Source: Promethearchaeota archaeon
GTDB lineage: Archaea; Asgardarchaeota; Lokiarchaeia; Sigyniarchaeales; SOKP01
Direction of reading: 5' to 3'
Assembly (NCBI GenBank): GCA_019058295.1
Contig: JAHPZI010000030.1
Location: 64,001-128,000 of the forward strand
Length of the DNA: 64,000 bases
Shown here: positions 1-64,000 of the stretch, one piece after another
How the letters are laid out: every line of letters begins with the position of its first letter
Numbering within the stretch: position 1 is the stretch's first letter
Notes under the pieces: generated by a model
Databases searched by the model: none
The model's input: the letters and a program-made list of their open reading frames with translations, nothing else
Told to the model about the DNA's origin: nothing
Made by a program: the position numbers and the translations under genes

Positions 1-36
1 AGTTACTGAATCTCTGAATTTTCAAGGTTTTAAAAG

Positions 37-720
37 ATGAATTCTATTAAGCTAGATCTTCATGTACATACATGTTATTCGGGAGATTCTCTAATTAAAC
101 CAAAAGACGTTGTTAACTATGTTAAATTAAAAGGCTTAGATGGCTTCGCAATAACGGATCATCAAACTTTAAGAGGTTATAAGTTTTCAAAAGAAATAGG
201 TCGTAATAAAGATATCATTGTTATCCCAGGTATGGAAATTAATACCAATATTGGAGAAATTATAATTCTCTTTATTGAAGATGATATTAAATTTAATGAT
301 AATAATTTTAATACTATTGTCGAGAAAGTAAAAGATAATAATGGCCTAATCGTAATCCCTCATCCCTTTGATTTTTTGAGAGATAATAGGCTAAAAATGA
401 ATCTCTTAAATGATAATATTATCAATAAATTTATTGATGGTATAGAAATTATAAATTCACGAATTATCTTTAAAAAATGTATTACCAAAGCAAAAAATTT
501 TAATAAAAAATATAATCTATTTGAAACTGGCGGTTCTGATGCTCATACTTTAAAGGAAATTGGAAATGGTTACACATTAATTCGAGATGCTGATAAATCC
601 TTCGAAAGTATCAAAAACTGCCTATTAGAGAAAAAATCAAGGAGTATGGGAGTGCTTTCAAGTCCTCTTGTCCATGCTAAAACCGTGTTCAATAAACTAA
701 AAAAAGGACTCTACTTTTAA
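37..720 (+). CDS. PHP-domain metal-dependent phosphoesterase
   Basis: DLHVHTCYSGDS, AITDH, PGMEI, PHPF and GGSDAH motifs of the PHP family. Confidence 0.9.
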   Translation: MNSIKLDLHVHTCYSGDSLIKPKDVVNYVKLKGLDGFAITDHQTLRGYKFSKEIGRNKDIIVIPGMEINTNIGEIIILFIEDDIKFNDNNFNTIVEKVKDNNGLIVIPHPFDFLRDNRLKMNLLNDNIINKFIDGIEIINSRIIFKKCITKAKNFNKKYNLFETGGSDAHTLKEIGNGYTLIRDADKSFESIKNCLLEKKSRSMGVLSSPLVHAKTVFNKLKKGLYF

Positions 721-730
721 TTATATAGTT

Positions 731-1930
731 ATGCCAGAAAAACCTCAAATATTTGTAATAAAAACCTCTCCAAAAACAGTTCTAGAGGACTATGCAAAAT
801 TAATGCATATGGCTGAATATCAAAAACATTTTCCAAAAAATCTCCAGACGCTAATCAAACTCAACCTTAGTTGGTCTAAGTTCTTTCCGTCGTGTTCTAG
901 CCCCCCATGGCAAGTAGAAGGTGTTCTAAAAGCTATGATAGAAGATGGTTATGACCCAAAAAAGCTTTTTACAGCAGAAAATCGCACCGTTGTAACTAAC
1001 ATCGCGAAAGGTCTAGAAGGTAATAAATGGAAACCAATTATCAAAAAATACGGTACTTGGTTTGTGCCTTTAACTAAAATCCCCTTCATACCTTATAATG
1101 ATCAGTTAAGGTCAAAATTTGAATCATTTAAAGATAAAGAATTACACGTGTTAGATTCAAAAATTTTTCCAAAAGGGTTCAGAATTCCGGAATTTTATTT
1201 AGGAAAACCAATTATTCACTTACCTACTATGAAGACTCATGGCCATACGGGAGCTATTGGTGGCTCTTTAAAAGATACAAGAGATGAGTTGAAAAATGGT
1301 GGAATTACATGTGCGATGAAAAATGCATTTGGTGGGCTTTTGACCAAAAGACGTCATTTTAGTCATCAATATATATCCGAAGTATTAGTCGATCTACTAA
1401 TTATTCAAAAACAGATACATCCTGAAATAATGGCAATTGTAGATGGAACTGTTTGCGGTGATGGTGCTGGTCCAAGAACAATGATTCCACGAATTAAGAA
1501 TTATTTACTTGCGGGATATGACCAGGTTGCTGTTGATGCAGTTGTTGCAAAAATGTTAGGATTTGATCCTCTTAAGTTACCCGCTATAAAAATTGCTCAT
1601 GATGAGGGTTTAGGCTGCGGAGATTTAAAACAAATTGAAATAATTGGGGAAGACTTATCTGAGGTTAATTGGAATTTTAAAGTAAAACGCAGTTTGGTAA
1701 TTTGGGGTGATCAGATGGTAAGAAAAGGAAAACTATCCTTTTTACATCCGATGATGCATAATAAGCTTTTTATGGCTTTACCTATTTTAGGCTCACTCGT
1801 TTATCATGATATGTTTTGGTACCCAACTATCGGTAAAAAAAGGATAAAAGAGTTTATGAAGACAAGTTGGGGAAAAATGTTTCAAAATTATCCTGCGAAA
1901 ACTCAAGGCGTAATTAACAAACAGAACTAA
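731..1930 (+). CDS. DUF362 family protein
   Basis: LIKLNLSW, LPTMKTH...AMKNAFGG, DGTVCGDGAGP and DQVAVDAV motifs. Confidence 0.8.
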   Translation: MPEKPQIFVIKTSPKTVLEDYAKLMHMAEYQKHFPKNLQTLIKLNLSWSKFFPSCSSPPWQVEGVLKAMIEDGYDPKKLFTAENRTVVTNIAKGLEGNKWKPIIKKYGTWFVPLTKIPFIPYNDQLRSKFESFKDKELHVLDSKIFPKGFRIPEFYLGKPIIHLPTMKTHGHTGAIGGSLKDTRDELKNGGITCAMKNAFGGLLTKRRHFSHQYISEVLVDLLIIQKQIHPEIMAIVDGTVCGDGAGPRTMIPRIKNYLLAGYDQVAVDAVVAKMLGFDPLKLPAIKIAHDEGLGCGDLKQIEIIGEDLSEVNWNFKVKRSLVIWGDQMVRKGKLSFLHPMMHNKLFMALPILGSLVYHDMFWYPTIGKKRIKEFMKTSWGKMFQNYPAKTQGVINKQN

Positions 1931-2707
1931 TTAAATGATTTCTTTTAACCACTTAATTTTATCAAAATCTAATCTTTTATCAATTCTATAATGGATAAAA
2001 AATTCAATTGATCCTCCTTTTCCTAAAAGAGGAGATCTCATAATTCCATATGGAAATACATTGTTTTGGATACTCCACTCTATTATTTCTCCTAATATTT
2101 GTTTTAATTTTTCGAAATCTGTAATAATTTTAAATTTCTCTATCTCATGAAATTCAGTTTCAAAGAGAGGTTTGATTAAAACTATGATGTTTCCATCTTT
2201 TTTCAAGTAACATTTTACATTAGGAAGGATTGCTCTTATTGATGTGAATGTAACATCAATAGTACAAATATCAACTTTTTCAGCTAATTCTTTCAAATTA
2301 CGGGCGTCGATTCCTAGCATTGGAACAACTTTATTTTTCATCTTTTCACATCTTAAAGAGGGATGAAGAAGATCTTCGGCTGTATCAATTGCGTATACTT
2401 TTGAAGCACCATGCTTTAAAAGACAGTCAGTAAAACCCCCAACACTCGCTCCAACATCAGCACAAAATTTATTTTCAACTGATATTGAAAATTCTTTAAT
2501 CGCTGCTTCTAGTTTAAGCCCCCCTCGCCCAACATAAGGAAATTCTTTTTTTAGACGAATATCGCCCCTGTTATCTACTCTTTTTCCAGGTTTTTTTATT
2601 TCTAAACCATTCACAAGAACATATCCATTTCTAATTAACCAATGCGCTTTTGTACGACTTTCTGTAAGACGCCTTTCTACGAGTAAAATATCCAAACGTT
2701 CTTTCAT
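1931..2707 (-). CDS. tlyA: TlyA-family rRNA 2'-O-methyltransferase (S4 + FtsJ-like domains)
   Basis: KERLDILLVER S4 domain, YVGRGGLKL, DVGASVGGFTDCLL, LIKPLFE. Confidence 0.9.
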   Translation of the reverse strand: MKERLDILLVERRLTESRTKAHWLIRNGYVLVNGLEIKKPGKRVDNRGDIRLKKEFPYVGRGGLKLEAAIKEFSISVENKFCADVGASVGGFTDCLLKHGASKVYAIDTAEDLLHPSLRCEKMKNKVVPMLGIDARNLKELAEKVDICTIDVTFTSIRAILPNVKCYLKKDGNIIVLIKPLFETEFHEIEKFKIITDFEKLKQILGEIIEWSIQNNVFPYGIMRSPLLGKGGSIEFFIHYRIDKRLDFDKIKWLKEII

Positions 2708-2793
2708 TCTATAATTAAATTTTTTTTAAAAATATGTCAATATTTAAATAAAGTGTTAGGAGTTTAAATCTATTATATGAAATTTACCTATAT

Positions 2794-3300
2794 ATGGATA
2801 GTCTACTAGAAGAGAGATCTTTTTTAACTCAGAAAGTGAAAATTAAAAAAAAATACTCAAATAAAGAAATTCAATTTCATCACTTTTTTCATCAAAATAC
2901 TAAAATTTTTCCTGAAAACGTCATAATTCATAATCAATTTATTTTCTTTTTTGTAAAAAGCGAAGATTATTTTAAAGCAAAACGAGTATTGAAAACATTA
3001 AGAACACAATTAATTGATAAAAAAATTTTAATTATTCGATCTGAGACAACATTAATAAAATTACTGTTTAGCTTTTTTCCCGACACTTATATTCACGACA
3101 TTACTTTAAACGTCGTGGAAAATACTGGAAAGAGGTTGGTTAAAATAATTTTTTTATTTTATGAAGATAGAGGTATAGCAATCGGTCGTAGTGGAGATTA
3201 TATTAATGTTATTAATTATCTCTTTAAAAAGTATATTATTTTAGAAAAATTTAATACTTCAATAGAAATAAAATGTGAAATTATCGATTTAGAATATTAA
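2794..3300 (+). CDS. KH-domain protein, divergent archaeal NusA-like
   Basis: C-terminal DRGIAIGRSGDYI KH (GxxG) motif; size similar to archaeal NusA. Confidence 0.55.
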   Translation: MDSLLEERSFLTQKVKIKKKYSNKEIQFHHFFHQNTKIFPENVIIHNQFIFFFVKSEDYFKAKRVLKTLRTQLIDKKILIIRSETTLIKLLFSFFPDTYIHDITLNVVENTGKRLVKIIFLFYEDRGIAIGRSGDYINVINYLFKKYIILEKFNTSIEIKCEIIDLEY

Positions 3301-3310
3301 ATATACTAAC

Positions 3311-4435
3311 CTACTCCTTACTACTTTGTAACTCTTTCTTTAATGCTACCACATCAATATGTTCAAGTTGGCATGCTAAAAATATTGCCACTTTACCCAT
3401 TTGTACTTTTATAGAGAATTTTGATCTCCATCGTCTATAAATCACCCTCAAAGCTAATCCCATTAAAACCACTGTGGTGGTATAAGCTATAAAAAAATAG
3501 AATATATTTAGCTGACGAAAAAATAGGAAAAATAATATATTATGTCCTAAATAAACTGTAAGAGAATAGTATGAGAAGTAATATGAGAACTTATAACTTT
3601 TCTTTGTATCAAAATAACCATATACTTCAAAGATTAAGAAAATTAACATAACAAATACAATAAGAGATATCGAAAAAGGTACCCAAGCAAATGGATAATC
3701 TATCCAAAAAAATTCACCTATAAATATTGCGCCTAGAGTAAATAAAACTGGACAAATTATACATGAAGGAATTAAAAACTTATTTCTTAAAGCTAATCTT
3801 CTTTTAGCAATATCTTCTATTTGAAATAATTCAAAGAGTAGATCTCCGAAAACAGTACCTAATAAATAAAATGCATAAGAGATTAAAATTGGATATAAAA
3901 ATAATGGGTGATAAAAAATATGAAATAATACTCCATAGATGTTTAATTGCCCTTTATATGGCCATAAAATAGTGACCATAATTTGATTAATAATTATAAT
4001 AACAAATACATAAATTAATCTAAAGAGTTTTGAAGTTCTAAAGAATGGATACGACAATAACATTGAAAAAGCAAGAGAAAATAAAATAAACCATGCCCAT
4101 ATCCATGTAAAATCGTAGACTCCAATTGCAACAAAAAGGTTATAAATAACAGCAATAACCAATAATATTAAGGCCCGAAAATGATACTCTTTTTTCATTA
4201 TACGAGCATTATAATTCTCTAATTCTTTAGCGTTGATTGAAGCATTCCGATACCATATCATTATACTTATACCAGAGATCCATATAAAAGCTGGCCCAAA
4301 AATTCGATCAATTAGAAGTCTAGAAATGGCAATAAACCATGCATCTTCCGTTCTAAGCCACCATGTACGTAAATGAACCCATACCATACCGAGCATAATC
4401 AAGCCACGATAAATGTCTAGACTCTTTATTCTCAT
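3311..4435 (-). CDS. DUF1624/HGSNAT-like membrane acyltransferase, paralog 1
   Basis: RIKSLDIYRGLIM N-terminal motif, about 10 TM segments, YSLTVYLGH. Confidence 0.75.
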   Translation of the reverse strand: MRIKSLDIYRGLIMLGMVWVHLRTWWLRTEDAWFIAISRLLIDRIFGPAFIWISGISIMIWYRNASINAKELENYNARIMKKEYHFRALILLVIAVIYNLFVAIGVYDFTWIWAWFILFSLAFSMLLSYPFFRTSKLFRLIYVFVIIIINQIMVTILWPYKGQLNIYGVLFHIFYHPLFLYPILISYAFYLLGTVFGDLLFELFQIEDIAKRRLALRNKFLIPSCIICPVLFTLGAIFIGEFFWIDYPFAWVPFSISLIVFVMLIFLIFEVYGYFDTKKSYKFSYYFSYYSLTVYLGHNILFFLFFRQLNIFYFFIAYTTTVVLMGLALRVIYRRWRSKFSIKVQMGKVAIFLACQLEHIDVVALKKELQSSKE

Positions 4436-4487
4436 TACTTAAAATCTACTTCTTTAATTTAAGTTGTTTATAAAAAAATAATCTACT

Positions 4488-5606
4488 TTAGCTTTTATAA
4501 TACTTACTAAAATGTTTTTTTTTTACCTTTTTTTCTTCAATTTTTATCGCTAGCCCACTTGCTAATTTTCCTAGTTGAGCTTTTAAAGAAGCCTTATAAC
4601 CCCATTTTTTGTATATAAAACTGAAAATTAAACCAATGATAATAAATGTCACCGATATATAAATCCAAATTTCAAATTTATTTAATTGACGGTAAAATAA
4701 GAAGTATAGTACGTTATGGGCTAAATAAATAATCAGAGAATAATAAGAATAGTAGAATAGAAATTTATAGCTTTTTTCGGTTTTGTAAAATAAAAATTCC
4801 TCAAAAAACAATAAAACTGATAATAGAGTTAATTGTATTCCTAAAGCATATATTAACCAAATATAACTCCGATTTTTTGGAGGAAATTTAAAAGAAATAC
4901 TATATATTATGAGAATTGGTCCTATTATCATTAAAGGAAGTAAAACTTTTTTCATTAAAGCTGATTTCCTCTCTTTTTGATTTTCTATATTATATAAATC
5001 GAATAATAATTCTCCCAAAACCGTTCCAAATAAGAAAAAGGGAAACATAGGTAATATTGGATCAAGACTCCAATTATTATATAAAATATGGTATAGTACT
5101 CCAAAGTAATTAGAATCATTTCGAAATGGGTATAATGTTTCAAATACGACTATATGTACAATCCAAAAGAGTATTCCAAGAAAGATCCTGAATAATTTGG
5201 GAGTTTTCAACAACGGCCACCCAATAAATAATGAAATAGCAACCGTCAATAAAATAAACCATGTCCAGATCATATACACATCACTGGTTCCTATAGCTAC
5301 AAATACATTATACATCAAAGCGACGATTAAAATGAAAAAGGCTCTTAAAAAATATTCATTTCTCATGCGATTTTTTGTATATCCATCCGATATTTCAATT
5401 TTGGCAATTCTATTATTATATGAAATTGCTGTGCTAATTCCTGAAACAAATAGGAATGCGGCAGCTCCTATAGGATCTAAAATATCAAATATTAGAAGAT
5501 AAAACCATCTATCCTTGTCTCTTATCCACCAAGCGAGCAGATGGCCGATCATCATCCATGTCATTGACAGCCCTCTTAAAATATCGATACTCTTGATACG
5601 TTTCAT
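4488..5606 (-). CDS. DUF1624/HGSNAT-like membrane acyltransferase, paralog 2
   Basis: KRIKSIDILRGL, FLFVSGIS, YSLIIYLAH; clearly paralogous to the adjacent gene. Confidence 0.75.
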   Translation of the reverse strand: MKRIKSIDILRGLSMTWMMIGHLLAWWIRDKDRWFYLLIFDILDPIGAAAFLFVSGISTAISYNNRIAKIEISDGYTKNRMRNEYFLRAFFILIVALMYNVFVAIGTSDVYMIWTWFILLTVAISLFIGWPLLKTPKLFRIFLGILFWIVHIVVFETLYPFRNDSNYFGVLYHILYNNWSLDPILPMFPFFLFGTVLGELLFDLYNIENQKERKSALMKKVLLPLMIIGPILIIYSISFKFPPKNRSYIWLIYALGIQLTLLSVLLFFEEFLFYKTEKSYKFLFYYSYYSLIIYLAHNVLYFLFYRQLNKFEIWIYISVTFIIIGLIFSFIYKKWGYKASLKAQLGKLASGLAIKIEEKKVKKKHFSKYYKS

Positions 5607-5617
5607 AATTTTAACTC

Positions 5618-6457
5618 CTAATATTTAAGGTTTTTTAATATATCTGTTGATTCACTAAGAGAGAGTTCTCCATTTAATACTTTTTCTGCTATTTCACTAA
5701 ACGTTAATATATTGTTTGAATTTTCACTATTCTCTGCTAACAAATTCTGCTTATTTAGTTTCTTTGAATTGATGTATTTAATATCATTTTGAAAGCTTAG
5801 TATATTTACTTCAACTCCATCTCTAAAAGATAATACTAATGCTGAAGCCTCATGCTTAGGAATCTTTCTCTTCTTTTTATAAATTTTTATTTTTGACGAT
5901 TTTGATTCATCAATTAAATAGAATTTCATATTAGCTCGATTTTTAAAAAGACTATAAATGCTATTAATTAAATTTCTAGTCATTGGAAGAATCCCTTTAC
6001 CAAATTTAAACTTCAAACTTATTAAATCATCTGTTTTCTGGAGACCTTGCACATAATCTTTGATTTTTATTATTAAATCTTCTTTATTATAAATTGTATG
6101 AGAATTTAGATAATAATCATCTAGATAAATTAGTAATCCAATGTGCTTAGTACCGGGATCAATAGAAAAAATTAAATTAGAATATTGTTCTTTATATCCG
6201 ATTCGATATGATGCAATTACTTTTAACATATATTGATTAAAATCATCATTTTCATCGTAGGATAGAATGACAACCTTTCTATTCGGACTTTTAATTCTTT
6301 CAAGTTCCTTAACAGTTGTAATAATAATACAAGGAATACTTGGAATTTTATCGCCAAAATTTAAAATTTTAAATTTGATCTTAAGCTTATTTAATTCCCT
6401 ATTTACTAAATAAAAGAAATTTAAATTCTCGGAATATATAAAAATGTTATTTCTCAA
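5618..6457 (-). CDS. RNase H-fold (YqgF/RuvC-like) domain protein
   Basis: FSIDPGTKHIG first acidic motif, IDESKSS, HEASA. Confidence 0.55.
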   Translation of the reverse strand: MRNNIFIYSENLNFFYLVNRELNKLKIKFKILNFGDKIPSIPCIIITTVKELERIKSPNRKVVILSYDENDDFNQYMLKVIASYRIGYKEQYSNLIFSIDPGTKHIGLLIYLDDYYLNSHTIYNKEDLIIKIKDYVQGLQKTDDLISLKFKFGKGILPMTRNLINSIYSLFKNRANMKFYLIDESKSSKIKIYKKKRKIPKHEASALVLSFRDGVEVNILSFQNDIKYINSKKLNKQNLLAENSENSNNILTFSEIAEKVLNGELSLSESTDILKNLKY

Positions 6458-6498
6458 TGTTATTTATAAATATTAAATAAAATTAAAATATTTTAATA

Positions 6499-7179
6499 AT
6501 GAACATTTTCCCAAGATTAAGTGAGATTATTGAATCGCCTGAGGGAATTATTTCTGTTTGGGGTGATTTTGGAGTTGGTAAAACTACATTCGCGCTTCAA
6601 ACAGCTATAAATATGTCAATTCAAGGAAATAAAGTTATTTACATATATAGTAAACCAAGTTTTCCCTCTGTAAGGATAGGAAATATTCTCAAGGATAATC
6701 AAAAAAAAGTACTTGATAATATTGTATTTATAAGAACTACAGATTTCACAGACTTATATAATATCATTTTTAATTTAGAGTTTTTAATTTTAGATAATTT
6801 AAAAGAGAAAGCCAATTCATTTGGCCTTATTATTATAGATTCTATAACTGATTTATATCGACTAGAATTAACTAGAGAGAAAAAAGAAAAGAATGTTAGT
6901 CTTAATTTTCAATTAAATCAGATTTTAGCGAATTTATCATACATATTTGAAACTTATGGCATCGAAGTTTTAGTTGTAAACGAATTAACTCGAAAAAGTC
7001 ACAACGACCAAACTGAAGAAGTTCAAAGCGGTGGGAATGTTATGGATTTCTGGGTCTCATATTCTATTAAAATCGAAAGAACAGAAAGATTAAATCTAAG
7101 AAACTTGACCGTAAGAAAACATCGAGAGAATAAAGAATTTGAATTATCATCCATTTTAACTAACAATGGATTTGAGTAA
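6499..7179 (+). CDS. RadB-like RecA-family ATPase
   Basis: Walker A GDFGVGKT, Walker B LIIIDS, VLVVNE; 226 aa core only. Confidence 0.75.
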   Translation: MNIFPRLSEIIESPEGIISVWGDFGVGKTTFALQTAINMSIQGNKVIYIYSKPSFPSVRIGNILKDNQKKVLDNIVFIRTTDFTDLYNIIFNLEFLILDNLKEKANSFGLIIIDSITDLYRLELTREKKEKNVSLNFQLNQILANLSYIFETYGIEVLVVNELTRKSHNDQTEEVQSGGNVMDFWVSYSIKIERTERLNLRNLTVRKHRENKEFELSSILTNNGFE

Positions 7180-7212
7180 TGTTAAAGAAAATTATCAATC
7201 AATATTCTGTAT

Positions 7213-8457
7213 TTGAAAATGGATAAAAAAGAAATTTTTTTAAAAAACGATTTTACGCTAATTAAAGAAGGTTCTGCAAATTTTTACATTCATGTTGCTG
7301 ATATTCCATCAAAATCAATGAAAGTTTTTTACAATAAAAAGATGGAAATTAATCGTGATCTCTCCTGTTTGGCTGTTAATGCGTATAGACATTTATTTAA
7401 TCAAAAGAACCTCGTTATTGTAGATTGTATGGCAGCTTCTGGAATCAGCTCTCTTAGAATGATAAAAGAGTGTAATGATATAAAAAAGATTTTCATTAAC
7501 GATATAAATCCAGTAGCAGTTGATTTAATACATAAAAATATTAAACTTAATAAAATAAATGGAAAATCTCCTGAAATAATAATAAGTCAAAAAGACGCAA
7601 ATTTATTATTTTCTGAAATAACTCAAAACATATGTTCTCATGTAAAAAATTCACAAAAAAGACCAAATGTTATATCAATTGATCCTTTTGGAACTCCAAA
7701 TCTCTATGTTGATGATGCTTTTAAAGCTATACAAAAAACAAACGGTTTAATGTGTATAACAGCGACCGATACAGCAGTATTATTTGGAGTAAGGCCACAG
7801 GCTTGCATTAGAAAATATATGTCTAAACCTCTTCACACTGAATATTGCAAAGAAATTGGCGCACGGATTTTAGTTCATTTCATTGCCCGCTTAGCAAATA
7901 TCAATAAACTAGGGATCATTCCGATTTTAACTTTTTATTCAAATCATTTTATTAGAGTTTTCGCTTTAACCATAAAAAATAAAAAAGAGATCTCTAAAAA
8001 TTTCATTAATTATGGATTTGTTATTCACTGCAATAAATGCGAATATCGTAAAATAATTCAAAATAATGTGTTAAAAATGCCTCATGAATGTCCAAATTGC
8101 GGTGAAAAGGAAAAATTAAATTATGCAGGCCCTCTATGGGTTGGAAAACTTCATGATGATCTTTTCATTAAGGAAATTTTAAATTTAAATAGTAAATTTA
8201 GTTATTCTAATCAAAAAAAATTAGATAAAATTCTTAATTTTGCCTTAGATGAGATTAAAATGCCCGCTCTATATTATAACATACACAAATTAAGTCAGAA
8301 ATTAAAGCTTCAAAAAGTTCCAAAAATGGAAGATCTTTTAAAAATAATTACGAAACAAGGTTATAGAGGTTCAAGAACTCATTTTGACTTTACATCAATA
8401 AAATCTGATATGAATTTAAAGCTTCTTAAAGAGTTATTATTAGAAAAGTATAGTTAA
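7213..8457 (+). CDS. trm1: tRNA (guanine26-N2)-dimethyltransferase Trm1
   Basis: VFYNKKMEINRD, NDINP, IDPFGTP, TATD, E.GARIL, CxxC...CxxC, GPLW, RTHF. Confidence 0.95.
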   Translation: MKMDKKEIFLKNDFTLIKEGSANFYIHVADIPSKSMKVFYNKKMEINRDLSCLAVNAYRHLFNQKNLVIVDCMAASGISSLRMIKECNDIKKIFINDINPVAVDLIHKNIKLNKINGKSPEIIISQKDANLLFSEITQNICSHVKNSQKRPNVISIDPFGTPNLYVDDAFKAIQKTNGLMCITATDTAVLFGVRPQACIRKYMSKPLHTEYCKEIGARILVHFIARLANINKLGIIPILTFYSNHFIRVFALTIKNKKEISKNFINYGFVIHCNKCEYRKIIQNNVLKMPHECPNCGEKEKLNYAGPLWVGKLHDDLFIKEILNLNSKFSYSNQKKLDKILNFALDEIKMPALYYNIHKLSQKLKLQKVPKMEDLLKIITKQGYRGSRTHFDFTSIKSDMNLKLLKELLLEKYS

Positions 8458-9102
8458 ATGGTGAATAAGATATCAAAAAGTCCTAAGTTTCATAAAAGGG
8501 ATCCGGATTATAAAAAAGCTAAAAAAGAAGGATATAGAGCACGTTCAGCCTTTAAATTACTTGATATTCAGAAAAAATTTAATATTTTTAAAAGGGCATT
8601 TTATATTTTAGATATTGGAAGCACACCAGGTTCTTGGCTTCAAGTAGCTAAAAAATTTGCTCAAGAAAATTTAGAAAAATATAATGACGAGCATTATCAT
8701 AGAGATCATTTTAAAATAATGGGTGTTGATACAAAAAAAATAACACCAATAGAGAATGTAAAAATTGTGAAAATGGATGCGACATTACCCGAATTTCAAG
8801 AAGAACTCGTATCATATTTTCACGATAAATTAGATCTTATCCTCTCGGATGCCTCAATTCAGAAATCTGGCAATAAATTCAGCGACCAAATAAGGCAAGT
8901 TAATCTCTGCCATAAAATTCTCAACCTTGCTAAAAGAAATTTAAAATTCAAAGGTTATTTTGTCGTTAAAGTTTTTCAAGGCCAAGATTTTAATATTTTT
9001 CTTAAAACAATAAAAAAATCTCTATATGTAAAATCTTATAAACCTAAATCTTCCCGAAAAAGCAGTAATGAGATTTATTTAATCGGTCAGAAAAAAAAAT
9101 AA
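8458..9102 (+). CDS. rlmE: 23S rRNA 2'-O-methyltransferase RlmE/FtsJ
   Basis: AKKEGYRARSAFKL, DIGSTPGSWLQ, VKVFQG, KPKSSR...EIY. Confidence 0.93.
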   Translation: MVNKISKSPKFHKRDPDYKKAKKEGYRARSAFKLLDIQKKFNIFKRAFYILDIGSTPGSWLQVAKKFAQENLEKYNDEHYHRDHFKIMGVDTKKITPIENVKIVKMDATLPEFQEELVSYFHDKLDLILSDASIQKSGNKFSDQIRQVNLCHKILNLAKRNLKFKGYFVVKVFQGQDFNIFLKTIKKSLYVKSYKPKSSRKSSNEIYLIGQKKK

Positions 9103-9104
9103 AT

Positions 9105-9776
9105 TTAATCTACACCAGATTCCAATCTATCCATAATATCATCAAAGTTAACGTTATACTTTTGTTTTTTCAGTGAAAGGGCAATCCATTGACTAAGGAA
9201 TGGGCAATGTTCTGGATTAAATTGGTCCAAATTTGTATCATTACATTTGTCTATGAACGGACAAATAAAACAAGGTTGACGAGAAAACAAATTCCAAATG
9301 AAATCATCCTCTTTATTATTAATTTTTTGTGCTTTAACTTTAACCTCATTAGAGTAATCTTCGATTGAGCTTATTTTTTTTGTCCAAGAACTACTCACGA
9401 GCTCACGACGAATCTTTATTTTTAATTGCAATGCTAGTATATCTAAAATGTTTTCTAATTCATTACGATTTTTATTAGTAAGTTTTTGAAGATCCTCAAG
9501 ATACAGTGATTTTTGTTTATTAATTATCTCAAGTACCATTTTCTCGTCTTTTCTTAAGGAACGCTTTAAAATCTTTTTTGTTTCCTCCATTCTTTCAATA
9601 TGGCGTTCTACATCGGATTTATCCTCTGTTGCTCCTTCTATCCTCTCCTTAATTTTACATTTGTGCCGACTAAGATATGCAAAGGATTTTCCGCAGTATT
9701 GACAAGTTTCTTTTTTTTTCTTTGCCAATTGCTCAACTCTCTTTATTATGATTTGTATAGTAGTTAATTTTTCCAT
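9105..9776 (-). CDS. TFE-beta / RPC34-like protein (wHTH + C-terminal Fe-S domain) with N-terminal Zn finger
   Basis: C-terminal PCFICPFIDKC...PEHCPFLSQW matches the RPC34/TFEbeta 4Fe-4S motif; central wHTH-like segment; N-terminal CQYCGKSF...HKC. Confidence 0.65.
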   Translation of the reverse strand: MEKLTTIQIIIKRVEQLAKKKKETCQYCGKSFAYLSRHKCKIKERIEGATEDKSDVERHIERMEETKKILKRSLRKDEKMVLEIINKQKSLYLEDLQKLTNKNRNELENILDILALQLKIKIRRELVSSSWTKKISSIEDYSNEVKVKAQKINNKEDDFIWNLFSRQPCFICPFIDKCNDTNLDQFNPEHCPFLSQWIALSLKKQKYNVNFDDIMDRLESGVD

Positions 9777-9896
9777 TTTAATTTTTGCTTTTAATAAATG
9801 TATTCTAAGCAGTATTTTATTGAATTATAGAATTTTATAAATATAGTAAAAATAAATACTATTGTAAACAGATAATAATAGGAGTATAAATTAAAA

Positions 9897-10724
9897 ATGG
9901 ATTTAACTGAAACTTTAAACATCAATAAAGAGAGAGTAATTCCATCAGAGTTTATATTAAATGAAATTCAAAATAGTAAAAATTTACAATATATACTTCC
10001 TTTAGGTTTAAAAAATTTTGATAAATCAATTTTGAATAGAGGATTTCATCCTAATAAAAAATATCTTATTTTTGGAGCAAATAAATCTGGAAAAACTCAA
10101 TTTTGTTATCAAGTTTGTGTTCAAGCGTTTAAGCTTTTTTCAAAAGAGTTAGGTTATTCAAAAAAAGATAATATTAAATTTACCTATTATCTTGATACAG
10201 AGAATACTTTTAGACCAGAGAGAATAAAACAAATCGCAATAGCAATGAATTTGGATTATTTTAAGATATTCAAAAGCATAAATGTGGCAAAATTAATGAG
10301 TAATTATGCTTTACTGCTAAAATTAAAAGAAATAGAAGAACAAGAACAATTACAGAATGTAAGAGTGCTTATAATCGATTCAATCAATAAATATTATAGA
10401 TCTGAACAAGGAAATAAAGAAATTTCATATTATAATACTAGAAAAACTTTTTTAAAAATTTTAAAAATAATTGACGATCTTACTGAGAAATTTAACTTGA
10501 TCACTATAATAACAGCTCAAGTAGCTCCAAATTTTATTGATGACGCAATCATTAGAGATATACCCGTAGGAAATCAGTATTTAAATCATTTTTTCTCAGA
10601 ATACTTATATTTAAGTCTCAAAGCTGATAAAAACTATATTCATCTTCTTAATTCGCAATTGCTCCCTGAGACTAAAGTGTCTTTTAAAATTACAACTAAT
10701 GGAATTGAAGATCTTAAGATTTAG
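9897..10724 (+). CDS. RadA/Rad51 paralog
   Basis: FGANKSGKTQ, YLDTENTFRPERIKQIA, LIIDSI...YRSE, TAQV; lacks the N-terminal HhH domain. Confidence 0.85.
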   Translation: MDLTETLNINKERVIPSEFILNEIQNSKNLQYILPLGLKNFDKSILNRGFHPNKKYLIFGANKSGKTQFCYQVCVQAFKLFSKELGYSKKDNIKFTYYLDTENTFRPERIKQIAIAMNLDYFKIFKSINVAKLMSNYALLLKLKEIEEQEQLQNVRVLIIDSINKYYRSEQGNKEISYYNTRKTFLKILKIIDDLTEKFNLITIITAQVAPNFIDDAIIRDIPVGNQYLNHFFSEYLYLSLKADKNYIHLLNSQLLPETKVSFKITTNGIEDLKI

Positions 10725-10733
10725 CATAATAAA

Positions 10734-11564
10734 TTATTCAAGTATCAATTTCTTAAACTCTTCTATCGAAATATATTTGAATTTCTTAGATATAACCTTG
10801 GAATTAACAAAATAAATCTCATTTTTAATTTTTTTTATAATCATCTCAATCAATTCTACCGCATATTGTAGCTTTTTAAGTTTAATTGGATTAGCTTTTT
10901 GATTATCTGTCATTTCTGGCTTAGAATATCTACCTATATCTTCTCCAAAATCCATACCAATAAGAAATAGATTTTGCTCTGGTAGAAGTAATGATCGTAA
11001 AAAATAGAGAATTCTATCCCCATCTGTGAACCCACCGGCAGTAATTATATTATTCAAAGACTTTGCTTGAGTTGTACCAATAATCTTTTCAAAATTTAAT
11101 ATATCTTCTTTAAATTCTCTAATTTTATCCATATTATCTCCATGAGCATGAACTACAACAAAATCAGAATAATTAAATTCACTTTTAGTAATCCCATCTA
11201 AATCTGTGAAGATTGCATCAATGGGAATACCCTCCTCTTTTAATAATACAGAGGCACCATCAGCAGCTAAATTAACGCAATTATTAAGCAATTTATTACC
11301 TTTTTCTCTCATTAAATTTTTTACAGTGATTTCCAGAGATGGACCGCATCCGTAAATTAATATAGAGGCTCTACTCTGAATAGCATTTTTAAAAGAATTT
11401 AAGGTTGTTCCAAGTTTCCAGTTCTTACCTTTTTTGCTTAGGATTTCTGATAATAAATCACGTGCTTTATAATCTTTTTTCACATCAAATTTGAAATCTT
11501 TAGTGATTTTTTGATACCAATGCTTAAATTCAGAGTAATAGTCAACTTGTTCTTTAAGAGTCAA
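10734..11564 (-). CDS. mptE: 6-hydroxymethyl-7,8-dihydropterin pyrophosphokinase (DUF115)
   Basis: GCGPSL, AADGA, TDLDG, VHAHGDN, GGFTDGDR, GMDFG. Confidence 0.88.
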   Translation of the reverse strand: MTLKEQVDYYSEFKHWYQKITKDFKFDVKKDYKARDLLSEILSKKGKNWKLGTTLNSFKNAIQSRASILIYGCGPSLEITVKNLMREKGNKLLNNCVNLAADGASVLLKEEGIPIDAIFTDLDGITKSEFNYSDFVVVHAHGDNMDKIREFKEDILNFEKIIGTTQAKSLNNIITAGGFTDGDRILYFLRSLLLPEQNLFLIGMDFGEDIGRYSKPEMTDNQKANPIKLKKLQYAVELIEMIIKKIKNEIYFVNSKVISKKFKYISIEEFKKLILE

Positions 11565-11684
11565 TATCTTTTAATAGATTTTGTATTTTGAATTTTAAAA
11601 CAATAAATTTTAATTTCTAATATTATTAAAAAAACATATCATTACTAATTAATAACTTATAAGTTAAAAAAAAATGTGATTTAT

Positions 11685-12095
11685 ATGGGAAAAGAATCAT
11701 ATCTCTGTACAAAAACTCACCAATGGTGGGATCCTGACTCAAAAAAAGTCGGTATAACTGATTTTGCTCAAGAACAACTTGGTGAAATCAGTTTTGTTGA
11801 TGTAGAAGGAATTGATGGAGCATCCTTAAGCCAAGTACAAATGTCTGGTGATGACCCAACAAGCGATCCAATCGATTGTGTTGTTGAATCTAGTAAAGCC
11901 GTTGGTGACATTTACAGCCCTCTATCTGGTTCTGTTACATCTGTAAATTCCAATTTGATGGATGAACCAGAAAAATTAAACGAAGATCCTTATGGGGCGG
12001 GTTGGTTATTTACCCTAGATCCTTCTAATCTTGACGCTGAGAAAGGAAATTTGCTTTCGATGGCTGATTATGAAAGTTGGGTTGCTAGCAAATAA
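11685..12095 (+). CDS. gcvH: glycine cleavage H / lipoyl carrier protein
   Basis: VGITDFAQEQLG, VESSKA (lipoyl Lys), YSPLSG, NEDPYGAGW; ATG at 11685 preferred over GTG at 11676. Confidence 0.9.
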   Translation: MGKESYLCTKTHQWWDPDSKKVGITDFAQEQLGEISFVDVEGIDGASLSQVQMSGDDPTSDPIDCVVESSKAVGDIYSPLSGSVTSVNSNLMDEPEKLNEDPYGAGWLFTLDPSNLDAEKGNLLSMADYESWVASK

Positions 12096-12152
12096 ACTCG
12101 TTAAGGATTATAAAAAATTTTTTCTTTTTTTTATTTTTATATATATATAATA

Positions 12153-13292
12153 ATGCATGATAAATTCACTTTAGGATTAATTGTAAATCCGATTTCTGGA
12201 ATGGGAGGCTCCGTCGGTCTCAAGGGAACAGATGGTAGAGATATTTTGGAAAAAGCCATTAATCTTGGAGCTACCCCCAATGCTCTAAATAGGACAAAAG
12301 AGCTATTAAATGAATTAAAATCAGTAAAATCTAAGCTTAAGTTTATCACTTGCCCCAAATTCATGGGAGAATTAATCCTAAAAAAAATGGATTTTAATTG
12401 TGAAATTATTGAAGACCCAATTTTTAATGATATAAAGGAGATTTATGATTCCACTGCCGAGCATACAACCATTGCTGCAGAGATTATGAAAAGCATTAAA
12501 GATTTAAAACTCATTCTCTTTGTGGGCGGTGATGGAACTGCAAGAGATATCGTAAGTGCTATAGGTAAAGAAAAACCTAGTCTCGGTATTCCTGCGGGTG
12601 TAAAAGTTTACTCTAGCGTTTTTTCCATAAATCCTAGAATGGCATCATCTATTATCATTCAATTCTTATGGGATGAAATTCCTTTAAAGGAATCTGAGGT
12701 TTTAGATATTGATGAGGACGAATATAGAAAAGGAAAATTGGTTTCAAAACTTTATGGACATTTACTTACCCCCTATAATCCAGATTATTTGCAATATTCT
12801 AAGATTGGTTCTCCTCATTCTGATTTAAATAATCAAGAGCGAATTGCTAAAAGAATTGTTGAATCTTTTGAAAAAGACGTTTATTATTTAATAGGACCAG
12901 GAACAACTACAAAAGCTATTACAGATAGATTAAATCAGAAAAAAACTGTTCTAGGAATAGACTTGCTTTTAAATAATAAAATTATAACACAAGATCTTAA
13001 CGAACAGCAAATATTAACTTATATTAAAGACAAAAAGATAAAAATAATTGTATCTTTAATAGGAAGGCAAGGTTTTCTTTTTGGAAGAGGTAATTTACAA
13101 TTTTCACCAATTATTTTAAAAAAAATTGGTCCTCAGAATATAATTATTCTCTCTACTAAGTATAAACTTCAAAATATTCCTAATCAGATTTTAAGATTAG
13201 ACACTCGATCCGCTGAATTGGATGAAAAAATGAGAGGATTTTATAAAGTTCTTGTAGATTACGATGATATAAAAATTTGTAAAGCTGAATGA
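12153..13292 (+). CDS. ATP-NAD kinase-like protein
   Basis: NPISGMGGSVGLKGTDG, GGDGTARD, GIPAGVKVYS, QGFLFGRGN. Confidence 0.85.
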   Translation: MHDKFTLGLIVNPISGMGGSVGLKGTDGRDILEKAINLGATPNALNRTKELLNELKSVKSKLKFITCPKFMGELILKKMDFNCEIIEDPIFNDIKEIYDSTAEHTTIAAEIMKSIKDLKLILFVGGDGTARDIVSAIGKEKPSLGIPAGVKVYSSVFSINPRMASSIIIQFLWDEIPLKESEVLDIDEDEYRKGKLVSKLYGHLLTPYNPDYLQYSKIGSPHSDLNNQERIAKRIVESFEKDVYYLIGPGTTTKAITDRLNQKKTVLGIDLLLNNKIITQDLNEQQILTYIKDKKIKIIVSLIGRQGFLFGRGNLQFSPIILKKIGPQNIIILSTKYKLQNIPNQILRLDTRSAELDEKMRGFYKVLVDYDDIKICKAE

Positions 13293-13327
13293 GTTCTAAT
13301 TTTAATAAAAATAAAAAATTTTAACTA

Positions 13328-13840
13328 TTAGAACGGATCATTCCCAGTTTTAACAGCAATCATATATTGTAAAGCTAAAAAAGTTACGAAGATCATAATT
13401 ACACCAAGAACCAGAATTCTTAAAGCCATTGTCCGATTAAACGAGTGTTTTGAAGCTTGATAAAGCAAGAGGAACCCAGTCGAAGAAAGAAAAATAAGAA
13501 TTGATGCTACTATCCCTTCAATAATGAATGAATCGTGTATACTCGCATAAAGAAAAATTGGTTCTCCTTTACTATCTGCTCCCAGCGCAGGAGGCTTCCT
13601 ATAAATCAAGTATACTATGCCTGTTTGAAGTACAAATAGTATTATATAAATAACGATAATACCCAATGTTTTTGATGGAGTAGGTACAGTTATACCTCGA
13701 TGCTTTAATCTAGGGAAAACAATTTTAGGTCTTCTAAGTTTTTTTCCAAAGATCCATGGCGTGCGCTTTCTGATTTTTTCCGCTATTGTTTCTGACCCGC
13801 TAATGTCTTTCTTTTCCTTTATTCTCTCGAACTTGGACAT
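13328..13840 (-). CDS. OST3/OST6/OSTC-like oligosaccharyltransferase subunit
   Basis: three TMs with TGIVY...PPALG...FIIEGIVAS, resembling OSTC GGIIY...PPSVG...YIMEGLASS as recalled. Confidence 0.7.
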   Translation of the reverse strand: MSKFERIKEKKDISGSETIAEKIRKRTPWIFGKKLRRPKIVFPRLKHRGITVPTPSKTLGIIVIYIILFVLQTGIVYLIYRKPPALGADSKGEPIFLYASIHDSFIIEGIVASILIFLSSTGFLLLYQASKHSFNRTMALRILVLGVIMIFVTFLALQYMIAVKTGNDPF

Positions 13841-13981
13841 CGTTTGATAAAAAAACGTATAAGCGTTTTTGATAAATTATCGCTTAAAATTAATTATTAA
13901 TTTTTTATAAATATTCTAAATAAATAATTGTATTCAAATTAATATATTTTATCAAGTAAACTGAAAAAATCTATGATAAAT

Positions 13982-15484
13982 TTAATTTATATTATCGAGT
14001 AATTTTATTAAGAAGTTCCAAAATTTCTCAACACTTTTAATTCTTAAGCGTTCATCAGGGGAATGTACTCCTTCGATGGTTGGGCCCATAGAAATTGCCT
14101 CCATTTTAGGAAATTTCTCCTTTAATATCCCACATTCTAGTCCCGCATGAATGGCGTGAACTGATGGCTCTTTAGCGAATAATTCTATGAATGTATCTTT
14201 ACAAATTTTCAACAACTTAGAGTCAAAATCGGGTTCCCACCCTGGATAGCTTCCATTATGCTCTACATTTATCCGTCTATCTGCTAAAAAGAATAACGCT
14301 TCCATTTGTTCATAGATTATTACTTTTGAGATTTCATCTAAGCTCCTCTGACTTGTTACTATTTTTAAAAAATCCTCCTGAATATCAATGGACGCTAAAT
14401 TTGTTGAGGTCTGCACCAAATTAGGAATCTTTGGATGCATTGATATTGGTCCATTTGGCATGCCATGCAGAATATAAAGCAACCTTTTCATTAACTTATT
14501 GGGGAGAATTTTTGTGTCCTTAAAACCTTCTACTTTTTCAAATTTAATCTTGATATTCGGTTCAATATTATGAAATCTTAATTTTGTTTCTTCCTTTATT
14601 TGATTAAAAAGATCAATTAATGGTAAATAATCCTCCTCAAGCAAATATAAAATTGCGTAAGCTTCTCTAGGAATTGCATTAGATCTATTACCTCCTTTAA
14701 TGAAATTTATAGCAAATTGAGTTTCTTTATTAAATTTCCACAAGAAATTGACCAGTATCTTGATCGCATTAGCTCGACCTCTATGAATATCAACACCTGA
14801 ATGTCCTCCAAGTAAACCTGTTATAGACAATTTCATTGGTATCGGATTTATTTCCATTTCTATATTTCTATGATTTATTTTAATATCTGCAATCGTCCTA
14901 ATACCTCCAGCGCACCCTATTGTAAAAGAATCATCTTCTTCAGAATCAAGATTTATAAGATATTTACCTTCTAAAAAATCCTTATCAATATTAAAAGCTC
15001 CTACCAGACCAACCTCTTCATCAACCGTGAATAAAAGCTCTAAATCTAACATATCATACGTTAATTCGCCTTTATAGATTTTTTTCATGAGAGTTAAAAT
15101 GTAAGCTATGCCAACCCCATTATCGGCACCTAAAGTTGTTCCTTCAGCAATAAGCCATTTCTCTTTATCTATTTCGATAATTTTTAATTTTAAAGGATCT
15201 TTCGAAAAATCGTGAATAATCCCCTCGTTTTTTTCGCAGACCATATCCATATGGCATTGCAATACTATTTTTAAATTATTCTCTTTTTCAATTTTTGATG
15301 GGATTTTTACAATAAGATTTCCAACTCTATCAATTTTAGTCTCAAATCCCAAATTTTTCGCTTCTTGTTGTATAAACCTTCTTATTTCCCCTTCACTACC
15401 TGAACATCTAGGAATTCTAGAAATTAGATCAAAATATTCCCAAAACTCTGATGGAGATCCTAAATCTATAAGATTTTCTATCAA
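13982..15484 (-). CDS. pepD: aminoacyl-histidine dipeptidase (M20C)
   Basis: LQCHMDMVCEK, GTTLGADNG, DEEVG, NLDSEE, GGHSG.DI..GRANA, HAGLECG, HSPDE. Confidence 0.93.
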   Translation of the reverse strand: MIENLIDLGSPSEFWEYFDLISRIPRCSGSEGEIRRFIQQEAKNLGFETKIDRVGNLIVKIPSKIEKENNLKIVLQCHMDMVCEKNEGIIHDFSKDPLKLKIIEIDKEKWLIAEGTTLGADNGVGIAYILTLMKKIYKGELTYDMLDLELLFTVDEEVGLVGAFNIDKDFLEGKYLINLDSEEDDSFTIGCAGGIRTIADIKINHRNIEMEINPIPMKLSITGLLGGHSGVDIHRGRANAIKILVNFLWKFNKETQFAINFIKGGNRSNAIPREAYAILYLLEEDYLPLIDLFNQIKEETKLRFHNIEPNIKIKFEKVEGFKDTKILPNKLMKRLLYILHGMPNGPISMHPKIPNLVQTSTNLASIDIQEDFLKIVTSQRSLDEISKVIIYEQMEALFFLADRRINVEHNGSYPGWEPDFDSKLLKICKDTFIELFAKEPSVHAIHAGLECGILKEKFPKMEAISMGPTIEGVHSPDERLRIKSVEKFWNFLIKLLDNIN

Positions 15485-15586
15485 AGATATCGCTACCTAT
15501 GAAAATATAAATATGTATCAATTTATATTATTTATAACATAATTTTTAAGAATATTCCTTTTAATTTTAATGAGATTGACAAAAAA

Positions 15587-16717
15587 ATGAGTTCATGGAA
15601 AGACATTTATTCGGAAGTTAAGAAGAGAAAGATGGAGGCGCTAAATAAGGGTGGTGTAGTTAAAGCGGTTGAAGAACATGGAAAGATTCTTGCTGTTGAT
15701 GGGAAATTCGAAAAACCGAAAAAAATTATTCAACATATGTATGCCCATGAAAAGACGATAATAAAACCAAAAGCTATCTTAAAAACTGACTTGGATTCAT
15801 ATGATCTCGTTTTAATTGGGTGCCCTGGAGATGAAATTCCTCCTATCGCTCATTCAAAAATTAAAGATTTTGTGTCAAATGGTGGCTGGTTACTCACAAC
15901 AGATTGGGCAATTCACCATATTATCCAAAATATATTTCCTGGGTTTATTAGTTGGAACGGAATAAAAACAGATGATGCGGTTGTTGCGTGTCAAATTTTA
16001 GAACCAAATCATCCATTTTTAGATGGTGTTTTAGGTGAAATTCAGCAAAAAAAATGGGCTAAGAAAACAAGTGCTAATACTGGAAAAACAGAATTCCGTT
16101 GGTGGCTTGAAACTCGATCTTTTCCTATTCAAATTTTAAAATCTGCCGCTGTTGAGGTATTAATAGCTTCAAATGAGCTTAAACAGAAATGGGGCGAATC
16201 TCCTGTATTAGTATATTTTGATTTTGGAAAAAAAGGGGGCCGAATAATTCACATGATTTCTCATACTCATCTTCAAAAAGGAGGTGCTAAAGGAAAATAC
16301 GCCTCAGCATTAATCATAACAAATATTTTAGATGAAAAGATTTCACAAAAAATGGGTCTTGACAAAAAACCAGCGGAGCGGTATGTTTCAGATTGGGAAA
16401 CTCCACCTCAACAACAATCTCCTTCCCAAACTCCATTGGAAGGACAACGGGTAAGGCCATCTCAAAAAGACGATTATTTAACACCAACGACAGCTGGGAG
16501 TGGGATTGGTTTATCTGGTACCTCTCAAATTATAGAAGCAAACGATAAAAATTTTTCATTTTCTAATAAATGTGTCTTTTGTGGTAAAAAATTTGCCGAC
16601 TTTAGCGAAAAAATTTATCTATGTAAAGAATGCGGAGCTCCTTACCATGAGATTTGCATTAATTTGCAAATTAACCATGGAGTTTGTAAAAAATGCAATA
16701 GAATATTATTATGGTAA
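15587..16717 (+). CDS. hypothetical protein: glutamine amidotransferase-like N-domain, low-complexity linker, C-terminal RING/PHD-like Zn finger
   Basis: DLVLIGCPG...FVSNGGWLLTTDWA; C-terminal CxxC...CxxC...HxxC...CxxC. Confidence 0.55.
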   Translation: MSSWKDIYSEVKKRKMEALNKGGVVKAVEEHGKILAVDGKFEKPKKIIQHMYAHEKTIIKPKAILKTDLDSYDLVLIGCPGDEIPPIAHSKIKDFVSNGGWLLTTDWAIHHIIQNIFPGFISWNGIKTDDAVVACQILEPNHPFLDGVLGEIQQKKWAKKTSANTGKTEFRWWLETRSFPIQILKSAAVEVLIASNELKQKWGESPVLVYFDFGKKGGRIIHMISHTHLQKGGAKGKYASALIITNILDEKISQKMGLDKKPAERYVSDWETPPQQQSPSQTPLEGQRVRPSQKDDYLTPTTAGSGIGLSGTSQIIEANDKNFSFSNKCVFCGKKFADFSEKIYLCKECGAPYHEICINLQINHGVCKKCNRILLW

Positions 16718-16878
16718 ACCAATCCAAATCGATGTTGATTGAAATGGAAGATTTTTTATGAAAAAAGATTTTTACCTCTAAGAAATAAAATTGGACTTTT
16801 TTCTTTCTTTTCCTACGAATAGTTTTATTATATCTTAAATAAGATTAATTATAATAATTTAAAATTTAGGGATATTGA

Positions 16879-18177
16879 ATGGTTAATTTTAACGAAATTT
16901 ATAAAGAAGTAGACAATTTAGATACCGATAAAATTATGGATTTAATGAGAACTTTAATAAATATCGACACGACAGTGCCTCCAGGTAATTCTTATCGAGA
17001 ATATGTGGATATGATTTCCCCCTATTTTATGGAATTAGATTATTCCTTAGAGGAAGTTATTATGCCAGAAGAACTTGTTAAACAAATTCCTTATCCATTG
17101 GAAGGTCCTCGAGTTAATCTTGTAGCAACAAAGGATTTTGGTCAAGAAAAATATGTAACTTTTTACGGCCATATGGATGTTGTTCCTGCCCCCGATGAGG
17201 GTGAGAAAAAATGGCGTTTTCCTCCTTTTGAAGCAACTATGATTAAAAGTGGTAAAATCTATGGTCGAGGAGTGGCAGACATGAAGGGGTCTATGATTTG
17301 TCTAATATTAGCACTTCAAATAATAGAGAAATTAAAACTTACTCCACAGTATAATATTCGAGTTTTGAACTGTACAGATGAAGAAATTGGTAGTTACCCT
17401 GGTGTTCGTTATCTCGAAGAGCAAGGCTACATTAAAGGAACAACATCCGAGGAAAAAAGTATGGTTTTTTGTATGGAAGGTGTAACTAATCCTATAATTC
17501 CAATAGGTATGGCTGGCGATTTGGATATAATTGTTGAAACAATCGGTAGAAGTTGCCACTCCGGTATGAATTTCATGGGTGTAAATGCTTTAGAAGAGAT
17601 GATTCCCATTTTATCAGAACTTATGAAATTAAAAAAAATCGTCGAAGAACGTGAAAGCCAAGATATTCCCGGATTCCCAAGACCAGGGACTGGCGAGAAG
17701 CGAAATATGACTCCTATGTTTAACTTAGATATTATTAGATCTGGCGAAAAGGCTAACATCGTACCAGATTTATGTACACTAACTATAAATCGACGTATTA
17801 TCCCAGAAGAAAATTTTGAAGACGTAAAACAAGAAATTCAAGACGCTATCGAAAGAGGAAAGGAAAAAAGTAAAGCATTAGATGTGAGAACTACTTTTAA
17901 ATACGCTTATCCGCCATTGAAAACAGATCCCAATTCACCCGCTTCAATAAGATTAAAAAAAGTGATTAGTTCTGTTCAAAATGTTCCTGAAGAAAATATT
18001 CCAGTAATTGGTGTTTCAGGAAGTACTGATATGGGTTTTCTAAATGAATATGATGTAATAGTGCCTGGAGTTGCAAATACCGGCTCAAATCCACATGGAG
18101 TTAACGAAACTATTAAATTAAAAGATGTGAAAACTTTCATAAAACAAATTATTGTATTCCTTTGCGCTGATTTATAA
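16879..18177 (+). CDS. M20A ArgE/DapE-family metallopeptidase
   Basis: GHMDVVP, YGRGVADMKG, DEEIG, CHSG, N.HG.NE. Confidence 0.9.
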   Translation: MVNFNEIYKEVDNLDTDKIMDLMRTLINIDTTVPPGNSYREYVDMISPYFMELDYSLEEVIMPEELVKQIPYPLEGPRVNLVATKDFGQEKYVTFYGHMDVVPAPDEGEKKWRFPPFEATMIKSGKIYGRGVADMKGSMICLILALQIIEKLKLTPQYNIRVLNCTDEEIGSYPGVRYLEEQGYIKGTTSEEKSMVFCMEGVTNPIIPIGMAGDLDIIVETIGRSCHSGMNFMGVNALEEMIPILSELMKLKKIVEERESQDIPGFPRPGTGEKRNMTPMFNLDIIRSGEKANIVPDLCTLTINRRIIPEENFEDVKQEIQDAIERGKEKSKALDVRTTFKYAYPPLKTDPNSPASIRLKKVISSVQNVPEENIPVIGVSGSTDMGFLNEYDVIVPGVANTGSNPHGVNETIKLKDVKTFIKQIIVFLCADL

Positions 18178-18238
18178 AAAAAAAATAAAAAAAAATTTGA
18201 GTTTTTTTATTATTTAGCAATTTTTATTGAGACAGAAT

Positions 18239-18436
18239 CTAATTCTCTATTATTTCTATTGCCTCTTCAGGACATTGTGTCTCGCAAGCTCGACAACCTA
18301 CGCAATCGTCACGATTATCCTCAAGAACGTTAACTTTGCCACCTTCTGGCTCGCCAAAACACTCGCTTGGGCACACCTCATAGCAAGTCCCGCAGCCCGT
18401 ACAGGCATCCATATCTATCTTGATATCAAAAGACAT
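18239..18436 (-). CDS. 2[4Fe-4S] ferredoxin
   Basis: two CxxCxxCxxxCP motifs in 65 aa. Confidence 0.92.
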   Translation of the reverse strand: MSFDIKIDMDACTGCGTCYEVCPSECFGEPEGGKVNVLEDNRDDCVGCRACETQCPEEAIEIIEN

Positions 18437-18671
18437 TTTTCATCAAAACTTTTGTGTGTTTTCGATTTATTTTTAATTTTTCAATTAAAATAATTCCTTT
18501 AGTTTAAAAATTGTGTAAAAAATATAAAGTTTTGATTAATAGTAAAAACCACCAATCAACCATCAATAAATGGAATTGAATCTATTTATTCATGGAATGT
18601 TATTAAAACGATAAGAAAGAAAAATTTGATTTTAAAATTAAAAAAAAAATAAAAATTTATATGTTCTTTTA

Positions 18672-18995
18672 TTATTCTTGTGCGGCTTCTTCGGCAGCTA
18701 ATTCTTCCTCAAGTTCTTCGAGAGGAACAGGAGCTGGCGTTGTTAACATTGAATATCCAATCCAAATCGCTATGATACAAATCAGAACTACGAGCAACCA
18801 TAATGGAAGTACAACGAATAAGCGCCACGAGAAGATATCAAATGGTAACATATCGGAGATAATTGGCATTTTAAAACCTCCAGATACACCAATCGCTTCC
18901 ATAAATAAATCTACGATTGAGCCCAGAGTATAAAGAATAGCGATGAGGATGCCCAAAATCATAATTATTAGTCCAATTATTTTATCTTTTGCCAT
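18672..18995 (-). CDS. small two-TM protein, DPM2-like
   Basis: DKIIGL...LYT and LP...IWIGYSML pattern resembling eukaryotic DPM2; acidic tail. Confidence 0.5.
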   Translation of the reverse strand: MAKDKIIGLIIMILGILIAILYTLGSIVDLFMEAIGVSGGFKMPIISDMLPFDIFSWRLFVVLPLWLLVVLICIIAIWIGYSMLTTPAPVPLEELEEELAAEEAAQE

Positions 18996-19222
18996 TTTTA
19001 AAACCTTTCTTATATGTTATTTTTTATTTTTAATCTAAAATTTTTAAATATATAAAGCTATATTAGATATTTTTTTTTAAAAGTTTTTCAAATAAAAACC
19101 ATTTGGTTTTATCTGATTATTTACTTTATTCAAAAATAGGTAAAATATTATGATGATTATTTATTAGTTAATATTGAAAGAAATAAATAAATCTTAACCC
19201 CATGGAATTATAGTGTAGAGAT

Positions 19223-20176
19223 ATGTCCGATAAAAATGGGTATGTCCTCGTTATAGGCTCAAGTAATATGGATCTTAATATCTATTCAGAAAGACTTCCA
19301 AAACCCGGAGAAACTGTGACTGGGGGCATATTTAAACAATTTTTAGGAGGAAAAGGTGCCAATCAAGCTGTAGCGTCAGTGAGAGCAGGGGTTAAAACAA
19401 TATTTATTGGTAAAATTGGAAATGATTTTTTTGGGGATCAAATGCTTTCTCGCTTAACAAAAGAAGGCATTAACACGAGCCATATTATTAAAGATGCTCA
19501 GGAGTCAAGTGGAGTAGCATTTATAATGATAGATGACAATGGAGAAAACATGATTAGTGTAGCTCCAGGAGCAAATGCAATGTTGAATCCGTTGGAAATT
19601 AGAGCTAAATCTGATATTATTAAAAAAGCAAAGGTAATAGTTGTTCAGATGGAGCTTTCAATTGAAACTATTGAAGAAATATATAGAATAGCTTCTCAGG
19701 GGAATGTAATAAAGATTTTAAATCCAGCACCACTAAAACCGATTCCTATTAGTGTTTTGAAAAACATTGATATAATTATTCCTAATGAAGGAGAACTATT
19801 CCGCTTACATTCTCTTTTAGAATTTAAGGAGTTATCAGGCAAACAGAAAGAAAAAATTATCCAAGCTTCAAAAGACATAGCAAGTTTGGGTATAAGAATA
19901 GTTATTACAACATTAGGAAGTAAAGGATGCCTAATTGTTGAAAATGATGAGGTTTTCGAGATTCCTGCGTTTAAAGTCGAGGCAATAGATACAGTAGGAG
20001 CTGGAGATTGTTTTAATGGAGTTTTAGCAAGTAAATTATGTCAGGGTGAAACATTATTAAACGCTGTAAAGTATGCAACCGCTGCGGCTTCAATTGCAGT
20101 GACAAGAAAAGGTGCTCAAGAATCCATGCCATTCATAAATGAAATTGATGAGCAATTTAAGAAATTTAGAAAATGA
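19223..20176 (+). CDS. rbsK: ribokinase
   Basis: GSSNMD, GGKGANQAVA, LNPAP, PNEGE, DTVGAGDCF. Confidence 0.93.
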   Translation: MSDKNGYVLVIGSSNMDLNIYSERLPKPGETVTGGIFKQFLGGKGANQAVASVRAGVKTIFIGKIGNDFFGDQMLSRLTKEGINTSHIIKDAQESSGVAFIMIDDNGENMISVAPGANAMLNPLEIRAKSDIIKKAKVIVVQMELSIETIEEIYRIASQGNVIKILNPAPLKPIPISVLKNIDIIIPNEGELFRLHSLLEFKELSGKQKEKIIQASKDIASLGIRIVITTLGSKGCLIVENDEVFEIPAFKVEAIDTVGAGDCFNGVLASKLCQGETLLNAVKYATAAASIAVTRKGAQESMPFINEIDEQFKKFRK

Positions 20177-20185
20177 CTTGAAAAA

Positions 20186-20872
20186 ATGACAAATGAAATA
20201 GTAAAGGAAATTATTTTCCCAGAAAAAGGAACTTTATTGAGAAGAAATGACTCACAAGAGTTAAAAATAACACTAAATCGGGAGGCCATTAAAAGTATAT
20301 TTATTATTAATGGAACAGCGTTTATTACTAAAAATGCGTCTGAGTCAGATCTTATTATAAAATCGAACCATTATTATATGATAATAAATAAGGGGGAAAA
20401 AGAAATTGAAATAAAATATAGTTATAATATATCTAATCACCAGATTATTTACGATCCATACAGATATTTAGATTTAGAGAGAATAAATTTTAAACCAGAG
20501 GATTTTAAGCAAAGATATGAAATTCCTGATGGATATATAGACATGCTTCCTAAATGGTATAGTTTCAAATTTACCTATCCTAAGTATAATCTAATCTTTG
20601 TTAAACCAGAAATGGGACTTTCAATTCAAACTCATAAAATGAGAAATGAATATTGGGAAATTTTAGAAGGAAATCCTATAATAATTAATAACAATAAAGT
20701 TCATTATTATGTGAAAAAAGGTCAAAAATTTGACATTCCAATTAATACCTATCATTCTATTATTAACCCAAATAAAGATCGGGAACAATTTGTGGTGATT
20801 AAAGAATCTTGGAATGGAAATTTCGATGAGGAAGATATTAAGAGGGTGTTTAATCCAAACGAATACAAATAA
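20186..20872 (+). CDS. cupin protein (type II phosphomannose isomerase C-terminal-like)
   Basis: LSIQTHKMRNEYWEILEG...IPINTYHSIIN...FDEEDIKR. Confidence 0.7.
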   Translation: MTNEIVKEIIFPEKGTLLRRNDSQELKITLNREAIKSIFIINGTAFITKNASESDLIIKSNHYYMIINKGEKEIEIKYSYNISNHQIIYDPYRYLDLERINFKPEDFKQRYEIPDGYIDMLPKWYSFKFTYPKYNLIFVKPEMGLSIQTHKMRNEYWEILEGNPIIINNNKVHYYVKKGQKFDIPINTYHSIINPNKDREQFVVIKESWNGNFDEEDIKRVFNPNEYK

Positions 20873-21113
20873 TTTCTATTTTCCCTTAAGAAAAACAGAC
20901 AAATCTTATGATGAAATTTAAAGTTTTAAGGCGTTATAGAATCTTTTCAAAAAATCTTCTTGCTTGCTTTTAAATTTTGTGTTTTTTTCCACTCTTTTTC
21001 TGCCCTCTTTAATAAAATTAAAATTAAACCTTTTACTTATTAGACTAGTATAATAAATTCTATTGGAAAAATAAATTATAATATATAAATTGAATTAAGA
21101 AACTGGTGGAATA

Positions 21114-21632
21114 ATGGCTCCAGATGAAGAAATGGAAGATGGAGAAGGAGAAAAAACAGAAAAAAAAACAGAAGAGAAAGAAATTACTAAAGAATCTGAC
21201 GACCAATTAGACACTGAGGCTGAACTCGATAGATTAAGATTCCATTATAGAGGTCATACCTTAGACGAGTTAAAGAAAATGAATATGGATCAATTTATCC
21301 AATTATTACCCGCAAGGGCAAGACGCTCCTTAAAACGAGGATTACCGCCAAGACAAAAGAAGCTGTTGGAACGATTAAGAAGAGCTTATAGAGCGAAGAA
21401 AAGGGGTAAAGACTTACTCACCAGAACCCATGTACGCGATATGCTCGTGTTTCCTGAGATGGTAGGTCTTAAAATTGGAGTTTATAACGGGATGAAATTT
21501 GAAGTCGTTGAGGTAAAACCAGAAATGATTGGACACTATTTAGGTGAATTTGCCCTTACTCGAAAAAGAATTCAGCACGGTTCTCCCGGAATTGGGGCCA
21601 CAAGAAGTTCAAAATATGTTCCACTAAAATAA
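21114..21632 (+). CDS. rps19p: 30S ribosomal protein uS19 with acidic N-terminal extension
   Basis: [44 protein letters not shown]. Confidence 0.97.
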
Positions 21633-21663
21633 TCAAAAATAAAGCTAAATGAGATGGTAAAAA

Positions 21664-22143
21664 ATTCCAAACTGGGGATATTCTTTTACTGAGGAACGAT
21701 GGGACGTTGATCGCATGGCAAAAGCATCAGGCAGGGATATAAGAATAAAACCTAAACATGCGAGAGAGATATGTGCTGTTCTCAAAGGTATGAGATTAGA
21801 CCAAGCCAAAAGCTTTTTAGAGGATGTAATTCAGCTAAAACAATCAGTACCGTTTAGGCGTCATAAGAAAAAACAGGCTCATAGAAAAGATTTAAAACAA
21901 TTTAAATGGTATGCTGGGAGATATCCCCAAAAAGCGGCGGCAAGAATTTACGAAGTTCTTACAACTGTAGAATCTAACGCTGAATATAAAGGTTTAGATG
22001 TCGATTTATGTAGAATTATCCATATTTCAGCGAATAGAGGAAGAATAATAAAAAGATATATTGAACGTGCGCACGGAAGATCGACGCCGAGGAATAGACA
22101 TTTAACTCATCTAGAGATTGTTTTATACGAATTACCTAGTTAG
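21664..22143 (+). CDS. rpl22p: 50S ribosomal protein uL22 (probable ATT start at 21664; first in-frame ATG at 21715)
   Basis: KHAREIC, VPFRRH, GRYPQKAA, RAHGRST; upstream in-frame (I)PNWGYS matches the archaeal uL22 N-terminus. Confidence 0.93.
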   Translation: MPNWGYSFTEERWDVDRMAKASGRDIRIKPKHAREICAVLKGMRLDQAKSFLEDVIQLKQSVPFRRHKKKQAHRKDLKQFKWYAGRYPQKAAARIYEVLTTVESNAEYKGLDVDLCRIIHISANRGRIIKRYIERAHGRSTPRNRHLTHLEIVLYELPS

Positions 22144-22219
22144 AATTGTTTTTTAAACAATAAAAATAAAAAAATAAAAAAAATTAAATCAAAAAAATAA
22201 AACTAAAGGTGTAAAAAAG

Positions 22220-23008
22220 ATTCCTTTATCGAAGCATTTTATAGAACAGGGGATTAAGTTAATGCAAATAAATGAATATCTACGGTCTGAATTAGTTCGA
22301 GCAGGATTTGCTGGAATAGACCTTCAAAAAACTCCTCTTGGTGTAAGGATAACTCTTAAAACAAGTCGTCCAGGACTTGTAATTGGCAAAGGAGGTAAGC
22401 GAATACAAGAAATTACTGATGTTCTGCGTGATAAATATGAACTTGAGATGCCACAGATAGAGGTCGAAGAGGTCGCAAATCCTGACCTAGATGCCCAGAT
22501 AATGTCAGAGAGATTGGCATATTCTCTCGACCGTGGTAGACATTATAGGCGTGCGGGCTATTATATCTTAAGAAAAGTAATGGACGCGGGTGCTCGTGGC
22601 GTAGAAATCATTATTTCAGGTAAAGTAACTTCTCAACGAGCCAGAACCCAAATTTTTAGGGCTGGGACAATGAAGAAAAGTGGAATGCCAGCCCAAGAGG
22701 CTGTAGATAAAGGAATCTCTCAATGTATACAGAAGAGCGGAGTTCTTGGTGTTGTAGTGAAAATTATGCACGCTGACTATAAAATGGGTGACGAAGTTAA
22801 AATTAAGGAAAAAGAATTGGAAATGGCTCAAAAACAAGAAGAAGCTAAATTAGCTAAATTAAAACCGAAACCACTGTCTGATGAGGAAATTGAAGAAGAA
22901 GAAATAGAAGGAGCCGTACCTGAAGAGCTTAAAGAATTGATAGAAGAGGTTGACGAGGAAGATATTAAAGAAGTTTCTTTGGAATCCTCTGAAGAAAAAT
23001 CGGAATAA
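22220..23008 (+). CDS. rps3p: 30S ribosomal protein uS3 (probable ATT start at 22220; first in-frame ATG at 22262)
   Basis: TPLG.RI..SRPGLVIGKGG KH domain, GARGVEIIISGK; in-frame upstream (I)PLSKHFIEQG; AGGTG at 22207-22211. Confidence 0.95.
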   Translation: MPLSKHFIEQGIKLMQINEYLRSELVRAGFAGIDLQKTPLGVRITLKTSRPGLVIGKGGKRIQEITDVLRDKYELEMPQIEVEEVANPDLDAQIMSERLAYSLDRGRHYRRAGYYILRKVMDAGARGVEIIISGKVTSQRARTQIFRAGTMKKSGMPAQEAVDKGISQCIQKSGVLGVVVKIMHADYKMGDEVKIKEKELEMAQKQEEAKLAKLKPKPLSDEEIEEEEIEGAVPEELKELIEEVDEEDIKEVSLESSEEKSE

Positions 23009-23042
23009 ATCTTTTTAAATTATATAGAACAAGAAATAAAAA

Positions 23043-23267
23043 ATGAAGATAGTAAAAGCCGAAGAAATTCGGAATATGGATGATATGGAAAGGGAGAGAA
23101 AATTAGTTGATTTAAGAGAAGAATTAATGTTACTTTATTCTGCGCAAACAGGGGGAGGTATTACCGATAATCCCGCAAAAGCGAAGATATTAAAGAAACA
23201 AATAGCAAGGATCTTAACTATTAAGAACGAAGAGAAAAAATGGCAAGAATGGGCTAGAGAAGAATGA
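23043..23267 (+). CDS. rpl29p: 50S ribosomal protein uL29
   Basis: EIRNM...L.DLREEL...DNPAK...KKQIARILT; position after uS3. Confidence 0.92.
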   Translation: MKIVKAEEIRNMDDMERERKLVDLREELMLLYSAQTGGGITDNPAKAKILKKQIARILTIKNEEKKWQEWAREE

Positions 23268-23569
23268 ATATCAATCCAAAATATTTAATTTATCATGATT
23301 TAATAGGATTATACGCTTATGCAAAACTTATATCAAAACCAAAAAAGAAGATGAATTTCTCAAATATAGGTGTGGTTATTGATGAGTCAAAAAATATGTT
23401 AATTACGGAAAAAAACAATACGATAAAAAAATATATCAAAAAAGATTACATCTTTAGATTTCAACTTTCTAACGAAGATTATAATATGTTGGAAGTATTA
23501 GGGACTAAAATTGTTGGTCGTCCTGAAAATAGATTAAGAAATTTGCGAAAAAAAAGGTGGAAAAAATAA
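23264..23569 (+). CDS. rnp1: RNase P protein component 1 (Rpp29/Pop4)
   Basis: HDLIGL, GVVIDESKNML, G..IVGRPENRL; conserved position in the cluster. Confidence 0.9.
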   Translation: MNINPKYLIYHDLIGLYAYAKLISKPKKKMNFSNIGVVIDESKNMLITEKNNTIKKYIKKDYIFRFQLSNEDYNMLEVLGTKIVGRPENRLRNLRKKRWKK

Positions 23570-23570
23570 A

Positions 23571-23909
23571 ATGAGTCGGAACATAGGAGTGCCAGGTGTA
23601 AAACCTCCAAAAACAGGGGAATGCTCAGATACAGAGTGTCCTTTTCATGGGAGTACAAGGATAAGAGGAAAAATTACGAAAGGAGTTGTAGTAAGCAAAA
23701 AATCAAAGAATACCGTAATTATTAGAAGAGATTACATGCAATTTATTAGAAAATATCAGCGATACGAACGACGTAACACTCGTCTTGCTTGTCACTTACC
23801 AGAATGCTTGTGGCATGAAATTGAAGTTGGAGACACGGTGAGAGTTGGTGAATCTCGAAAAATATCAAAAACAAAAGCATTTATTGTATTAGAGAAAATC
23901 TCAAGTTAA
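23571..23909 (+). CDS. rps17p: 30S ribosomal protein uS17
   Basis: RNIG...C.D..CPFHG, KYQRYERR, GESRKISKTK. Confidence 0.96.
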   Translation: MSRNIGVPGVKPPKTGECSDTECPFHGSTRIRGKITKGVVVSKKSKNTVIIRRDYMQFIRKYQRYERRNTRLACHLPECLWHEIEVGDTVRVGESRKISKTKAFIVLEKISS

Positions 23910-23921
23910 GGTGCAAACTAA

Positions 23922-24347
23922 ATGGGAACTCGAAGAAAATTAGGAAGGAAAAGGGTGACAAAAGCTCGAACAAGCTATGGATTACAAAATGGTTCAAAAG
24001 TGCTTATCGCAGATAATTCGGGTGCTAAAATTGCCCAAATTATTAATGTTGATCATACTAAAACGCGATTAAGGCGATTACCTAAAGCAACTATAGGTAA
24101 TATAGTAACTGTTACTGTTAAACGAGGTAAACCAGAACTTCGAGGCAGCATTCTCAAGGCCGTAATTGTCCGACAAAAGAGGATTTATCGTCGAATAGAT
24201 GGCACAAGATTATGTTTTGAAGATAACGCCGCCGTTCTTGTGACAAAAGAAGGTGAACCAAAAGGGACAGAAATTAGAGGCCCGATTGCTCGAGAAGCAG
24301 CAGAAATGTTTCCTAGGCTTGCTTCAATATCAAGTTTAATAATTTAA
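23922..24347 (+). CDS. rpl14p: 50S ribosomal protein uL14
   Basis: ADNSGAK, KRGKPELR, FEDNAAV, KGTEIRGPIAREAA. Confidence 0.97.
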   Translation: MGTRRKLGRKRVTKARTSYGLQNGSKVLIADNSGAKIAQIINVDHTKTRLRRLPKATIGNIVTVTVKRGKPELRGSILKAVIVRQKRIYRRIDGTRLCFEDNAAVLVTKEGEPKGTEIRGPIAREAAEMFPRLASISSLII

Positions 24348-24368
24348 AATTTAATAAGTGTAAAAAAC

Positions 24369-24812
24369 ATGAAAGTTAAATCTAAAAAACCTGGTAAGCA
24401 AAGAAAAGCTCTTTATAAATATAAAAATCATCAACGGTCGAAATTATTAACTTGTCGATTAGCTGATTTTCTTCGAGAAGAATTTGGAATAATAAGAATA
24501 CCCTTGCGTGTGGGCGACAGCGTTAGAGTGTGTTCTGGGGAATTCAGAGATTTTGAGGGCGAAGTGTTAGAAATTACTAAAAATTTAAGAGTTAAAGTTA
24601 AGGAATGTGTCTTTGATAAAGCGGATGGGACACAATTTCATCCAACTATTCATGTTTCTAATCTAGTTATAACTAAGTTTAGAAAAATTGGGAAGAAAAT
24701 GGATGGTTGGCGCTCTGCTATGATTGAAAAAAAGGCAGGATTTATATGGGAAGAGGAATTGGTGGGTCCAAAGAAAGGAGAAAAGGGAAAAGGAAAGGGA
24801 GAGGAGGAATAA
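24369..24812 (+). CDS. rpl24p: 50S ribosomal protein uL24
   Basis: KSKKPGKQRK, GDSVRV..GEF (KOW), KADG, HVSNLVI. Confidence 0.94.
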   Translation: MKVKSKKPGKQRKALYKYKNHQRSKLLTCRLADFLREEFGIIRIPLRVGDSVRVCSGEFRDFEGEVLEITKNLRVKVKECVFDKADGTQFHPTIHVSNLVITKFRKIGKKMDGWRSAMIEKKAGFIWEEELVGPKKGEKGKGKGEEE

Positions 24813-24815
24813 ATA

Positions 24816-25571
24816 ATGACAAGGCATGGAGGACAAAAAGTATTAAAAAGATTAAATACACCAAAATTTTTGCAAATAAAACGAAAACATGGGAAATTTT
24901 TTTTAAAATCATATCCTGGACCTCATCCATCTAGATTTTGTTTACCGCTCTTACATATAGTAAGAGATCTTCTTGAAATTGTTGATAATCATCGAGAAGC
25001 AAAAAAATTGATAAATCTTGGTCATTTTAAAGTTGATGGTAAAGTTATTAGACATAAAAATTATCCTGTTGGTTTAATGGATGTCTTAAGTATTGAAAAA
25101 ATTAATAAACATTACCGAATACTTCCAGATTCTCATTATGGTTTATTTTTACATGAAATACCAGAAGCAGAAAGTACTTTCAAATTATGCAGAATAAATC
25201 AAAAAACTACTGTTAAAGGAGGTCATGTTCAATTAAACCTACACGATGGAAGAAATGTTTTACTAAGAGTAAAGGATCCAAGAAATCCCAAAGAAGATGT
25301 TTATAAAAGGATGGATGTCTTAAAAATTTCTATTCCTGACCAAGAAATTCTTAAAAATCTGAAATTTAAAGAAAATAATTTAGCTCTCATAATGTCTGGT
25401 AAAAATATCGGACAAATAGGAAAAATAATAAATATTAAAAAATTATTTGGACCAAAAGCAAGTACGGTTTCAATTGAACATAATGGAGATCATACGGAAA
25501 CTTTGTATGATTATACCTTCGTTATAGGCGAAGATCAATCAGAAATAAATTTACCTAAAATTCAAATATAA
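24816..25571 (+). CDS. rps4e: 30S ribosomal protein eS4
   Basis: LKRLNTP, PGPH, KVDGKV, PVGLMDV, QLNLHDGRN. Confidence 0.96.
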   Translation: MTRHGGQKVLKRLNTPKFLQIKRKHGKFFLKSYPGPHPSRFCLPLLHIVRDLLEIVDNHREAKKLINLGHFKVDGKVIRHKNYPVGLMDVLSIEKINKHYRILPDSHYGLFLHEIPEAESTFKLCRINQKTTVKGGHVQLNLHDGRNVLLRVKDPRNPKEDVYKRMDVLKISIPDQEILKNLKFKENNLALIMSGKNIGQIGKIINIKKLFGPKASTVSIEHNGDHTETLYDYTFVIGEDQSEINLPKIQI

Positions 25572-25591
25572 GAAAATAAGTGAGAATTTAA

Positions 25592-26173
25592 ATGTCATCC
25601 AAAGCCAAAAAGACTCAAAAAACTGATTTTGAGGAAATATGGAAAAATCCAATGAAAAGGCCATTTCTTGAGAAAATTGTACTAAATATAGGTGTTGGTG
25701 CTGGTGGCGAGGAATTAGAAAGGGCGACATCCGTTTTAGAAACTATTACAGGTAAAAAAGCTGTAAAAACAATATCAAAAAGAAATATTAAAGAGTTCAA
25801 TTTAAGAATAGGGCGCCCCATAGGGACCAAAATAACAGTTCGAGGAAAGGAGGCCGAAACATTATTAAAAAGATTATTGATTGTAACTAACAATAAGATA
25901 CTCAAAAAAAGTTTCGATAATTATGGAAATTTTGGATTTGGAATAACAGAACATATTTCGATTCCTGGCATCGAATATGATACGGAAATTGGAATATATG
26001 GATTGGATGTTTGTGGAAAAATCGTGAGACCTGGAATGAGAGTAAAATATAGAAGGAATAAACGATCTAAAATCACAAAGCATCACTATGTTTCTAAATT
26101 GGAAGCCCAAGAATTTCTTAATAAAAAATTTAATGTCTCAATAGTGAAAGAGCTCGATTTAGAATTTGTGTGA
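25592..26173 (+). CDS. rpl5p: 50S ribosomal protein uL5
   Basis: NPMKRP..EKIVLNIGVG, PIGTKITVRG, FDNYGNFGFGI.EHI. Confidence 0.97.
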   Translation: MSSKAKKTQKTDFEEIWKNPMKRPFLEKIVLNIGVGAGGEELERATSVLETITGKKAVKTISKRNIKEFNLRIGRPIGTKITVRGKEAETLLKRLLIVTNNKILKKSFDNYGNFGFGITEHISIPGIEYDTEIGIYGLDVCGKIVRPGMRVKYRRNKRSKITKHHYVSKLEAQEFLNKKFNVSIVKELDLEFV

Positions 26174-26212
26174 ATAAATAATTAAAAAAAAATAAAAAAA
26201 CAAGGAAAACAT

Positions 26213-26362
26213 ATGCCGCAAGGAAAAGATTTTGGTAAGGGAAGAAGGGAGTGTAGAAGATGTGGAACACATAGAGCTATAATTAGGCGCTATGGGTTAA
26301 ATATTTGTCGGAGATGTTTTTATGAAATCGGCAAAGATATTGGATTTAAACGTTATGAATAA
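26213..26362 (+). CDS. rps14p: 30S ribosomal protein uS14 (Zn-binding, 49 aa; not in the ORF track)
   Basis: hand translation [49 protein letters not shown]; lies between uL5 and uS8. Confidence 0.95.
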
Positions 26363-26576
26363 AAGCAACTCTCTTTTATAACTCTTAAGTAATAGAATCT
26401 CTAATTTGGGGCATACTATTTATTTGTCGCTAAAATGAAGGATTACTTTTATTAAATTTCAGTTTTGCTATTCTTATATTTGTTTTTATTAATTTTAATA
26501 AAGTTAAAATTTTATCGATTATTTACCTTTAGTATCAGAATGAAAGATCATGAGATTAAAAGGAGGTCTTCTGTAA

Positions 26577-26960
26577 TTGGTAAATACACTCGCTGATGCA
26601 ATGAATATGCTGAAAAATGCTGAATTTGCTAAAAAGAAAGAAGTAATTATAACCCCTGCCTCAAAGTTACTTCAAAGAGTTTTAAGAATTTTTCAAGCAA
26701 ATGCATATATAGGTGAATTCGAACGTTATGACGATGGACGACAAGGTAAATTCAAAATAGCATTGTTAGGAAAAATCAATGAATGCAAGGCCTTGATGCG
26801 CTTAAATTATAAAGTTAACCAATTAGAAGCATTGGAGAGAAAGTTACTTCCCGCTCCTGGTTTAGGTTTAATTATTTTGACCACAAATCAAGGAATAATT
26901 AGTTCAAAAGAAGCTGAAGAAAAAAGTATCGGTGGACATTCTTTATGTTATATATATTAA
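26577..26960 (+). CDS. rps8p: 30S ribosomal protein uS8 (TTG start)
   Basis: LADAM...NAE, PASKL, YIGEFE..DDGRQGK, LLGKINEC; AGGAGGT SD upstream. Confidence 0.96.
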   Translation: MVNTLADAMNMLKNAEFAKKKEVIITPASKLLQRVLRIFQANAYIGEFERYDDGRQGKFKIALLGKINECKALMRLNYKVNQLEALERKLLPAPGLGLIILTTNQGIISSKEAEEKSIGGHSLCYIY

Positions 26961-26983
26961 ATAAATTATTGGGTTAAGGAAAA

Positions 26984-27565
26984 ATGGTAAAAATTGCCTA
27001 TTTTAGTGAAACACTGGAGATTCCTAAGGGAGTAGATGTTGAAATTAAAGGGGATAATTTAATTATAGTAAAAGGACCTAATGGAGGACCAATTTCTAAA
27101 GATTTTTCGCATGCTAGAGGTATAAAGATATCAATTGAAAAAAATAAAATTATATTCAGTTCACATTTTCCAAAAAACAAAACTGTTGCCTTAGCAAAAA
27201 CAATCATGAATATTATTCACAATTTAATTGTTGGTGTGCAGACTCCGTATAAGTATATATCAAAAATTTGTTACTCTCATTTCCCGTTTACTGTTCGGGC
27301 TGATGAAAGAGCTCAAATATTATTTGTAGAAAATTTTTTAGGAGAAAGAGCACCAAGAAAAGCAATAATAGAAAAAAATGTAAAAATAAAAGTCGAAGAG
27401 GATGACATCATCCTTGAAGGGCCTGACAAAGAGTCTCTAGGCCAAACGGCGGCTAATTTAAAAAGATGTTGCAGAATTCGTAAAAAAGATCCAAGGGTAT
27501 TTCAGGACGGCGTTTATTTGTATAAGAAACAAATTGGGAATGAAATAATATGGCAAATTAAGTAA
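26984..27565 (+). CDS. rpl6p: 50S ribosomal protein uL6
   Basis: EIPKGV, VKGPNG, YSHFP, NFLGER, KDPRVFQDGVY. Confidence 0.96.
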   Translation: MVKIAYFSETLEIPKGVDVEIKGDNLIIVKGPNGGPISKDFSHARGIKISIEKNKIIFSSHFPKNKTVALAKTIMNIIHNLIVGVQTPYKYISKICYSHFPFTVRADERAQILFVENFLGERAPRKAIIEKNVKIKVEEDDIILEGPDKESLGQTAANLKRCCRIRKKDPRVFQDGVYLYKKQIGNEIIWQIK

Positions 27566-27581
27566 AGGTATGGTAATAATT

Positions 27582-28082
27582 ATGTCAGAAAAAGAGAGAT
27601 TATTGGAGATTCGAAAACGGATGAAAAAAAAACGCCCCTCATTTAGACGAGTTGAATCATGGCGATATGATAGAGTTAAGGATTCGTGGAGAAAAGCACG
27701 AGGCATAGATTCACAAACACGAAAAAAGACTAAAACAGGCGTAAAATCTCCTTCAGCTGGATATAGAAGTCCTAAAAAAATACGAGGTTTACATCCATCT
27801 GGATACCAAGAAGTAAGAATAAATAATAAAAATGATATAGAGATGTTAAATTTAAGTCCTAATAAACATGCTATAAAGATTTCTGGCAGGTTAGGATCAA
27901 AAAAACGATTAGATTTAATAGATTACGCTCAGAAAAGAAATTTCTATATACTTAATCTAGGCATTTCTCAAAAGGAAATGGAAGAATTTGAAGCTATGCT
28001 CGAAGACGAAGACTTTCTTGATGAGGAAGATTTAGAAGATGAAGATTTTCTTGATGAGGAAGATCTTGATTTAGACGAATAA
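27582..28082 (+). CDS. rpl32e: 50S ribosomal protein eL32 with acidic repeat tail
   Basis: KKKRPSFRR, WRKARGIDS, GYRSPKKIRGLHPSG; alternative ATG at 27570. Confidence 0.95.
   Translation: MSEKERLLEIRKRMKKKRPSFRRVESWRYDRVKDSWRKARGIDSQTRKKTKTGVKSPSAGYRSPKKIRGLHPSGYQEVRINNKNDIEMLNLSPNKHAIKISGRLGSKKRLDLIDYAQKRNFYILNLGISQKEMEEFEAMLEDEDFLDEEDLEDEDFLDEEDLDLDE
28002..28067 (+). repeat. 33-bp imperfect tandem duplication encoding (EDEDFLDEEDL)x2 in the eL32 tail
   Basis: gaagacgaagactttcttgatgaggaagattta / gaagatgaagattttcttgatgaggaagatctt. Confidence 0.85.
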
Positions 28083-28112
28083 GAAATTTATTAAAAATGG
28101 AGTGATGACAAA

Positions 28113-28568
28113 ATGAATTTAAGCGCTCAGAGGAGAATGGCAGCGGATATATTAAAGTGTGGTGTAAATCGAGTCTATTTTGACCCATACCTCGGAGATG
28201 AGATAGCTATGGCTATCACAAGGGAGGATATTCGTAACCTAATTAAAGAGGGAATTATTCAAAAAGCCTATAAAAAAGGGACTTCAAATTATAGAAAAAA
28301 AATTCGGCATCAAAGAAAGATAAAAGGAAGAGGAAGAGGGTTCGGAAAAAGAAAAGGAACCAAAAATGCTCGATTTCCTAAAAAAAGAGCTTGGATTCGA
28401 AGAATCAGACCAATTAGGTCTCATTTAAAGAAACTAAGAGATCGAAAATTGATAACGATAAGCACTTATAGAAAATTGTATAAAAATGCTAAAGGTGGTA
28501 TGTTTAATAGCGTATCTCAACTAAATCGTTATATTAAAGACAAAGAATTATTGAGAAGAGGGAGATAA
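28113..28568 (+). CDS. rpl19e: 50S ribosomal protein eL19
   Basis: MNLSAQRRMAA.ILKCG..RV, AITREDIR, G.GKRKGT..AR, YKNAKGGMF. Confidence 0.97.
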   Translation: MNLSAQRRMAADILKCGVNRVYFDPYLGDEIAMAITREDIRNLIKEGIIQKAYKKGTSNYRKKIRHQRKIKGRGRGFGKRKGTKNARFPKKRAWIRRIRPIRSHLKKLRDRKLITISTYRKLYKNAKGGMFNSVSQLNRYIKDKELLRRGR

Positions 28569-28569
28569 A

Positions 28570-29166
28570 ATGGCTCACGGCGGTCCACGATATAGAAGAT
28601 CCTTTAGAAGACGGGAACAAGGTAAAACAAATTATCATAAAAGATTGAAATTATTAAAATCAAAACAGTTGAGATTAGTTATCAGAGCCTCTAATAATCA
28701 TATCAGAATTCAATTTATCCAATCTATTCGTGGTGGTGATAAAATATTAATCTCCACTTTTTCCAAGGAGTTATCTATAAAATTTGGATTTAATGCCAAT
28801 ACTGGCAATATTCCAGCAGCATATTTAACAGGTTATTTAGCAGGTCTAAGAGCAAAAAAAGCAAAAATTGAAGCTGCCATACTTGATCTGGGAATATTTT
28901 ATCATAGAAATCGTGTTCTTGCTGCTATTAAAGGAGTTTTGAAAGCAGGTATTAATATTCCTCATAGCGAAGAATTTTTCCCAGATAGTTTAGAAGAAAG
29001 AATTAATGGTTCTCATATTGAAAATTACGCAAAACTATTAAAACAAAACGAGCCAGAAAAATACAATCAAGTTTTCTCGGGATACTTGAATAAAAAGAAA
29101 ATTGATCCTTCAAAATTAAATCAAATCTTTTCAAATACTTTAAATATGATTGAAAATAACGCTTAA
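28570..29166 (+). CDS. rpl18p: 50S ribosomal protein uL18
   Basis: GPRYR..FRRREQGKTNY, NIPAAYLTG, AILDLG. Confidence 0.96.
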   Translation: MAHGGPRYRRSFRRREQGKTNYHKRLKLLKSKQLRLVIRASNNHIRIQFIQSIRGGDKILISTFSKELSIKFGFNANTGNIPAAYLTGYLAGLRAKKAKIEAAILDLGIFYHRNRVLAAIKGVLKAGINIPHSEEFFPDSLEERINGSHIENYAKLLKQNEPEKYNQVFSGYLNKKKIDPSKLNQIFSNTLNMIENNA

Positions 29167-29182
29167 TTCCATAATGATAAAA

Positions 29183-29794
29183 ATGAGTCGAATAAGAGAG
29201 GAAGAATTGTGGATTCCAAAGACTAAGCTAGGCGAATTAGTAAAAGAAGGTCTGATAGACCTAAAAAGAATTTTCCAAAATAACTTAGTTGTTAAAGAGA
29301 AAGAAATTATCGATATATTATTACCACAACTTCGTGAAGACGTAGTGACAATAAAAATGATTCAAAAAATGACGGCATCTGGACAAAGATCTAGATTTAA
29401 AGCTGTTGTACTCGTGGGTTCTGATGGCTTTTTGGGTGTTAGCGCAGCAAAAAGTAGAGAAGTGGGACCAGCAATCAGAAAAGCAATAGATAAAGCAAAA
29501 CTTTCCGTAGTTCCAATTTTAACAGGTTGTGGTAGTAAAGAATGTGGATGTGGTGGAAGCCACAGTATCCCTTTTAAAGTTATAGGAAAATGCGGAAGCG
29601 TAAGGATTCAACTCATTCCTGCCCCGGCGGGAGTAGGATTAGCATGTGCAGATAAAGTTAAACAAGTCTTAAAGTTATGCGGTATTGAAGATATCTGGAG
29701 TAAAACTTTTGGAGATACTCGAACCAGCGAAAATCTAGTAAAAGCTACTTTTGACGCACTTAAAAATGCTCATAAATTTAATTTTAATATTTAA
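29183..29794 (+). CDS. rps5p: 30S ribosomal protein uS5
   Basis: WIPKTKLG, QKMTASGQR, GCGSKECGCG..HSIP, PAPAGVGL; start placed at the ATG after the uL18 stop (track start 29150). Confidence 0.95.
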   Translation: MSRIREEELWIPKTKLGELVKEGLIDLKRIFQNNLVVKEKEIIDILLPQLREDVVTIKMIQKMTASGQRSRFKAVVLVGSDGFLGVSAAKSREVGPAIRKAIDKAKLSVVPILTGCGSKECGCGGSHSIPFKVIGKCGSVRIQLIPAPAGVGLACADKVKQVLKLCGIEDIWSKTFGDTRTSENLVKATFDALKNAHKFNFNI

Positions 29795-29807
29795 TTGAGT
29801 GGTTGAA

Positions 29808-30335
29808 ATGTCTATGGCAAAGAAAAAATTAACCTCCAAGGAAAAAATTGATTTCACTCCTAACCTTATTTTCGCTATTCGAATAAGAGGTGCTCCAGGG
29901 ATGAAAAGAAAGATCTTGGATACGTTAAAAATGCTCAGAATGCATAAAGTAAACCACGGAGTCCTGATATGGGCTGGAAAAAGTTATAATGGAATGTTAA
30001 ATAAATGTAAAGATTATATTGCTTATGGCAAAATTGACGAGAAAACTTTAGTAAGATTATTGAGAGTCAGGGGAAGAGTTGTAGGAAATAAACCACTCAC
30101 AGATGAATATATTAAAAATATAACCGAATATAAAAATATAAAAGATTTTTCTAAAGCTTTGTTAAATGGAAAAATACAATATAACGATAAATATGTGTAT
30201 AAACTTAAACCTGTTTTTAGATTACATCCACCAAGAAAAGGTTATAGAGGATCAATTAAAAAACATTACGCTGAAGGTGGAACTCTTGGCAATGTGGGAG
30301 AATATATTAATGAATTAATTCATAAAATGTTATAA
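29808..30335 (+). CDS. rpl30p: 50S ribosomal protein uL30
   Basis: AIRIRG, DTLKMLR, KDYIAYG, KPVFRLHPPRKG; exact start uncertain. Confidence 0.95.
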   Translation: MSMAKKKLTSKEKIDFTPNLIFAIRIRGAPGMKRKILDTLKMLRMHKVNHGVLIWAGKSYNGMLNKCKDYIAYGKIDEKTLVRLLRVRGRVVGNKPLTDEYIKNITEYKNIKDFSKALLNGKIQYNDKYVYKLKPVFRLHPPRKGYRGSIKKHYAEGGTLGNVGEYINELIHKML

Positions 30336-30353
30336 CTAAGAAAGTGAGGAACT

Positions 30354-30818
30354 ATGAGAAAATATCCTAAAAAAATTCAAAAAATGAGAGGCACTCGCAC
30401 ATGTGGCTATGGAAGAGTAGGACAACATAGAAAAACAGGTCAACGCGCGGGGAGAGGTAAAACTACTCAATGGAAAAAAAGTAAAAGATCTTACTACTTA
30501 AAACAGAAAGAGCTAGGATTTCCAGACCCAGATTGGGTTATGGGAAAAACAGGCTTTAAGAGACCTCAGGATATGGTCCGTCTTTCCAAAGTAAATGCTA
30601 TTAATGTTAAGGATCTGGATTATAGGGTTGAAGATATAGCTAAAAAATCAGCTGATACCTATAACATAAATTTAAACGATATTAATATCCAAAAATTATT
30701 AGGTCGGGGGCAAATTAACAAAAAAATTAACGTATCCGTAAACAAAGCCTCTAAAAGGGCAATTGAAAAAATAGAAGCTGCTGGTGGTAAAGTTACGCTT
30801 CTTTCAGAATCGAAATGA
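30354..30818 (+). CDS. rpl15p: 50S ribosomal protein uL15
   Basis: RGTRTCGYG..GQHR, GKTGF, KLLGRG, AIEKIEAAGG. Confidence 0.96.
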   Translation: MRKYPKKIQKMRGTRTCGYGRVGQHRKTGQRAGRGKTTQWKKSKRSYYLKQKELGFPDPDWVMGKTGFKRPQDMVRLSKVNAINVKDLDYRVEDIAKKSADTYNINLNDINIQKLLGRGQINKKINVSVNKASKRAIEKIEAAGGKVTLLSESK

Positions 30819-30875
30819 TTAAAATTTAAAAAATTTCATTACATTTTGTTTATTTCTTTCGATTTAAATTGAAAT

Positions 30876-31514
30876 TCATGATATATCGAGCATTTTATAT
30901 ATCAATTGGATCAACATGGGTAAAATAAAAATAAATCCAAGTGTATTTCCAATTAGATGTATTGTAGTGAATGGCAATCCTATTATATAAACGGGCCAAA
31001 ATGATTCTAAAGTTCCGTAAATCACCAAAGCACCTATCAATGTAGATATAACATCATATGTGAATGTAATAAATGCCCCTGTGATTGCGAATATTATTAA
31101 AACAGGAAGAACATATAAATCTTCATCTGGTTTAAAAAATTTTTTCTTACCTAAGAAATTACACATTATTCCTCCTAAAAATCCTACTAAAGCGTAATGA
31201 ACTAATTGATAAGCAAAAAGCGGTAAAGGAGAAACTCCATATGGATTAAAAAATACAAATATAAATGAGCTCATTAATCCAACAACCACACCGTCTCTTT
31301 TACCCAATATAAAACCAGATAAGAATATCATCAATGTGAACAATTCAATATTCGGAATAAACACTAAAACATAGCCTAAAACAACCGATAAAGCAGTAAA
31401 AATCCCGAGTAACGCAACCCGGAAAGATGTTCTTTCGAGCCAAACTGTTTGACTTGTTTTTTCTTTTTCTTTTGTTATAACATTTTCTGATTTTTCTTTA
31501 GATTTTAAATCCAA
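30876..31514 (-). CDS. ECF transporter substrate-binding S component (possibly cobalamin)
   Basis: six TMs, ALLGIFTAL...IPNIELFT..IF.SG, FFNPYG, TFTYD, GLPF...H..GN. Confidence 0.75.
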   Translation of the reverse strand: MDLKSKEKSENVITKEKEKTSQTVWLERTSFRVALLGIFTALSVVLGYVLVFIPNIELFTLMIFLSGFILGKRDGVVVGLMSSFIFVFFNPYGVSPLPLFAYQLVHYALVGFLGGIMCNFLGKKKFFKPDEDLYVLPVLIIFAITGAFITFTYDVISTLIGALVIYGTLESFWPVYIIGLPFTTIHLIGNTLGFIFILPMLIQLIYKMLDIS

Positions 31515-31640
31515 AAGCTATCAACCATATGATATTTTTATTATTGTTTTTCAATTTAAATTTTCAAAATATTTTTAATAGATCTAATATTTCTTAATTT
31601 AAAAATTTATAGGAAACTTATCCTACGATAACATACATTT

Positions 31641-33542
31641 TTGTTAAATAAGGTAAAAAAATTGAGAAAACAGTTCTTATTGATAAGTTTGTTCATCTTT
31701 ACAATGGCAATCGGAGCCATAATTTTTTACTCAACACTCCAAAATAATAGAATTGAAGAAGATACTATATTTTCTTCAAATCACATATCTAAACCTAAAT
31801 CAGCTTCTATTCCTGAGAATTATAGTCAAGATTTAGATTTAGATGGTGTTTACGTATATAATGTTACTGATTTCGGTGGAACTACGAGTTGGCATAATTT
31901 TTCATCTGAAGAACCGCTTTATGGATATGAAGGAGATTGGGCGGCAGAAATTGGTGGGCAAATCAAAATTAATATTACAGGTTTTTATAATGAGGACCCA
32001 TTGTATTGGGGAGATATTTTTTATGATTCAATTCCCTGGATGGATATTGAGATCATTAAGAATGATTCAGGTGTGCCAGTGAGCAATTTTACTTTAACAA
32101 ATAGATCCAATACTGAGATATCCTATAATTTAATCCTCGGTTATAGTAGTTTTCAGCCGGGTTTTCTTATTCCTATTGATAATCTAACAAATATAAAGAA
32201 AATAGCGATAGAAGAGGTTGATAAAGCTTACTTTTCAGGGCAGTCTATTGTTGAAGAGTCTTATCATTTTCTTTATATTGGTTACGAGAACGTAGGTGGA
32301 ATGAAAACTAATATGCTTTATGACAAATCGACTGGTTTATTAGTATGGGCAAAAACCTCATTAGGTGGATATCAAATGGAAATAAGCTCGCTGAATTTTA
32401 CTTATAATTTAGATTTAACTTATAATTACACTGTAAAGGCATTTGGTGAGCCTTTTAAATGGTTTAATATGTCAGGTGATTTCAAAGGGAATGTAAATAC
32501 AACTATTAATGGTTTAGTAAGAGTTAATTTTACAGGCTACCATGATAAAGATGTTAATGATAATAGTATTTTTGAAAATCCCATTCCATGGATAGATATT
32601 GCTTTTATTGAGAATAATACTGGAATTTTAAATACAAATTTTACACTTAATGATATATCTAATAGTGAAGCAGCACTAAATCTACACATTGGGTTTAATA
32701 ATTTTAGTTCTGGATTTCTCATTCCTACAAATAATTTAACATCTTTAAAGGAAAATGCAACACTTGAAGGATCAGGAGACCAATCAAACTATCTTCTTTT
32801 TTCAATTGAAGAAACAGGACTAACAGTTAAATTTATTTTTATTGAAACGGGAGGCGAGAATTATTCAATAACAACATATGATAAACGCACTGGTCTCTTA
32901 ATGGCGATGAGAGCAGTTTCAGGCAATTTTTTACTTGATATGGAATTAGTACTATATTATGAAGAATCAAATCCAATTCCACCACCTAATCCCTATACTA
33001 AAACTATTTATAATATTGATGTAGAGGAAAAAAAGGGAGAAAAAGAATATTCTAATTTTACAATACCATTTATACTACTTGGATGTGGCGCTGCGGCATC
33101 ATTTGGTTTGTTAGTATGGAAAAAAGAAACTAAAATGTTAAAATATTTGTTCACTGGAATTTTTGGTGCCATATGTTTTAGTTCATTGTTAGTTTTTAAT
33201 TATTGGCTTAATTCAGGTGCAGCCTCTACTGATGAGAAAAGTAATGAAACGGCTTTAGAAGTTGTAGAAGACATTACATTGATCGTAGATTTTGGAGACG
33301 GAAACATAAAGAGTTGGAAAGGTTTCACTCTTTCGGGAGGAAAAACTACTGTTTTGGATGCGCTTGATAAATATTGCGATATAAAATATGATGATTATGG
33401 TTGGGGTATTTTGGTTACTGAAATTGATGGAGTTGATGGTAAATGGATTTACGAAGTTAATGGTGAAAAACCAGGTCATGGAGCCGATAGGCATTATCTC
33501 CGTGATGGGGACACAATTAGATGGGAATTTCAAGGAAAATAA
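31641..33542 (+). CDS. membrane-anchored extracellular protein with internal domain duplication and C-terminal DUF4430 (transcobalamin-like) domain
   Basis: N-terminal TM, two ~190-aa repeats (IPWxDI...NFTL...GFLIP...YDKxTGLL), two TMs, then VDFGDG...TVLDAL...YGWGILVTEIDG...WIYEVNG...DGDTIRW. Confidence 0.7.
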   Translation: MLNKVKKLRKQFLLISLFIFTMAIGAIIFYSTLQNNRIEEDTIFSSNHISKPKSASIPENYSQDLDLDGVYVYNVTDFGGTTSWHNFSSEEPLYGYEGDWAAEIGGQIKINITGFYNEDPLYWGDIFYDSIPWMDIEIIKNDSGVPVSNFTLTNRSNTEISYNLILGYSSFQPGFLIPIDNLTNIKKIAIEEVDKAYFSGQSIVEESYHFLYIGYENVGGMKTNMLYDKSTGLLVWAKTSLGGYQMEISSLNFTYNLDLTYNYTVKAFGEPFKWFNMSGDFKGNVNTTINGLVRVNFTGYHDKDVNDNSIFENPIPWIDIAFIENNTGILNTNFTLNDISNSEAALNLHIGFNNFSSGFLIPTNNLTSLKENATLEGSGDQSNYLLFSIEETGLTVKFIFIETGGENYSITTYDKRTGLLMAMRAVSGNFLLDMELVLYYEESNPIPPPNPYTKTIYNIDVEEKKGEKEYSNFTIPFILLGCGAAASFGLLVWKKETKMLKYLFTGIFGAICFSSLLVFNYWLNSGAASTDEKSNETALEVVEDITLIVDFGDGNIKSWKGFTLSGGKTTVLDALDKYCDIKYDDYGWGILVTEIDGVDGKWIYEVNGEKPGHGADRHYLRDGDTIRWEFQGK

Positions 33543-33551
33543 AACTTTTTA

Positions 33552-33974
33552 TTATTTTGGGGCGATCTCTTTTAAAATTGGTCCCATTAGCTCAAAAGAC
33601 TTTTTGAGTTTATGAATGTAATAACCAAGCTTAAAGGCTTTCTTACAGTTGGTAAAAAGCATAAAATCGTTATCTTTATCGCCTACTAAAATAATAGTGT
33701 ATCCACTTGTGCCTCTAATTAAGATTTCTTTTAATTCACCTTGATTTAATCCTTCACTTATTTTTTCTCCAAGGGAAATTAACGTTGCTGGTGAAGCAGA
33801 ATAAACATCAGCTACTACATCTGCTGTCTCAGAACTAGCAACCCTTAATCCTGTCTTAGAGACAATTGCAGTTCCTTCTAAATCAGTACTGCTCTCCAGT
33901 GTTTCTAATGATCGCATCAATACATCTAATGTCTCTTGTTTAATTTCAAATTCCGATTCTCCAGTATTTGCCAT
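33552..33974 (-). CDS. Roadblock/LC7 domain protein
   Basis: LEGTAIVSKTGL.VAS...ATLISLGEKI...G.LKEILIRGTSGY. Confidence 0.85.
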   Translation of the reverse strand: MANTGESEFEIKQETLDVLMRSLETLESSTDLEGTAIVSKTGLRVASSETADVVADVYSASPATLISLGEKISEGLNQGELKEILIRGTSGYTIILVGDKDNDFMLFTNCKKAFKLGYYIHKLKKSFELMGPILKEIAPK

Positions 33975-34014
33975 TTTTACAACCTCACTTATGATTATTA
34001 TATTTTCTGAAAAT

Positions 34015-35430
34015 TTAAATCTTTTTTAAATGGAAACTTCTTAACTCTTTTAAAACTGGCTCGCTTTTTTTTAATTTTATCTCTTTGCTTTCAATTCCGA
34101 CAATTACTGCTCCTTTGGTTCCAAAAGTGCTTAAAATCTTTGTGAATGGGGACTCTAATTTTTTCCCAACAATTTTTTTTGCTCCGATAGCGCTCTTAGC
34201 TAATCCTTCACATACTATTCCTTGAGGATGATTAGGATTTTGAATTCGCCCTTTTTTTATTTTATATTTGTAAAATAAAGGAGGTTCAGTATGAATTTTT
34301 ATTATTTCTGCTGAACCTATTATTCTAAGCGTGGTCGGCGGTAAATCTAATCGACTAATAAGCATAATTGCTTTTTCTTTTCTTATTAAAACTCTTTCTT
34401 TTAACCATAAAATGGCTATAAATCCTTTATTATTGCTTGATGCTGTAGTTTTAACTCTTTTACCATCCAGTTCGTAATAAGGATAAATATTTCCTACCGC
34501 CGTCACCATTCCTATTGTAACATGGACTTGAGTACCAAAACGGGTTTCAGGTTTAAATAAATTATTATTATTGACTTTTACTTCTATAATATCGCAATAT
34601 TCAAATGCATTTTTATTATTTGTAGCATAACACCCCCGATAAATCTTGTTGATATTTAGATTCTTTACATTGATACCAACACGATCACCTGCTTTAGCAG
34701 ATTCAACATTTTGATGAAAAATTTGAATATTTTTAACTCTTCCTGAAGTATTTACTGGTAACACTTCTAAATATTGATTTAAAGTTAATTTTCCTTTTAA
34801 TATTGTCCCTGTGATAACAGCACCCATTCCTTTGATTGAAAAATGGTGATCAATAGGAATTACCACATCCCCCTCAAAATCTCTTTTAATATCTAAAGTT
34901 TCAATTGTTTTTAAAATACCATCTTTTAAATTTTCAAATCCATCTCTATTCTTAGCAGAAACCGTGTAAATCGGTATATTTGCTCCAAAAGAGGTGGATT
35001 CAAAAAATTTTTTGGTTTTCGTAATTTCTTCATCAAGGTTTCCCTTAAATAGATCTATTTTGTTAAGAATTACTATTATCTTTTTTATATTAAGCGCTTC
35101 AATCATGATTAAATGTTCTCCAGTTTGAACTTGAGGACCTTTATTTATATCAATAACTAATAACGCACAATCTATTATCTCTATAGAAGAAGCGCTTATT
35201 TTAATCAAATCAGCATGTCCAGGACCATCTACTAAAGTTACCAGATAATTATCTAGTATAAAGCTTGTAAATCCCATATCGATTGTAATACCTCTTTCTT
35301 TGCTTTGTGGATGTGCATCAATACCAGCAGTTGATATAAATTCGCTTAAAACAGCAGCAATAGCCGTTTTGCCACAATCAATATGACCAAATAATCCAAG
35401 ATGAATTGGAATTTTTTTCTCAATTTCCAT
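34015..35430 (-). CDS. selB: selenocysteine-specific elongation factor SelB/aEFSec
   Basis: GHIDCGKT, ERGITIDMGF, DGPGHADL, QTGEH, NKID, PIDHHF..KGMG.V.TGT (DH.F typical of SelB); near tRNA-Sec and SepSecS. Confidence 0.93.
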   Translation of the reverse strand: MEIEKKIPIHLGLFGHIDCGKTAIAAVLSEFISTAGIDAHPQSKERGITIDMGFTSFILDNYLVTLVDGPGHADLIKISASSIEIIDCALLVIDINKGPQVQTGEHLIMIEALNIKKIIVILNKIDLFKGNLDEEITKTKKFFESTSFGANIPIYTVSAKNRDGFENLKDGILKTIETLDIKRDFEGDVVIPIDHHFSIKGMGAVITGTILKGKLTLNQYLEVLPVNTSGRVKNIQIFHQNVESAKAGDRVGINVKNLNINKIYRGCYATNNKNAFEYCDIIEVKVNNNNLFKPETRFGTQVHVTIGMVTAVGNIYPYYELDGKRVKTTASSNNKGFIAILWLKERVLIRKEKAIMLISRLDLPPTTLRIIGSAEIIKIHTEPPLFYKYKIKKGRIQNPNHPQGIVCEGLAKSAIGAKKIVGKKLESPFTKILSTFGTKGAVIVGIESKEIKLKKSEPVLKELRSFHLKKI

Positions 35431-35575
35431 TTTTAAAATTAACTTTTAATTAAAACTAAAAAAATTTTAACGAAACACATAAAAGATGAATGGTAAAATT
35501 TGGACTAATATAACTTTTTTAATTATAAATTTCATTTAAAATATATTATAATAATATGTAAAAAAAACCTAAATC

Positions 35576-36469
35576 ATGCCTAAATTTTGCGTATATTGTG
35601 GGAAACCAACCAAAAAAAATGATAAATTCTGTATCTCCTGTGGGAAACCATTACTTGCTAATTTACCAAAAACCGAAAAAAAATCCGAAACGGCGGTTTC
35701 TGAAAAGTCTAAAGAAAAAGATCTCGATAAAAAGAAAAAAAAGAAAGATAAAAAAGAAAAAGAAGTAGAAACGGAACTAGAAGAAGAAATGGAATTGGAA
35801 GAAGATTTTGATGAAGTCGAAAAGAAATTAAAAAAAAAACAACAACAAAAAAAAGAAGTAAATCCCCTTTCAGAGGACGTAAAAGAACAAATAGAATTTC
35901 ATCTTGAACTTAACGAAATTAGTGAAAAAAAGAAAAATCTAGCTGAGAAATTGAAAGAATTACAAAAAATGGTGAAAAGTCCACAATATGATACCGATTT
36001 TGAGTTCGGGGAAAAAATAAATATTCAATTAAAAGCAGTTAAAACACTTATCGGAGAATTAAAACAAAAAGAAAATGAGTTAAAAGAAAAGGTTACAGAT
36101 AAATTTATTGTAGAAAAATTAAATACCGATATTGCAGTCAAGAGAGATCAGCTTAAAAATCTATGGAGAGAGCATAAATTAAAAAAGATAAGAGATAAGG
36201 ATGTAGTTAGAAAATTAAAAGAAAAGTATAAACAGCAACTAGAAAATTTTATTTCTGAAAAGGAAGAATTGATTGCTGGAATAAATTTATGGATTGAAGA
36301 TCTAATTGACAGAAAAAGCGAGCTTACAACAGAAAAAAACTTTAATAAGGCAAGATTTTCTTCTAAAGAAATATCAGAAAATGAGTTTAAAGAAAAAGAC
36401 AGTGAGTTTGTAAAACAAATAGATAATGTGGATAGTAAAATTAAAACCTTAAAGACTCTTATAAAATAA
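35576..36469 (+). CDS. zinc-ribbon + long coiled-coil hypothetical protein
   Basis: FCVYCG...FCISCG N-terminus followed by K/E-rich heptad helices. Confidence 0.7.
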   Translation: MPKFCVYCGKPTKKNDKFCISCGKPLLANLPKTEKKSETAVSEKSKEKDLDKKKKKKDKKEKEVETELEEEMELEEDFDEVEKKLKKKQQQKKEVNPLSEDVKEQIEFHLELNEISEKKKNLAEKLKELQKMVKSPQYDTDFEFGEKINIQLKAVKTLIGELKQKENELKEKVTDKFIVEKLNTDIAVKRDQLKNLWREHKLKKIRDKDVVRKLKEKYKQQLENFISEKEELIAGINLWIEDLIDRKSELTTEKNFNKARFSSKEISENEFKEKDSEFVKQIDNVDSKIKTLKTLIK

Positions 36470-36522
36470 GGTATTCTAACGAAAATTTAATTGCTTTCTA
36501 TTATTTTAAAAGTTGATAAGAA

Positions 36523-36663
36523 ATGAGAAAAAGTTTGATCGCTTTTATAATACTTCTAATAGCCTTGTCATTTTTAGTTGTAGGGATTATTGAGGGGCAA
36601 ATCCTTCTTATAGAACCATTTTACGAGGAGATGTCTGAATTTGAAGCATATGGCACTTCCTAA
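36523..36663 (+). CDS. small single-TM protein (46 aa; not in the ORF track)
   Basis: hand translation MRKSLIAFIILLIALSFLVVGIIEGQILLIEPFYEEMSEFEAYGTS*; fills the intergenic gap. Confidence 0.55.
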   Translation: MRKSLIAFIILLIALSFLVVGIIEGQILLIEPFYEEMSEFEAYGTS

Positions 36664-36681
36664 TGATTGTTATCTCTAGTT

Positions 36682-37011
36682 TTAATCCCATTTTCCCCTT
36701 TTGGTAGAAGTGGAATCTTCCAAAAAGCCCTTTTTTTGGATTAATTTTTCGTCTGATTTTCTCATTTTATTGGCCTCTTTATAGTGTTTTTTACATAAAA
36801 AAATTTTACGTAGTCTATTTTCATTAAGCTTTAAGTTTGCTTTTTCACAAACCTTTGACCATTTATTCTCTGAAAGAGAACGTATAGCTGATTCACCACA
36901 TTCTATTACAGAACATTTTTTTGCTTTACTTGCCGTTCCACTAAGATCGCTTTTCTCTCTGAGTTCTTTTGGAAGTTTCATAGTGTTTGAATGGGAAAAA
37001 ATTTTATTCAA
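36682..37011 (-). CDS. small basic Zn-binding hypothetical protein
   Basis: CSVIEC...A.RS...LCKKHYKE; real start may be the internal ATG (MKLPKE). Confidence 0.65.
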   Translation of the reverse strand: MNKIFSHSNTMKLPKELREKSDLSGTASKAKKCSVIECGESAIRSLSENKWSKVCEKANLKLNENRLRKIFLCKKHYKEANKMRKSDEKLIQKKGFLEDSTSTKRGKWD

Positions 37012-37052
37012 ATAAATATTAAGTTTTGTAAATAACTGATATCTTAAAATTT

Positions 37053-37775
37053 TTGCTAGAACTCATGGACAAATTAGACTTAATTTTTAATAAAAATTTG
37101 ATAAAGAAAAGGATTTTTCCTTTTGACTCTTCTAAGAGAATCTCTATCAAAGACGAATTTTTTAAATCATCAGCCGTTTTATTTGCAATAATTCCCTATA
37201 AGGAAAAGCCTTATGATTTAATATTAATACATCGGACTAATAGGGGTTCAAAACATGCAGGTGAAATGAGTTTTCCAGGAGGAAGTTTCGATTCTAATCA
37301 TGATACATCTTTAAAAGATACAGCATTGAGAGAGACCGAAGAGGAAATTGGAGTGCCTAGGGAAAAAATAAAAATATTAGGCTGTCTCGACGACTTTCCC
37401 ACGATGACCAGGTTCATCATTTCCCCCTTTATTGGTATTATTGATAAAGATCAAATTTTAACTAAAGAAGAGAGAGAAGTCCAAGAGATTATAAAAATCC
37501 CCATCGATTTTTTTATCAGTAAAAAAAATTTCAGGGAGCAAGCTATTGATATTGAGGGCAATAAATTCCCAATTTTCTATTTTAATTATAAAAATAAAGA
37601 AAATAATAAAACATATACAGTGTGGGGTGCAACTGCTTATATGATTTCAAATTTTATTGAAATTGTCTATGACATAGATCTATCGGAACTTGGATTAAAA
37701 CGTTTTAAATTGGAAAATATCAAACAATTAAAGGATTACATAAAATACAGAAGAAAGATTACAAGTAAATTTTAA
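37053..37775 (+). CDS. Nudix CoA pyrophosphatase (NudL/PCD1-like), paralog 1
   Basis: SAVL, KHAGEMSFPGG, TALRETEEEIG, VWGATA. Confidence 0.88.
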   Translation: MLELMDKLDLIFNKNLIKKRIFPFDSSKRISIKDEFFKSSAVLFAIIPYKEKPYDLILIHRTNRGSKHAGEMSFPGGSFDSNHDTSLKDTALRETEEEIGVPREKIKILGCLDDFPTMTRFIISPFIGIIDKDQILTKEEREVQEIIKIPIDFFISKKNFREQAIDIEGNKFPIFYFNYKNKENNKTYTVWGATAYMISNFIEIVYDIDLSELGLKRFKLENIKQLKDYIKYRRKITSKF

Positions 37776-37803
37776 TATGTAGAAAATTATAAAAATAAAT
37801 ATT

Positions 37804-38469
37804 ATGACCTATATCGATTTTATTTTTAATGAAGATTTTATTAAAAATAAATTAAAATCTTTTAATTCTAATAATAGGCTCTCTCTTGTAGATGAAAAAT
37901 TTGTTAATTCCGCAGTAATTTTTCTAATTATCCCTTACAATAATAAACCTTATGATTTAGTCCTGATTCGCCGTACTAGTAGAAAAGGTGACAAACATTC
38001 AGGAGAAATGGCATTTCCTGGAGGTAAATTTGACGAGCATTTTGATAATACTTATCAAGATACTGCGTTAAGAGAGATAAAAGAAGAATTAGGCATTCAA
38101 AATGAAGAAATCAAATTATTAGGATGTTTTGACGATCACATAACGCCAAAAAAATTTATTATTACTCCTTTTGTTGGATATGTTGATGAACATCAAAAAA
38201 TGACGAAATGTGAAGAGGAAGTACAAGAAATTGTTAAGATTCCAATTACATTTTTCACCAATAAAAAAAATTATAGAGAAAGAACTTATAAACTTAAAAA
38301 TAATACAATTGCGGTAGGAAAATATAATTATCGAGCACCCAATAATGAAAAAAAATATGTTATCTTCGGAGCGACTACGCATATGATAGTGAGTTTCATT
38401 GAATTAGTTTACGATCTTAAACTTATAACTCTTGGAGCAAGACGACTAATATGTGAAGATTTTGGATAA
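37804..38469 (+). CDS. Nudix CoA pyrophosphatase (NudL/PCD1-like), paralog 2
   Basis: SAVI, KHSGEMAFPGG, TALREIKEELG, IFGATT. Confidence 0.88.
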   Translation: MTYIDFIFNEDFIKNKLKSFNSNNRLSLVDEKFVNSAVIFLIIPYNNKPYDLVLIRRTSRKGDKHSGEMAFPGGKFDEHFDNTYQDTALREIKEELGIQNEEIKLLGCFDDHITPKKFIITPFVGYVDEHQKMTKCEEEVQEIVKIPITFFTNKKNYRERTYKLKNNTIAVGKYNYRAPNNEKKYVIFGATTHMIVSFIELVYDLKLITLGARRLICEDFG

Positions 38470-38580
38470 AAATGTTTTTTTATTTTATCTTTTTTAGGCT
38501 TAGGAAATTAATATTAAAAAATAATAGTTAATTTCATTTAAAATAATAGATAATTTGATTTAGGTAAAATAATTTTTTAT

Positions 38581-38703
38581 GGCCCTTGACGGTCGGAATT
38601 GATCAAAAATTAGTTGGTCAACGATAAGTGGTCTCTGACGCTGGGCTTCAAACCCAGTTATCCTGCGGAGGGATAGGGGTTCGATTCCCCTCGAGGGCCG
38701 CCA
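38581..38703 (+). tRNA. selC: tRNA-Sec (UCA) with a 30-nt BHB intron in the D-arm (38598-38627) and encoded CCA
   Basis: 9-bp acceptor GGCCCTTGA/TCGAGGGCC + GCCA; 4-bp T-stem GGGG-TTCGATT-CCCC; anticodon arm CTGGG-CTTCAAA-CCCAG (TCA at 38648-50); long variable arm; intron removal gives the 7-bp D-stem GTCGGAG-TGGT-CTCTGAC. Confidence 0.95.
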
Positions 38704-38730
38704 TCTTAAATTAAAAAAATGTGATCTTAT

Positions 38731-40098
38731 ATGGTTGATTTTAATAAAATAAGCGAATTTTTTGAAAATTCTTCTATTCCTCAAAATATGTTAAATAGAG
38801 GTCAGATTGTTTTAGATAATTTCTTGAAACCAATAAAAATTCTATTTGAACAGAAAAGTGTGCCAAAAGAACCTTGGAGCGACGAGCAAATTGAGTTTTT
38901 ACTTCAGATTCTTTCTAATATGGATACTGATAAGGATGATAGAGCTGCTAGAGTGGGTGAAAGAGAAGCAAGAATCGCTTCTAAACTACAATTAAAAACT
39001 TCTGGTGGTTTTTGTCATGGAGTTGGTCGCTCTGGTTTTTTAACAGCTCCACAACCAAAGGCTCCGGGTGGGTCAATAATGTACGAAATCTCTAATTTTT
39101 TAGCACGAAATTTTCTAAAAAATTTTGGCTTACCTAATATTAAAAAGGCAATAGTAGTACCTCTCTGTACTGGAATGTCATTGGCATTATGCCTAGGCGC
39201 TTTAAAACCTGATTGGAATGATAATAAGTTCATAAATAAGAGAAAAGTTATACTTCCCAGAATTGACCATCAATCAATATTAAAAGCAATTGATTTAATA
39301 GGTTGTAATGTAAAGCTCGTTAATGGAAAGATTTTTGGAGATGCTGTTCGAGTTCCTATTGAGGATATTAAAAGCAATTTGGATGACAATTGTTTTGCCA
39401 TTATTTCAATTACGAGCTTTTTTCCACCGCGAGAACACGATAATATTAAAGAAATTAGCAAATTTGCGAAGGAACATGACCTTGTGCATATCATTATTAA
39501 CGCTTATGGTGTTCAAGGTATAGAATGGATGAAATTAATTCGTACTGCCATTGACGCGGGAAGAGTCGATGTGATCATTCAATCTACAGATAAGAATTTC
39601 CTTACTCCCGTGGGTGGAGCTATAATTGCATCTCCGCACGATGATTTAATCACTAAGATTAGCCATACATACGCTGGTCGTGCATCTGCAACTCCCATTG
39701 TGAATTTTTTAATTTCCACGCTTTCGTTGGGACTCACTGGTTATCAAAATCTGTTAGAGGAACAAGAAAAAAATCGTAAATTACTTGAAAAGAGATTAGT
39801 AGAGATTGCAAAAAAAATAAATGAAAGAATTTTAGAAATATATAATCCAGTTGCTGTTGCATTATCTCTTGAAAAACTAAAGAAAGAACAAATTTCCGAA
39901 TTAGGAGGGGCTCTCTATAATTTACGGGTTACTGGACCTAGAGTTTTTAATCCAGAGGATAAAAATTTTGGTATGTGCTGTGATAACTATCCCATACCAT
40001 ATATTGTAATGAACGCCTCAATAGGAGCTAAATCTAATGATATTATAACTGCAATCGAAAGATTTGAAAAAGCTTATGAACAAATAATTAAGAAATAA
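38731..40098 (+). CDS. spcS: O-phosphoseryl-tRNA(Sec) selenium transferase SepSecS
   Basis: MDTDKD...VGEREAR, HGVGRSG...QPKAPG, TGMSL, NAYGVQ, QSTDKNF..PVGG, YAGRA. Confidence 0.96.
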   Translation: MVDFNKISEFFENSSIPQNMLNRGQIVLDNFLKPIKILFEQKSVPKEPWSDEQIEFLLQILSNMDTDKDDRAARVGEREARIASKLQLKTSGGFCHGVGRSGFLTAPQPKAPGGSIMYEISNFLARNFLKNFGLPNIKKAIVVPLCTGMSLALCLGALKPDWNDNKFINKRKVILPRIDHQSILKAIDLIGCNVKLVNGKIFGDAVRVPIEDIKSNLDDNCFAIISITSFFPPREHDNIKEISKFAKEHDLVHIIINAYGVQGIEWMKLIRTAIDAGRVDVIIQSTDKNFLTPVGGAIIASPHDDLITKISHTYAGRASATPIVNFLISTLSLGLTGYQNLLEEQEKNRKLLEKRLVEIAKKINERILEIYNPVAVALSLEKLKKEQISELGGALYNLRVTGPRVFNPEDKNFGMCCDNYPIPYIVMNASIGAKSNDIITAIERFEKAYEQIIKK

Positions 40099-40216
40099 AA
40101 AATATTTTTTTACTATCGTAATCGAAATGAAAATATATATAAAAATTATAATTATTATAAGAATATTGTATATTGTATAATCAAATTCTAAAAAATAACA
40201 TGGGTTCTAATCAATT

Positions 40217-40897
40217 ATGGAAAATCGATTGTTAGATCAATTTAACTCTGTAATCACATCCGAATGGTTATCCACAAATATAACTGAAGAGTTCGCTCCT
40301 TTAAACCATAAAGAATTGTTCGAATTAGGGTATCACACGAATAACAATGTAAGTACGAGAAATATTTTCATAAAATTATCCCAAAATGAAAATAAAGGTG
40401 GTTCAAAAGCAATTCTTTATTCAAATACAAAAAAATTTATTTTAATCGAAGCTTTAGATGATAATTTATCTATTACAAAGTATTTCAATGAGGGCACTAC
40501 TGGTGATAAATTAATTAATGAAATAGCCCCCAAACTTAAAGCTAGGAAGGAAATTTTTGCTAAAAAAGAAGAGAACGAGAAAGAGCAAATTCTTAAATCT
40601 ATTTTGGTTGAAAGAAAGCTGGATGAATGTGCTAATCTAGTAATGATAAAAGGTGTCAATAGAAAGATTTATTTCGCAATTGGGGATGCCCGAGAATCTG
40701 CTGCGGTTGTGCCAATGTTTATGGAAGCTGAAGGAGCAAGTTTAGTGCAATTAGCATTGAACAAGTGGATGAGCGTTACACAAAAATTAGAACCAGATAA
40801 AACTTTCCCAGAAAACCATGTCCCTGGATTACTCAAGAACTTAATGCAAATAAAGAAATGGTTGTTAAATTTAGTTTCTATTAATTTAGATAAATAA
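40217..40897 (+). CDS. hypothetical protein
   Basis: 226-aa ORF with typical codon usage and no recognised motif. Confidence 0.7.
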   Translation: MENRLLDQFNSVITSEWLSTNITEEFAPLNHKELFELGYHTNNNVSTRNIFIKLSQNENKGGSKAILYSNTKKFILIEALDDNLSITKYFNEGTTGDKLINEIAPKLKARKEIFAKKEENEKEQILKSILVERKLDECANLVMIKGVNRKIYFAIGDARESAAVVPMFMEAEGASLVQLALNKWMSVTQKLEPDKTFPENHVPGLLKNLMQIKKWLLNLVSINLDK

Positions 40898-40951
40898 GAA
40901 AAAGCTAATCCTTTTTTTTCCAATAAACTGGGCGATAAAAAAAGTATAAAA

Positions 40952-41134
40952 TGGTCCATCGGGGATTCGAACCCCGGATCTCAGGTTTTTACTAGAATCA
41001 GACGAGTTATCAATATTTATTTTATGTCTGACGGCCACTTATAAGACCTGCGCTTGTTGACCAAGCTTTTTTAAAACCTGTTAACCAATTCAGAGGGTGA
41101 AATAAATTTTCACTATTGGCTGAGCTAATGGACC
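40952..41134 (-). tRNA. tRNA-Ile (UAU) with three introns (41088-41117, 41056-41081, 40987-41038)
   Basis: minus strand: acceptor GGTCCAT/ATGGACC+A, T-arm CGGGG-TTCGAAT-CCCCG, anticodon stem CAGGT/ACCTG with loop CT-TAT-AA (TAT at 41043-41041); removing three BHB-like inserts gives a 75-nt tRNA with D-arm GCTC-AGCCTGGTTA-AAGC; D-loop intron boundaries less certain. Confidence 0.82.
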
Positions 41135-41259
41135 TATAATTTAGTAAAAACTAAAAAAAAATAAAAGTTTTTTTATAATTACATTGTTATATATAGATTA
41201 AATTAAATAAAAAATTACACTTATTATTTTAATATAATAGCTAAATAAGGTGTTTAAAC

Positions 41260-41673
41260 TTGGCAGAAATGCTAACAGACTTGTTGCAAAATATTTATAA
41301 ACGTATTGCACAATTAGGGCAAGCAATTCAAGGTTTAAAGAATACTTTAGACGAATTAAACATGAATATTGAGCAGAAAATAAGCAATTTGAATGAAAAA
41401 ATCTCAGAATTCTCAAGAGAGATAAATGTAACTCAAACAATATATATCGACGCATTAAAAGAGATTGGAGAAGGAATTAAAAATGAGTTTGGAAAAATTC
41501 GACAAGGTTTTGCACTCGATTCCTTTGAAAAAATGCTTTCTTCACTCGAAGATTTTGAAAAATTAGCCTCTGAAGTGCTAAATCAAGATACTGTAAATTT
41601 ACTTTTATCAGAAGCAATTGAGTCTGTAAATAAAATGAAAAAGAATCTACGTGAGGAGGAGGTGAGTAGTTAA
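41260..41673 (+). CDS. coiled-coil hypothetical protein (TTG start)
   Basis: heptad helical pattern; AAGGTG SD upstream. Confidence 0.7.
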   Translation: MAEMLTDLLQNIYKRIAQLGQAIQGLKNTLDELNMNIEQKISNLNEKISEFSREINVTQTIYIDALKEIGEGIKNEFGKIRQGFALDSFEKMLSSLEDFEKLASEVLNQDTVNLLLSEAIESVNKMKKNLREEEVSS

Positions 41674-41674
41674 T

Positions 41675-42091
41675 TTGGCTGAACAACTCTTAGACCAAAT
41701 GATTGAACAAATTAACTCAATTACCCAATCATTGGACGGTACAATTGCCCAAATTCAGAATATGGGTAATGCTATTAATGCTATGAGTCAAAAATTTAGT
41801 GAGGAGACCGTAAGCCTAACGGAGAATATCAGGTTAATCGTAGAAGTTTTAAAACAATTTCGCGTGCAGTCTTCTAAAAGTTTGAAAGATTTATCTGATG
41901 AATTAGGTGAAAAAATACAAGAATTATGGGATAAAAATTCTATAGACACTATCCTAAAACAAGAAAAGAAGGCAATTGACGCAATAAGACAAGGAGAAAA
42001 AGCTGTTTCCAATAATCTATATTACGCCCAATTACTTTCTATAATTCGTTCTATTAGAGAAGAAACAAATAGAGTTTTAAAAAAAACTTAA
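41675..42091 (+). CDS. coiled-coil hypothetical protein (TTG start), probable distant paralog of the upstream gene
   Basis: GGAGGTGA SD; MAEQLLDQM vs MAEMLTDLL; near-identical length (138 vs 137 aa). Confidence 0.7.
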   Translation: MAEQLLDQMIEQINSITQSLDGTIAQIQNMGNAINAMSQKFSEETVSLTENIRLIVEVLKQFRVQSSKSLKDLSDELGEKIQELWDKNSIDTILKQEKKAIDAIRQGEKAVSNNLYYAQLLSIIRSIREETNRVLKKT

Positions 42092-42155
42092 GTTAATTTT
42101 TTTTTAACATTTAAAATTACTTTTTAATAGTTAACTTTAAGGTGACTTAAATTTT

Positions 42156-43052
42156 ATGCCAAAAGGCTTATTTATTGTATTATTGCCAAGAGAAGCGGAT
42201 TATAAAATTCTAGGCTATTATTTAAAAAACACTGAAATAGATTTCGAAGTATCAAATGATTTGTTTTTAAGGCTAAATTTAGACCACTCAAAGAATACAT
42301 TTAATTTTTTAAAATTAAAAAATTATATTATAATTTCTTATCTTCATAATTTCACAGGAAAAATAAGTCGAAAAGCCTCTGGAATAATAGTTGGAGTATT
42401 ACTAAACGAGGGTGAAGAACCCGAAAAATTTAGAGCTCCGATGAAAAATACCGCAATTTCTATAGAATCTTTAAACTTTTTAGAGATTCCAAAAGAAGAA
42501 TTTGAAGAAAAATTAAAAGCCATTTATGAAAAACATATTGAAACGTTAGATGATATTTTAAACGCTGATGCATTAAAAGAAAGTATAATCAATCTAACTA
42601 AAGAAATGTTAAGCGAAGGTAAAAAAGAAAGAAGAATTGCGCAAGAATTATTACAAAAAATTGAAGATAAAGTGCATACAAAAATTTCTGAATATTATAA
42701 GGCTGCTGAGAGCGCTTTAAAATCGCTAGATTACGAAAGAGCTGGAAAGCTTTTCAATAAAGCCGCAGAAGTTGCAGAAGAGTTAAAAGTAAGAGATCTA
42801 GCTAAATCGTTAAGGGAGAGAGCTAGTTTATCTGTAGATATACCAGATTTGTCTAAAAAACGTGATGAAATCGTGAGAGAGGCAAGAAGCGCGTTAAGGA
42901 AAGAAGACTTCCACGCCGCTTATACATATTATAAAAAAGCAAGCGAGTTATCCAAAAAACTAATGCAAACTGAAAAAGAAGAAGAATATACTTTAAAGTC
43001 AAAAGCATTACAGGATTTTTATCAAGCAGAACAAAGATTTCAGAAAAAATAA
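42156..43052 (+). CDS. hypothetical protein: longin-like alpha/beta N-domain + TPR-like helical hairpins
   Basis: MPKGLFIV...ILGYY...IIVGVLLNE N-domain; C-terminal A..AL...DY..A...F.KA repeats. Confidence 0.5.
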   Translation: MPKGLFIVLLPREADYKILGYYLKNTEIDFEVSNDLFLRLNLDHSKNTFNFLKLKNYIIISYLHNFTGKISRKASGIIVGVLLNEGEEPEKFRAPMKNTAISIESLNFLEIPKEEFEEKLKAIYEKHIETLDDILNADALKESIINLTKEMLSEGKKERRIAQELLQKIEDKVHTKISEYYKAAESALKSLDYERAGKLFNKAAEVAEELKVRDLAKSLRERASLSVDIPDLSKKRDEIVREARSALRKEDFHAAYTYYKKASELSKKLMQTEKEEEYTLKSKALQDFYQAEQRFQKK

Positions 43053-43071
43053 TAATTGTAATGACAGAATC

Positions 43072-43887
43072 TTGACAAATATTATTGCTATTTTAACTGA
43101 TTTTGGTCCTCTTGGAGGTCATTATGTCGCAAGTATGAAGGGTATCATTCTAAAAATTAATCCTAATGTTAAAATCATTGATATCACTCAAAATATTTCC
43201 TCTTATTCTATAATTGAAGGATCATATCTTATTAAAACTACATATAAACATTTCCCTGAACATTCAGTTTTTGTAGTAGTAGTCGATCCTGGTGTTGGTA
43301 GTTCAAGAGAAATTCTTGCCTTCAAATCTGATTCTAACTATTATTTTATTGGACCTAACAATGGTATATTTTCAACCATATTCTCAAATGAAAAAATTGT
43401 TGAATGCGTAATCGTTAACAATGATGAATATTTCAATAAACCTGTCTCAAATACATTTCACGGACGAGATATTATGGCTCCTATAGCCGCTCATATTACC
43501 CTTGGAGTCCCCCTACGTAAATTTGGTCCTAACTTCAATTTAGATAATTTAACTGAGATTAACGTTGAGTATAGAGTAATTCCTAATGAGAGAACTATTC
43601 ATTGCACAGTACAATACATTGATAATTTTGGAAATATAACAACAAATATCCCAATAAAAGATAACTTAATTGAAGGATCATCTCTCTCACTAAAAGATAC
43701 AATAGAATTAGAATCTAAAAACAAAAAATATCGGGGGAAATTTGTAACCCATTTTGCTAGCGAATCTCTCCATTCTTTATTATTTCTTGTTGGATCCACT
43801 GGTTATCTTGAAATCTCGAAGAATCAAGGAAATGCTGCTAAAGATTTCATACTTAAAGTAGGTGATATTATTACTATTAGAATATGA
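43072..43887 (+). CDS. SAM hydroxide adenosyltransferase (DUF62)
   Basis: LTDFG, YVASMKG, VVDPGVGS.R, GPNNG, SNTFHGRDIMAP, IDNFGN, GSTGYLEI. Confidence 0.93.
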   Translation: MTNIIAILTDFGPLGGHYVASMKGIILKINPNVKIIDITQNISSYSIIEGSYLIKTTYKHFPEHSVFVVVVDPGVGSSREILAFKSDSNYYFIGPNNGIFSTIFSNEKIVECVIVNNDEYFNKPVSNTFHGRDIMAPIAAHITLGVPLRKFGPNFNLDNLTEINVEYRVIPNERTIHCTVQYIDNFGNITTNIPIKDNLIEGSSLSLKDTIELESKNKKYRGKFVTHFASESLHSLLFLVGSTGYLEISKNQGNAAKDFILKVGDIITIRI

Positions 43888-43898
43888 GGTATTATTGA

Positions 43899-45035
43899 AT
43901 GAAATCAAATGATGAAATTTTAGCCTGTATCAAAAAAGAAGATATTAAATATCTACAAGCGGGGCAACTTTCCAATTATATCTTTCCTATGAACCGTAGT
44001 GAAGCTCATCAGAAAAAGATTAGCCACCTCATCGTTCGACTCTTTTTAATGGCAATTACAGCTGATAACAAAATCCTATATTTAGTACAAAAAAGAGGTA
44101 AAAGTAAAAGAGGGTATCCTGAATACTTCACAGATTCCGCTTCAGGCCATGTTGAATATAAAGATAAATTAACGCTTAATGACATAAAAAAAAATGCGTT
44201 AAGAGAGCTTGAAGAAGAATTTGGGATTGCTGAAAAATATATTCAAAAGATTTTATTCTACAATTTACACACTGAAGAAGATAGCTTCACTCCAGAAATC
44301 GCATACATTTTTTTCGCGTTAGTTGACTACCCTATCAAACTATACCCAAATCCCAGTGAGTTAGAACTCAACGGGAGCCAGTTTTATACCAAAGAGGAGC
44401 TAAAAAATTTAATGAATTATGAAAAATTAGTTGATTATTCTCGAGAAATCTGGGAATTTTTATTGAAACAGAATATAAAAACACTTTTTGAGAAAAAACA
44501 AGGCTCTAAAATCGAAAAAGATAAAGTAGGATTGTTTATTGGAAGATTTCAGCCATTTCATAATGGTCATTTATATGTGATAAAAAAAATGTTAAAGAAG
44601 TGTGAAAAAGTCAAATTAGGAATTGGGAGCTCCCAATTCTCTCATACTATGAATGATCCTTTCTCTGCAGAAGAAAGAAAGCAATTTATCATATCTACAT
44701 TAGAATTCGAAAAGATACCTAAGGAAAGGATTGAAATCTTTGACATAGTTGATATTTTTAATGCTCAAAAATGGGTCGATCACGTAATAGGTATAATCGG
44801 AGATGTCGATATTATTTATTCTAATAGCGACTGGGTGAGAACTCTATTTACTAACAAGAGTTATCTGGTCGCAGACAAATTACCCTTGAAAATGGATAAA
44901 TTAAATGCTACACGCATCAGAGATCTAATCTACAATGATGATGATGAATGGCTAGATTTAGTACCTAAAGAAGTCTCAAAATTAATTAAAGAATTTAAAG
45001 GGATTGAAAGAATAAAATCGCTTAAAAATAATTAA
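43899..45035 (+). CDS. Nudix hydrolase fused to nicotinamide-nucleotide adenylyltransferase (NadM)
   Basis: N-half LVQKR...SASGHV...ALRELEEEFG; C-half FIGRFQPFHNGH, IGSSQ.SHT..DPF, ATRIR. Confidence 0.88.
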   Translation: MKSNDEILACIKKEDIKYLQAGQLSNYIFPMNRSEAHQKKISHLIVRLFLMAITADNKILYLVQKRGKSKRGYPEYFTDSASGHVEYKDKLTLNDIKKNALRELEEEFGIAEKYIQKILFYNLHTEEDSFTPEIAYIFFALVDYPIKLYPNPSELELNGSQFYTKEELKNLMNYEKLVDYSREIWEFLLKQNIKTLFEKKQGSKIEKDKVGLFIGRFQPFHNGHLYVIKKMLKKCEKVKLGIGSSQFSHTMNDPFSAEERKQFIISTLEFEKIPKERIEIFDIVDIFNAQKWVDHVIGIIGDVDIIYSNSDWVRTLFTNKSYLVADKLPLKMDKLNATRIRDLIYNDDDEWLDLVPKEVSKLIKEFKGIERIKSLKNN

Positions 45036-45040
45036 AGGAT

Positions 45041-46138
45041 TTATTTCATATAGTCTAATCTTGATTCACTTTCAGGTTTTTCGTAAAAAATTAACTTATT
45101 TTTATCCAATTTAATGTAAAAACCTTTTTCTCTAATCGTTTCAAAAATTTTGAATTTTATCTCGTTATTGTTAAATTCTGAACTTAATTCAGGTGTTTTA
45201 TATTTGACGTATTCAATAATATCCCTTAATAAAGCGGAAGTTGAAATCGAGGAAAATAAATCCAATGCATCTTCTATCCTTTTCAATAATGTTGAAACCA
45301 TATCAAATTTAGACTTAGCTTTCTCAATTTTTTCATAAAGTTTAAGTGCCTCATTACTTTGATTAAGCTCCAAAGATCGATTACATGCGTCAAGAGCCCT
45401 TTTATATGCTTTTGCCACATAAAACCCATTAGCTAAATTATTCCACATTATAGAATCATTGCTGTTATCATTAATCATGTTTTTATATATTTTGATCATA
45501 TTTGAAAAAGGCAAATCGTAAAGCCAATCTATTTCAAAAGCTTTTGTATAAGCATCAATCGCTTCAGCGTATAGTTTCTTGCAATAATAGACCCACCCAA
45601 TATTATTCCAAGCGATCTTAGAGTATTTATCGAGCTTTAAAGCTTTCTTGTAAGCGGCTATTGCCTCATCATATTCCTCCAAGAACCTATGAGCTCGTCC
45701 TAAATCTATCCAATTCGCAGTATTTAAATGATCTATATTTAACGCTTTTTTCAACACTTTTATCACGTCGGTATACTCTTCTCTCTCGAAATAGATATTT
45801 GTAAGATTTACCAAAGGAACATCGTAAGATGGATCTATTTCTAAAGATTTCTTATACAATTCAATAGCTTCTTCTATTTGACCCTGGCATTCTTTAGTGT
45901 AACCTATGTTGTTCAGAGCTGTTTTATTGTCTGGTTCGATGTCTAAAACCCGATCATAATAATCAATAGCTCTATCATATTCTTCTAAATGTCGATAAGA
46001 TAACCCTATTTTAATAAGCAAATCTATATTATTAGGCTCTAAATCCAAGGCCCTTTTATATACATTAATGGCCTCATTATATTTGCCTTTATCGAAATAA
46101 TTACTTCCTTTGTCCATTAATTCTTTAGCTTTAGCCAT
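45041..46138 (-). CDS. TPR repeat protein
   Basis: about seven 34-aa repeats (AI..Y.KAL.LDP....W.N.G). Confidence 0.9.
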   Translation of the reverse strand: MAKAKELMDKGSNYFDKGKYNEAINVYKRALDLEPNNIDLLIKIGLSYRHLEEYDRAIDYYDRVLDIEPDNKTALNNIGYTKECQGQIEEAIELYKKSLEIDPSYDVPLVNLTNIYFEREEYTDVIKVLKKALNIDHLNTANWIDLGRAHRFLEEYDEAIAAYKKALKLDKYSKIAWNNIGWVYYCKKLYAEAIDAYTKAFEIDWLYDLPFSNMIKIYKNMINDNSNDSIMWNNLANGFYVAKAYKRALDACNRSLELNQSNEALKLYEKIEKAKSKFDMVSTLLKRIEDALDLFSSISTSALLRDIIEYVKYKTPELSSEFNNNEIKFKIFETIREKGFYIKLDKNKLIFYEKPESESRLDYMK

Positions 46139-46297
46139 TATTTTAACCTTAAATTATTTCTTTCCTATTAATATGAATAAAAAATGGTTAGAATAAATTA
46201 ACACTAACTCTTTATGTATTATATAGTGTAGCATTTTTAATAATTGTTTTAAATCATACTAATTATTTAAATTAAAAAAAAAAAGAGAAATAGAATT

Positions 46298-48589
46298 ATG
46301 ATAACGAGATTATTAGAATCCAATGGAGTTGTTCAACATAGAGTAGATAGCATAAAACTTCAAAAAAAAGAAGGAGATTCATTAATTTTTGATACTTCAA
46401 TTAATATCAGGAAAGGAACTCTTAACGACTCTTTTAATGGATTTGAAGATCTTTCTGAAGCATTTAAAGAATATAGAAAATTGAAAGAAAGTCCAGGGGC
46501 TCTCCGAATTGATGTTATTACTGATAGCATTATACGGATTCGCTATAAAGAAGCAGAAAAAGTAAATAATAATGAAAATCCTATGGTTATAGGAAGGTTT
46601 GAGGGTCCCTCAAAACTGAAAATAAAGAAAGGATCAAAACAAATTTTAATTACGACTGGACAAATATTTTTTTCTATAAGACTAAAACCGTTCCGAATAG
46701 AAATATTTACTCTAAATAATGTTAAACTATGTGGTATAAGTGGATTAGAAAAAAATAATTTTAACAATTGGGATGCTTTTGGCACAGCTATTTGTTATTC
46801 AAAAAAAAATAATTCTCCAATTGGTGTAGAAAAGTTTGATCTTCATCCTCATGAAGCCATCTATGGATTTGGTGAGCAATTCACTAGATTAAATAAAGTA
46901 GGACAAACTCTTGATCTTATCATGAAGGAAGCGTTAGGCACAACTTCGCCCCGTAGCTATAAGAACACTCCTTTCTTCGTAAGTACCAAAGGTTATGGTG
47001 TATTTTTTAATCATTCATGTCCTATGACAGTGTGGGTTGGCAGCATGAGTGCTACCGATGTTCAAGTTGCTGTGGAAGATGATTTTCTAGATTATTATGT
47101 AATTTTAGGGAATATTAAAGAAATCTTATCGCAATATACTGATATTACTGGAAAAGGAGTGCTCCCTCCAAAATGGACATTTGGATATTGGCAAAGTAAA
47201 ATATCTTATAAATCAGCTGAAGAAACACTCAAAGTTGCTACGAAATTGCGAGAAAATGAGATTCCTTGTGATGTAATTCATATAGATACACACTGGTTTA
47301 AAAAAGATTGGTATTGTGATCTTGAATTTGATAAAGAGCGCTTTGCTGACCCTAAGAAGCTGTTTGAAGAATTATATAAAATGGGATTTAAAGTATCTTT
47401 ATGGCAACTTCCATACATACCTGAAGGTTCCAAATATTATGAAGAGTTAAAATCTGTTGATGGATTTGTTAAAACTAAGGAGGGAGAAATTTATGATACA
47501 GGGATTTGCATGGTTCAAGGATTCAAGGGAGTTTCCGCTTGTATTGATTTTACTAATCCAAAGGCAGTAGAGGTTTATCAAAAATGGATTGGTAAACTCC
47601 TCAAATTAGGGATTAAAGTTATTAAAACAGATTTTGGTGAAAGCGCACCTTTAGATGGTGTTTATTATGATAGAACACCAGGACATCGAATGCATAATCT
47701 TTATCCATTATTATATAATAAAGCTGCATGTCAAATTACAAAAGAGATGACTGGTGGGATTTGTATGTGGTCTCGTTCAGCATGGGCCGGCAATCAGCGT
47801 TATCCAGTTCATTGGGGTGGAGATAGTACATCAAATTGGGCTAATATAATACCTCAACTTGAAGGAGGATTATCCTTCGGACTTTCAGGATATCAATTCT
47901 GGAGTCAAGACATAGGAGGGTTTGCAGGTTTAACTATCGGCAAACTTCTTATACGTTGGATGCAACTAGGACTATTTCATTCACATAGTCGTATTCATGG
48001 GATGGGAAAGCGGGAAATCTATAAGTTCCGTCCAAATATCATGAGAATTTGTCGAGATTATATTCAGCTTCGATATCAACTTCTCCCTTATATTTATGGC
48101 TCTGCATTTGATTGTGTAGAAAAATCCCTTCCTATGACACGGGCATTAGTAATTGAATTTCAAGATGACCCTAACGTATGGAATATTTCAAATGAATTCA
48201 TGTTTGGAGATAATCTGCTCGTAGCTCCAATAACAGATGATACTAATACAAGAGAAATATATTTCCCCAAAGGTGTTTGGACTGACTGGTGGAATGGTGA
48301 ACGTATTAAGGGTGGAAAATGGATAAATGTTGAGGTAGATATTGAAACGTTACCACTTTATATTCGTGAAGGAGGAATTATTCCTATAGGTCCTGTCATG
48401 AATTATGTTGATGAAATTGAGACTGATGAAATTGAATTACGAATTGGTAAGTTCGAGGGAGATGGTAAATCAACATTTATGGTTCCTGTTAAAGATGACA
48501 GGATAAAGGTAGAATATATAGCATCAAATGATAAACATGAAATTAATGTAGGAAAAACTGATGTTAAATTTTTAATTAATATGGGATAA
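46298..48589 (+). CDS. GH31 alpha-xylosidase/alpha-glucosidase (YicI-like)
   Basis: YGFGEQF, YKNTPF, PPKWTFGYW, KTDFGE nucleophile, HWGGD, WSQDIGGF, HSRIHG. Confidence 0.92.
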   Translation: MITRLLESNGVVQHRVDSIKLQKKEGDSLIFDTSINIRKGTLNDSFNGFEDLSEAFKEYRKLKESPGALRIDVITDSIIRIRYKEAEKVNNNENPMVIGRFEGPSKLKIKKGSKQILITTGQIFFSIRLKPFRIEIFTLNNVKLCGISGLEKNNFNNWDAFGTAICYSKKNNSPIGVEKFDLHPHEAIYGFGEQFTRLNKVGQTLDLIMKEALGTTSPRSYKNTPFFVSTKGYGVFFNHSCPMTVWVGSMSATDVQVAVEDDFLDYYVILGNIKEILSQYTDITGKGVLPPKWTFGYWQSKISYKSAEETLKVATKLRENEIPCDVIHIDTHWFKKDWYCDLEFDKERFADPKKLFEELYKMGFKVSLWQLPYIPEGSKYYEELKSVDGFVKTKEGEIYDTGICMVQGFKGVSACIDFTNPKAVEVYQKWIGKLLKLGIKVIKTDFGESAPLDGVYYDRTPGHRMHNLYPLLYNKAACQITKEMTGGICMWSRSAWAGNQRYPVHWGGDSTSNWANIIPQLEGGLSFGLSGYQFWSQDIGGFAGLTIGKLLIRWMQLGLFHSHSRIHGMGKREIYKFRPNIMRICRDYIQLRYQLLPYIYGSAFDCVEKSLPMTRALVIEFQDDPNVWNISNEFMFGDNLLVAPITDDTNTREIYFPKGVWTDWWNGERIKGGKWINVEVDIETLPLYIREGGIIPIGPVMNYVDEIETDEIELRIGKFEGDGKSTFMVPVKDDRIKVEYIASNDKHEINVGKTDVKFLINMG

Positions 48590-48657
48590 ACTGATGTTAA
48601 ATAATTATTTTAAATCAAATTAATTAAAATCAAAAAAAAAGAGAAAAAGAAGGATTA

Positions 48658-49725
48658 TTGAACGACACTTTTTTGGAAATAGATGGTTCTTTTGGAGAAG
48701 GGGGTGGTGCAATACTTCGATTAAGTGCTGGATATTCTATTCTATTTAATCAACCAATTAGAATTAATAACATACGTGCAAATCGTCCAAAACCAGGCTT
48801 AAGGTTGCAGCATGTATTAGGACTTAAAACTCTTGCTGAATTAACTAATAGTCAATTAAGTGAATGTAAAGTTGGCACGCGTGAAATAACATTAATCCCT
48901 AATAAACAGCTATTGCCCAAAATAAATGTTAATATCGCCACTGCTGCAAGTATTGGTCTTCTATTGCAACCAATTCAAATTGCTTGTTTGAATCTTAAAA
49001 GACTCAACCCAATCGAAATCTCTCTTTCAGGAGGAGGTACTTTTGGAAAATGGGCGCCTGACCTCAATTACCTTAATGAAGTTACATATAAAATCTTTAA
49101 AAATTCAGGATTAAACATTGAAATAAAAATTCAAAAACATGGATTTTATCCCAAAGGAGGAGCTCAAGTAAAATGTATCATATCTCCTCTTAAACAAAAT
49201 CTAATACCTATAAATTTAACAGAATTAGGAAATATTGATATAATTGAAGGTGAAATTATTATTACCAATCAATTAAGGAGAAAAAGAGATAATATAGCAG
49301 AAAGAATTCGAAAATCAATAAAACAGCAAATTAAAAGAAACCTAAAGATAGAAACAGAGATAAAATATACTTGGGTAAGTTCAACTAGTCCTGGAGTAGG
49401 GCTTTCTTTATGGGCTCACTCCGATAATGGTGCTATTATATCAACAGGAACTATTTTGGGAGAAAAACGCATTTCTTCGGAGAAACTCGGGATTATTGCA
49501 GCAGATGAACTGATAAAATATGTGAAAAACGAGATTCCAGTTGATAATTATTTAAGCGACCAATTAATACCGTTAATGGCTTACGTCAAGGAACAACCTT
49601 CCAGAATAAAAGTTTTAGAAATTACAAATCATACCAAAACAAATTTAGAGTTAATTAAAAAATTTATAAATCGAGATTATATAATTACCAAAGAAAAACA
49701 TTATTTTTTAATAGAATATCAATAA
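48658..49725 (+). CDS. rtcA: RNA 3'-terminal phosphate cyclase
   Basis: EIDGSFGEGGG.ILR, IRANRPKPGL..QH, GFYPKGG, YLSDQL, catalytic His in ITNHTKTN. Confidence 0.95.
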   Translation: MNDTFLEIDGSFGEGGGAILRLSAGYSILFNQPIRINNIRANRPKPGLRLQHVLGLKTLAELTNSQLSECKVGTREITLIPNKQLLPKINVNIATAASIGLLLQPIQIACLNLKRLNPIEISLSGGGTFGKWAPDLNYLNEVTYKIFKNSGLNIEIKIQKHGFYPKGGAQVKCIISPLKQNLIPINLTELGNIDIIEGEIIITNQLRRKRDNIAERIRKSIKQQIKRNLKIETEIKYTWVSSTSPGVGLSLWAHSDNGAIISTGTILGEKRISSEKLGIIAADELIKYVKNEIPVDNYLSDQLIPLMAYVKEQPSRIKVLEITNHTKTNLELIKKFINRDYIITKEKHYFLIEYQ

Positions 49726-49817
49726 TCCCCTTTTTAATGAAACATTAATAATCAAAAGAAATTTTTATAAGATCATTATTATATGAATATTAAAATTAAT
49801 TTTCAAATTCTCTATAA

Positions 49818-50729
49818 ATGTCAACCACCGCACTCTTAAGATGTCCAAGATGTGGAAACGAAAATCCTGCTGATAGTTTTGTTTGTTCTTTCTGCGGCAA
49901 TAGATTAAAAATGGAGACTATTGAAAATTTTTTCCTATTTCGTCGAATTGAAGATCCCTGGATAACTCCACTCCCATGGTATATGAAAATCTATTATCTT
50001 TTTAGAGATCCAGCTCGCGCATTCAATGATATCAATCATAAAAGAAGTGCAGCTCCCGGTTATCTCATTTTGTTATTGAACTCTTTTTTATGGGGTCTTA
50101 TGGGTTTGGCTTTTATTTCACATTTTATATTTCAACCGCCTTCAATTAGATTTATTTTCGCATTTACATTTTTTTTAGTTTTTTTTACGTTTGGACTTAT
50201 TATCAATTTTATTTTTTATACAATTCTAACTTGGTTTTTTATTAAAGGTGCTAATTACTCCGTTGGATTTTCCGAAAGATTGGAACTCCGTTTTGGAGGT
50301 GAAAAAGAAATAAAAGAAATGCAAAAGAAAGCTGAAATGAGTCCATTTTCTATTTATAAAGGAGGTACACTATTACAAACACAAGAAGCGAATAAATATA
50401 AAATGCTGTTCTGCAGTTTTGCTCCCTTGTTATTAATTAACTCACTTAAAATTATTATAATTCTTGTTGCGTTCCCAACAGTTAACATTTATACTGAAAG
50501 TGAAATCTCTCCTATTGTTTTTAATAGTATATTTCAATCTCAAGTATGGGCCGTTCTTGATGTTATGGATGCCTTAACTATTGCAATATGGGTTCCTATT
50601 TTAATGACTCTCGCGATCAGAGACTTGTCTAATTCATCTACATTTCGTGTTTTAATATCATCTCTGATAATAGGTGGATTTGTTGCAGTCATCATATTTT
50701 TTCTGAGACCTACTCTCCTTGGAATTTAA
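49818..50729 (+). CDS. zinc-ribbon + Yip1-like membrane protein
   Basis: CPRCG...CSFCG; LFRDPARAFNDI followed by about five TMs (Yip1-like pattern). Confidence 0.6.
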   Translation: MSTTALLRCPRCGNENPADSFVCSFCGNRLKMETIENFFLFRRIEDPWITPLPWYMKIYYLFRDPARAFNDINHKRSAAPGYLILLLNSFLWGLMGLAFISHFIFQPPSIRFIFAFTFFLVFFTFGLIINFIFYTILTWFFIKGANYSVGFSERLELRFGGEKEIKEMQKKAEMSPFSIYKGGTLLQTQEANKYKMLFCSFAPLLLINSLKIIIILVAFPTVNIYTESEISPIVFNSIFQSQVWAVLDVMDALTIAIWVPILMTLAIRDLSNSSTFRVLISSLIIGGFVAVIIFFLRPTLLGI

Positions 50730-50730
50730 A

Positions 50731-51375
50731 ATGAAAGAAAATAAAGAATTTTACGTTGAAATAGAATCTGAAATCTTTTCTTTAGTCAATTCAATAAATA
50801 ATTTATATTTTAAATACCAAGAAGGAACAATTAAAGACGAGTTTTTCCAAAAAGCCGTTAAAAACGCTATGAATGGTTTGTTAAAGATTGAGTCATACTT
50901 AAGAGAGAAAAATATTACCCTTTCAGATTTCATTGAAAAAATGAATTTCGTTAAAGAATATGATAATGCAATTAAAATATTTAAAGAGATCTCAAATCTA
51001 GATCCATCTAACGAATTTATTGAAAGTAATAATGGAATCATTTCCCAATCTACGGAAAAAATGAAGTCATACATTTTAGAACTGCCTGGAATTGCTTCAG
51101 AGATAACATCTTCATTTATAACGCTTATGGATGCGTTAAAACTAGAAGGACAAAGCCATCTTATAATAAAACTCATGAAAGAATTAAAAGCTAATATTAA
51201 GAAATTTGATTTTCCCGGATTGGAAGATATTCAACTTAAAATAAAAAAGATTTATAAAAAAGCCTCAAAAAATAAGACTAAACTCGTTAGTGACACTCAA
51301 TTCAGAGAAAAAATAGTAGATCGGCTGTATTCTGTTTTAAAAGAATTTCAGCAAAATCTAAATGTAAAAACTTAA
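50731..51375 (+). CDS. Vps28-like ESCRT-I subunit
   Basis: EIFSLVNSINNL..KY..G.I N-domain and IASEITSSFITLMDALKL C-domain, matching the Vps28 FITxMDxLxL motif; ATG at 50731 (track start 50719). Confidence 0.75.
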   Translation: MKENKEFYVEIESEIFSLVNSINNLYFKYQEGTIKDEFFQKAVKNAMNGLLKIESYLREKNITLSDFIEKMNFVKEYDNAIKIFKEISNLDPSNEFIESNNGIISQSTEKMKSYILELPGIASEITSSFITLMDALKLEGQSHLIIKLMKELKANIKKFDFPGLEDIQLKIKKIYKKASKNKTKLVSDTQFREKIVDRLYSVLKEFQQNLNVKT

Positions 51376-51476
51376 GTAAAATAATAAAATTAATATTTCT
51401 TCTATAATTTGAGAAGATATTAGTTTATCAATAATTTTTAGTACTATAATCATTATCATTATAGGTATGAATTAAA

Positions 51477-51746
51477 ATGCCACGACCTGGTTTGAGATCT
51501 CACTCGCAAGCACGAAAAAAAATAAGAACCCCCGGAAATCGGAATGTAGTGCATTATTGGAGAAGAAAACCTAAAAAGAGCCATTGTGCCATCTGTAAAA
51601 ATCCAATACCCTCTATCCCAAAACTAAGACCCTCAAAAATGAAAAAGACTGATAAAATCACAAGAAGACCCAATAGATTGGAAAGTGGAAGGTATTGTAG
51701 TAAATGTCTTCAAGATTTAATAAAACAAGCAGTTTGGAACCAATAA
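51477..51746 (+). CDS. rpl34e: 50S ribosomal protein eL34
   Basis: MPRPGLRS...RTPG.R...H...CAIC...RRPNR...CSKC. Confidence 0.95.
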   Translation: MPRPGLRSHSQARKKIRTPGNRNVVHYWRRKPKKSHCAICKNPIPSIPKLRPSKMKKTDKITRRPNRLESGRYCSKCLQDLIKQAVWNQ

Positions 51747-51795
51747 TAACTTTTTATTATAGAAAACAACTTTTCTGTTTCTACACCCTTTAAAA

Positions 51796-52326
51796 ATGAT
51801 CCTAACAATTTCTGGAAAGCACGGTTCTGGTAAATCGGTAATCGGTAAAAAAATTGCTTTAGCTCTTGATATTAAATATTATTCAACCGGTCAGGCATTT
51901 AGAGATTTAGCGAAAGAAATGAATATGTCTTTAGAAGAGTTTACCCAATATGTAGAAAACCATCCTGAGATCGATCAAGAATTGGATAAAAAAATCGTGG
52001 AAATCGCTAAAAAAAGGGACATCATAATTGATAGTCAATTAAGTGGCCACATCTTACAAAATATCGCAGACTTTAAAATCTTGCTTAAATGCCCTTTAGA
52101 AACTCGAGTTAAAAGAATGGCAGATAGAGATCAAACTTCTTATGATGAGAAATTAAAAGAAACTAAGGTTAGAGAGAAATCAGAACAAGAAAGATTTAAA
52201 ATACTATATGATATTGATTTAGAAGATAACAAAACTTATGATTTAATAATAGAAACAGAAAACTTGTCTATTGAGGAAGTTTTAAACAAAATTCTCTCTG
52301 TAATTAGCAGTATAAAATTAAAATAA
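51796..52326 (+). CDS. cmk: archaeal cytidylate kinase
   Basis: ITISG..GSGKS, G..FR..A, ID.ELD, RE.SE..RF..LY.ID; follows eL34. Confidence 0.92.
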   Translation: MILTISGKHGSGKSVIGKKIALALDIKYYSTGQAFRDLAKEMNMSLEEFTQYVENHPEIDQELDKKIVEIAKKRDIIIDSQLSGHILQNIADFKILLKCPLETRVKRMADRDQTSYDEKLKETKVREKSEQERFKILYDIDLEDNKTYDLIIETENLSIEEVLNKILSVISSIKLK

Positions 52327-52411
52327 ACTTCTTTTTAAAAAATGGTAAGAAAATTAAATCTTGTTTTCAGTTTAAGGGATAAAAAAATAAAAAAAAAAAT
52401 TAGTAATAATT

Positions 52412-55400
52412 TTAGGTTTTTCTTTTCAGTTTGGATAAGTCAATTATTTGCTTTTTAATTAATATGAAAACAACAACAGCACCAGCACCAATACATGCAA
52501 GAACAACTATAACTACGACTACAACAACTACACCAGTATCTTCTTCATCATCGTCATCATCATCACCAGCGGCAGGAGGAGCAGGACCACCTGGGAATAC
52601 ATCCTGACCATCCCAGCAGATAGGATAGAGATCTTGTCGATTTCCTTCTCCCGTAATATTGTATGGTATATTTCCGATTCCATCATCATTAGGATCACTC
52701 CCCGTGTAATTATCCCAGAAATTACCAATTTTATCTATAGGATCATACCAGTAATTTATTCCAACATCCATATCGTCCACAGCATGTATGGTATTATTAC
52801 GGAATTCATTCTTGTAGAAATAATTATTCTTGCAATTATCAGCTTCGGTATCATCGAGATATGCGCCAATAACAGTGTTATTTCCAATTGTGTTGCCAAT
52901 AATGTAATTATGATCGCAGTTATCATATAACCAAATGCCGTATTTTGAGTTGTTACAAGTATTTTCTGTAATATAATTCCAATAAGCATTGTCATCTAAC
53001 CAAATATTACATTCTATGTTATCTATCACAAGATTGTTATGAATTGTGTTGTTATAACTTCCAGAAAGAAACCCTTCGAGATATATCCCATAATAATTGT
53101 CAAATATAGTATTATCAGAAATATTGTTAAATTTACTAGTAGATATTCTTATTCCACGATAGGTGCCGCTATTAAATCCATATATAGTGTTTCCTGAAAT
53201 ATTATTATGATCGGCGATACTTGTTATATATATGCCAACGGTACCCTGATAAGGAGCGGGTGTATCTATGACGATATTATCTAAAATTATATTATACTTG
53301 CAAGCATCAATTTTAATTCCAGAACCGGCATTATCACTGACCGTATTATTCCAGATTCTATTATAGTAACCATCGCCTTGAATGAATATCCCGTCAGCAC
53401 CGTTACTATTGACAGTGTTATTCCAAATTCTATTATGGCAACACTCAGTATCTAGGAATATCCCTTCCACATCGTTATTTTGAACAGTGTTATTCCATAT
53501 GAGAGTATAATTACTCATCCAGAGATATATCCCCTCCCCTCCGTTATTTTGAACGGTGTTATTCTTTATGATACTTCTATGGCTATTATCAATATAAATT
53601 CCCTCAGAGTTACCCATTATTATATTACTAAAAATCTTATTATCATCAGCATTATCCAAAAGAATTCCAGATGAGGTATGATCATAAATTTCGTTTTTAT
53701 ATATAGTATTATTCCCGCAATCTGTCTCCAAGAAAATCCCTCTTGCTTGTGTCAAAGGTGCACCGGTCTCACGAATATCATTATTAAAAATGAAATTATC
53801 ATCACAATCGGTTATTAAGTAGATTCCATAATCATCGTTGTCATATATTGTATTATTTATAATTTCATTACCGACTGCGTTATCTTGTAGATAAATTCCA
53901 TAATCATTATTACCGTTTGCTGTATTATTTAAAATAAGGTTACGATTAGAGCCATCAATGCTTATTCCATAATTATTTGATTTTACCGTATTATAGGTAA
54001 CATTATTATAATTGCTACTAGTGGTTAAGATTATTCCATATTGTTGGTTTTCAGCTGTATTTTCAGTTATATTGTTTTCATTGCAATTATAATATAACCA
54101 TATACCTCTTTCTACATTTAAACTCACCGTATTGTTATAAATATTATTCTTATTACTAAATGTAATTAAATAAATTCCGGCAAGAGTGTTATATTTGGCT
54201 GTAACGTTCCTAATAGTTATATTTTCTGAATCGCATAACTCAATTCCAACTGAGCTTCTGGAAATGTTAAAATCTCTTATTTCTGAATCTTGACACGAAG
54301 CCAAAATAATTTGACCCGGCTTACCATCAGTCATGAAATCACTTTTTACTAAGCCATTTTGGTTTTTATAAAAATAAACAGGATTTCCATTGACGGTATT
54401 GTTTCTATAAATAGTAAATGTACTCACTTGAAATCCAAAAACGACTACACCACAATTAATCATCTCATTATCCGATAATGTTGGACTTATAACATTATGT
54501 AAATTTATCCCATATTGATTGATATCTTTTATCGAATTGCCTCTGACAATGACAAAATTCGCAGAATTTCTTATATGTATCCCATAAGTATTACTGTCTC
54601 TTATAGTGTTATTAATAACTTCAGTCCCTGAAGAGTCAATGTGAGTTACATAAATACCATTAAGAGAATTCTGATAAATTGTATTGTTCACAATTTGACA
54701 CTTAGAATCATCAATTTCAATCCCATTAGTTATATGACCAAAAATGGTATTATTTTCTACAATAGTATCATGTGATTGGGCTTGTATTGATATCCCATAA
54801 TTTTGAGCTTGTCCTGTTGGTGTTTCGCCTATGGTGTTATTAAGTATTGTAACATTATAACATTGGTTATTTAAGATAATACCTTTATCATCATTATCCT
54901 GTATAATATTATTTTCAATTGTACAATTTTCACATGAATTTATTAATGTAATTCCATTCATTTGATTATTTGAGCAAGTATTATTAAATATTGTCCCGTT
55001 GCTAACGTTCTCTAATCTGATACCTGCGTCCCATCCATTAGTACCTCCATTATATAATGTACAATTCTTAATAATAAAAGGAACAGTTGAATCTCGGATA
55101 AATATTCCACTACCAGACCCACCAGCATCAATGGTCACATTTTCAATAACATAGGGTTCTCCCCAATTACCTGAACCAGTACACCATCCAGCAGGTTCAG
55201 CTAATGCTTCAGCCCAAGTCAGAGCTCCAATGGTTCCCCCATTATCATCAATAGTAATATTACTCATTACCCAATCTCCTGAATCAATTGGAGGCTCTGA
55301 ATCAATTTCTTTAATTGATTGACCTTTTGCGTTATCATTGCTAATATTTTTCTCATCAGGTTCTTTTTGTGTGTTTAAAATGATGCTCCCGAAAGCAAAA

Positions 55401-55447
55401 ATAAGTATAACAATCCCAAATAGTATTAATTGGTTTTTATTTTTCAT
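52412..55447 (-). CDS. large cell-surface parallel beta-helix (NosD/CASH/PbH1) protein with C-terminal TM anchor
   Basis: signal peptide, CTGSG...PYVIEN, many N.I.NN....N..GI.L repeats, GNFWDNYTG.D...DGIG..PY, PAPP + poly-D linker, poly-V TM, KK tail. Confidence 0.88.
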   Translation of the reverse strand: MKNKNQLILFGIVILIFAFGSIILNTQKEPDEKNISNDNAKGQSIKEIDSEPPIDSGDWVMSNITIDDNGGTIGALTWAEALAEPAGWCTGSGNWGEPYVIENVTIDAGGSGSGIFIRDSTVPFIIKNCTLYNGGTNGWDAGIRLENVSNGTIFNNTCSNNQMNGITLINSCENCTIENNIIQDNDDKGIILNNQCYNVTILNNTIGETPTGQAQNYGISIQAQSHDTIVENNTIFGHITNGIEIDDSKCQIVNNTIYQNSLNGIYVTHIDSSGTEVINNTIRDSNTYGIHIRNSANFVIVRGNSIKDINQYGINLHNVISPTLSDNEMINCGVVVFGFQVSTFTIYRNNTVNGNPVYFYKNQNGLVKSDFMTDGKPGQIILASCQDSEIRDFNISRSSVGIELCDSENITIRNVTAKYNTLAGIYLITFSNKNNIYNNTVSLNVERGIWLYYNCNENNITENTAENQQYGIILTTSSNYNNVTYNTVKSNNYGISIDGSNRNLILNNTANGNNDYGIYLQDNAVGNEIINNTIYDNDDYGIYLITDCDDNFIFNNDIRETGAPLTQARGIFLETDCGNNTIYKNEIYDHTSSGILLDNADDNKIFSNIIMGNSEGIYIDNSHRSIIKNNTVQNNGGEGIYLWMSNYTLIWNNTVQNNDVEGIFLDTECCHNRIWNNTVNSNGADGIFIQGDGYYNRIWNNTVSDNAGSGIKIDACKYNIILDNIVIDTPAPYQGTVGIYITSIADHNNISGNTIYGFNSGTYRGIRISTSKFNNISDNTIFDNYYGIYLEGFLSGSYNNTIHNNLVIDNIECNIWLDDNAYWNYITENTCNNSKYGIWLYDNCDHNYIIGNTIGNNTVIGAYLDDTEADNCKNNYFYKNEFRNNTIHAVDDMDVGINYWYDPIDKIGNFWDNYTGSDPNDDGIGNIPYNITGEGNRQDLYPICWDGQDVFPGGPAPPAAGDDDDDDEEDTGVVVVVVVIVVLACIGAGAVVVFILIKKQIIDLSKLKRKT

Positions 55448-55697
55448 TTAAATTTCACTTAAAAAATTTTTTTTTTAAAAAATTGAATAGTAATAAATTA
55501 GATAAGTTACTATTAAAAGTTTTTACATGATTGTTAAGCAACTTAAAAATAATAAGGAAACACTGAGATAGTTTTGACAGTTAAAATCGTAAAAAATTTA
55601 TTATTAAAAATATTTCATATCTTACATAGCATTGTTTATCTTTACTGGAAATAAACCAGTATGGATAAATTTACTAAAAATGATTTGGTGACGAATT

Positions 55698-55976
55698 ATG
55701 AGTAATTCTGCTTACGATATAGGACGAATTGTTGTAAAAACTAAAGGTAGGGAAGCAGGAAAATACGCCGTAATTGTGGATGTTATAGATAAGAATTATT
55801 TGCTCATTGATGGGTTAAAAGTTCGAAGACGTCGTGTTAATTATAATCATGTTGAACCCACGACTGAAGTAATTGATCTTGAAAAAGGAGCAGATCACAC
55901 AGCGGTTGAGGCAGCTATTAAACAAGCTAAAAAGACAAAAAAAATGAATGAAACAATGTCAATCCCTATAAAATAA
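55698..55976 (+). CDS. rpl14e: 50S ribosomal protein eL14
   Basis: YDIGRIVVKTKGREAGKYAVIVDVID.NY.LIDG..VRRRRVN..HVEPT. Confidence 0.96.
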   Translation: MSNSAYDIGRIVVKTKGREAGKYAVIVDVIDKNYLLIDGLKVRRRRVNYNHVEPTTEVIDLEKGADHTAVEAAIKQAKKTKKMNETMSIPIK

Positions 55977-56037
55977 GTTAAATCTATAACTTATTATAAT
56001 TCTTTTAAAATTTTTTATTATTTTTCTTTATTTTTAT

Positions 56038-56173
56038 GCAACGGTTGCCTAGCCTGGTACGGCGCTGGCTTGGAGAGGATAAATAAAAAATTACCAAATA
56101 GCCAGTGTGCTCTGCACTCGGGGGTTCGAAGTTTCTATCCATTTCGCAAGAAACGAAATTCCCTCCCGTTGCG
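56038..56173 (+). tRNA. tRNA-Ser (GGA) with two BHB introns (56076-56099 at 37/38; 56131-56159 in the T-loop at 59/60)
   Basis: acceptor GCAACGG/CCGTTGC+G, anticodon stem CTGGC/GCCAG with GGA at 56072-74, long variable arm GTGC-TCT-GCAC; BHB central helices TTGG/CCAA and TTCG/CGAA with 3-nt bulges; mature length 83 nt. Confidence 0.92.
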
Positions 56174-56235
56174 CTTTCTAATTAACTCTTAAGACAATTT
56201 TAAAAAAAATAAAAATTTTGTATTGACCCAATTGG

Positions 56236-56841
56236 CTAAACATCAGGAAATTGCATAGCAGTAGACTTTTGTCCGCCAAACATTTGTTCCATCCCTCCTG
56301 AAGCTTGTGTTTGCAGTTTAAAAAGTCTTTGGAGCAATGTATTTATCCCTAATGAACAAATGAAATACCAACCTGTAAATATTAATGCCCTACTTTCTAA
56401 AGGATCTTTGCTTCCTGGATTTACCATAGCATTTTGAGTTACAAATCTTAAAAATCCATAAAGATCAGGGCTCATAGGTGTATAAGCAACTGCTGTTCGA
56501 CCATAAACATAAACATTTAGAATGATGAATATTATTATCATAGGTAAAAAGGTAATACAAGTGGGTTTTAATCTCTGCATTGACATACCCTGTTGCGTTT
56601 TCTTAAGCATCTCCTCCCGACGCTCCCATCTTTTACGCTGTTTTCGATATTTCTCAACATCGTTTTCCGCTAATTCAATAATTTTTTTCTTCTCTTCTTG
56701 GTGTGCTTTTATTTGCTTTTGCTTTCTCTGAAGTTCTTCAGTATCAACAAGTAATTTTGTTAAAAGAACACTTACTAAAGCAATAATAAATGATAAAAGC
56801 AATATGAATAACATTGAATCAGGAGGGCTTAATAACGACAT
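56236..56841 (-). CDS. DUF106 / EMC3-TMCO1-like Oxa1-superfamily membrane insertase
   Basis: TM1, coiled coil, QRLKPTCITFLPMIIIF, GWYFICS. Confidence 0.88.
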   Translation of the reverse strand: MSLLSPPDSMLFILLLSFIIALVSVLLTKLLVDTEELQRKQKQIKAHQEEKKKIIELAENDVEKYRKQRKRWERREEMLKKTQQGMSMQRLKPTCITFLPMIIIFIILNVYVYGRTAVAYTPMSPDLYGFLRFVTQNAMVNPGSKDPLESRALIFTGWYFICSLGINTLLQRLFKLQTQASGGMEQMFGGQKSTAMQFPDV

Positions 56842-57058
56842 GATAATAACCTTTAGAGATTTGAGTATATTAATGTTTTATATTTAATAATATTAACATT
56901 ATTTTAATATTTTATTGGGAGGGTTTTAAAATCTTGAAATAATAATTCCATAACTTACTCTTTGAAGAATTCATAATAGATAGCAATATATAATTTATAA
57001 TATTAAAAGGAGTGTACTTTTCTCGAATTAAAAAAAAATTAACAGAGTTTTTATAAAA

Positions 57059-58477
57059 ATGACTGAAGAAAAACCGTCAATAAAGACATCAAAAAGAGCT
57101 CTTTTTGGTCTAAGTGCTATTCCCGACCAATTAACATATCAAGCTTTTACAATTCTCGTATTTACTTTCTATTTTGCCGTAGTAGGAATACCGGTTCTAT
57201 TAGTAATGATTGCTTATATCGTCTGGGGGGTGTGGAATGCCGTAAATGACCCTATTTTGGGAGCTTTATCTGATAGAACCAAATATAAGAAACGGTTAGG
57301 CAGACGGAAATTCTTTTTAATTATTTCTATGATTCCTCTAAGTTTAATAATGATACTATTATTTTCAGTTCCAATAGGTAATGACTTAATAGAATTTATA
57401 TATTTCATTATAATAATATTAACTTTTGAGCTAGTTTATACGATGTGGAGTGTCAACGTGAACGCGATTTTCCCAGAAATGTTTCCTACTGAAGAGGAAA
57501 GGGCTAAAACCAATATATTTGTCAAGGGCTTTATTATAATTGCTGTAATCTGTGCTTCTCTTATTCCCACCATTATTATATCTCCTTTAATTCCGACTGA
57601 GGAAAATCCTTCCCAATCAACAATATTACATTTCCAACTAATGTATATCAATGCAGGATTAATTATGGCAGTTATAATATTTCTTACTGCGTTGATATTC
57701 ATAACTAAAGGTGTTCAAGAGAAGGAGCAGTTGACAGAAACACTTGAAAAACAACCTTCTTTTATAGACACTTTAAAATTTACTTTAAGAAATAAAACCT
57801 TTCTAAAATTTACATTGGCAAATATGTGCATCTGGTATTGCTTTACTACATTGCTTACTGCATTACCTCTATATTGTACATGGGTTCTTGGAATTAAAAA
57901 AGATGCTTTACTTATAGGGATCGCATTAATGTTAGCATTACTAATAGCTGCCTTTGTATTGCCTTTGCATATGAAGATCGGTCAAAAAATAGGCATGAGA
58001 AATGGGTTAATGCTTACATTAGGTTTATGGATTTGTTTATTATTTCCTCTTGTACTTTTATATGATGATCCGATCATAAGAATTATAGGAATTATTGTTA
58101 TTGCAATCCAAGGATTAGCATTAGGCGGAGCATTATTTTATGTGGATATTTTAATTGGTGATGTAATTGATTCTGATGAGGTAGAATTTGGAATTAAAAG
58201 ATCAGCTAGTTATTATGGTGTTAATGCTTTTATACACAGGTTTTCGCAAATATTTTCTATTATAACAATCGCCATAATTTTTCAAGGTACAGGTTGGTCT
58301 AGCTATAAACCTAATCCTGGCACAAATATTATTATCGGATTGAAATTGATTATGTTTTTATTTCCAGCTATTGCTCTCATAATTGGAATTCTTTTCTTGA
58401 GGCTTTTTGATCTCCATGGAGATAAATTAAAAGAAATGAGATCTAAATTAGAGCAAATACATTCAAAAAGGAAATAG
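57059..58477 (+). CDS. MFS transporter, GPH/MelB family
   Basis: WNAVNDPILGALSDRT...GRRK, PEMFP...ERA, GDVIDSDE...G.KR...YYG. Confidence 0.9.
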   Translation: MTEEKPSIKTSKRALFGLSAIPDQLTYQAFTILVFTFYFAVVGIPVLLVMIAYIVWGVWNAVNDPILGALSDRTKYKKRLGRRKFFLIISMIPLSLIMILLFSVPIGNDLIEFIYFIIIILTFELVYTMWSVNVNAIFPEMFPTEEERAKTNIFVKGFIIIAVICASLIPTIIISPLIPTEENPSQSTILHFQLMYINAGLIMAVIIFLTALIFITKGVQEKEQLTETLEKQPSFIDTLKFTLRNKTFLKFTLANMCIWYCFTTLLTALPLYCTWVLGIKKDALLIGIALMLALLIAAFVLPLHMKIGQKIGMRNGLMLTLGLWICLLFPLVLLYDDPIIRIIGIIVIAIQGLALGGALFYVDILIGDVIDSDEVEFGIKRSASYYGVNAFIHRFSQIFSIITIAIIFQGTGWSSYKPNPGTNIIIGLKLIMFLFPAIALIIGILFLRLFDLHGDKLKEMRSKLEQIHSKRK

Positions 58478-58503
58478 AAGATTCTGTTTAACGATAATAA
58501 TAT

Positions 58504-59973
58504 TCAATCTAATCCAAGAAATCCCCGCATGCTTGGATATTGCTGAGCAGCGATCTCCTTTGATATAGTCTCAGCATATTGATGTATGATGCCTATAGCG
58601 ATGAGGAGTCCAGTACCTGAAGTCAATGCACCTAAACTATCTGCCATAAAACTCAATAACGCTATGAGTATCCCATTAAGCACAATAAGAACGGGGATAT
58701 AACGGTCCAATATCTTTTCTATGATTTTCGCTGAACTGCGAAAGCCAGGAACCATCATTCCTGAGTCTAAAATTTGCTGTGCGATGTCACGGCTAGCGAG
58801 ACCGCTTACCTCGACCCAAATCTTCCCAAGATATATACATAGAATTATAAATATGAAAAGATAAATGACCGCCCGTAACGGATCGTCCACTAGTGCATCA
58901 ATCCCTAAAGGTGGTGAAAGATAATATATCAAACCTGATTTCGGTAGGAGATAGCCTCCTGTGCCCGCCCCTGTATCTTGGTATTCAAAAGTACCAAGTA
59001 AATCAAGCCAGAAGTCATTACCTTGACCGCGTAATCCGGACTGTGGTCCTGCTAACAATTGACCAAAAAACAGTAAATTGGCATATAAAGCGTTAACTAA
59101 AATAACTGGAATATTAGAAACATAGAGCAATTTCATTGGATATTTGCCTTTAAAACCTCGATAGCCTCGATACGCTAACGGAATCTCCACACGCGTGCCC
59201 TCAAACCACACAACAACAACAAATATAAACACCGTAGTAATAATTCCTAAAAGAGACGGTAACTGCCCTCGTATCCAGATATCATCTAAATTTGTCGTAG
59301 GATCGTCATCAAACAAAACGTAAAAAAATGCTATAATTATACCTCTTGGTATACGTCCTTCCCCTGGAGCTTCGATAAAACTAAAGGCATTCCAAAAGAT
59401 TTGACCAGCAACGCCTGCTGCGATAAATAAAGAAACACCGCTACCAAGCCCCCATCCTTTTTGAAGTAATTCATCTAGCAAAATAATAATGATCCCAGCA
59501 AATAATAATTGTAAAAAAATCAACACAATGCTTTCTACTCCAAGATCAGTTGGTCTACCAAAATGACCCCCAATAATATATGCTATTATATTAAACATGG
59601 TCAGAAAAATAGCCATAACTTTTTGTGTGCCACTAAACATTGCCCGATCGTATGGATCGTTCATATCAACGTCGATAATCTTAGATCCAAGTAGTAGCTG
59701 CATAATAAGTCCCGCTGTTACTATAGGACCAATTCCTAATTCAGTCAATGTTCCTCTTTTGCTTGCGAGTATTACTCTTAACCAATAAAAATAATCTGTT
59801 GAATTTTCAAGTTGAACACCATATAAAGGAATGTTTGACATTATAAGATATATAACCAAGACCAGGGCGGTCCAGATAAATTTTTCCTTGAATGACACTT
59901 CTCTCTGAGGATTCCTTATTTCTGGCATTACTTTGACGAATGGAGTAAAGAATCTTAAAAATGCTCCTGTCAT
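58504..59973 (-). CDS. secY: preprotein translocase SecY/Sec61alpha
   Basis: FKEKFIWT, GTLTELGIGPIVTAGLIMQLL, LDELLQKGWGLGSGVSLFIA, YPMKLLYVSNIP, SGTGLLI. Confidence 0.98.
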   Translation of the reverse strand: MTGAFLRFFTPFVKVMPEIRNPQREVSFKEKFIWTALVLVIYLIMSNIPLYGVQLENSTDYFYWLRVILASKRGTLTELGIGPIVTAGLIMQLLLGSKIIDVDMNDPYDRAMFSGTQKVMAIFLTMFNIIAYIIGGHFGRPTDLGVESIVLIFLQLLFAGIIIILLDELLQKGWGLGSGVSLFIAAGVAGQIFWNAFSFIEAPGEGRIPRGIIIAFFYVLFDDDPTTNLDDIWIRGQLPSLLGIITTVFIFVVVVWFEGTRVEIPLAYRGYRGFKGKYPMKLLYVSNIPVILVNALYANLLFFGQLLAGPQSGLRGQGNDFWLDLLGTFEYQDTGAGTGGYLLPKSGLIYYLSPPLGIDALVDDPLRAVIYLFIFIILCIYLGKIWVEVSGLASRDIAQQILDSGMMVPGFRSSAKIIEKILDRYIPVLIVLNGILIALLSFMADSLGALTSGTGLLIAIGIIHQYAETISKEIAAQQYPSMRGFLGLD

Positions 59974-60270
59974 TTTACGTCAGCTCTTTATTTCGGGTAG
60001 ATTAGGTTATAAATGCGATTTTAATATTAATCCAGATATAAAAATTAAAAGTGAATTAAAAAAAAACTTTTTGATCTAGGCAAATTTATTGCTGAAATCT
60101 TTTTGGAAAATAGAATGAAAGAGAAAAATATTATTCAGAATCCACTTTCTGGATTTTAATTATTCATAACAAATTGGATAAAATCCTAAATATAAAATAA
60201 ATAATATAGAGTTCTCATTTTTCTAGGAATATTAAAAAAAAATATTAAAAAAAAAATTAGTTATAATATT

Positions 60271-60570
60271 TTAGAAGAGAGAACCAATTCCAGTTGGCTC
60301 TGCTTCTGTTTCTTCCTCTTCCTTCTTTTTTTCTTTAGGAGCTTCTTTGGCGGCTTCAGCACCCCCACTAACAGATGTAGCCATTACTGGTGTTGCTGTT
60401 GCGGAAGCTATTATCTCATCAATTTTCTTTTGCTTTAAACCTGCAATTATTTTACTAATTTGAGATTTATCGGGTTCTACACCAGCAGCCGTCAGAACTT
60501 TTTCAATAGCCGCCTCTGTTATTTTTTTTGAAGCTGTATGAAGTAAGAGCGCCGCATATATACTTTCCAT
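60271..60570 (-). CDS. rpl12p: ribosomal stalk protein P1 (aL12)
   Basis: MESIYAALLLH, VLTAAGV, Ala/Glu hinge, GIGSLF C-terminus. Confidence 0.95.
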   Translation of the reverse strand: MESIYAALLLHTASKKITEAAIEKVLTAAGVEPDKSQISKIIAGLKQKKIDEIIASATATPVMATSVSGGAEAAKEAPKEKKKEEEETEAEPTGIGSLF

Positions 60571-60643
60571 ACTTCTTTACCTCTTTTTATTTTATTTTTT
60601 TCTATTGTTAGTTTTTTAATTTTAAATTTTTCATCTTAAATTC

Positions 60644-61543
60644 TCATCCAAATAGTCCTCCGATACCTGGAGCACTCTCCTCTTCTTCTTCTTCCTCATC
60701 TGGTTTTTCTTCCTCGGGTTTAACCTCCTCTTTTTTCAATGAAGATGTAATTCCACCTTCAAAAATTATAGTATTGATTATTTTTGCATCAAATACTGCT
60801 TTTTTAATATACTCATCTATCATTTCTTCAAGGAAAATAGGCAATTCAAAAAGAATTCCTAAAGCAGCTAAGTAGCATGATGCAACATCTCGTTGAAACG
60901 ATTCTATATCCATGTACAACGTATCTTCTGGTATTATTTCTCCATCACTCCATGCATAATGGATTTTAATTAACGATTCTATCGGTTTAATCCCAAGCTT
61001 TTTTAAAACTGCCGCCTGTTTAACATCTACAATATCTCCAGCTTTATGCGTTCTGGTCTTCTCGCGAATCCATATAGTATCGTTCTGAATACGGGTAGGT
61101 AATCGTAATGTCATATTTAGCTCCGAAATTACTTGTCCAGTAGGTAATCCTGTATCTCCAGCAGGAACCCAAATGTCTACGGGAGTGATTTCATCAGGTT
61201 TAGCAGGTACCATCCATTCACTCTCGTTGAAAATCTTTTTTAAATCAAATAGATTCATATTTGTAAAAACAAGACTTGATTGTCCAGGGATATTTTTCGC
61301 TAAATTATCAAGATTTGTTTTTTTTGACTGTTTTTTGTACTTTTCGATTGCTCTTATTTGTATACTCTTCTTAGACATTCGAATTTCCACTTTTCCTCTC
61401 AAAATCTTACGTGTATCTTGAATTTGCTTATCGTTAATACTCCCAACATTAATAACCGCAATATTTTTATATTTTTTAAATAAATCTACTAAGTATTCAA
61501 TTTCGTCTAATTTCCACTGTGGAATGTCCTTTTTTGATATCAT
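60644..61543 (-). CDS. rpl10p: 50S ribosomal protein uL10 (P0)
   Basis: IPQWK, PAKP....P.DI.VPAGDTG, L.KLGIKP, acidic hinge and GIGGLFG. Confidence 0.95.
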   Translation of the reverse strand: MISKKDIPQWKLDEIEYLVDLFKKYKNIAVINVGSINDKQIQDTRKILRGKVEIRMSKKSIQIRAIEKYKKQSKKTNLDNLAKNIPGQSSLVFTNMNLFDLKKIFNESEWMVPAKPDEITPVDIWVPAGDTGLPTGQVISELNMTLRLPTRIQNDTIWIREKTRTHKAGDIVDVKQAAVLKKLGIKPIESLIKIHYAWSDGEIIPEDTLYMDIESFQRDVASCYLAALGILFELPIFLEEMIDEYIKKAVFDAKIINTIIFEGGITSSLKKEEVKPEEEKPDEEEEEEESAPGIGGLFG

Positions 61544-61544
61544 T

Positions 61545-62276
61545 TTATTTCACCCCCAATGTCTCTAGATATTCATTATCTATCTTGATCGGTCGTCCCA
61601 TTGTAGTCTTAATAAACATCGATCTAAAGTTGTTATATTTATGAGGCATTTGATCTGCAACATAATCGACAATAGCTTTCATGTTTTCCAGAATTTTATC
61701 CATTTCCATTGATTTTTTGCCAATTTTTACCTGTAAAACTGGATTTTTTTTGACTATAATCCTAACAATTTTTTTGTATCTCTCAACAGCTACACTAAGA
61801 TCATCTATTGATGAAATAATTCCATATCCCGATGGAAAAGGTTTAGGCATTTTTCCAGAAGGCCCTAAAAATCTAGCCAAAAAACGAGCAACGTCGCGCA
61901 TATTCTTGTCTTCCACAACAAAAAAATCGTATTTTTTCACGAATTTTTTTTTGTCTTTCTTTTCTTCCCGATCCAAAGCTGCCAAACCATCTGGGTCAAG
62001 AGTATCCAATCCTATTTTTTTAGATTCTACTAATATCTCATCAGAAGCAATCACACATATGTTAGGTTTATCCTCTGTTATTACCTCGTTAGGCAATATT
62101 AATTCCTTGTCAATTCTCTGTTTTGGATCACTTAAATTAATATCCTTTAAGTTTATTATGAAATCAATAGTTTCGTCAAATTTGCGAATTTTATCTTTAA
62201 ATCCTTCTTTCTTTATAATCGAAAAGTCAATAGCAGCATTTAATGATTTTTTTAATAATTTATCATCAACTTTCAT
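61545..62276 (-). CDS. rpl1p: 50S ribosomal protein uL1
   Basis: RKFDETIDFIINLKD, LGPSGKMPKP, IKTTMG.P. Confidence 0.96.
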   Translation of the reverse strand: MKVDDKLLKKSLNAAIDFSIIKKEGFKDKIRKFDETIDFIINLKDINLSDPKQRIDKELILPNEVITEDKPNICVIASDEILVESKKIGLDTLDPDGLAALDREEKKDKKKFVKKYDFFVVEDKNMRDVARFLARFLGPSGKMPKPFPSGYGIISSIDDLSVAVERYKKIVRIIVKKNPVLQVKIGKKSMEMDKILENMKAIVDYVADQMPHKYNNFRSMFIKTTMGRPIKIDNEYLETLGVK

Positions 62277-62279
62277 TTT

Positions 62280-62807
62280 TTACGATTCCTCCTTTATTTT
62301 ATCATCATATTCTCCATTGTCTATTCTCTCTTGAATGATTCTAGGATCCACACCCTCTACAGTTAGTCCTACGGATAAGGCTGTTCCTATTACTGTTTTA
62401 ACACAAGTTTTAAATGTCTTATCTAAAAAAATGTCTTTTTTAGCATTAGCTATTGAAATTATTTGGTCGAGTGTTAAATTGCCAATCTTGTCCTCCCCTG
62501 GATTTGAAGCCCCTTTCTCAACACCAACTTCTTTTAGCAATAATGATGCTGTCGAAGGAGTTTCTACAAATATTTCAAATTGCTTTGTTTCAGGATTGCA
62601 TTCAATCCTCACTGGAACAGTTAATCCTTTAAACATCATAGTTTGTTCATTTACAGCATCAACAACATCTTTGATATTAATCCCCGTAGGACCTTTGACT
62701 AAGTAATTCGAGTTGATTTACTTTACAACCGGTCCTATGGGAGGTCCCCCGCTTGCCGCTCCACCTTTCACCAGCGCTTGTACTACCACTATACCTTTTT
62801 CGCTCAT
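62280..62807 (-). CDS. rpl11p: 50S ribosomal protein uL11, split by a 30-nt intron (exons 62807-62725 and 62694-62280; 165 aa after splicing)
   Basis: MSEKGIVVVQALVKGGAASGGPPIGPV[V K*INSNYLVK]GPTGINIKDVVDAVNEQT...FKGLTVPV...PSTASLL...GTALSVG; the ORF track shows only the 3' 119 aa. Confidence 0.92.
62695..62724 (-). other. candidate BHB-type mRNA intron in uL11 (AAAGTAAATCAACTCGAATTACTTAGTCAA)
   Basis: outer helix UAGGACC/GGUCCUA, central helix GGUU/AGUC, bulges GUA and AAA, inner helix AAGUAA/UUACUU; contains an in-frame TAA at 62720-62718. Confidence 0.85.
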
Positions 62808-63047
62808 ATTTATCCTACAATTTTTTTTGTTATTTTTATTCAAAACCTGTTTCTAAAGGTCAAGGAACGCAAATAAAATGCTAACAGTATAATTTCTTAC
62901 TTTTCAATATCTTGACTATATTGAAACCGCTTTATTGCGTCCTAAGTCCTTCAAAAAAGATATTTTGAACTTAGTGTGTTGTAGAGTGAATTAAAATTAA
63001 AAAGTTTTATTAAAAATTTTCTTTAATTAGAAAAATAGGAATTGTAT

Positions 63048-63233
63048 TTAAAATTTGCAACATAATCTACGACCGTGGTCGAGATTGTTTCTTAAATATT
63101 CATTTGCTAAAATATCCATAACTTTATCATAATCGAGATTCAGTTTTTCCACAATATCTTCAATCTGAACTCCAGGTGTAGAGATTAATGTAAAAATTTC
63201 TTTTTTAATTTCTTCACTAACTTCTTCTGTCAT
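63048..63233 (-). CDS. small hypothetical protein, HTH-like
   Basis: 61 aa; PGVQIEDIVEKLNLDYDKVMDIL helix-turn-helix-like segment; C-terminal CC. Confidence 0.6.
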   Translation of the reverse strand: MTEEVSEEIKKEIFTLISTPGVQIEDIVEKLNLDYDKVMDILANEYLRNNLDHGRRLCCKF

Positions 63234-63294
63234 TAAGTTGTAGATCTTTTTTCCGTATTTTAATTTTTAGTTTACATTTAATAAATAGAATAAA

Positions 63295-64000
63295 TTAATT
63301 AGAACTCTTCCTTTTTCCTTCAAACATAGCTTTCCCTAACTCAAGAACTCTTTCAAAGGGCTCTTCTTGGTCTTCTCTTAAATGTAAAGTTATAGCTTCT
63401 TCTGGACAGACTCCAGCACATAAACCACAACCGAGACACATCTCTCTATTAACAGTAGCAATTTCATCTAATGTAATTGCGTCGACAGGACACCTTTCAA
63501 CGCAGTTTCCACAGCCAACACATAATTCTTGGTCAATTATAGATTCAAATAAGGCATTTAGGTACATGTGTTTATCGTATCCCTTTTTTGTGATTCCTTT
63601 CATGGTAGCACAACAGCAAGGGCAACAGTTACAGATATTTGATAAATGTTTAGAATTAACTCCTGCATGAACTAATCCTGCCTTATCAGTTTCTTCAATA
63701 ATTTTTATACATTCTTCCGGAGTAATTTCTCGTGCCCATCCATTTTCAATATAATATTCAGCAGCTGCTCCGAAGGCCAAACAAGTTTCTTCCATCGGAT
63801 AATCACATCCCTCTCCGAGTAATCGGGCTTCTTTTCGGCAGACACAATCATAAACTGCTATTTTTCTAGCATTTTTTATACTCTTCTTGAGTTCATGATA
63901 TGGATAGAGGACCGTGTTAGCTTCAATTGATTCATCTACAGGAAGTACTTTGAATCCTGGTACATTGCTCGCTCCCATTTCATCCACTATAGCTAAATCA
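63295..64000 (-). CDS. 4Fe-4S dicluster-binding protein, 5'-truncated by the window edge
   Basis: frame is open to the window end (DLAIVDEMG...); CVCR, ETCL.FG, GLVH, ICNCCPCCC, two CxxCxxCxxxCP motifs. Confidence 0.85.
   Translation of the reverse strand, partial: DLAIVDEMGASNVPGFKVLPVDESIEANTVLYPYHELKKSIKNARKIAVYDCVCRKEARLLGEGCDYPMEETCLAFGAAAEYYIENGWAREITPEECIKIIEETDKAGLVHAGVNSKHLSNICNCCPCCCATMKGITKKGYDKHMYLNALFESIIDQELCVGCGNCVERCPVDAITLDEIATVNREMCLGCGLCAGVCPEEAITLHLREDQEEPFERVLELGKAMFEGKRKSSN

What the first reader, a model, noticed from the sequence alone, without database searches (positions are those of the whole stretch)
40952..41134. tRNA-Ile with the rare UAU anticodon
Seen: the anticodon loop is CU-UAU-AA after removing a 52-nt intron (central helix UUAU/GUAA, inner helices UGG/CUA and UCAGAC/GUCUGA), and the body is Ile-like with discriminator A. 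Established: most archaea read AUA with a CAU tRNA modified to agmatidine by TiaS, whereas eukaryotes use tRNA-Ile(UAU), which is usually intron-containing. Inference: eukaryote-like AUA decoding in an Asgard archaeon, possibly with loss of tiaS and intron-dependent anticodon modification.
Basis: partly seen in the sequence, partly recalled or inferred. Interest (0 to 1): 0.7.

Follow-up and report, generated by a model that had tools for sequence, protein, structure and literature searches.

The report
Three-intron Asgard tRNA-Ile(UAU), no TiaS
This is a real isoleucine tRNA gene, hidden from standard finders by three introns, that reads the very common AUA codon with a UAU anticodon in a Loki-type Asgard archaeon whose family lacks TiaS, the enzyme most archaea need for AUA; a few other archaea are already known to do this.

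Summary
Window 41134-40952 (minus strand) encodes a tRNA whose spliced anticodon loop is CUUAUAA. A 30-nt and a 26-nt intron lie in the D-loop, separated by a 6-nt micro-exon. The 52-nt intron lies next to the anticodon. ARAGORN and Rfam miss the gene, yet the spliced 75-nt product is called tRNA-Ile(UAU).

Orthologues with an invariant CUUAUAA loop, always carrying the anticodon intron, occur in all 21 relatives parsed. They also occur in 86 further Asgard-labelled species genomes. The intron fold shows compensatory changes.

The TiaS domain is found in 0 of 118 genomes of this family and in none of ten other Asgard families. It is found in 156 of 333 Asgard genomes overall. AUA is the ninth commonest codon (34 per 1000).

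So UAU-based AUA decoding with tiaS loss is well supported. "Eukaryote-like" is only an analogy, because Nanoarchaeum, Korarchaeum and ARMAN do the same. Intron-dependent anticodon modification remains untested. Whether a tRNA-Ile2(CAU) is absent could not be settled.

This scan has already reported the same trait on other Asgard genomes. A second, intronless tRNA-Ile(UAU) sits in a 27-tRNA array on another contig.

The parts
40952..41134 (-). Complete tRNA-Ile(UAU) gene, 183 nt: four exons and three introns. CCA is not encoded.
   Evidence: Read directly from the sequence. The spliced 75-nt product is called tRNA-Ile(tat) by ARAGORN.
41118..41134 (-). Exon 1 (GGUCCAUUAGCUCAGCC): acceptor 5' strand, U8 A9, D-stem 5' strand, D-loop up to C17.
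   Evidence: It is collinear with orthologues that lack D-loop introns (G020, G010, G019, G018 and family f2).
41088..41117 (-). Intron 1, 30 nt, in the D-loop (17/17a). The central helix UCAG/CUGA is flanked by 3-nt bulges, and the flanking helices are weak.
   Evidence: An intron at the same site with the same helix occurs in G021, G017 and G014, and is absent from same-genus G003 and G004.
41082..41087 (-). Exon 2, a 6-nt micro-exon (UGGUUA): G18 G19 and the rest of the D-loop.
41056..41081 (-). Intron 2, 26 nt, between A21 and A22. The central helix is UGGU/GUCA with bulges UA|A and AC|A, the inner helix has 8 bp, and the outer helix is weak.
   Evidence: It is the top-scoring candidate of my bulge-helix-bulge (BHB) scan. 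The same intron in same-genus G003 has all the helices of a strict hBHBh' motif when read by hand.
41039..41055 (-). Exon 3 (AAGCGCAGGUCUUAUAA): D-stem 3' strand, G26, anticodon stem 5' strand, anticodon loop.
   Evidence: CTTATAA is invariant in 17 of 17 aligned family members.
41041..41043 (-). Anticodon UAU (positions 34-36).
40987..41038 (-). Intron 3, 52 nt, at 38/39 (equivalent to 37/38). The central helix is U33-U36 with GUAA and the inner helix is UGG/CUA. The 3' bulge has only 2 nt, opposite C32, so the BHB is relaxed.
   Evidence: For the fold, 94.7% of cells are paired against 33-46% when the partners are slid, and 6 pairs show compensatory change.
40997..41032 (-). Conserved hairpin inside intron 3 (stem GUCAGAC/GUCUGAU, 22-nt A/U-rich loop beginning AUAAA).
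   Evidence: Four of 6 stem pairs covary. The loop motif GAC-NN-ACA is present in 16 of 17 relatives, and this copy has AAA. GACA is retained.
40952..40986 (-). Exon 4: anticodon stem 3' strand, variable loop AGAUC, T arm, acceptor 3' strand, discriminator A73.
   Evidence: (the T arm is the only part Infernal sees).
40937..40951 (-). T-rich stretch (UUUUAUACUUUUUUU) directly after A73, a likely archaeal oligo-T terminator.
   Evidence: Sequence. The terminator role is inferred from the known behaviour of archaeal RNA polymerase.

Best explanation

The proposed pathway is as follows. The primary transcript carries three endonuclease-type introns: two in the D-loop and one beside the anticodon. 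The archaeal splicing endonuclease cuts them at bulge-helix-bulge (BHB)-like folds; two EndA-domain genes are present, which suggests the broad-specificity alpha-beta form. RtcB joins the exons. CCA is added after transcription. The 75-nt product is charged by IleRS and reads AUA through U34 (probably modified) pairing with A.

Shown here: the gene structure, the anticodon, conservation, covariation, absence of TiaS from the family, and heavy AUA use. Inferred: splicing in vivo, charging with Ile, the state of U34, and how AUG misreading is avoided.
For: - Removing the three inserts gives a 75-nt cloverleaf that ARAGORN calls tRNA-Ile(tat). Removing only the two D-loop inserts gives Ile(tat) with a 52-nt intron.
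- Orthologues lacking each D-loop intron are collinear at the predicted junctions.
- The CUUAUAA loop is invariant in 17 of 17 family members. The intron-3 fold is 94.7% paired against 33-46% for slid controls, with 6 compensatory pairs, and 0 of 500 shuffles reach the observed covariation score.
- All 86 further species-level loci that I could parse keep an anticodon intron of 44-60 nt, with 82 distinct sequences.
- Single-intron orthologues exist in closed genomes of the sister family. Multi-intron ones exist in three other TiaS-less Asgard families.
- TiaS (PF08489) was found in 0 of 118 genomes of this family and in none of 10 other families. It was found in 156 of 333 Asgard genomes at E 1e-14 to 1e-46, and the archaeal controls are positive.
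- ATA makes up 34.1 per 1000 codons and 33.5% of Ile codons, and is the ninth commonest codon.
- Two EndA-domain genes are present.
- RtcB is present in 5 of 5 near-complete relatives.
- The accessory 27-tRNA array also covers AUA with a UAU tRNA and holds only one CAU tRNA.
- By direct reading, the tRNA has A73, A37, A38, U12:A23 and C4:G69. These match isoleucine identity elements as I recall them for E. coli, so this point rests on memory.
Against: - There are no expression, splicing or modification data.
- The BHB folds of introns 1 and 3 are weak or relaxed. My motif scan finds as many BHB-like candidates in shuffled sequence (26 against 22 +/- 7), so the junctions rest on comparison with relatives, not on the motif.
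- RtcB is missing from this 79%-complete assembly.
- I found no chromosomal tRNA-Ile(GAU) or any Met tRNA to compare with. Isoleucine identity therefore rests on the anticodon and a few recalled identity elements.
- A hidden CAU tRNA cannot be excluded.
- A second tRNA-Ile(UAU) in the array could share or take over the job.
Confidence: 0.85

Rival explanations
1. The chromosomal three-intron gene is redundant in this strain. The intronless tRNA-Ile(UAU) of the 27-tRNA array on contig C22 would be the main AUA decoder, and the chromosomal copy a minor or conditional one.
For: The array encodes an intronless Ile(UAU) next to Ile(GAU) and Met(CAU), and covers all 20 amino acids. It needs no splicing.
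Against: The chromosomal gene is the conserved one, present across the family and order with purifying selection on both exons and intron fold. The array tRNAs have a different acceptor stem and T arm (AGGAGUG...), so they look like an accessory set. I did not measure how widely the array is distributed.
Confidence: 0.1
2. AUA is also, or mainly, read by a hidden tRNA-Ile2(CAU) whose C34 is modified by an enzyme unrelated to TiaS. The UAU tRNA would then be an auxiliary.
For: Hidden intron-laden CAU genes must therefore exist.
Against: The TiaS domain is absent from 118 of 118 family genomes. No alternative archaeal enzyme is known. Look-alikes of the same arm with CAU were all chance hits or a tRNA-Leu. 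The accessory array has only one CAU tRNA. Published TiaS-less archaea lack tRNA-Ile(CAU) (PMC3239211).
Confidence: 0.04
3. The locus is a decaying tRNA pseudogene, interrupted by insertions that are not spliced.
For: Standard finders miss it. Two of the three BHB folds are imperfect.
Against: All stems of the spliced product are intact. The anticodon loop is invariant and the stems covary across genera. Insert boundaries coincide exactly with intronless orthologues. The exons are 53% G+C in a 30% G+C genome.
Confidence: 0.02

Closest known systems
tRNA-Ile(UAU) of ARMAN-2, -4 and -5 (Fujishima et al. 2011, PMC3239211)
   Same: It is an archaeal tRNA-Ile with a UAU anticodon and an intron beside the anticodon, in genomes lacking both TiaS and tRNA-Ile(CAU). 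The intron is cut by a broad-specificity splicing endonuclease.
   Different: ARMAN has one 25-nt intron in a strict hBHBh' motif and an epsilon2 endonuclease. Here there are three introns, including two in the D-loop around a 6-nt exon. The BHB at the anticodon is relaxed, there are two separate EndA-domain genes, and the lineage is different (Asgard).
tRNA-Ile(UAU) of Nanoarchaeum equitans and Candidatus Korarchaeum cryptofilum (PMC6000648; cited in PMC3575796)
   Same: They are rare archaeal UAU isoleucine tRNAs in TiaS-less genomes, and the Korarchaeum gene also carries an intron.
   Different: Those were the only two cases among 167 archaeal genomes and were treated as species-specific gains. 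Here the trait is fixed across whole Asgard families (0 of 118 with TiaS).
Eukaryotic tRNA-Ile(UAU) with the anticodon Psi-A-Psi (yeast Pus1; Cyanidioschyzon merolae three-intron gene, PMC9602550)
   Same: It has a UAU anticodon and an always-retained intron that pairs with the anticodon. In C. merolae there are likewise three introns, including one in the D arm.
   Different: In eukaryotes, intron-dependent pseudouridylation of U34 and U36 by Pus1 is demonstrated. Here no modification is known and only one TruA/Pus1-family gene is present.
Mycoplasma mobile tRNA-Ile2(UAU) (PMC3575796)
   Same: It decodes AUA with a UAU anticodon after loss of the C34-modifying enzyme.
   Different: It is bacterial and intronless, U34 is shown to be unmodified, and it relies on a specially adapted IleRS. 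None of this was tested here.

Membership tests
Archaeal tRNA-Ile(UAU) replacing the TiaS/tRNA-Ile2(CAU) system | Canonical cloverleaf tRNA with anticodon UAU after splicing | tested here: met
   The 75-nt spliced product is called tRNA-Ile(tat) by ARAGORN. The CUUAUAA loop is invariant in 17 of 17 relatives.
Archaeal tRNA-Ile(UAU) replacing the TiaS/tRNA-Ile2(CAU) system | No TiaS in the genome | tested here: met
   PF08489 gives no hit in this 79%-complete genome. It is found in 0 of 118 genomes of the family at 80% completeness or more, and in 156 of 333 in the phylum, so the search is sensitive.
Archaeal tRNA-Ile(UAU) replacing the TiaS/tRNA-Ile2(CAU) system | No tRNA-Ile2(CAU) gene | tested here: inconclusive
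   No chromosomal CAU tRNA of any kind was found in this genome or in a closed relative. The Met tRNAs are therefore also being missed, and the census is not exhaustive.
Archaeal tRNA-Ile(UAU) replacing the TiaS/tRNA-Ile2(CAU) system | Charged with isoleucine and reads AUA but not AUG | not testable with these tools
   This needs aminoacylation and decoding assays. Only A73, A37, A38, U12:A23 and C4:G69 can be read from the sequence.
Archaeal bulge-helix-bulge (BHB) tRNA introns cut by EndA | 4-bp central helix flanked by two 3-nt bulges on opposite strands, with flanking helices | tested here: inconclusive
   All three introns have the 4-bp helix at the predicted cut sites. Intron 2 has an 8-bp inner helix. 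Intron 1 has only 1-bp flanks. Intron 3 has a 2-nt 3' bulge opposite C32. The motif alone is no commoner than in shuffles. Support comes from collinearity with relatives and from covariation.
Archaeal bulge-helix-bulge (BHB) tRNA introns cut by EndA | Splicing endonuclease and ligase encoded | tested here: met
   There are two EndA-domain genes of about 200 aa. RtcB is not in this assembly but is present in 5 of 5 near-complete relatives, two of them from the same genus.
Eukaryote-type intron-dependent Psi34/Psi36 formation (Pus1) | Intron next to the anticodon that base-pairs with it | tested here: met
   U33-U36 pair with GUAA of the intron, and helix 1, which contains these four pairs together with the anticodon stem, is 98.7% paired across 17 genomes. 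The intron is present in 21 of 21 parsed orthologues and 86 of 86 further loci.
Eukaryote-type intron-dependent Psi34/Psi36 formation (Pus1) | A Pus1-type enzyme and pseudouridines at 34 and 36 | tested here: inconclusive
   There is only one PF01416 (TruA/Pus1 family) gene, as in ordinary archaea. The modifications cannot be tested here.
H/ACA-type guide element inside the intron (idea from earlier notes of this scan) | Hairpin with an internal pseudouridylation pocket, an ACA box 3' of the hairpin, and a K-turn or K-loop | tested here: not met
   The hairpin stem is continuous, with no internal loop. The conserved ACA lies inside the apical loop, not 3' of the stem. This genome's copy reads AAA at that spot. 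By inspection I saw no complementarity between the loop and the flanks of U34.

The most novel reading that the evidence does not exclude
The anticodon intron is kept in every orthologue because it is needed before splicing. By holding U33-U36 in a helix and presenting a conserved hairpin (GAC-NN-ACA loop motif), it would direct a modification of U34 and/or U36, as the intron does for Pus1 in eukaryotic tRNA-Ile(UAU). If so, the eukaryotic way of reading AUA (intron-dependent Psi-A-Psi) would already exist in Asgard archaea.
Probability: 0.15. Interest if true: 0.75.

Novelty: new member of a known kind. Interest (0 to 1): 0.4.

Why it matters
AUA is one of the commonest codons in this AT-rich genome, so its decoder is essential. 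The locus shows that a whole Loki-type family, and several other Asgard families, have dropped the usual archaeal agmatidine route and rely on a UAU tRNA. No paper in the searchable library mentions TiaS and Asgard together. It also shows how badly standard tRNA finders fail here: a three-intron gene with a 6-nt exon is invisible to ARAGORN and Rfam. The universally retained, sequence-conserved anticodon intron gives a concrete and testable handle on one question: whether intron-dependent anticodon modification predates eukaryotes. The decoding strategy itself is not new, and this scan has already reported it on other Asgard genomes.

Tried and rejected
- **Standard finders.** ARAGORN in default mode and Rfam at gathering score found nothing in the window. 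A permissive cmscan saw only the T arm.
- **Alternative anticodon arm.** CAGGU-UUUAAAA inside intron 2 would give anticodon UAA, and ARAGORN reports this as Leu when intron 2 is left in. I rejected it because relatives without intron 2 run straight from the D stem into CAGGU-CUUAUAA.
- **Alternative placement of intron 2.** Placing it earlier in the D-loop would use the second copy of the repeat as exon. I rejected this because no central helix forms there and the D-loop would be 12 nt, against 10 nt in intronless orthologues.
- **BHB scanning as evidence by itself.** It is no better than shuffled sequence (26 against 22 +/- 7 candidates).
- **Search for CAU or GAU tRNAs in this genome.** Stem/T-arm rules either found nothing or drowned in chance hits.
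- **tRNA census of a closed relative (G032) with RF00005.** It returned only 30 tRNAs and none with CAU. This is inconclusive.
- **Pattern GCGCNGGTCTTATA with one mismatch across the phylum.** The reversed-pattern control matched as often. Only exact matches and inspected loci were used.
- **BLAST of an orthologue against five TiaS-positive closed genomes**, to find a tRNA-Ile2(CAU) ancestor. It gave only chance hits and a tRNA-Ser.
- **CAU look-alikes of the same arm.** They were coding sequence or a tRNA-Leu variable arm.
- **Extra Pus1-like paralogue.** None was found.
- **H/ACA or C/D guide architecture in the intron.** It was not found. CUGA and UGAUAA in this copy are not conserved in relatives.

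Full report
**What is at the coordinates**

On the minus strand, 41134 to 40952, the sequence begins GGUCCAU-UA-GCUC-AG. It ends CGGGG-UUCGAAU-CCCCG-AUGGACC-A and is followed by a T-rich run. ARAGORN and Rfam at gathering score report no tRNA anywhere in the window. A permissive cmscan recognises only the T arm.

Within it, UUAU pairs with GUAA, UGG with CUA, and UCAGAC with GUCUGA.

**Gene structure**

Taking out the 52 nt leaves 131 nt, so more must be removed. Comparison with orthologues fetched from relatives shows two further inserts in the D-loop.

| Part | Window coordinates (minus strand) | Length | Position / sequence |
|---|---|---|---|
| Exon 1 | 41134-41118 | 17 nt | GGUCCAUUAGCUCAGCC |
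| Intron 1 | 41117-41088 | 30 nt | position 17/17a |
| Exon 2 | 41087-41082 | 6 nt | UGGUUA |
| Intron 2 | 41081-41056 | 26 nt | between A21 and A22 |
| Exon 3 | 41055-41039 | 17 nt | AAGCGCAGGUCUUAUAA |
| Intron 3 | 41038-40987 | 52 nt | beside the anticodon |
| Exon 4 | 40986-40952 | 35 nt | anticodon stem 3' strand to A73 |

Relatives with no D-loop intron (G020, G010, G019, G018 and four genomes of the sister family) read GCUC-AGNNUGGUYA-AAGC-G. This is exactly what splicing at these junctions produces.

With all three inserts removed, ARAGORN calls a 75-nt tRNA-Ile(tat) with intact stems. With only the D-loop inserts removed, it calls Ile(tat) with a 52-nt intron. The run of five A residues at the 3' end of intron 3 makes a 37/38 cut and a 38/39 cut give the same product. 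CCA is not encoded.

**Are the inserts spliceable introns?**

Each insert has a 4-bp helix in the register expected for a bulge-helix-bulge (BHB) site, with a cut after the second base of a 3-nt bulge on each strand.

- Intron 1 has UCAG/CUGA.
- Intron 2 has UGGU/GUCA plus an 8-bp inner helix.
- Intron 3 has UUAU/GUAA plus UGG/CUA.

The flanks of intron 1 are weak. The 3' bulge of intron 3 is 2 nt opposite C32, so that site is relaxed. My simple BHB scan finds as many candidates in shuffled sequence (26 against 22 +/- 7). The motif alone therefore proves nothing.

The evidence that counts is comparative. Junctions coincide with intronless orthologues. The fold of intron 3 is kept across 17 genomes of the family: 94.7% of cells are paired against 33-46% when partners are slid. 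Six pairs show changes on both sides, four of them in the inner hairpin, and no shuffle of 500 reaches the observed covariation score.

The genome has two EndA-domain genes of about 200 residues. That fits the two-subunit form known to accept relaxed and non-canonical sites. RtcB is missing from this 79%-complete assembly but is present in five of five near-complete relatives, so I read its absence as an assembly gap.

**Conservation and lineage**

BLAST finds the gene, intron 3 included, in 21 of 24 other genomes of the family. The loop CUUAUAA is invariant in all 17 aligned.

The exact 19-mer ACAAGCGCAGGTCTTATAA occurs in 87 stretches among 185,579 species genomes. All but one of the organism labels given are Promethearchaeota, Promethearchaeia or other Asgard names (the rest read only "uncultured archaeon"). 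All 86 that I could parse carry an anticodon intron of 44-60 nt, in 82 distinct sequences.

Closed genomes of the sister family have a single-intron tRNA-Ile(UAU). Three other TiaS-less Asgard families have multi-intron versions, while look-alike hits in two TiaS-positive genomes were chance. The organism is therefore an Asgard archaeon of the Loki type, and the gene is an old, fixed trait.

**TiaS and the need for an AUA decoder**

The TiaS-specific Pfam domain PF08489 is not found in this genome or in 40 relatives of the order. Among 333 Asgard genomes at least 80% complete, 156 have it at E 1e-14 to 1e-46. This family has 0 of 118, and ten other families have none, whereas others are 19/19, 65/71 and so on. 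The search is therefore sensitive, and the absence follows clade boundaries.

In 1,355 long ORFs, ATA is 34.1 per 1000 codons, one third of all Ile codons, and the ninth commonest codon. ATG is 21.6 per 1000. An AUA decoder is indispensable.

**tRNA-Ile2(CAU)**

I could not settle this. Rule-based scans found many further hidden tRNAs with 29-30-nt T-loop introns. They found no chromosomal CAU or GAU tRNA, not even an initiator. An RF00005 census of a closed relative gave 30 tRNAs, none with CAU. The Met tRNAs must therefore also be hidden, and a hidden CAU gene cannot be excluded. Without TiaS, though, it could not serve as Ile2 by any known route.

**A second UAU gene**

Contig C22 (30.3-33.3 kb) holds 27 tightly packed intronless tRNAs covering all 20 amino acids. 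They include Ile(UAU), Ile(GAU) and a single CAU tRNA. The two Ile tRNAs share an acceptor stem and T arm that differ from those of the chromosomal gene. This looks like an accessory set. It also covers AUA with UAU, which fits a TiaS-less host.

**The intron-dependent modification idea**

The anticodon intron is the only one of up to four introns that is present in every orthologue. It pairs with U33-U36. It contains a hairpin whose loop starts GAC-NN-ACA in 16 of 17 family members, and this genome alone has AAA there while keeping GACA. This points to a constraint beyond mere spliceability.

It also recalls eukaryotic tRNA-Ile(UAU), where Pus1 needs the intron to make Psi34 and Psi36 (PMC9602550). 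However, there is only one TruA/Pus1-family gene. The architecture of an H/ACA guide is not there: the hairpin has no internal pocket, there is no ACA box 3' of the hairpin, and there is no K-turn. The C/D-like words in this copy are not conserved. I therefore keep this as the novel case at about 15%, and I do not endorse the "self-guiding intron" reading in earlier notes of this scan.

**Comparison with what is known**

tRNA-Ile(UAU) in TiaS-less archaea is published for two groups:

- Nanoarchaeum and Korarchaeum, the only two cases among 167 genomes (PMC6000648).
- ARMAN-2, -4 and -5, whose 25-nt intron at 37/38 was spliced in vitro (PMC3239211).

Bacteria such as Mycoplasma mobile do the same with an unmodified U34 (PMC3575796). 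No paper in the library holds both "TiaS" and "Asgard", or both "agmatidine" and "Lokiarchae". The recent preprint on Asgard tRNA introns does not mention Ile, UAU or TiaS. Earlier follow-ups of this scan reported the same trait on other Asgard genomes.

**Verdict**

This is a genuine gene and a new member of a known kind.

Noticed in passing
window 38581-38703 (+), with 38731-40098 (+): A hidden tRNA-Sec(UCA) lies directly upstream of a SepSecS gene (PF05889, E 2.7e-115). It has an insert in the D arm, a long variable arm and an encoded CCA. Rfam sees it only as a partial hit below threshold.
   Followed up: partly
window 56038-56173 (+): A hidden tRNA-Ser(GGA) has an anticodon-loop intron and a 29-nt T-loop intron. 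ARAGORN and Rfam at gathering score both miss it. Six more tRNAs with 30-nt T-loop introns lie on other contigs.
   Followed up: partly
own genome, contig C22 about 30300-33340 (outside the window): An array of 27 intronless tRNAs in two divergent blocks covers all 20 amino acids, including Ile(UAU), Ile(GAU) and one CAU tRNA. Nearly all chromosomal tRNAs, by contrast, carry introns.
   Followed up: partly
L013:1444-1627 (G002 orthologue); L008:939-976 (G003 orthologue): In the G002 orthologue, the D-loop intron and the variable-region intron each sit in a tandem direct repeat with 28-nt spacing that copies neighbouring exon sequence (27 nt at 81% and 20 nt at 75%). In G003 there is a 15-nt repeat at 93%. 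This hints that some Asgard tRNA introns arose by local tandem duplication. No repeat is detectable in this window's copy.
   Followed up: partly
own genome G000 and closed relative G032: No initiator or elongator tRNA-Met gene could be found by ARAGORN with introns, by RF00005 or by my rule-based scans. These essential genes must be interrupted in ways that defeat all three approaches.
   Followed up: partly
own genome, C1:121142-121372 and C26:58847-59095: There are two separate genes of about 200 residues with the tRNA-intron endonuclease catalytic domain. RtcB is absent from this assembly, although relatives have it.
   Followed up: partly

What the first reader, a model, noticed from the sequence alone, without database searches (positions are those of the whole stretch)
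62695..62724. Bulge-helix-bulge intron inside the uL11 protein-coding gene (candidate EndA/RtcB-spliced mRNA)
Seen in sequence: on the minus strand uL11 reads ...GGA CCG GTT GTA AAG TAA ATC AAC TCG AAT TAC TTA GTC AAA GGT CCT..., so 12 codons including a TAA sit where the conserved GPPxGPxxGP motif has 2. The region folds into a strict BHB: exonic outer helix CCC-A-UAGGACC/GGUCCUA-C-GGG, 4-bp central helix GGUU/AGUC (G-C, G-U, U-G, U-A), two 3-nt bulges (GUA, AAA) and intronic helix AAGUAA/UUACUU. Established: archaeal tRNA splicing endonuclease cuts each bulge after its second nucleotide. Applying that rule removes exactly 30 nt and gives GPPIGP-VV-GPTGINI, in frame and at canonical spacing (165 aa). 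Unspliced mRNA would give a 29-aa peptide. The well-known archaeal mRNA BHB intron is crenarchaeal cbf5, and I know of none in a ribosomal protein gene or an Asgard mRNA. Inference: this lineage splices mRNA with tRNA machinery, possibly coupling the uL11-uL1-uL10-P1 operon to EndA/RtcB activity. Gene callers would truncate uL11.
Basis: partly seen in the sequence, partly recalled or inferred. Interest (0 to 1): 0.96.

Follow-up and report, generated by a model that had tools for sequence, protein, structure and literature searches.

The report
tRNA-type intron splits Asgard uL11 gene
The only gene for ribosomal protein uL11 in this Asgard (Lokiarchaeia-type) archaeon is broken by a 30-base insert shaped exactly like a tRNA intron, so its mRNA almost certainly has to be cut and rejoined by the tRNA-splicing enzymes. 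Published work documents this inside an archaeal coding sequence for one gene only (cbf5).

Summary
On the minus strand, 30 nt (62695-62724) carrying an in-frame TAA interrupt the single-copy uL11 gene. They fold as a canonical helix-bulge-helix-bulge-helix (BHB) motif. Cutting after the second nucleotide of each 3-nt bulge gives a 165-aa uL11 with the consensus GPPIGPVVGPTGINIK.

Comparative evidence is strong:
- Four congeners carry a homologous intron at the same site. RNAalifold predicts the BHB on its own, with compensatory changes.
- Across the family I found 37 short inserts (28-38 nt, mostly not 3n) at four sites within 55 nt of uL11. The same cutting rule restores the consensus protein in every case.
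- Synonymous sites that form the exon-exon helix pair only where the intron is present.
- The genome encodes a two-subunit splicing endonuclease of the crenarchaeal broad-specificity type.
- RtcB was not found in this 79%-complete MAG, but 7 of 8 congeners have it.

No RNA data could be obtained, so splicing itself is inferred. The patchy distribution argues against a conserved regulatory role.

Searchable papers report only cbf5 (coding sequence) and one Haloferax 5' UTR. This scan has noted similar introns in other Asgard genomes, including uL11 of another Lokiarchaeia-type genome.

The parts
62725..62807 (-). uL11 exon 1: ATG plus 27 codons plus the first 2 nt (GT) of the junction codon. 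It encodes MSEKGIVVVQALVKGGAASGGPPIGPV(V).
   Evidence: Compared with G007, the differences are 5 synonymous changes and 1 change that is compensated in the helix.
62695..62724 (-). 30-nt BHB intron. It holds the third nucleotide of the 5' bulge, the inner hairpin AAGUAA-loop-UUACUU, the 3' strand of the central helix (AGUC) and the first two nucleotides of the 3' bulge. An in-frame TAA lies at 62718-62720.
62280..62694 (-). uL11 exon 2: the last nucleotide of the junction codon, then GPTGINIKD... to the stop codon.
   Evidence: Pfam Ribosomal_L11_N profile positions 21-58 and Ribosomal_L11. The first 20 profile positions lie in exon 1.
62683..62741 (-). Whole hBHBh' fold: exon-exon helix (3 + 7 bp, built from the codons of the two Gly-Pro pairs, GGACC/GGUCC), 4-bp central helix, two 3-nt bulges and the intron hairpin.
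   Evidence: The RNAalifold consensus of 5 homologues is identical to the proposed structure. 96.5% of cells are paired, against 16-54% when the partners are slid.
60271..62276 (-). Downstream genes of the same operon: uL1 (61545-62276), uL10/P0 (60644-61543) and P1 (60271-60570).
   Evidence: Pfam. The gaps between genes are 1-73 nt.

Best explanation
This is a genuine archaeal bulge-helix-bulge intron inside the coding sequence of the single uL11 gene of a Promethearchaeota (Lokiarchaeia-type Asgard) archaeon.

Shown here:
- The pre-mRNA can fold so that the codons of the two Gly-Pro pairs of the GPPIGPxVGP motif (GGACC / GGUCC) form an exon-exon helix.
- Four exon nucleotides (GGUU) pair with the 3' end of the insert (AGUC).
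- A 6-bp hairpin closes the insert. This leaves two 3-nt bulges on opposite strands, 4 bp apart.

Inferred from the established mechanism of archaeal splicing endonucleases:
- The genome's heterotetramer-type (alpha-beta)2 EndA cuts after the second nucleotide of each bulge.
- RtcB joins the 2',3'-cyclic-phosphate and 5'-OH ends and probably circularises the 30-nt intron.

Shown in silico: the ligated mRNA encodes a normal 165-aa uL11, whereas unspliced mRNA can only give a 29-aa peptide.

The intron is one of a dynamic set. The same gene in related genomes carries homologous mini-introns at four positions, gained or lost many times. I therefore read it as a tolerated, possibly mobile, element rather than a regulator.
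For: 1. Geometry. The fold is a canonical hBHBh' at 62683-62741.

2. Independent consensus fold. The five genomes with an intron at this site give exactly this structure. Compensatory changes occur in the outer helix (A-U to U-A) and the central helix (G-C to A-U). In my own register-anchored count, which does not depend on the MAFFT gaps, they also occur in the inner helix. 96.5% of cells are paired, against 16-54% for slid partners.

3. One rule restores every gene. Cutting after bulge nucleotide 2 restores ALVTGGxASGGPPIGPxVGPTGINIKD in all 28 distinct intron-bearing uL11 genes. That covers 37 introns at 4 sites, 28-38 nt long and mostly not multiples of 3.

4. Selection on the exon-exon helix. 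The synonymous third positions that form this helix are both complementary in 5/5 genes with this intron, but in only 3/58 genes without it.

5. Copy number. There is a single uL11 match in this genome and in each congener, including genomes that are 98-99% complete.

6. Exon 1 is conserved at the protein level.

7. Endonuclease. The genome has two EndA paralogues with both Pfam domains. The stronger one is closest to the catalytic subunits of the Aeropyrum, Sulfolobus and Pyrobaculum heterotetramers (3p1z_B, 2cv8, 2zyz_B). It keeps the KPR loop segment that aligns with the crenarchaeal-specific loop. Asgard EndAs were described as (alpha-beta)2 with that L1 loop (PMC5829648).

8. Other substrates in the same genome. 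Introns of the same size and shape occur in tRNAs (10 tRNA introns by ARAGORN; more appear after in-silico splicing) and in Sec61beta.

9. Literature. PMC2738675 states the cleavage rule (between the 2nd and 3rd bulge residues) and the cbf5 intron size range of 16-44 bp.

10. Assembly. An independent assembly of run SRR14802572 has the identical insert.
Against: - There is no transcript, cDNA or proteomic evidence, so splicing is inferred.
- RtcB was not found in this assembly. The assembly is 79% complete, and 7 of 8 congeners have RtcB.
- For this sequence alone, the thermodynamic model prefers another 3-bp register for the middle helix. The BHB central helix has two G-U pairs and an ensemble probability of about 0.001.
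- The introns at sites 47, 71 and 100 in relatives have relaxed rather than canonical motifs: short or mismatched outer helices at 47 and 100, and an offset inner hairpin at 71.
- A motif-first scan of this AT-rich genome shows no excess of frame-restoring BHBs over shifted controls. The motif alone is therefore weak evidence without the comparative data.
Confidence: 0.9

Rival explanations
1. Programmed translational bypass (ribosome hopping, as in phage T4 gene 60). The ribosome would take off just before the UAA, slide over the hairpin and resume at GGU.
For: A stop codon directly follows a possible take-off codon (AAG UAA), both lie within a hairpin, and a near-cognate AAA lies just before exon 2.
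Against: - An AAG-to-AAA hop would add a Lys and give three residues between the GP pairs, where all 63 family sequences have two.
- The 28-nt homologues in G006 and G002 have no matching take-off and landing codons, and their exons lie in different frames.
- Bypass explains neither the 4-bp helix with two 3-nt bulges kept by compensatory changes, nor why one geometric cutting rule restores all 37 inserts.
Confidence: 0.02
2. Pseudogene. uL11 would be inactivated by insertion of a small repeat element, with the working copy lying in the unassembled fifth of the genome.
For: The assembly is only 79% complete. The insert carries a stop codon.
Against: - Congeners that are 98-99% complete (G006, G007) have the same interrupted gene as their only uL11 match.
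- Both exons stay under protein-level constraint, and the exon synonymous sites co-vary with the insert.
- The gene sits in its normal operon.
- No terminal inverted repeats or target duplication are seen at the insert ends.
Confidence: 0.03
3. Assembly or sequencing artefact: a chimeric or duplicated segment introduced into the contig.
For: It is a MAG, and read mapping could not be done here.
Against: - The identical insert appears in an independent Logan assembly of SRR14802572. A variant allele appears in another run (SRR7615342) and in the MAG AMARA_1S.
- Homologous inserts occur in MAGs from several unrelated studies.
Confidence: 0.01
4. The insert is removed from the RNA by a route other than EndA and RtcB, for example another structure-specific nuclease and ligase, or self-cleavage.
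For: RtcB was not found in this assembly. The inserts at the other three sites have relaxed motifs.
Against: - 28-38 nt is far too short for a group I or II ribozyme, and Rfam finds nothing in the window.
- The geometry is the specific recognition motif of EndA, and the required cut sites coincide with EndA's known cut sites in all 37 cases (PMC2738675).
- Congeners encode RtcB.
Confidence: 0.04

Closest known systems
cbf5 (pseudouridine synthase) pre-mRNA intron of Crenarchaeota (Desulfurococcales, Sulfolobales; Watanabe 2002, Yoshinari 2006, Yokobori 2009 = PMC2738675)
   Same: - A short (16-44 bp) BHB-type intron inside a protein-coding sequence.
- Cut sites between the 2nd and 3rd bulge residues.
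- Association with a heterotetrameric, broad-specificity EndA.
- Patchy presence and absence among relatives, read as gain and loss.
   Different: - A different gene (a ribosomal protein) and a different lineage (Asgard / Lokiarchaeia-type).
- The motif here is canonical, whereas most cbf5 introns are relaxed.
- The same gene carries introns at four sites within 55 nt in relatives, up to two per gene, leaving micro-exons of 24-36 nt.
- cbf5 splicing is shown by cDNA and in vitro cleavage. This one is inferred.
BHB intron in the 5' UTR of Haloferax volcanii HVO_1309 (Schwarz et al. 2020, PMC7714728)
   Same: An EndA substrate in an mRNA. The excised intron is circular.
   Different: It lies in the untranslated leader, so it does not interrupt the reading frame. 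The host is a euryarchaeon with a homodimeric EndA. It was shown experimentally.
Archaeal tRNA introns at canonical and non-canonical positions, which are very frequent in some Asgard lineages (PMC11291895; bioRxiv 10.64898/2026.10.13.758758)
   Same: The same motif, the same size range (19-54 nt in this genome's tRNAs) and presumably the same enzymes. The window itself holds a tRNA with a 29-nt BHB intron in its T-loop.
   Different: The host RNA here is a translated message. Splicing must therefore restore a reading frame and must compete with ribosomes.
Unconventional cytoplasmic splicing of HAC1/XBP1 mRNA in eukaryotes (Ire1 plus tRNA ligase/RtcB)
   Same: Protein-enzyme (non-spliceosomal) excision of a short intron from an mRNA at stem-loop sites, with sealing by the tRNA ligase.
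   Different: The nuclease is Ire1, not the tRNA splicing endonuclease, and the event is a regulated stress switch. There is no sign of regulation here. This comparison rests on general knowledge and was not tested here.

Membership tests
Archaeal BHB (splicing-endonuclease) intron | Two 3-nt bulges on opposite strands, separated by a 4-bp helix | tested here: met
   GGUU/AGUC with bulges GUA and AAA. The central helix is paired in 20/20 cells across 5 homologues, and the consensus fold gives it independently.
Archaeal BHB (splicing-endonuclease) intron | Flanking helices on both sides (h and h') | tested here: met
   A 7 + 3 bp exon-exon helix and a 6-9 bp intron hairpin, each with compensatory changes (the MAFFT-based counts show them in the outer and central helices only).
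Archaeal BHB (splicing-endonuclease) intron | Cutting between bulge nucleotides 2 and 3 yields a functional mature RNA | tested here: met
   It removes exactly 30 nt and restores the frame and the consensus motif. The same rule works for all 37 uL11 introns examined. The rule is as stated in PMC2738675.
Archaeal BHB (splicing-endonuclease) intron | The host encodes a splicing endonuclease able to act outside the tRNA context ((alpha-beta)2 type with the Crenarchaea-specific/L1 loop) | tested here: met
   Two EndA paralogues are present. The stronger one is closest to crenarchaeal heterotetramer catalytic subunits, with the loop segment aligned.
Archaeal BHB (splicing-endonuclease) intron | The host encodes the RtcB ligase | tested here: inconclusive
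   RtcB was not found in this 79%-complete assembly. It was found in 7 of 8 congeners and in all 5 high-quality genomes searched.
Archaeal BHB (splicing-endonuclease) intron | Spliced RNA and an excised (circular) intron observed | not testable with these tools
   No exact spliced junction was found in metagenome contigs. The nearest full-length database proteins come from intron-less relatives, not from transcripts.
Programmed translational bypass (T4 gene 60 type) | Matching take-off and landing codons that give the conserved protein | tested here: not met
   Only AAG/AAA is available here, and it would add a residue. The 28-nt homologues have no match.
Self-splicing group I / group II intron | A ribozyme core of hundreds of nucleotides | tested here: not met
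   The insert is 30 nt, and Rfam finds no match in the window.
Intein | An in-frame, stop-free insert that encodes a splicing domain | tested here: not met
   The insert has 10 codons with a TAA, and the homologues are 28-38 nt and mostly not 3n.

The most novel reading that the evidence does not exclude
These mini-introns would be a mobile, turning-over population that colonises translated genes in this Asgard family, not just an isolated curiosity.

Observations pointing that way:
- Four sites in uL11 alone.
- At least 27 changes of state across 68 genomes.
- Near-identical intron cores in different genes. The 5' half of the uS11 insert of this genome matches the uL11 intron of congeners.
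- Introns in Sec61beta, and even in rtcB itself.

If so, the closest prokaryotic relatives of eukaryotes would routinely depend on protein-catalysed mRNA splicing, with intron gain, possibly by reverse splicing or recombination at GC-rich Gly-Pro codon palindromes.
Probability: 0.35. Interest if true: 0.92.

Novelty: new member of a known kind. Interest (0 to 1): 0.86.

Why it matters
Introns inside archaeal protein-coding sequences are treated in the literature as a single oddity, cbf5 in some Crenarchaeota (PMC7714728 says so explicitly). Here an essential, single-copy ribosomal-protein gene of an Asgard archaeon cannot be expressed without splicing, and its relatives show the same gene being invaded or cleared at four sites.

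- Annotation. uL11 is called as truncated 119-146-aa fragments, or missed as a marker, in public Lokiarchaeial genomes.
- Mechanism. It raises the question of how splicing is coordinated with coupled transcription and translation, given that all four sites lie within the first 35 codons.
- Origin of introns. A lineage close to the eukaryotic ancestor tolerates, and apparently spreads, introns in mRNAs using only the tRNA-splicing enzymes.
- Testability. This can be checked directly with RT-PCR on enrichment cultures or with recombinant EndA.

Tried and rejected
- **Motif-first genome scans.** I scanned for BHBs whose removal fuses open frames. There was no excess over frame-shifted controls (315 vs 307/295; 165 vs 170/175). 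Fusions of neighbouring genes and AT-rich pseudo-helices dominate. Only energy ranking was useful: the top hits are tRNA introns, Sec61beta and uL11.
- **Search for the spliced junction.** A search in metagenome contigs for the junction of this species or its G007 allele found nothing.
- **Search for a spliced product.** The protein search over 5.8 billion proteins gave, as its best full-length hits (P0001-P0004, 91-96% identical), sequences that differ at the N-terminus. P0001 lies on a genomic operon contig. These are intron-less relatives, not transcripts.
- **Fuzzy search for further intron copies.** A search of the genome for more copies of the intron core found only the uS11 insert above noise.
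- **Single-sequence folding.** It does not recover the BHB for the own sequence. It gives a near-BHB, slipped by one nucleotide at the 5' bulge, for 2 of the 5 homologues.
- **Rfam.** Rfam finds nothing in the window at gathering thresholds, and only chance-level hits at permissive thresholds around 56 kb.
- **Readings rejected.** I considered and rejected intein, group I/II intron, MITE-type pseudogene and ribosomal bypass (see the membership tests).
- **Not done.** I did not check Pfam on in-silico spliced products of other candidate genes, because those sequences have no reference and would have had to be typed.

Full report
**What is in the sequence**

On the minus strand of the window, an operon reads uL11, uL1, uL10/P0, P1 (Pfam), followed by SecY. 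uL11 starts at ATG 62807-62805. After 27 codons it reads GGA CCG GTT GTA AAG TAA ATC AAC TCG AAT TAC TTA GTC AAA GGT CCT. That gives a 29-aa open frame, and in the same frame a 137-aa remainder. The remainder matches Ribosomal_L11_N from profile position 21 onwards, plus the whole C-terminal domain.

Removing 62724-62695 (30 nt) joins GT|A. The result is a 165-aa protein with GPPIGPVVGPTGINIK, collinear with intron-less relatives.

**Whose genome**

The closest named records are Promethearchaeota (Lokiarchaeia-type Asgard) MAGs, the nearest being AMARA_1S at 96% identity. The genome held is 3.2 Mb in 30 contigs, 31% G+C, 79% complete and 3.6% contaminated. It holds one uL11 match only.

**Structure**

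The insert and its flanks can form four elements:
- an exon-exon helix (CCC.UAGGACC / GGUCCUA.GGG)
- a 4-bp helix between exon GGUU and the intron's 3' AGUC
- two 3-nt bulges (GUA, AAA) on opposite strands
- a 6-bp intron hairpin

This is the topology of the archaeal helix-bulge-helix-bulge-helix motif.

For this one sequence, the energy model keeps the outer and inner helices but prefers another 3-bp register in the middle. That is a caveat. It is answered by comparison with homologues. Four congeners (G007, G004, G006, G002) carry a homologous 28-30-nt insert at the same place. RNAalifold on the five sequences returns exactly the BHB. On that structure:
- 96.5% of cells are standard pairs, against 16-54% when the partners are slid by 1-3 columns.
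- Three pairs change on both sides, namely outer A-U/U-A, central G-C/A-U, and a third outer pair.
- My register-anchored count adds compensatory pairs in the inner hairpin.

The alternative register of the single-sequence fold is not conserved: G007 has C where pairing would need U.

**The wider pattern**

I examined 86 loci from relatives. They gave 63 distinct family-level uL11 5' regions, and 28 distinct genes among them are interrupted. There are 37 inserts of 28-38 nt at four positions within 55 nt:
- after codon 16 (GG|SA)
- after PPI
- after GPxV (this finding)
- after GIN

Most lengths are not multiples of three, so read-through cannot rescue these genes. At every site a 4-bp helix is flanked by two 3-nt bulges. 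Cutting after bulge nucleotide 2 restores ALVTGGxASGGPPIGPxVGPTGINIKD in all 28 genes.

Sites 47, 71 and 100 have relaxed motifs: short or interrupted outer helices at 47 and 100, and an offset hairpin at 71. Most cbf5 introns are also described as relaxed (PMC2738675).

**Selection on the exon helix**

The exon-exon helix of the present intron is built from the codons of two Gly-Pro pairs. Only two of its pairs involve free (synonymous third) positions. Both are complementary in 5/5 genes with the intron, using A-U in three and U-A in two. They are both complementary in only 3/58 genes without it. The analogous pair at site 71 is complementary in 5/5 genes, with four pair types, against 27/58. 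This shows selection on the RNA structure that depends on the presence of the intron.

**Enzymes**

The genome encodes two 201-aa EndA paralogues, each with both endonuclease domains. The stronger one is most similar to the catalytic subunits of crenarchaeal heterotetramers (3p1z_B, 3ajv_B, 2cv8, 2zyz_B). It aligns through the loop segment (GxPLxxxKPR) that corresponds to the Crenarchaea-specific loop. Asgard EndAs were described as (alpha-beta)2 with that L1 loop, the type that cuts relaxed motifs and the cbf5 pre-mRNA (PMC5829648; PMC2738675).

RtcB was not found in this incomplete assembly but is present in 7 of 8 congeners. The same genome has tRNA introns of 19-54 nt. My strict BHB scan recovers several of them, including tRNAs that ARAGORN sees only after in-silico splicing.

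**Distribution**

On a tree of uL11 C-terminus plus uL1 (68 rows, quick IQ-TREE), the four sites need at least 9, 5, 3 and 10 changes of state. A few rows are truncated or mis-scored: L003, L007, L040 and L063. Intron-less genes occur within 4% protein divergence of this one (P0001, on a genomic operon contig). None of 15 genomes from the three other families of the order has an interrupted uL11. This patchiness speaks against a conserved regulatory role and for rapid gain and loss.

**Artefact and pseudogene**

The identical sequence is present in an independent Logan assembly of SRR14802572, where the gene caller emits a 29-aa and a 119-aa ORF. The G007-type allele is present in SRR7615342. 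Congeners that are 98-99% complete have the interrupted gene as their only uL11. Public databases hold many truncated 'L11' products of 119-146 aa from this family.

**Other rivals**

Ribosomal bypass would need matching take-off and landing codons. Only AAG/AAA exists here, it would add a residue, and the 28-nt homologues offer nothing. Group I/II introns and inteins are excluded by size and by the stop codon, and Rfam finds nothing.

**Literature**

Full-text searches found coding-sequence BHB introns only for crenarchaeal cbf5, plus one 5'-UTR intron in Haloferax. PMC7714728 states that cbf5 was the only other mRNA example. Papers on Asgard introns deal with tRNA genes. Subscription-only papers are not covered by this library.

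**Earlier notes of this scan**

Earlier notes of this scan report similar introns in other Asgard genomes, including uL11 of another Lokiarchaeia-type genome, and list further candidates in this genome. Of those, I confirmed Sec61beta (a strict 32-nt BHB) and saw the uS11 insert. I did not test the others.

**Verdict**

The finding is a new member of the known kind 'BHB intron in an archaeal pre-mRNA', with unusually rich comparative support and no direct RNA evidence.

Noticed in passing
L091:309-337 (G006:C13) and L092:290-318 (G002:C3): In two congeners the rtcB gene itself carries a 29-nt BHB intron: 4-bp helix TTGG/CCAA, bulges ATA and AAA, and a 9-bp hairpin. It lies inside the active-site motif GGVGY|DINCG, and in-silico splicing restores that motif. 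The ligase mRNA would therefore need the ligase for its own maturation.
   Followed up: yes
window 56027-56178 (+): A tRNA gene with two introns. One is a strict 29-nt BHB in the T-loop (GGGGG TTCG aa|g ... CGAA at|t CCCTC, about 56130-56158). ARAGORN and Rfam call no tRNA in the raw window. ARAGORN calls one, with a second 24-nt intron, after the T-loop intron is removed in silico.
   Followed up: partly
own genome C30:56079-56110 (-), about 7.9 kb before the window: The Sec61beta gene is interrupted by a 32-nt canonical BHB intron with a 9-bp exon-exon helix. The spliced product reads ...PMPLGGAGLMRFFED... followed by one TM helix.
   Followed up: yes
own genome C1, minus strand, about 158.7-159.1 kb: The uS11 gene reads SSPYAA[IK*FISNSLLK]QCGFR, a 30-nt insert with relaxed geometry. 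Its 5' half (AAAGTAATTCATTTCGAAT) is almost identical to the uL11 intron of congeners G004 and G006. This hints that the mini-introns form a sequence family that moves between genes.
   Followed up: partly
own genome C22:30303-33335: An array of 27 intron-less tRNA genes within 3 kb, whereas 9 of the 16 tRNAs that ARAGORN finds elsewhere in the genome have introns. It may be a mobile or viral tRNA array, or a functional back-up set.
   Followed up: no
uL11 codons 16-34 in relatives (loci L003-L086): All four intron sites lie in the G+C-rich Gly/Pro motif near the 5' end of the gene, in a 31% G+C genome. GGNCC codon pairs supply the exon helices. Many of the intron hairpin loops contain TTCGA(A/T) or ATCGA, which resembles a tRNA T-loop.
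   Followed up: partly
window 58504-59973 (-) and 56236-56841 (-): SecY and a 201-aa membrane protein follow the stalk operon directly, rather than lying in the usual spc-operon context.
   Followed up: no
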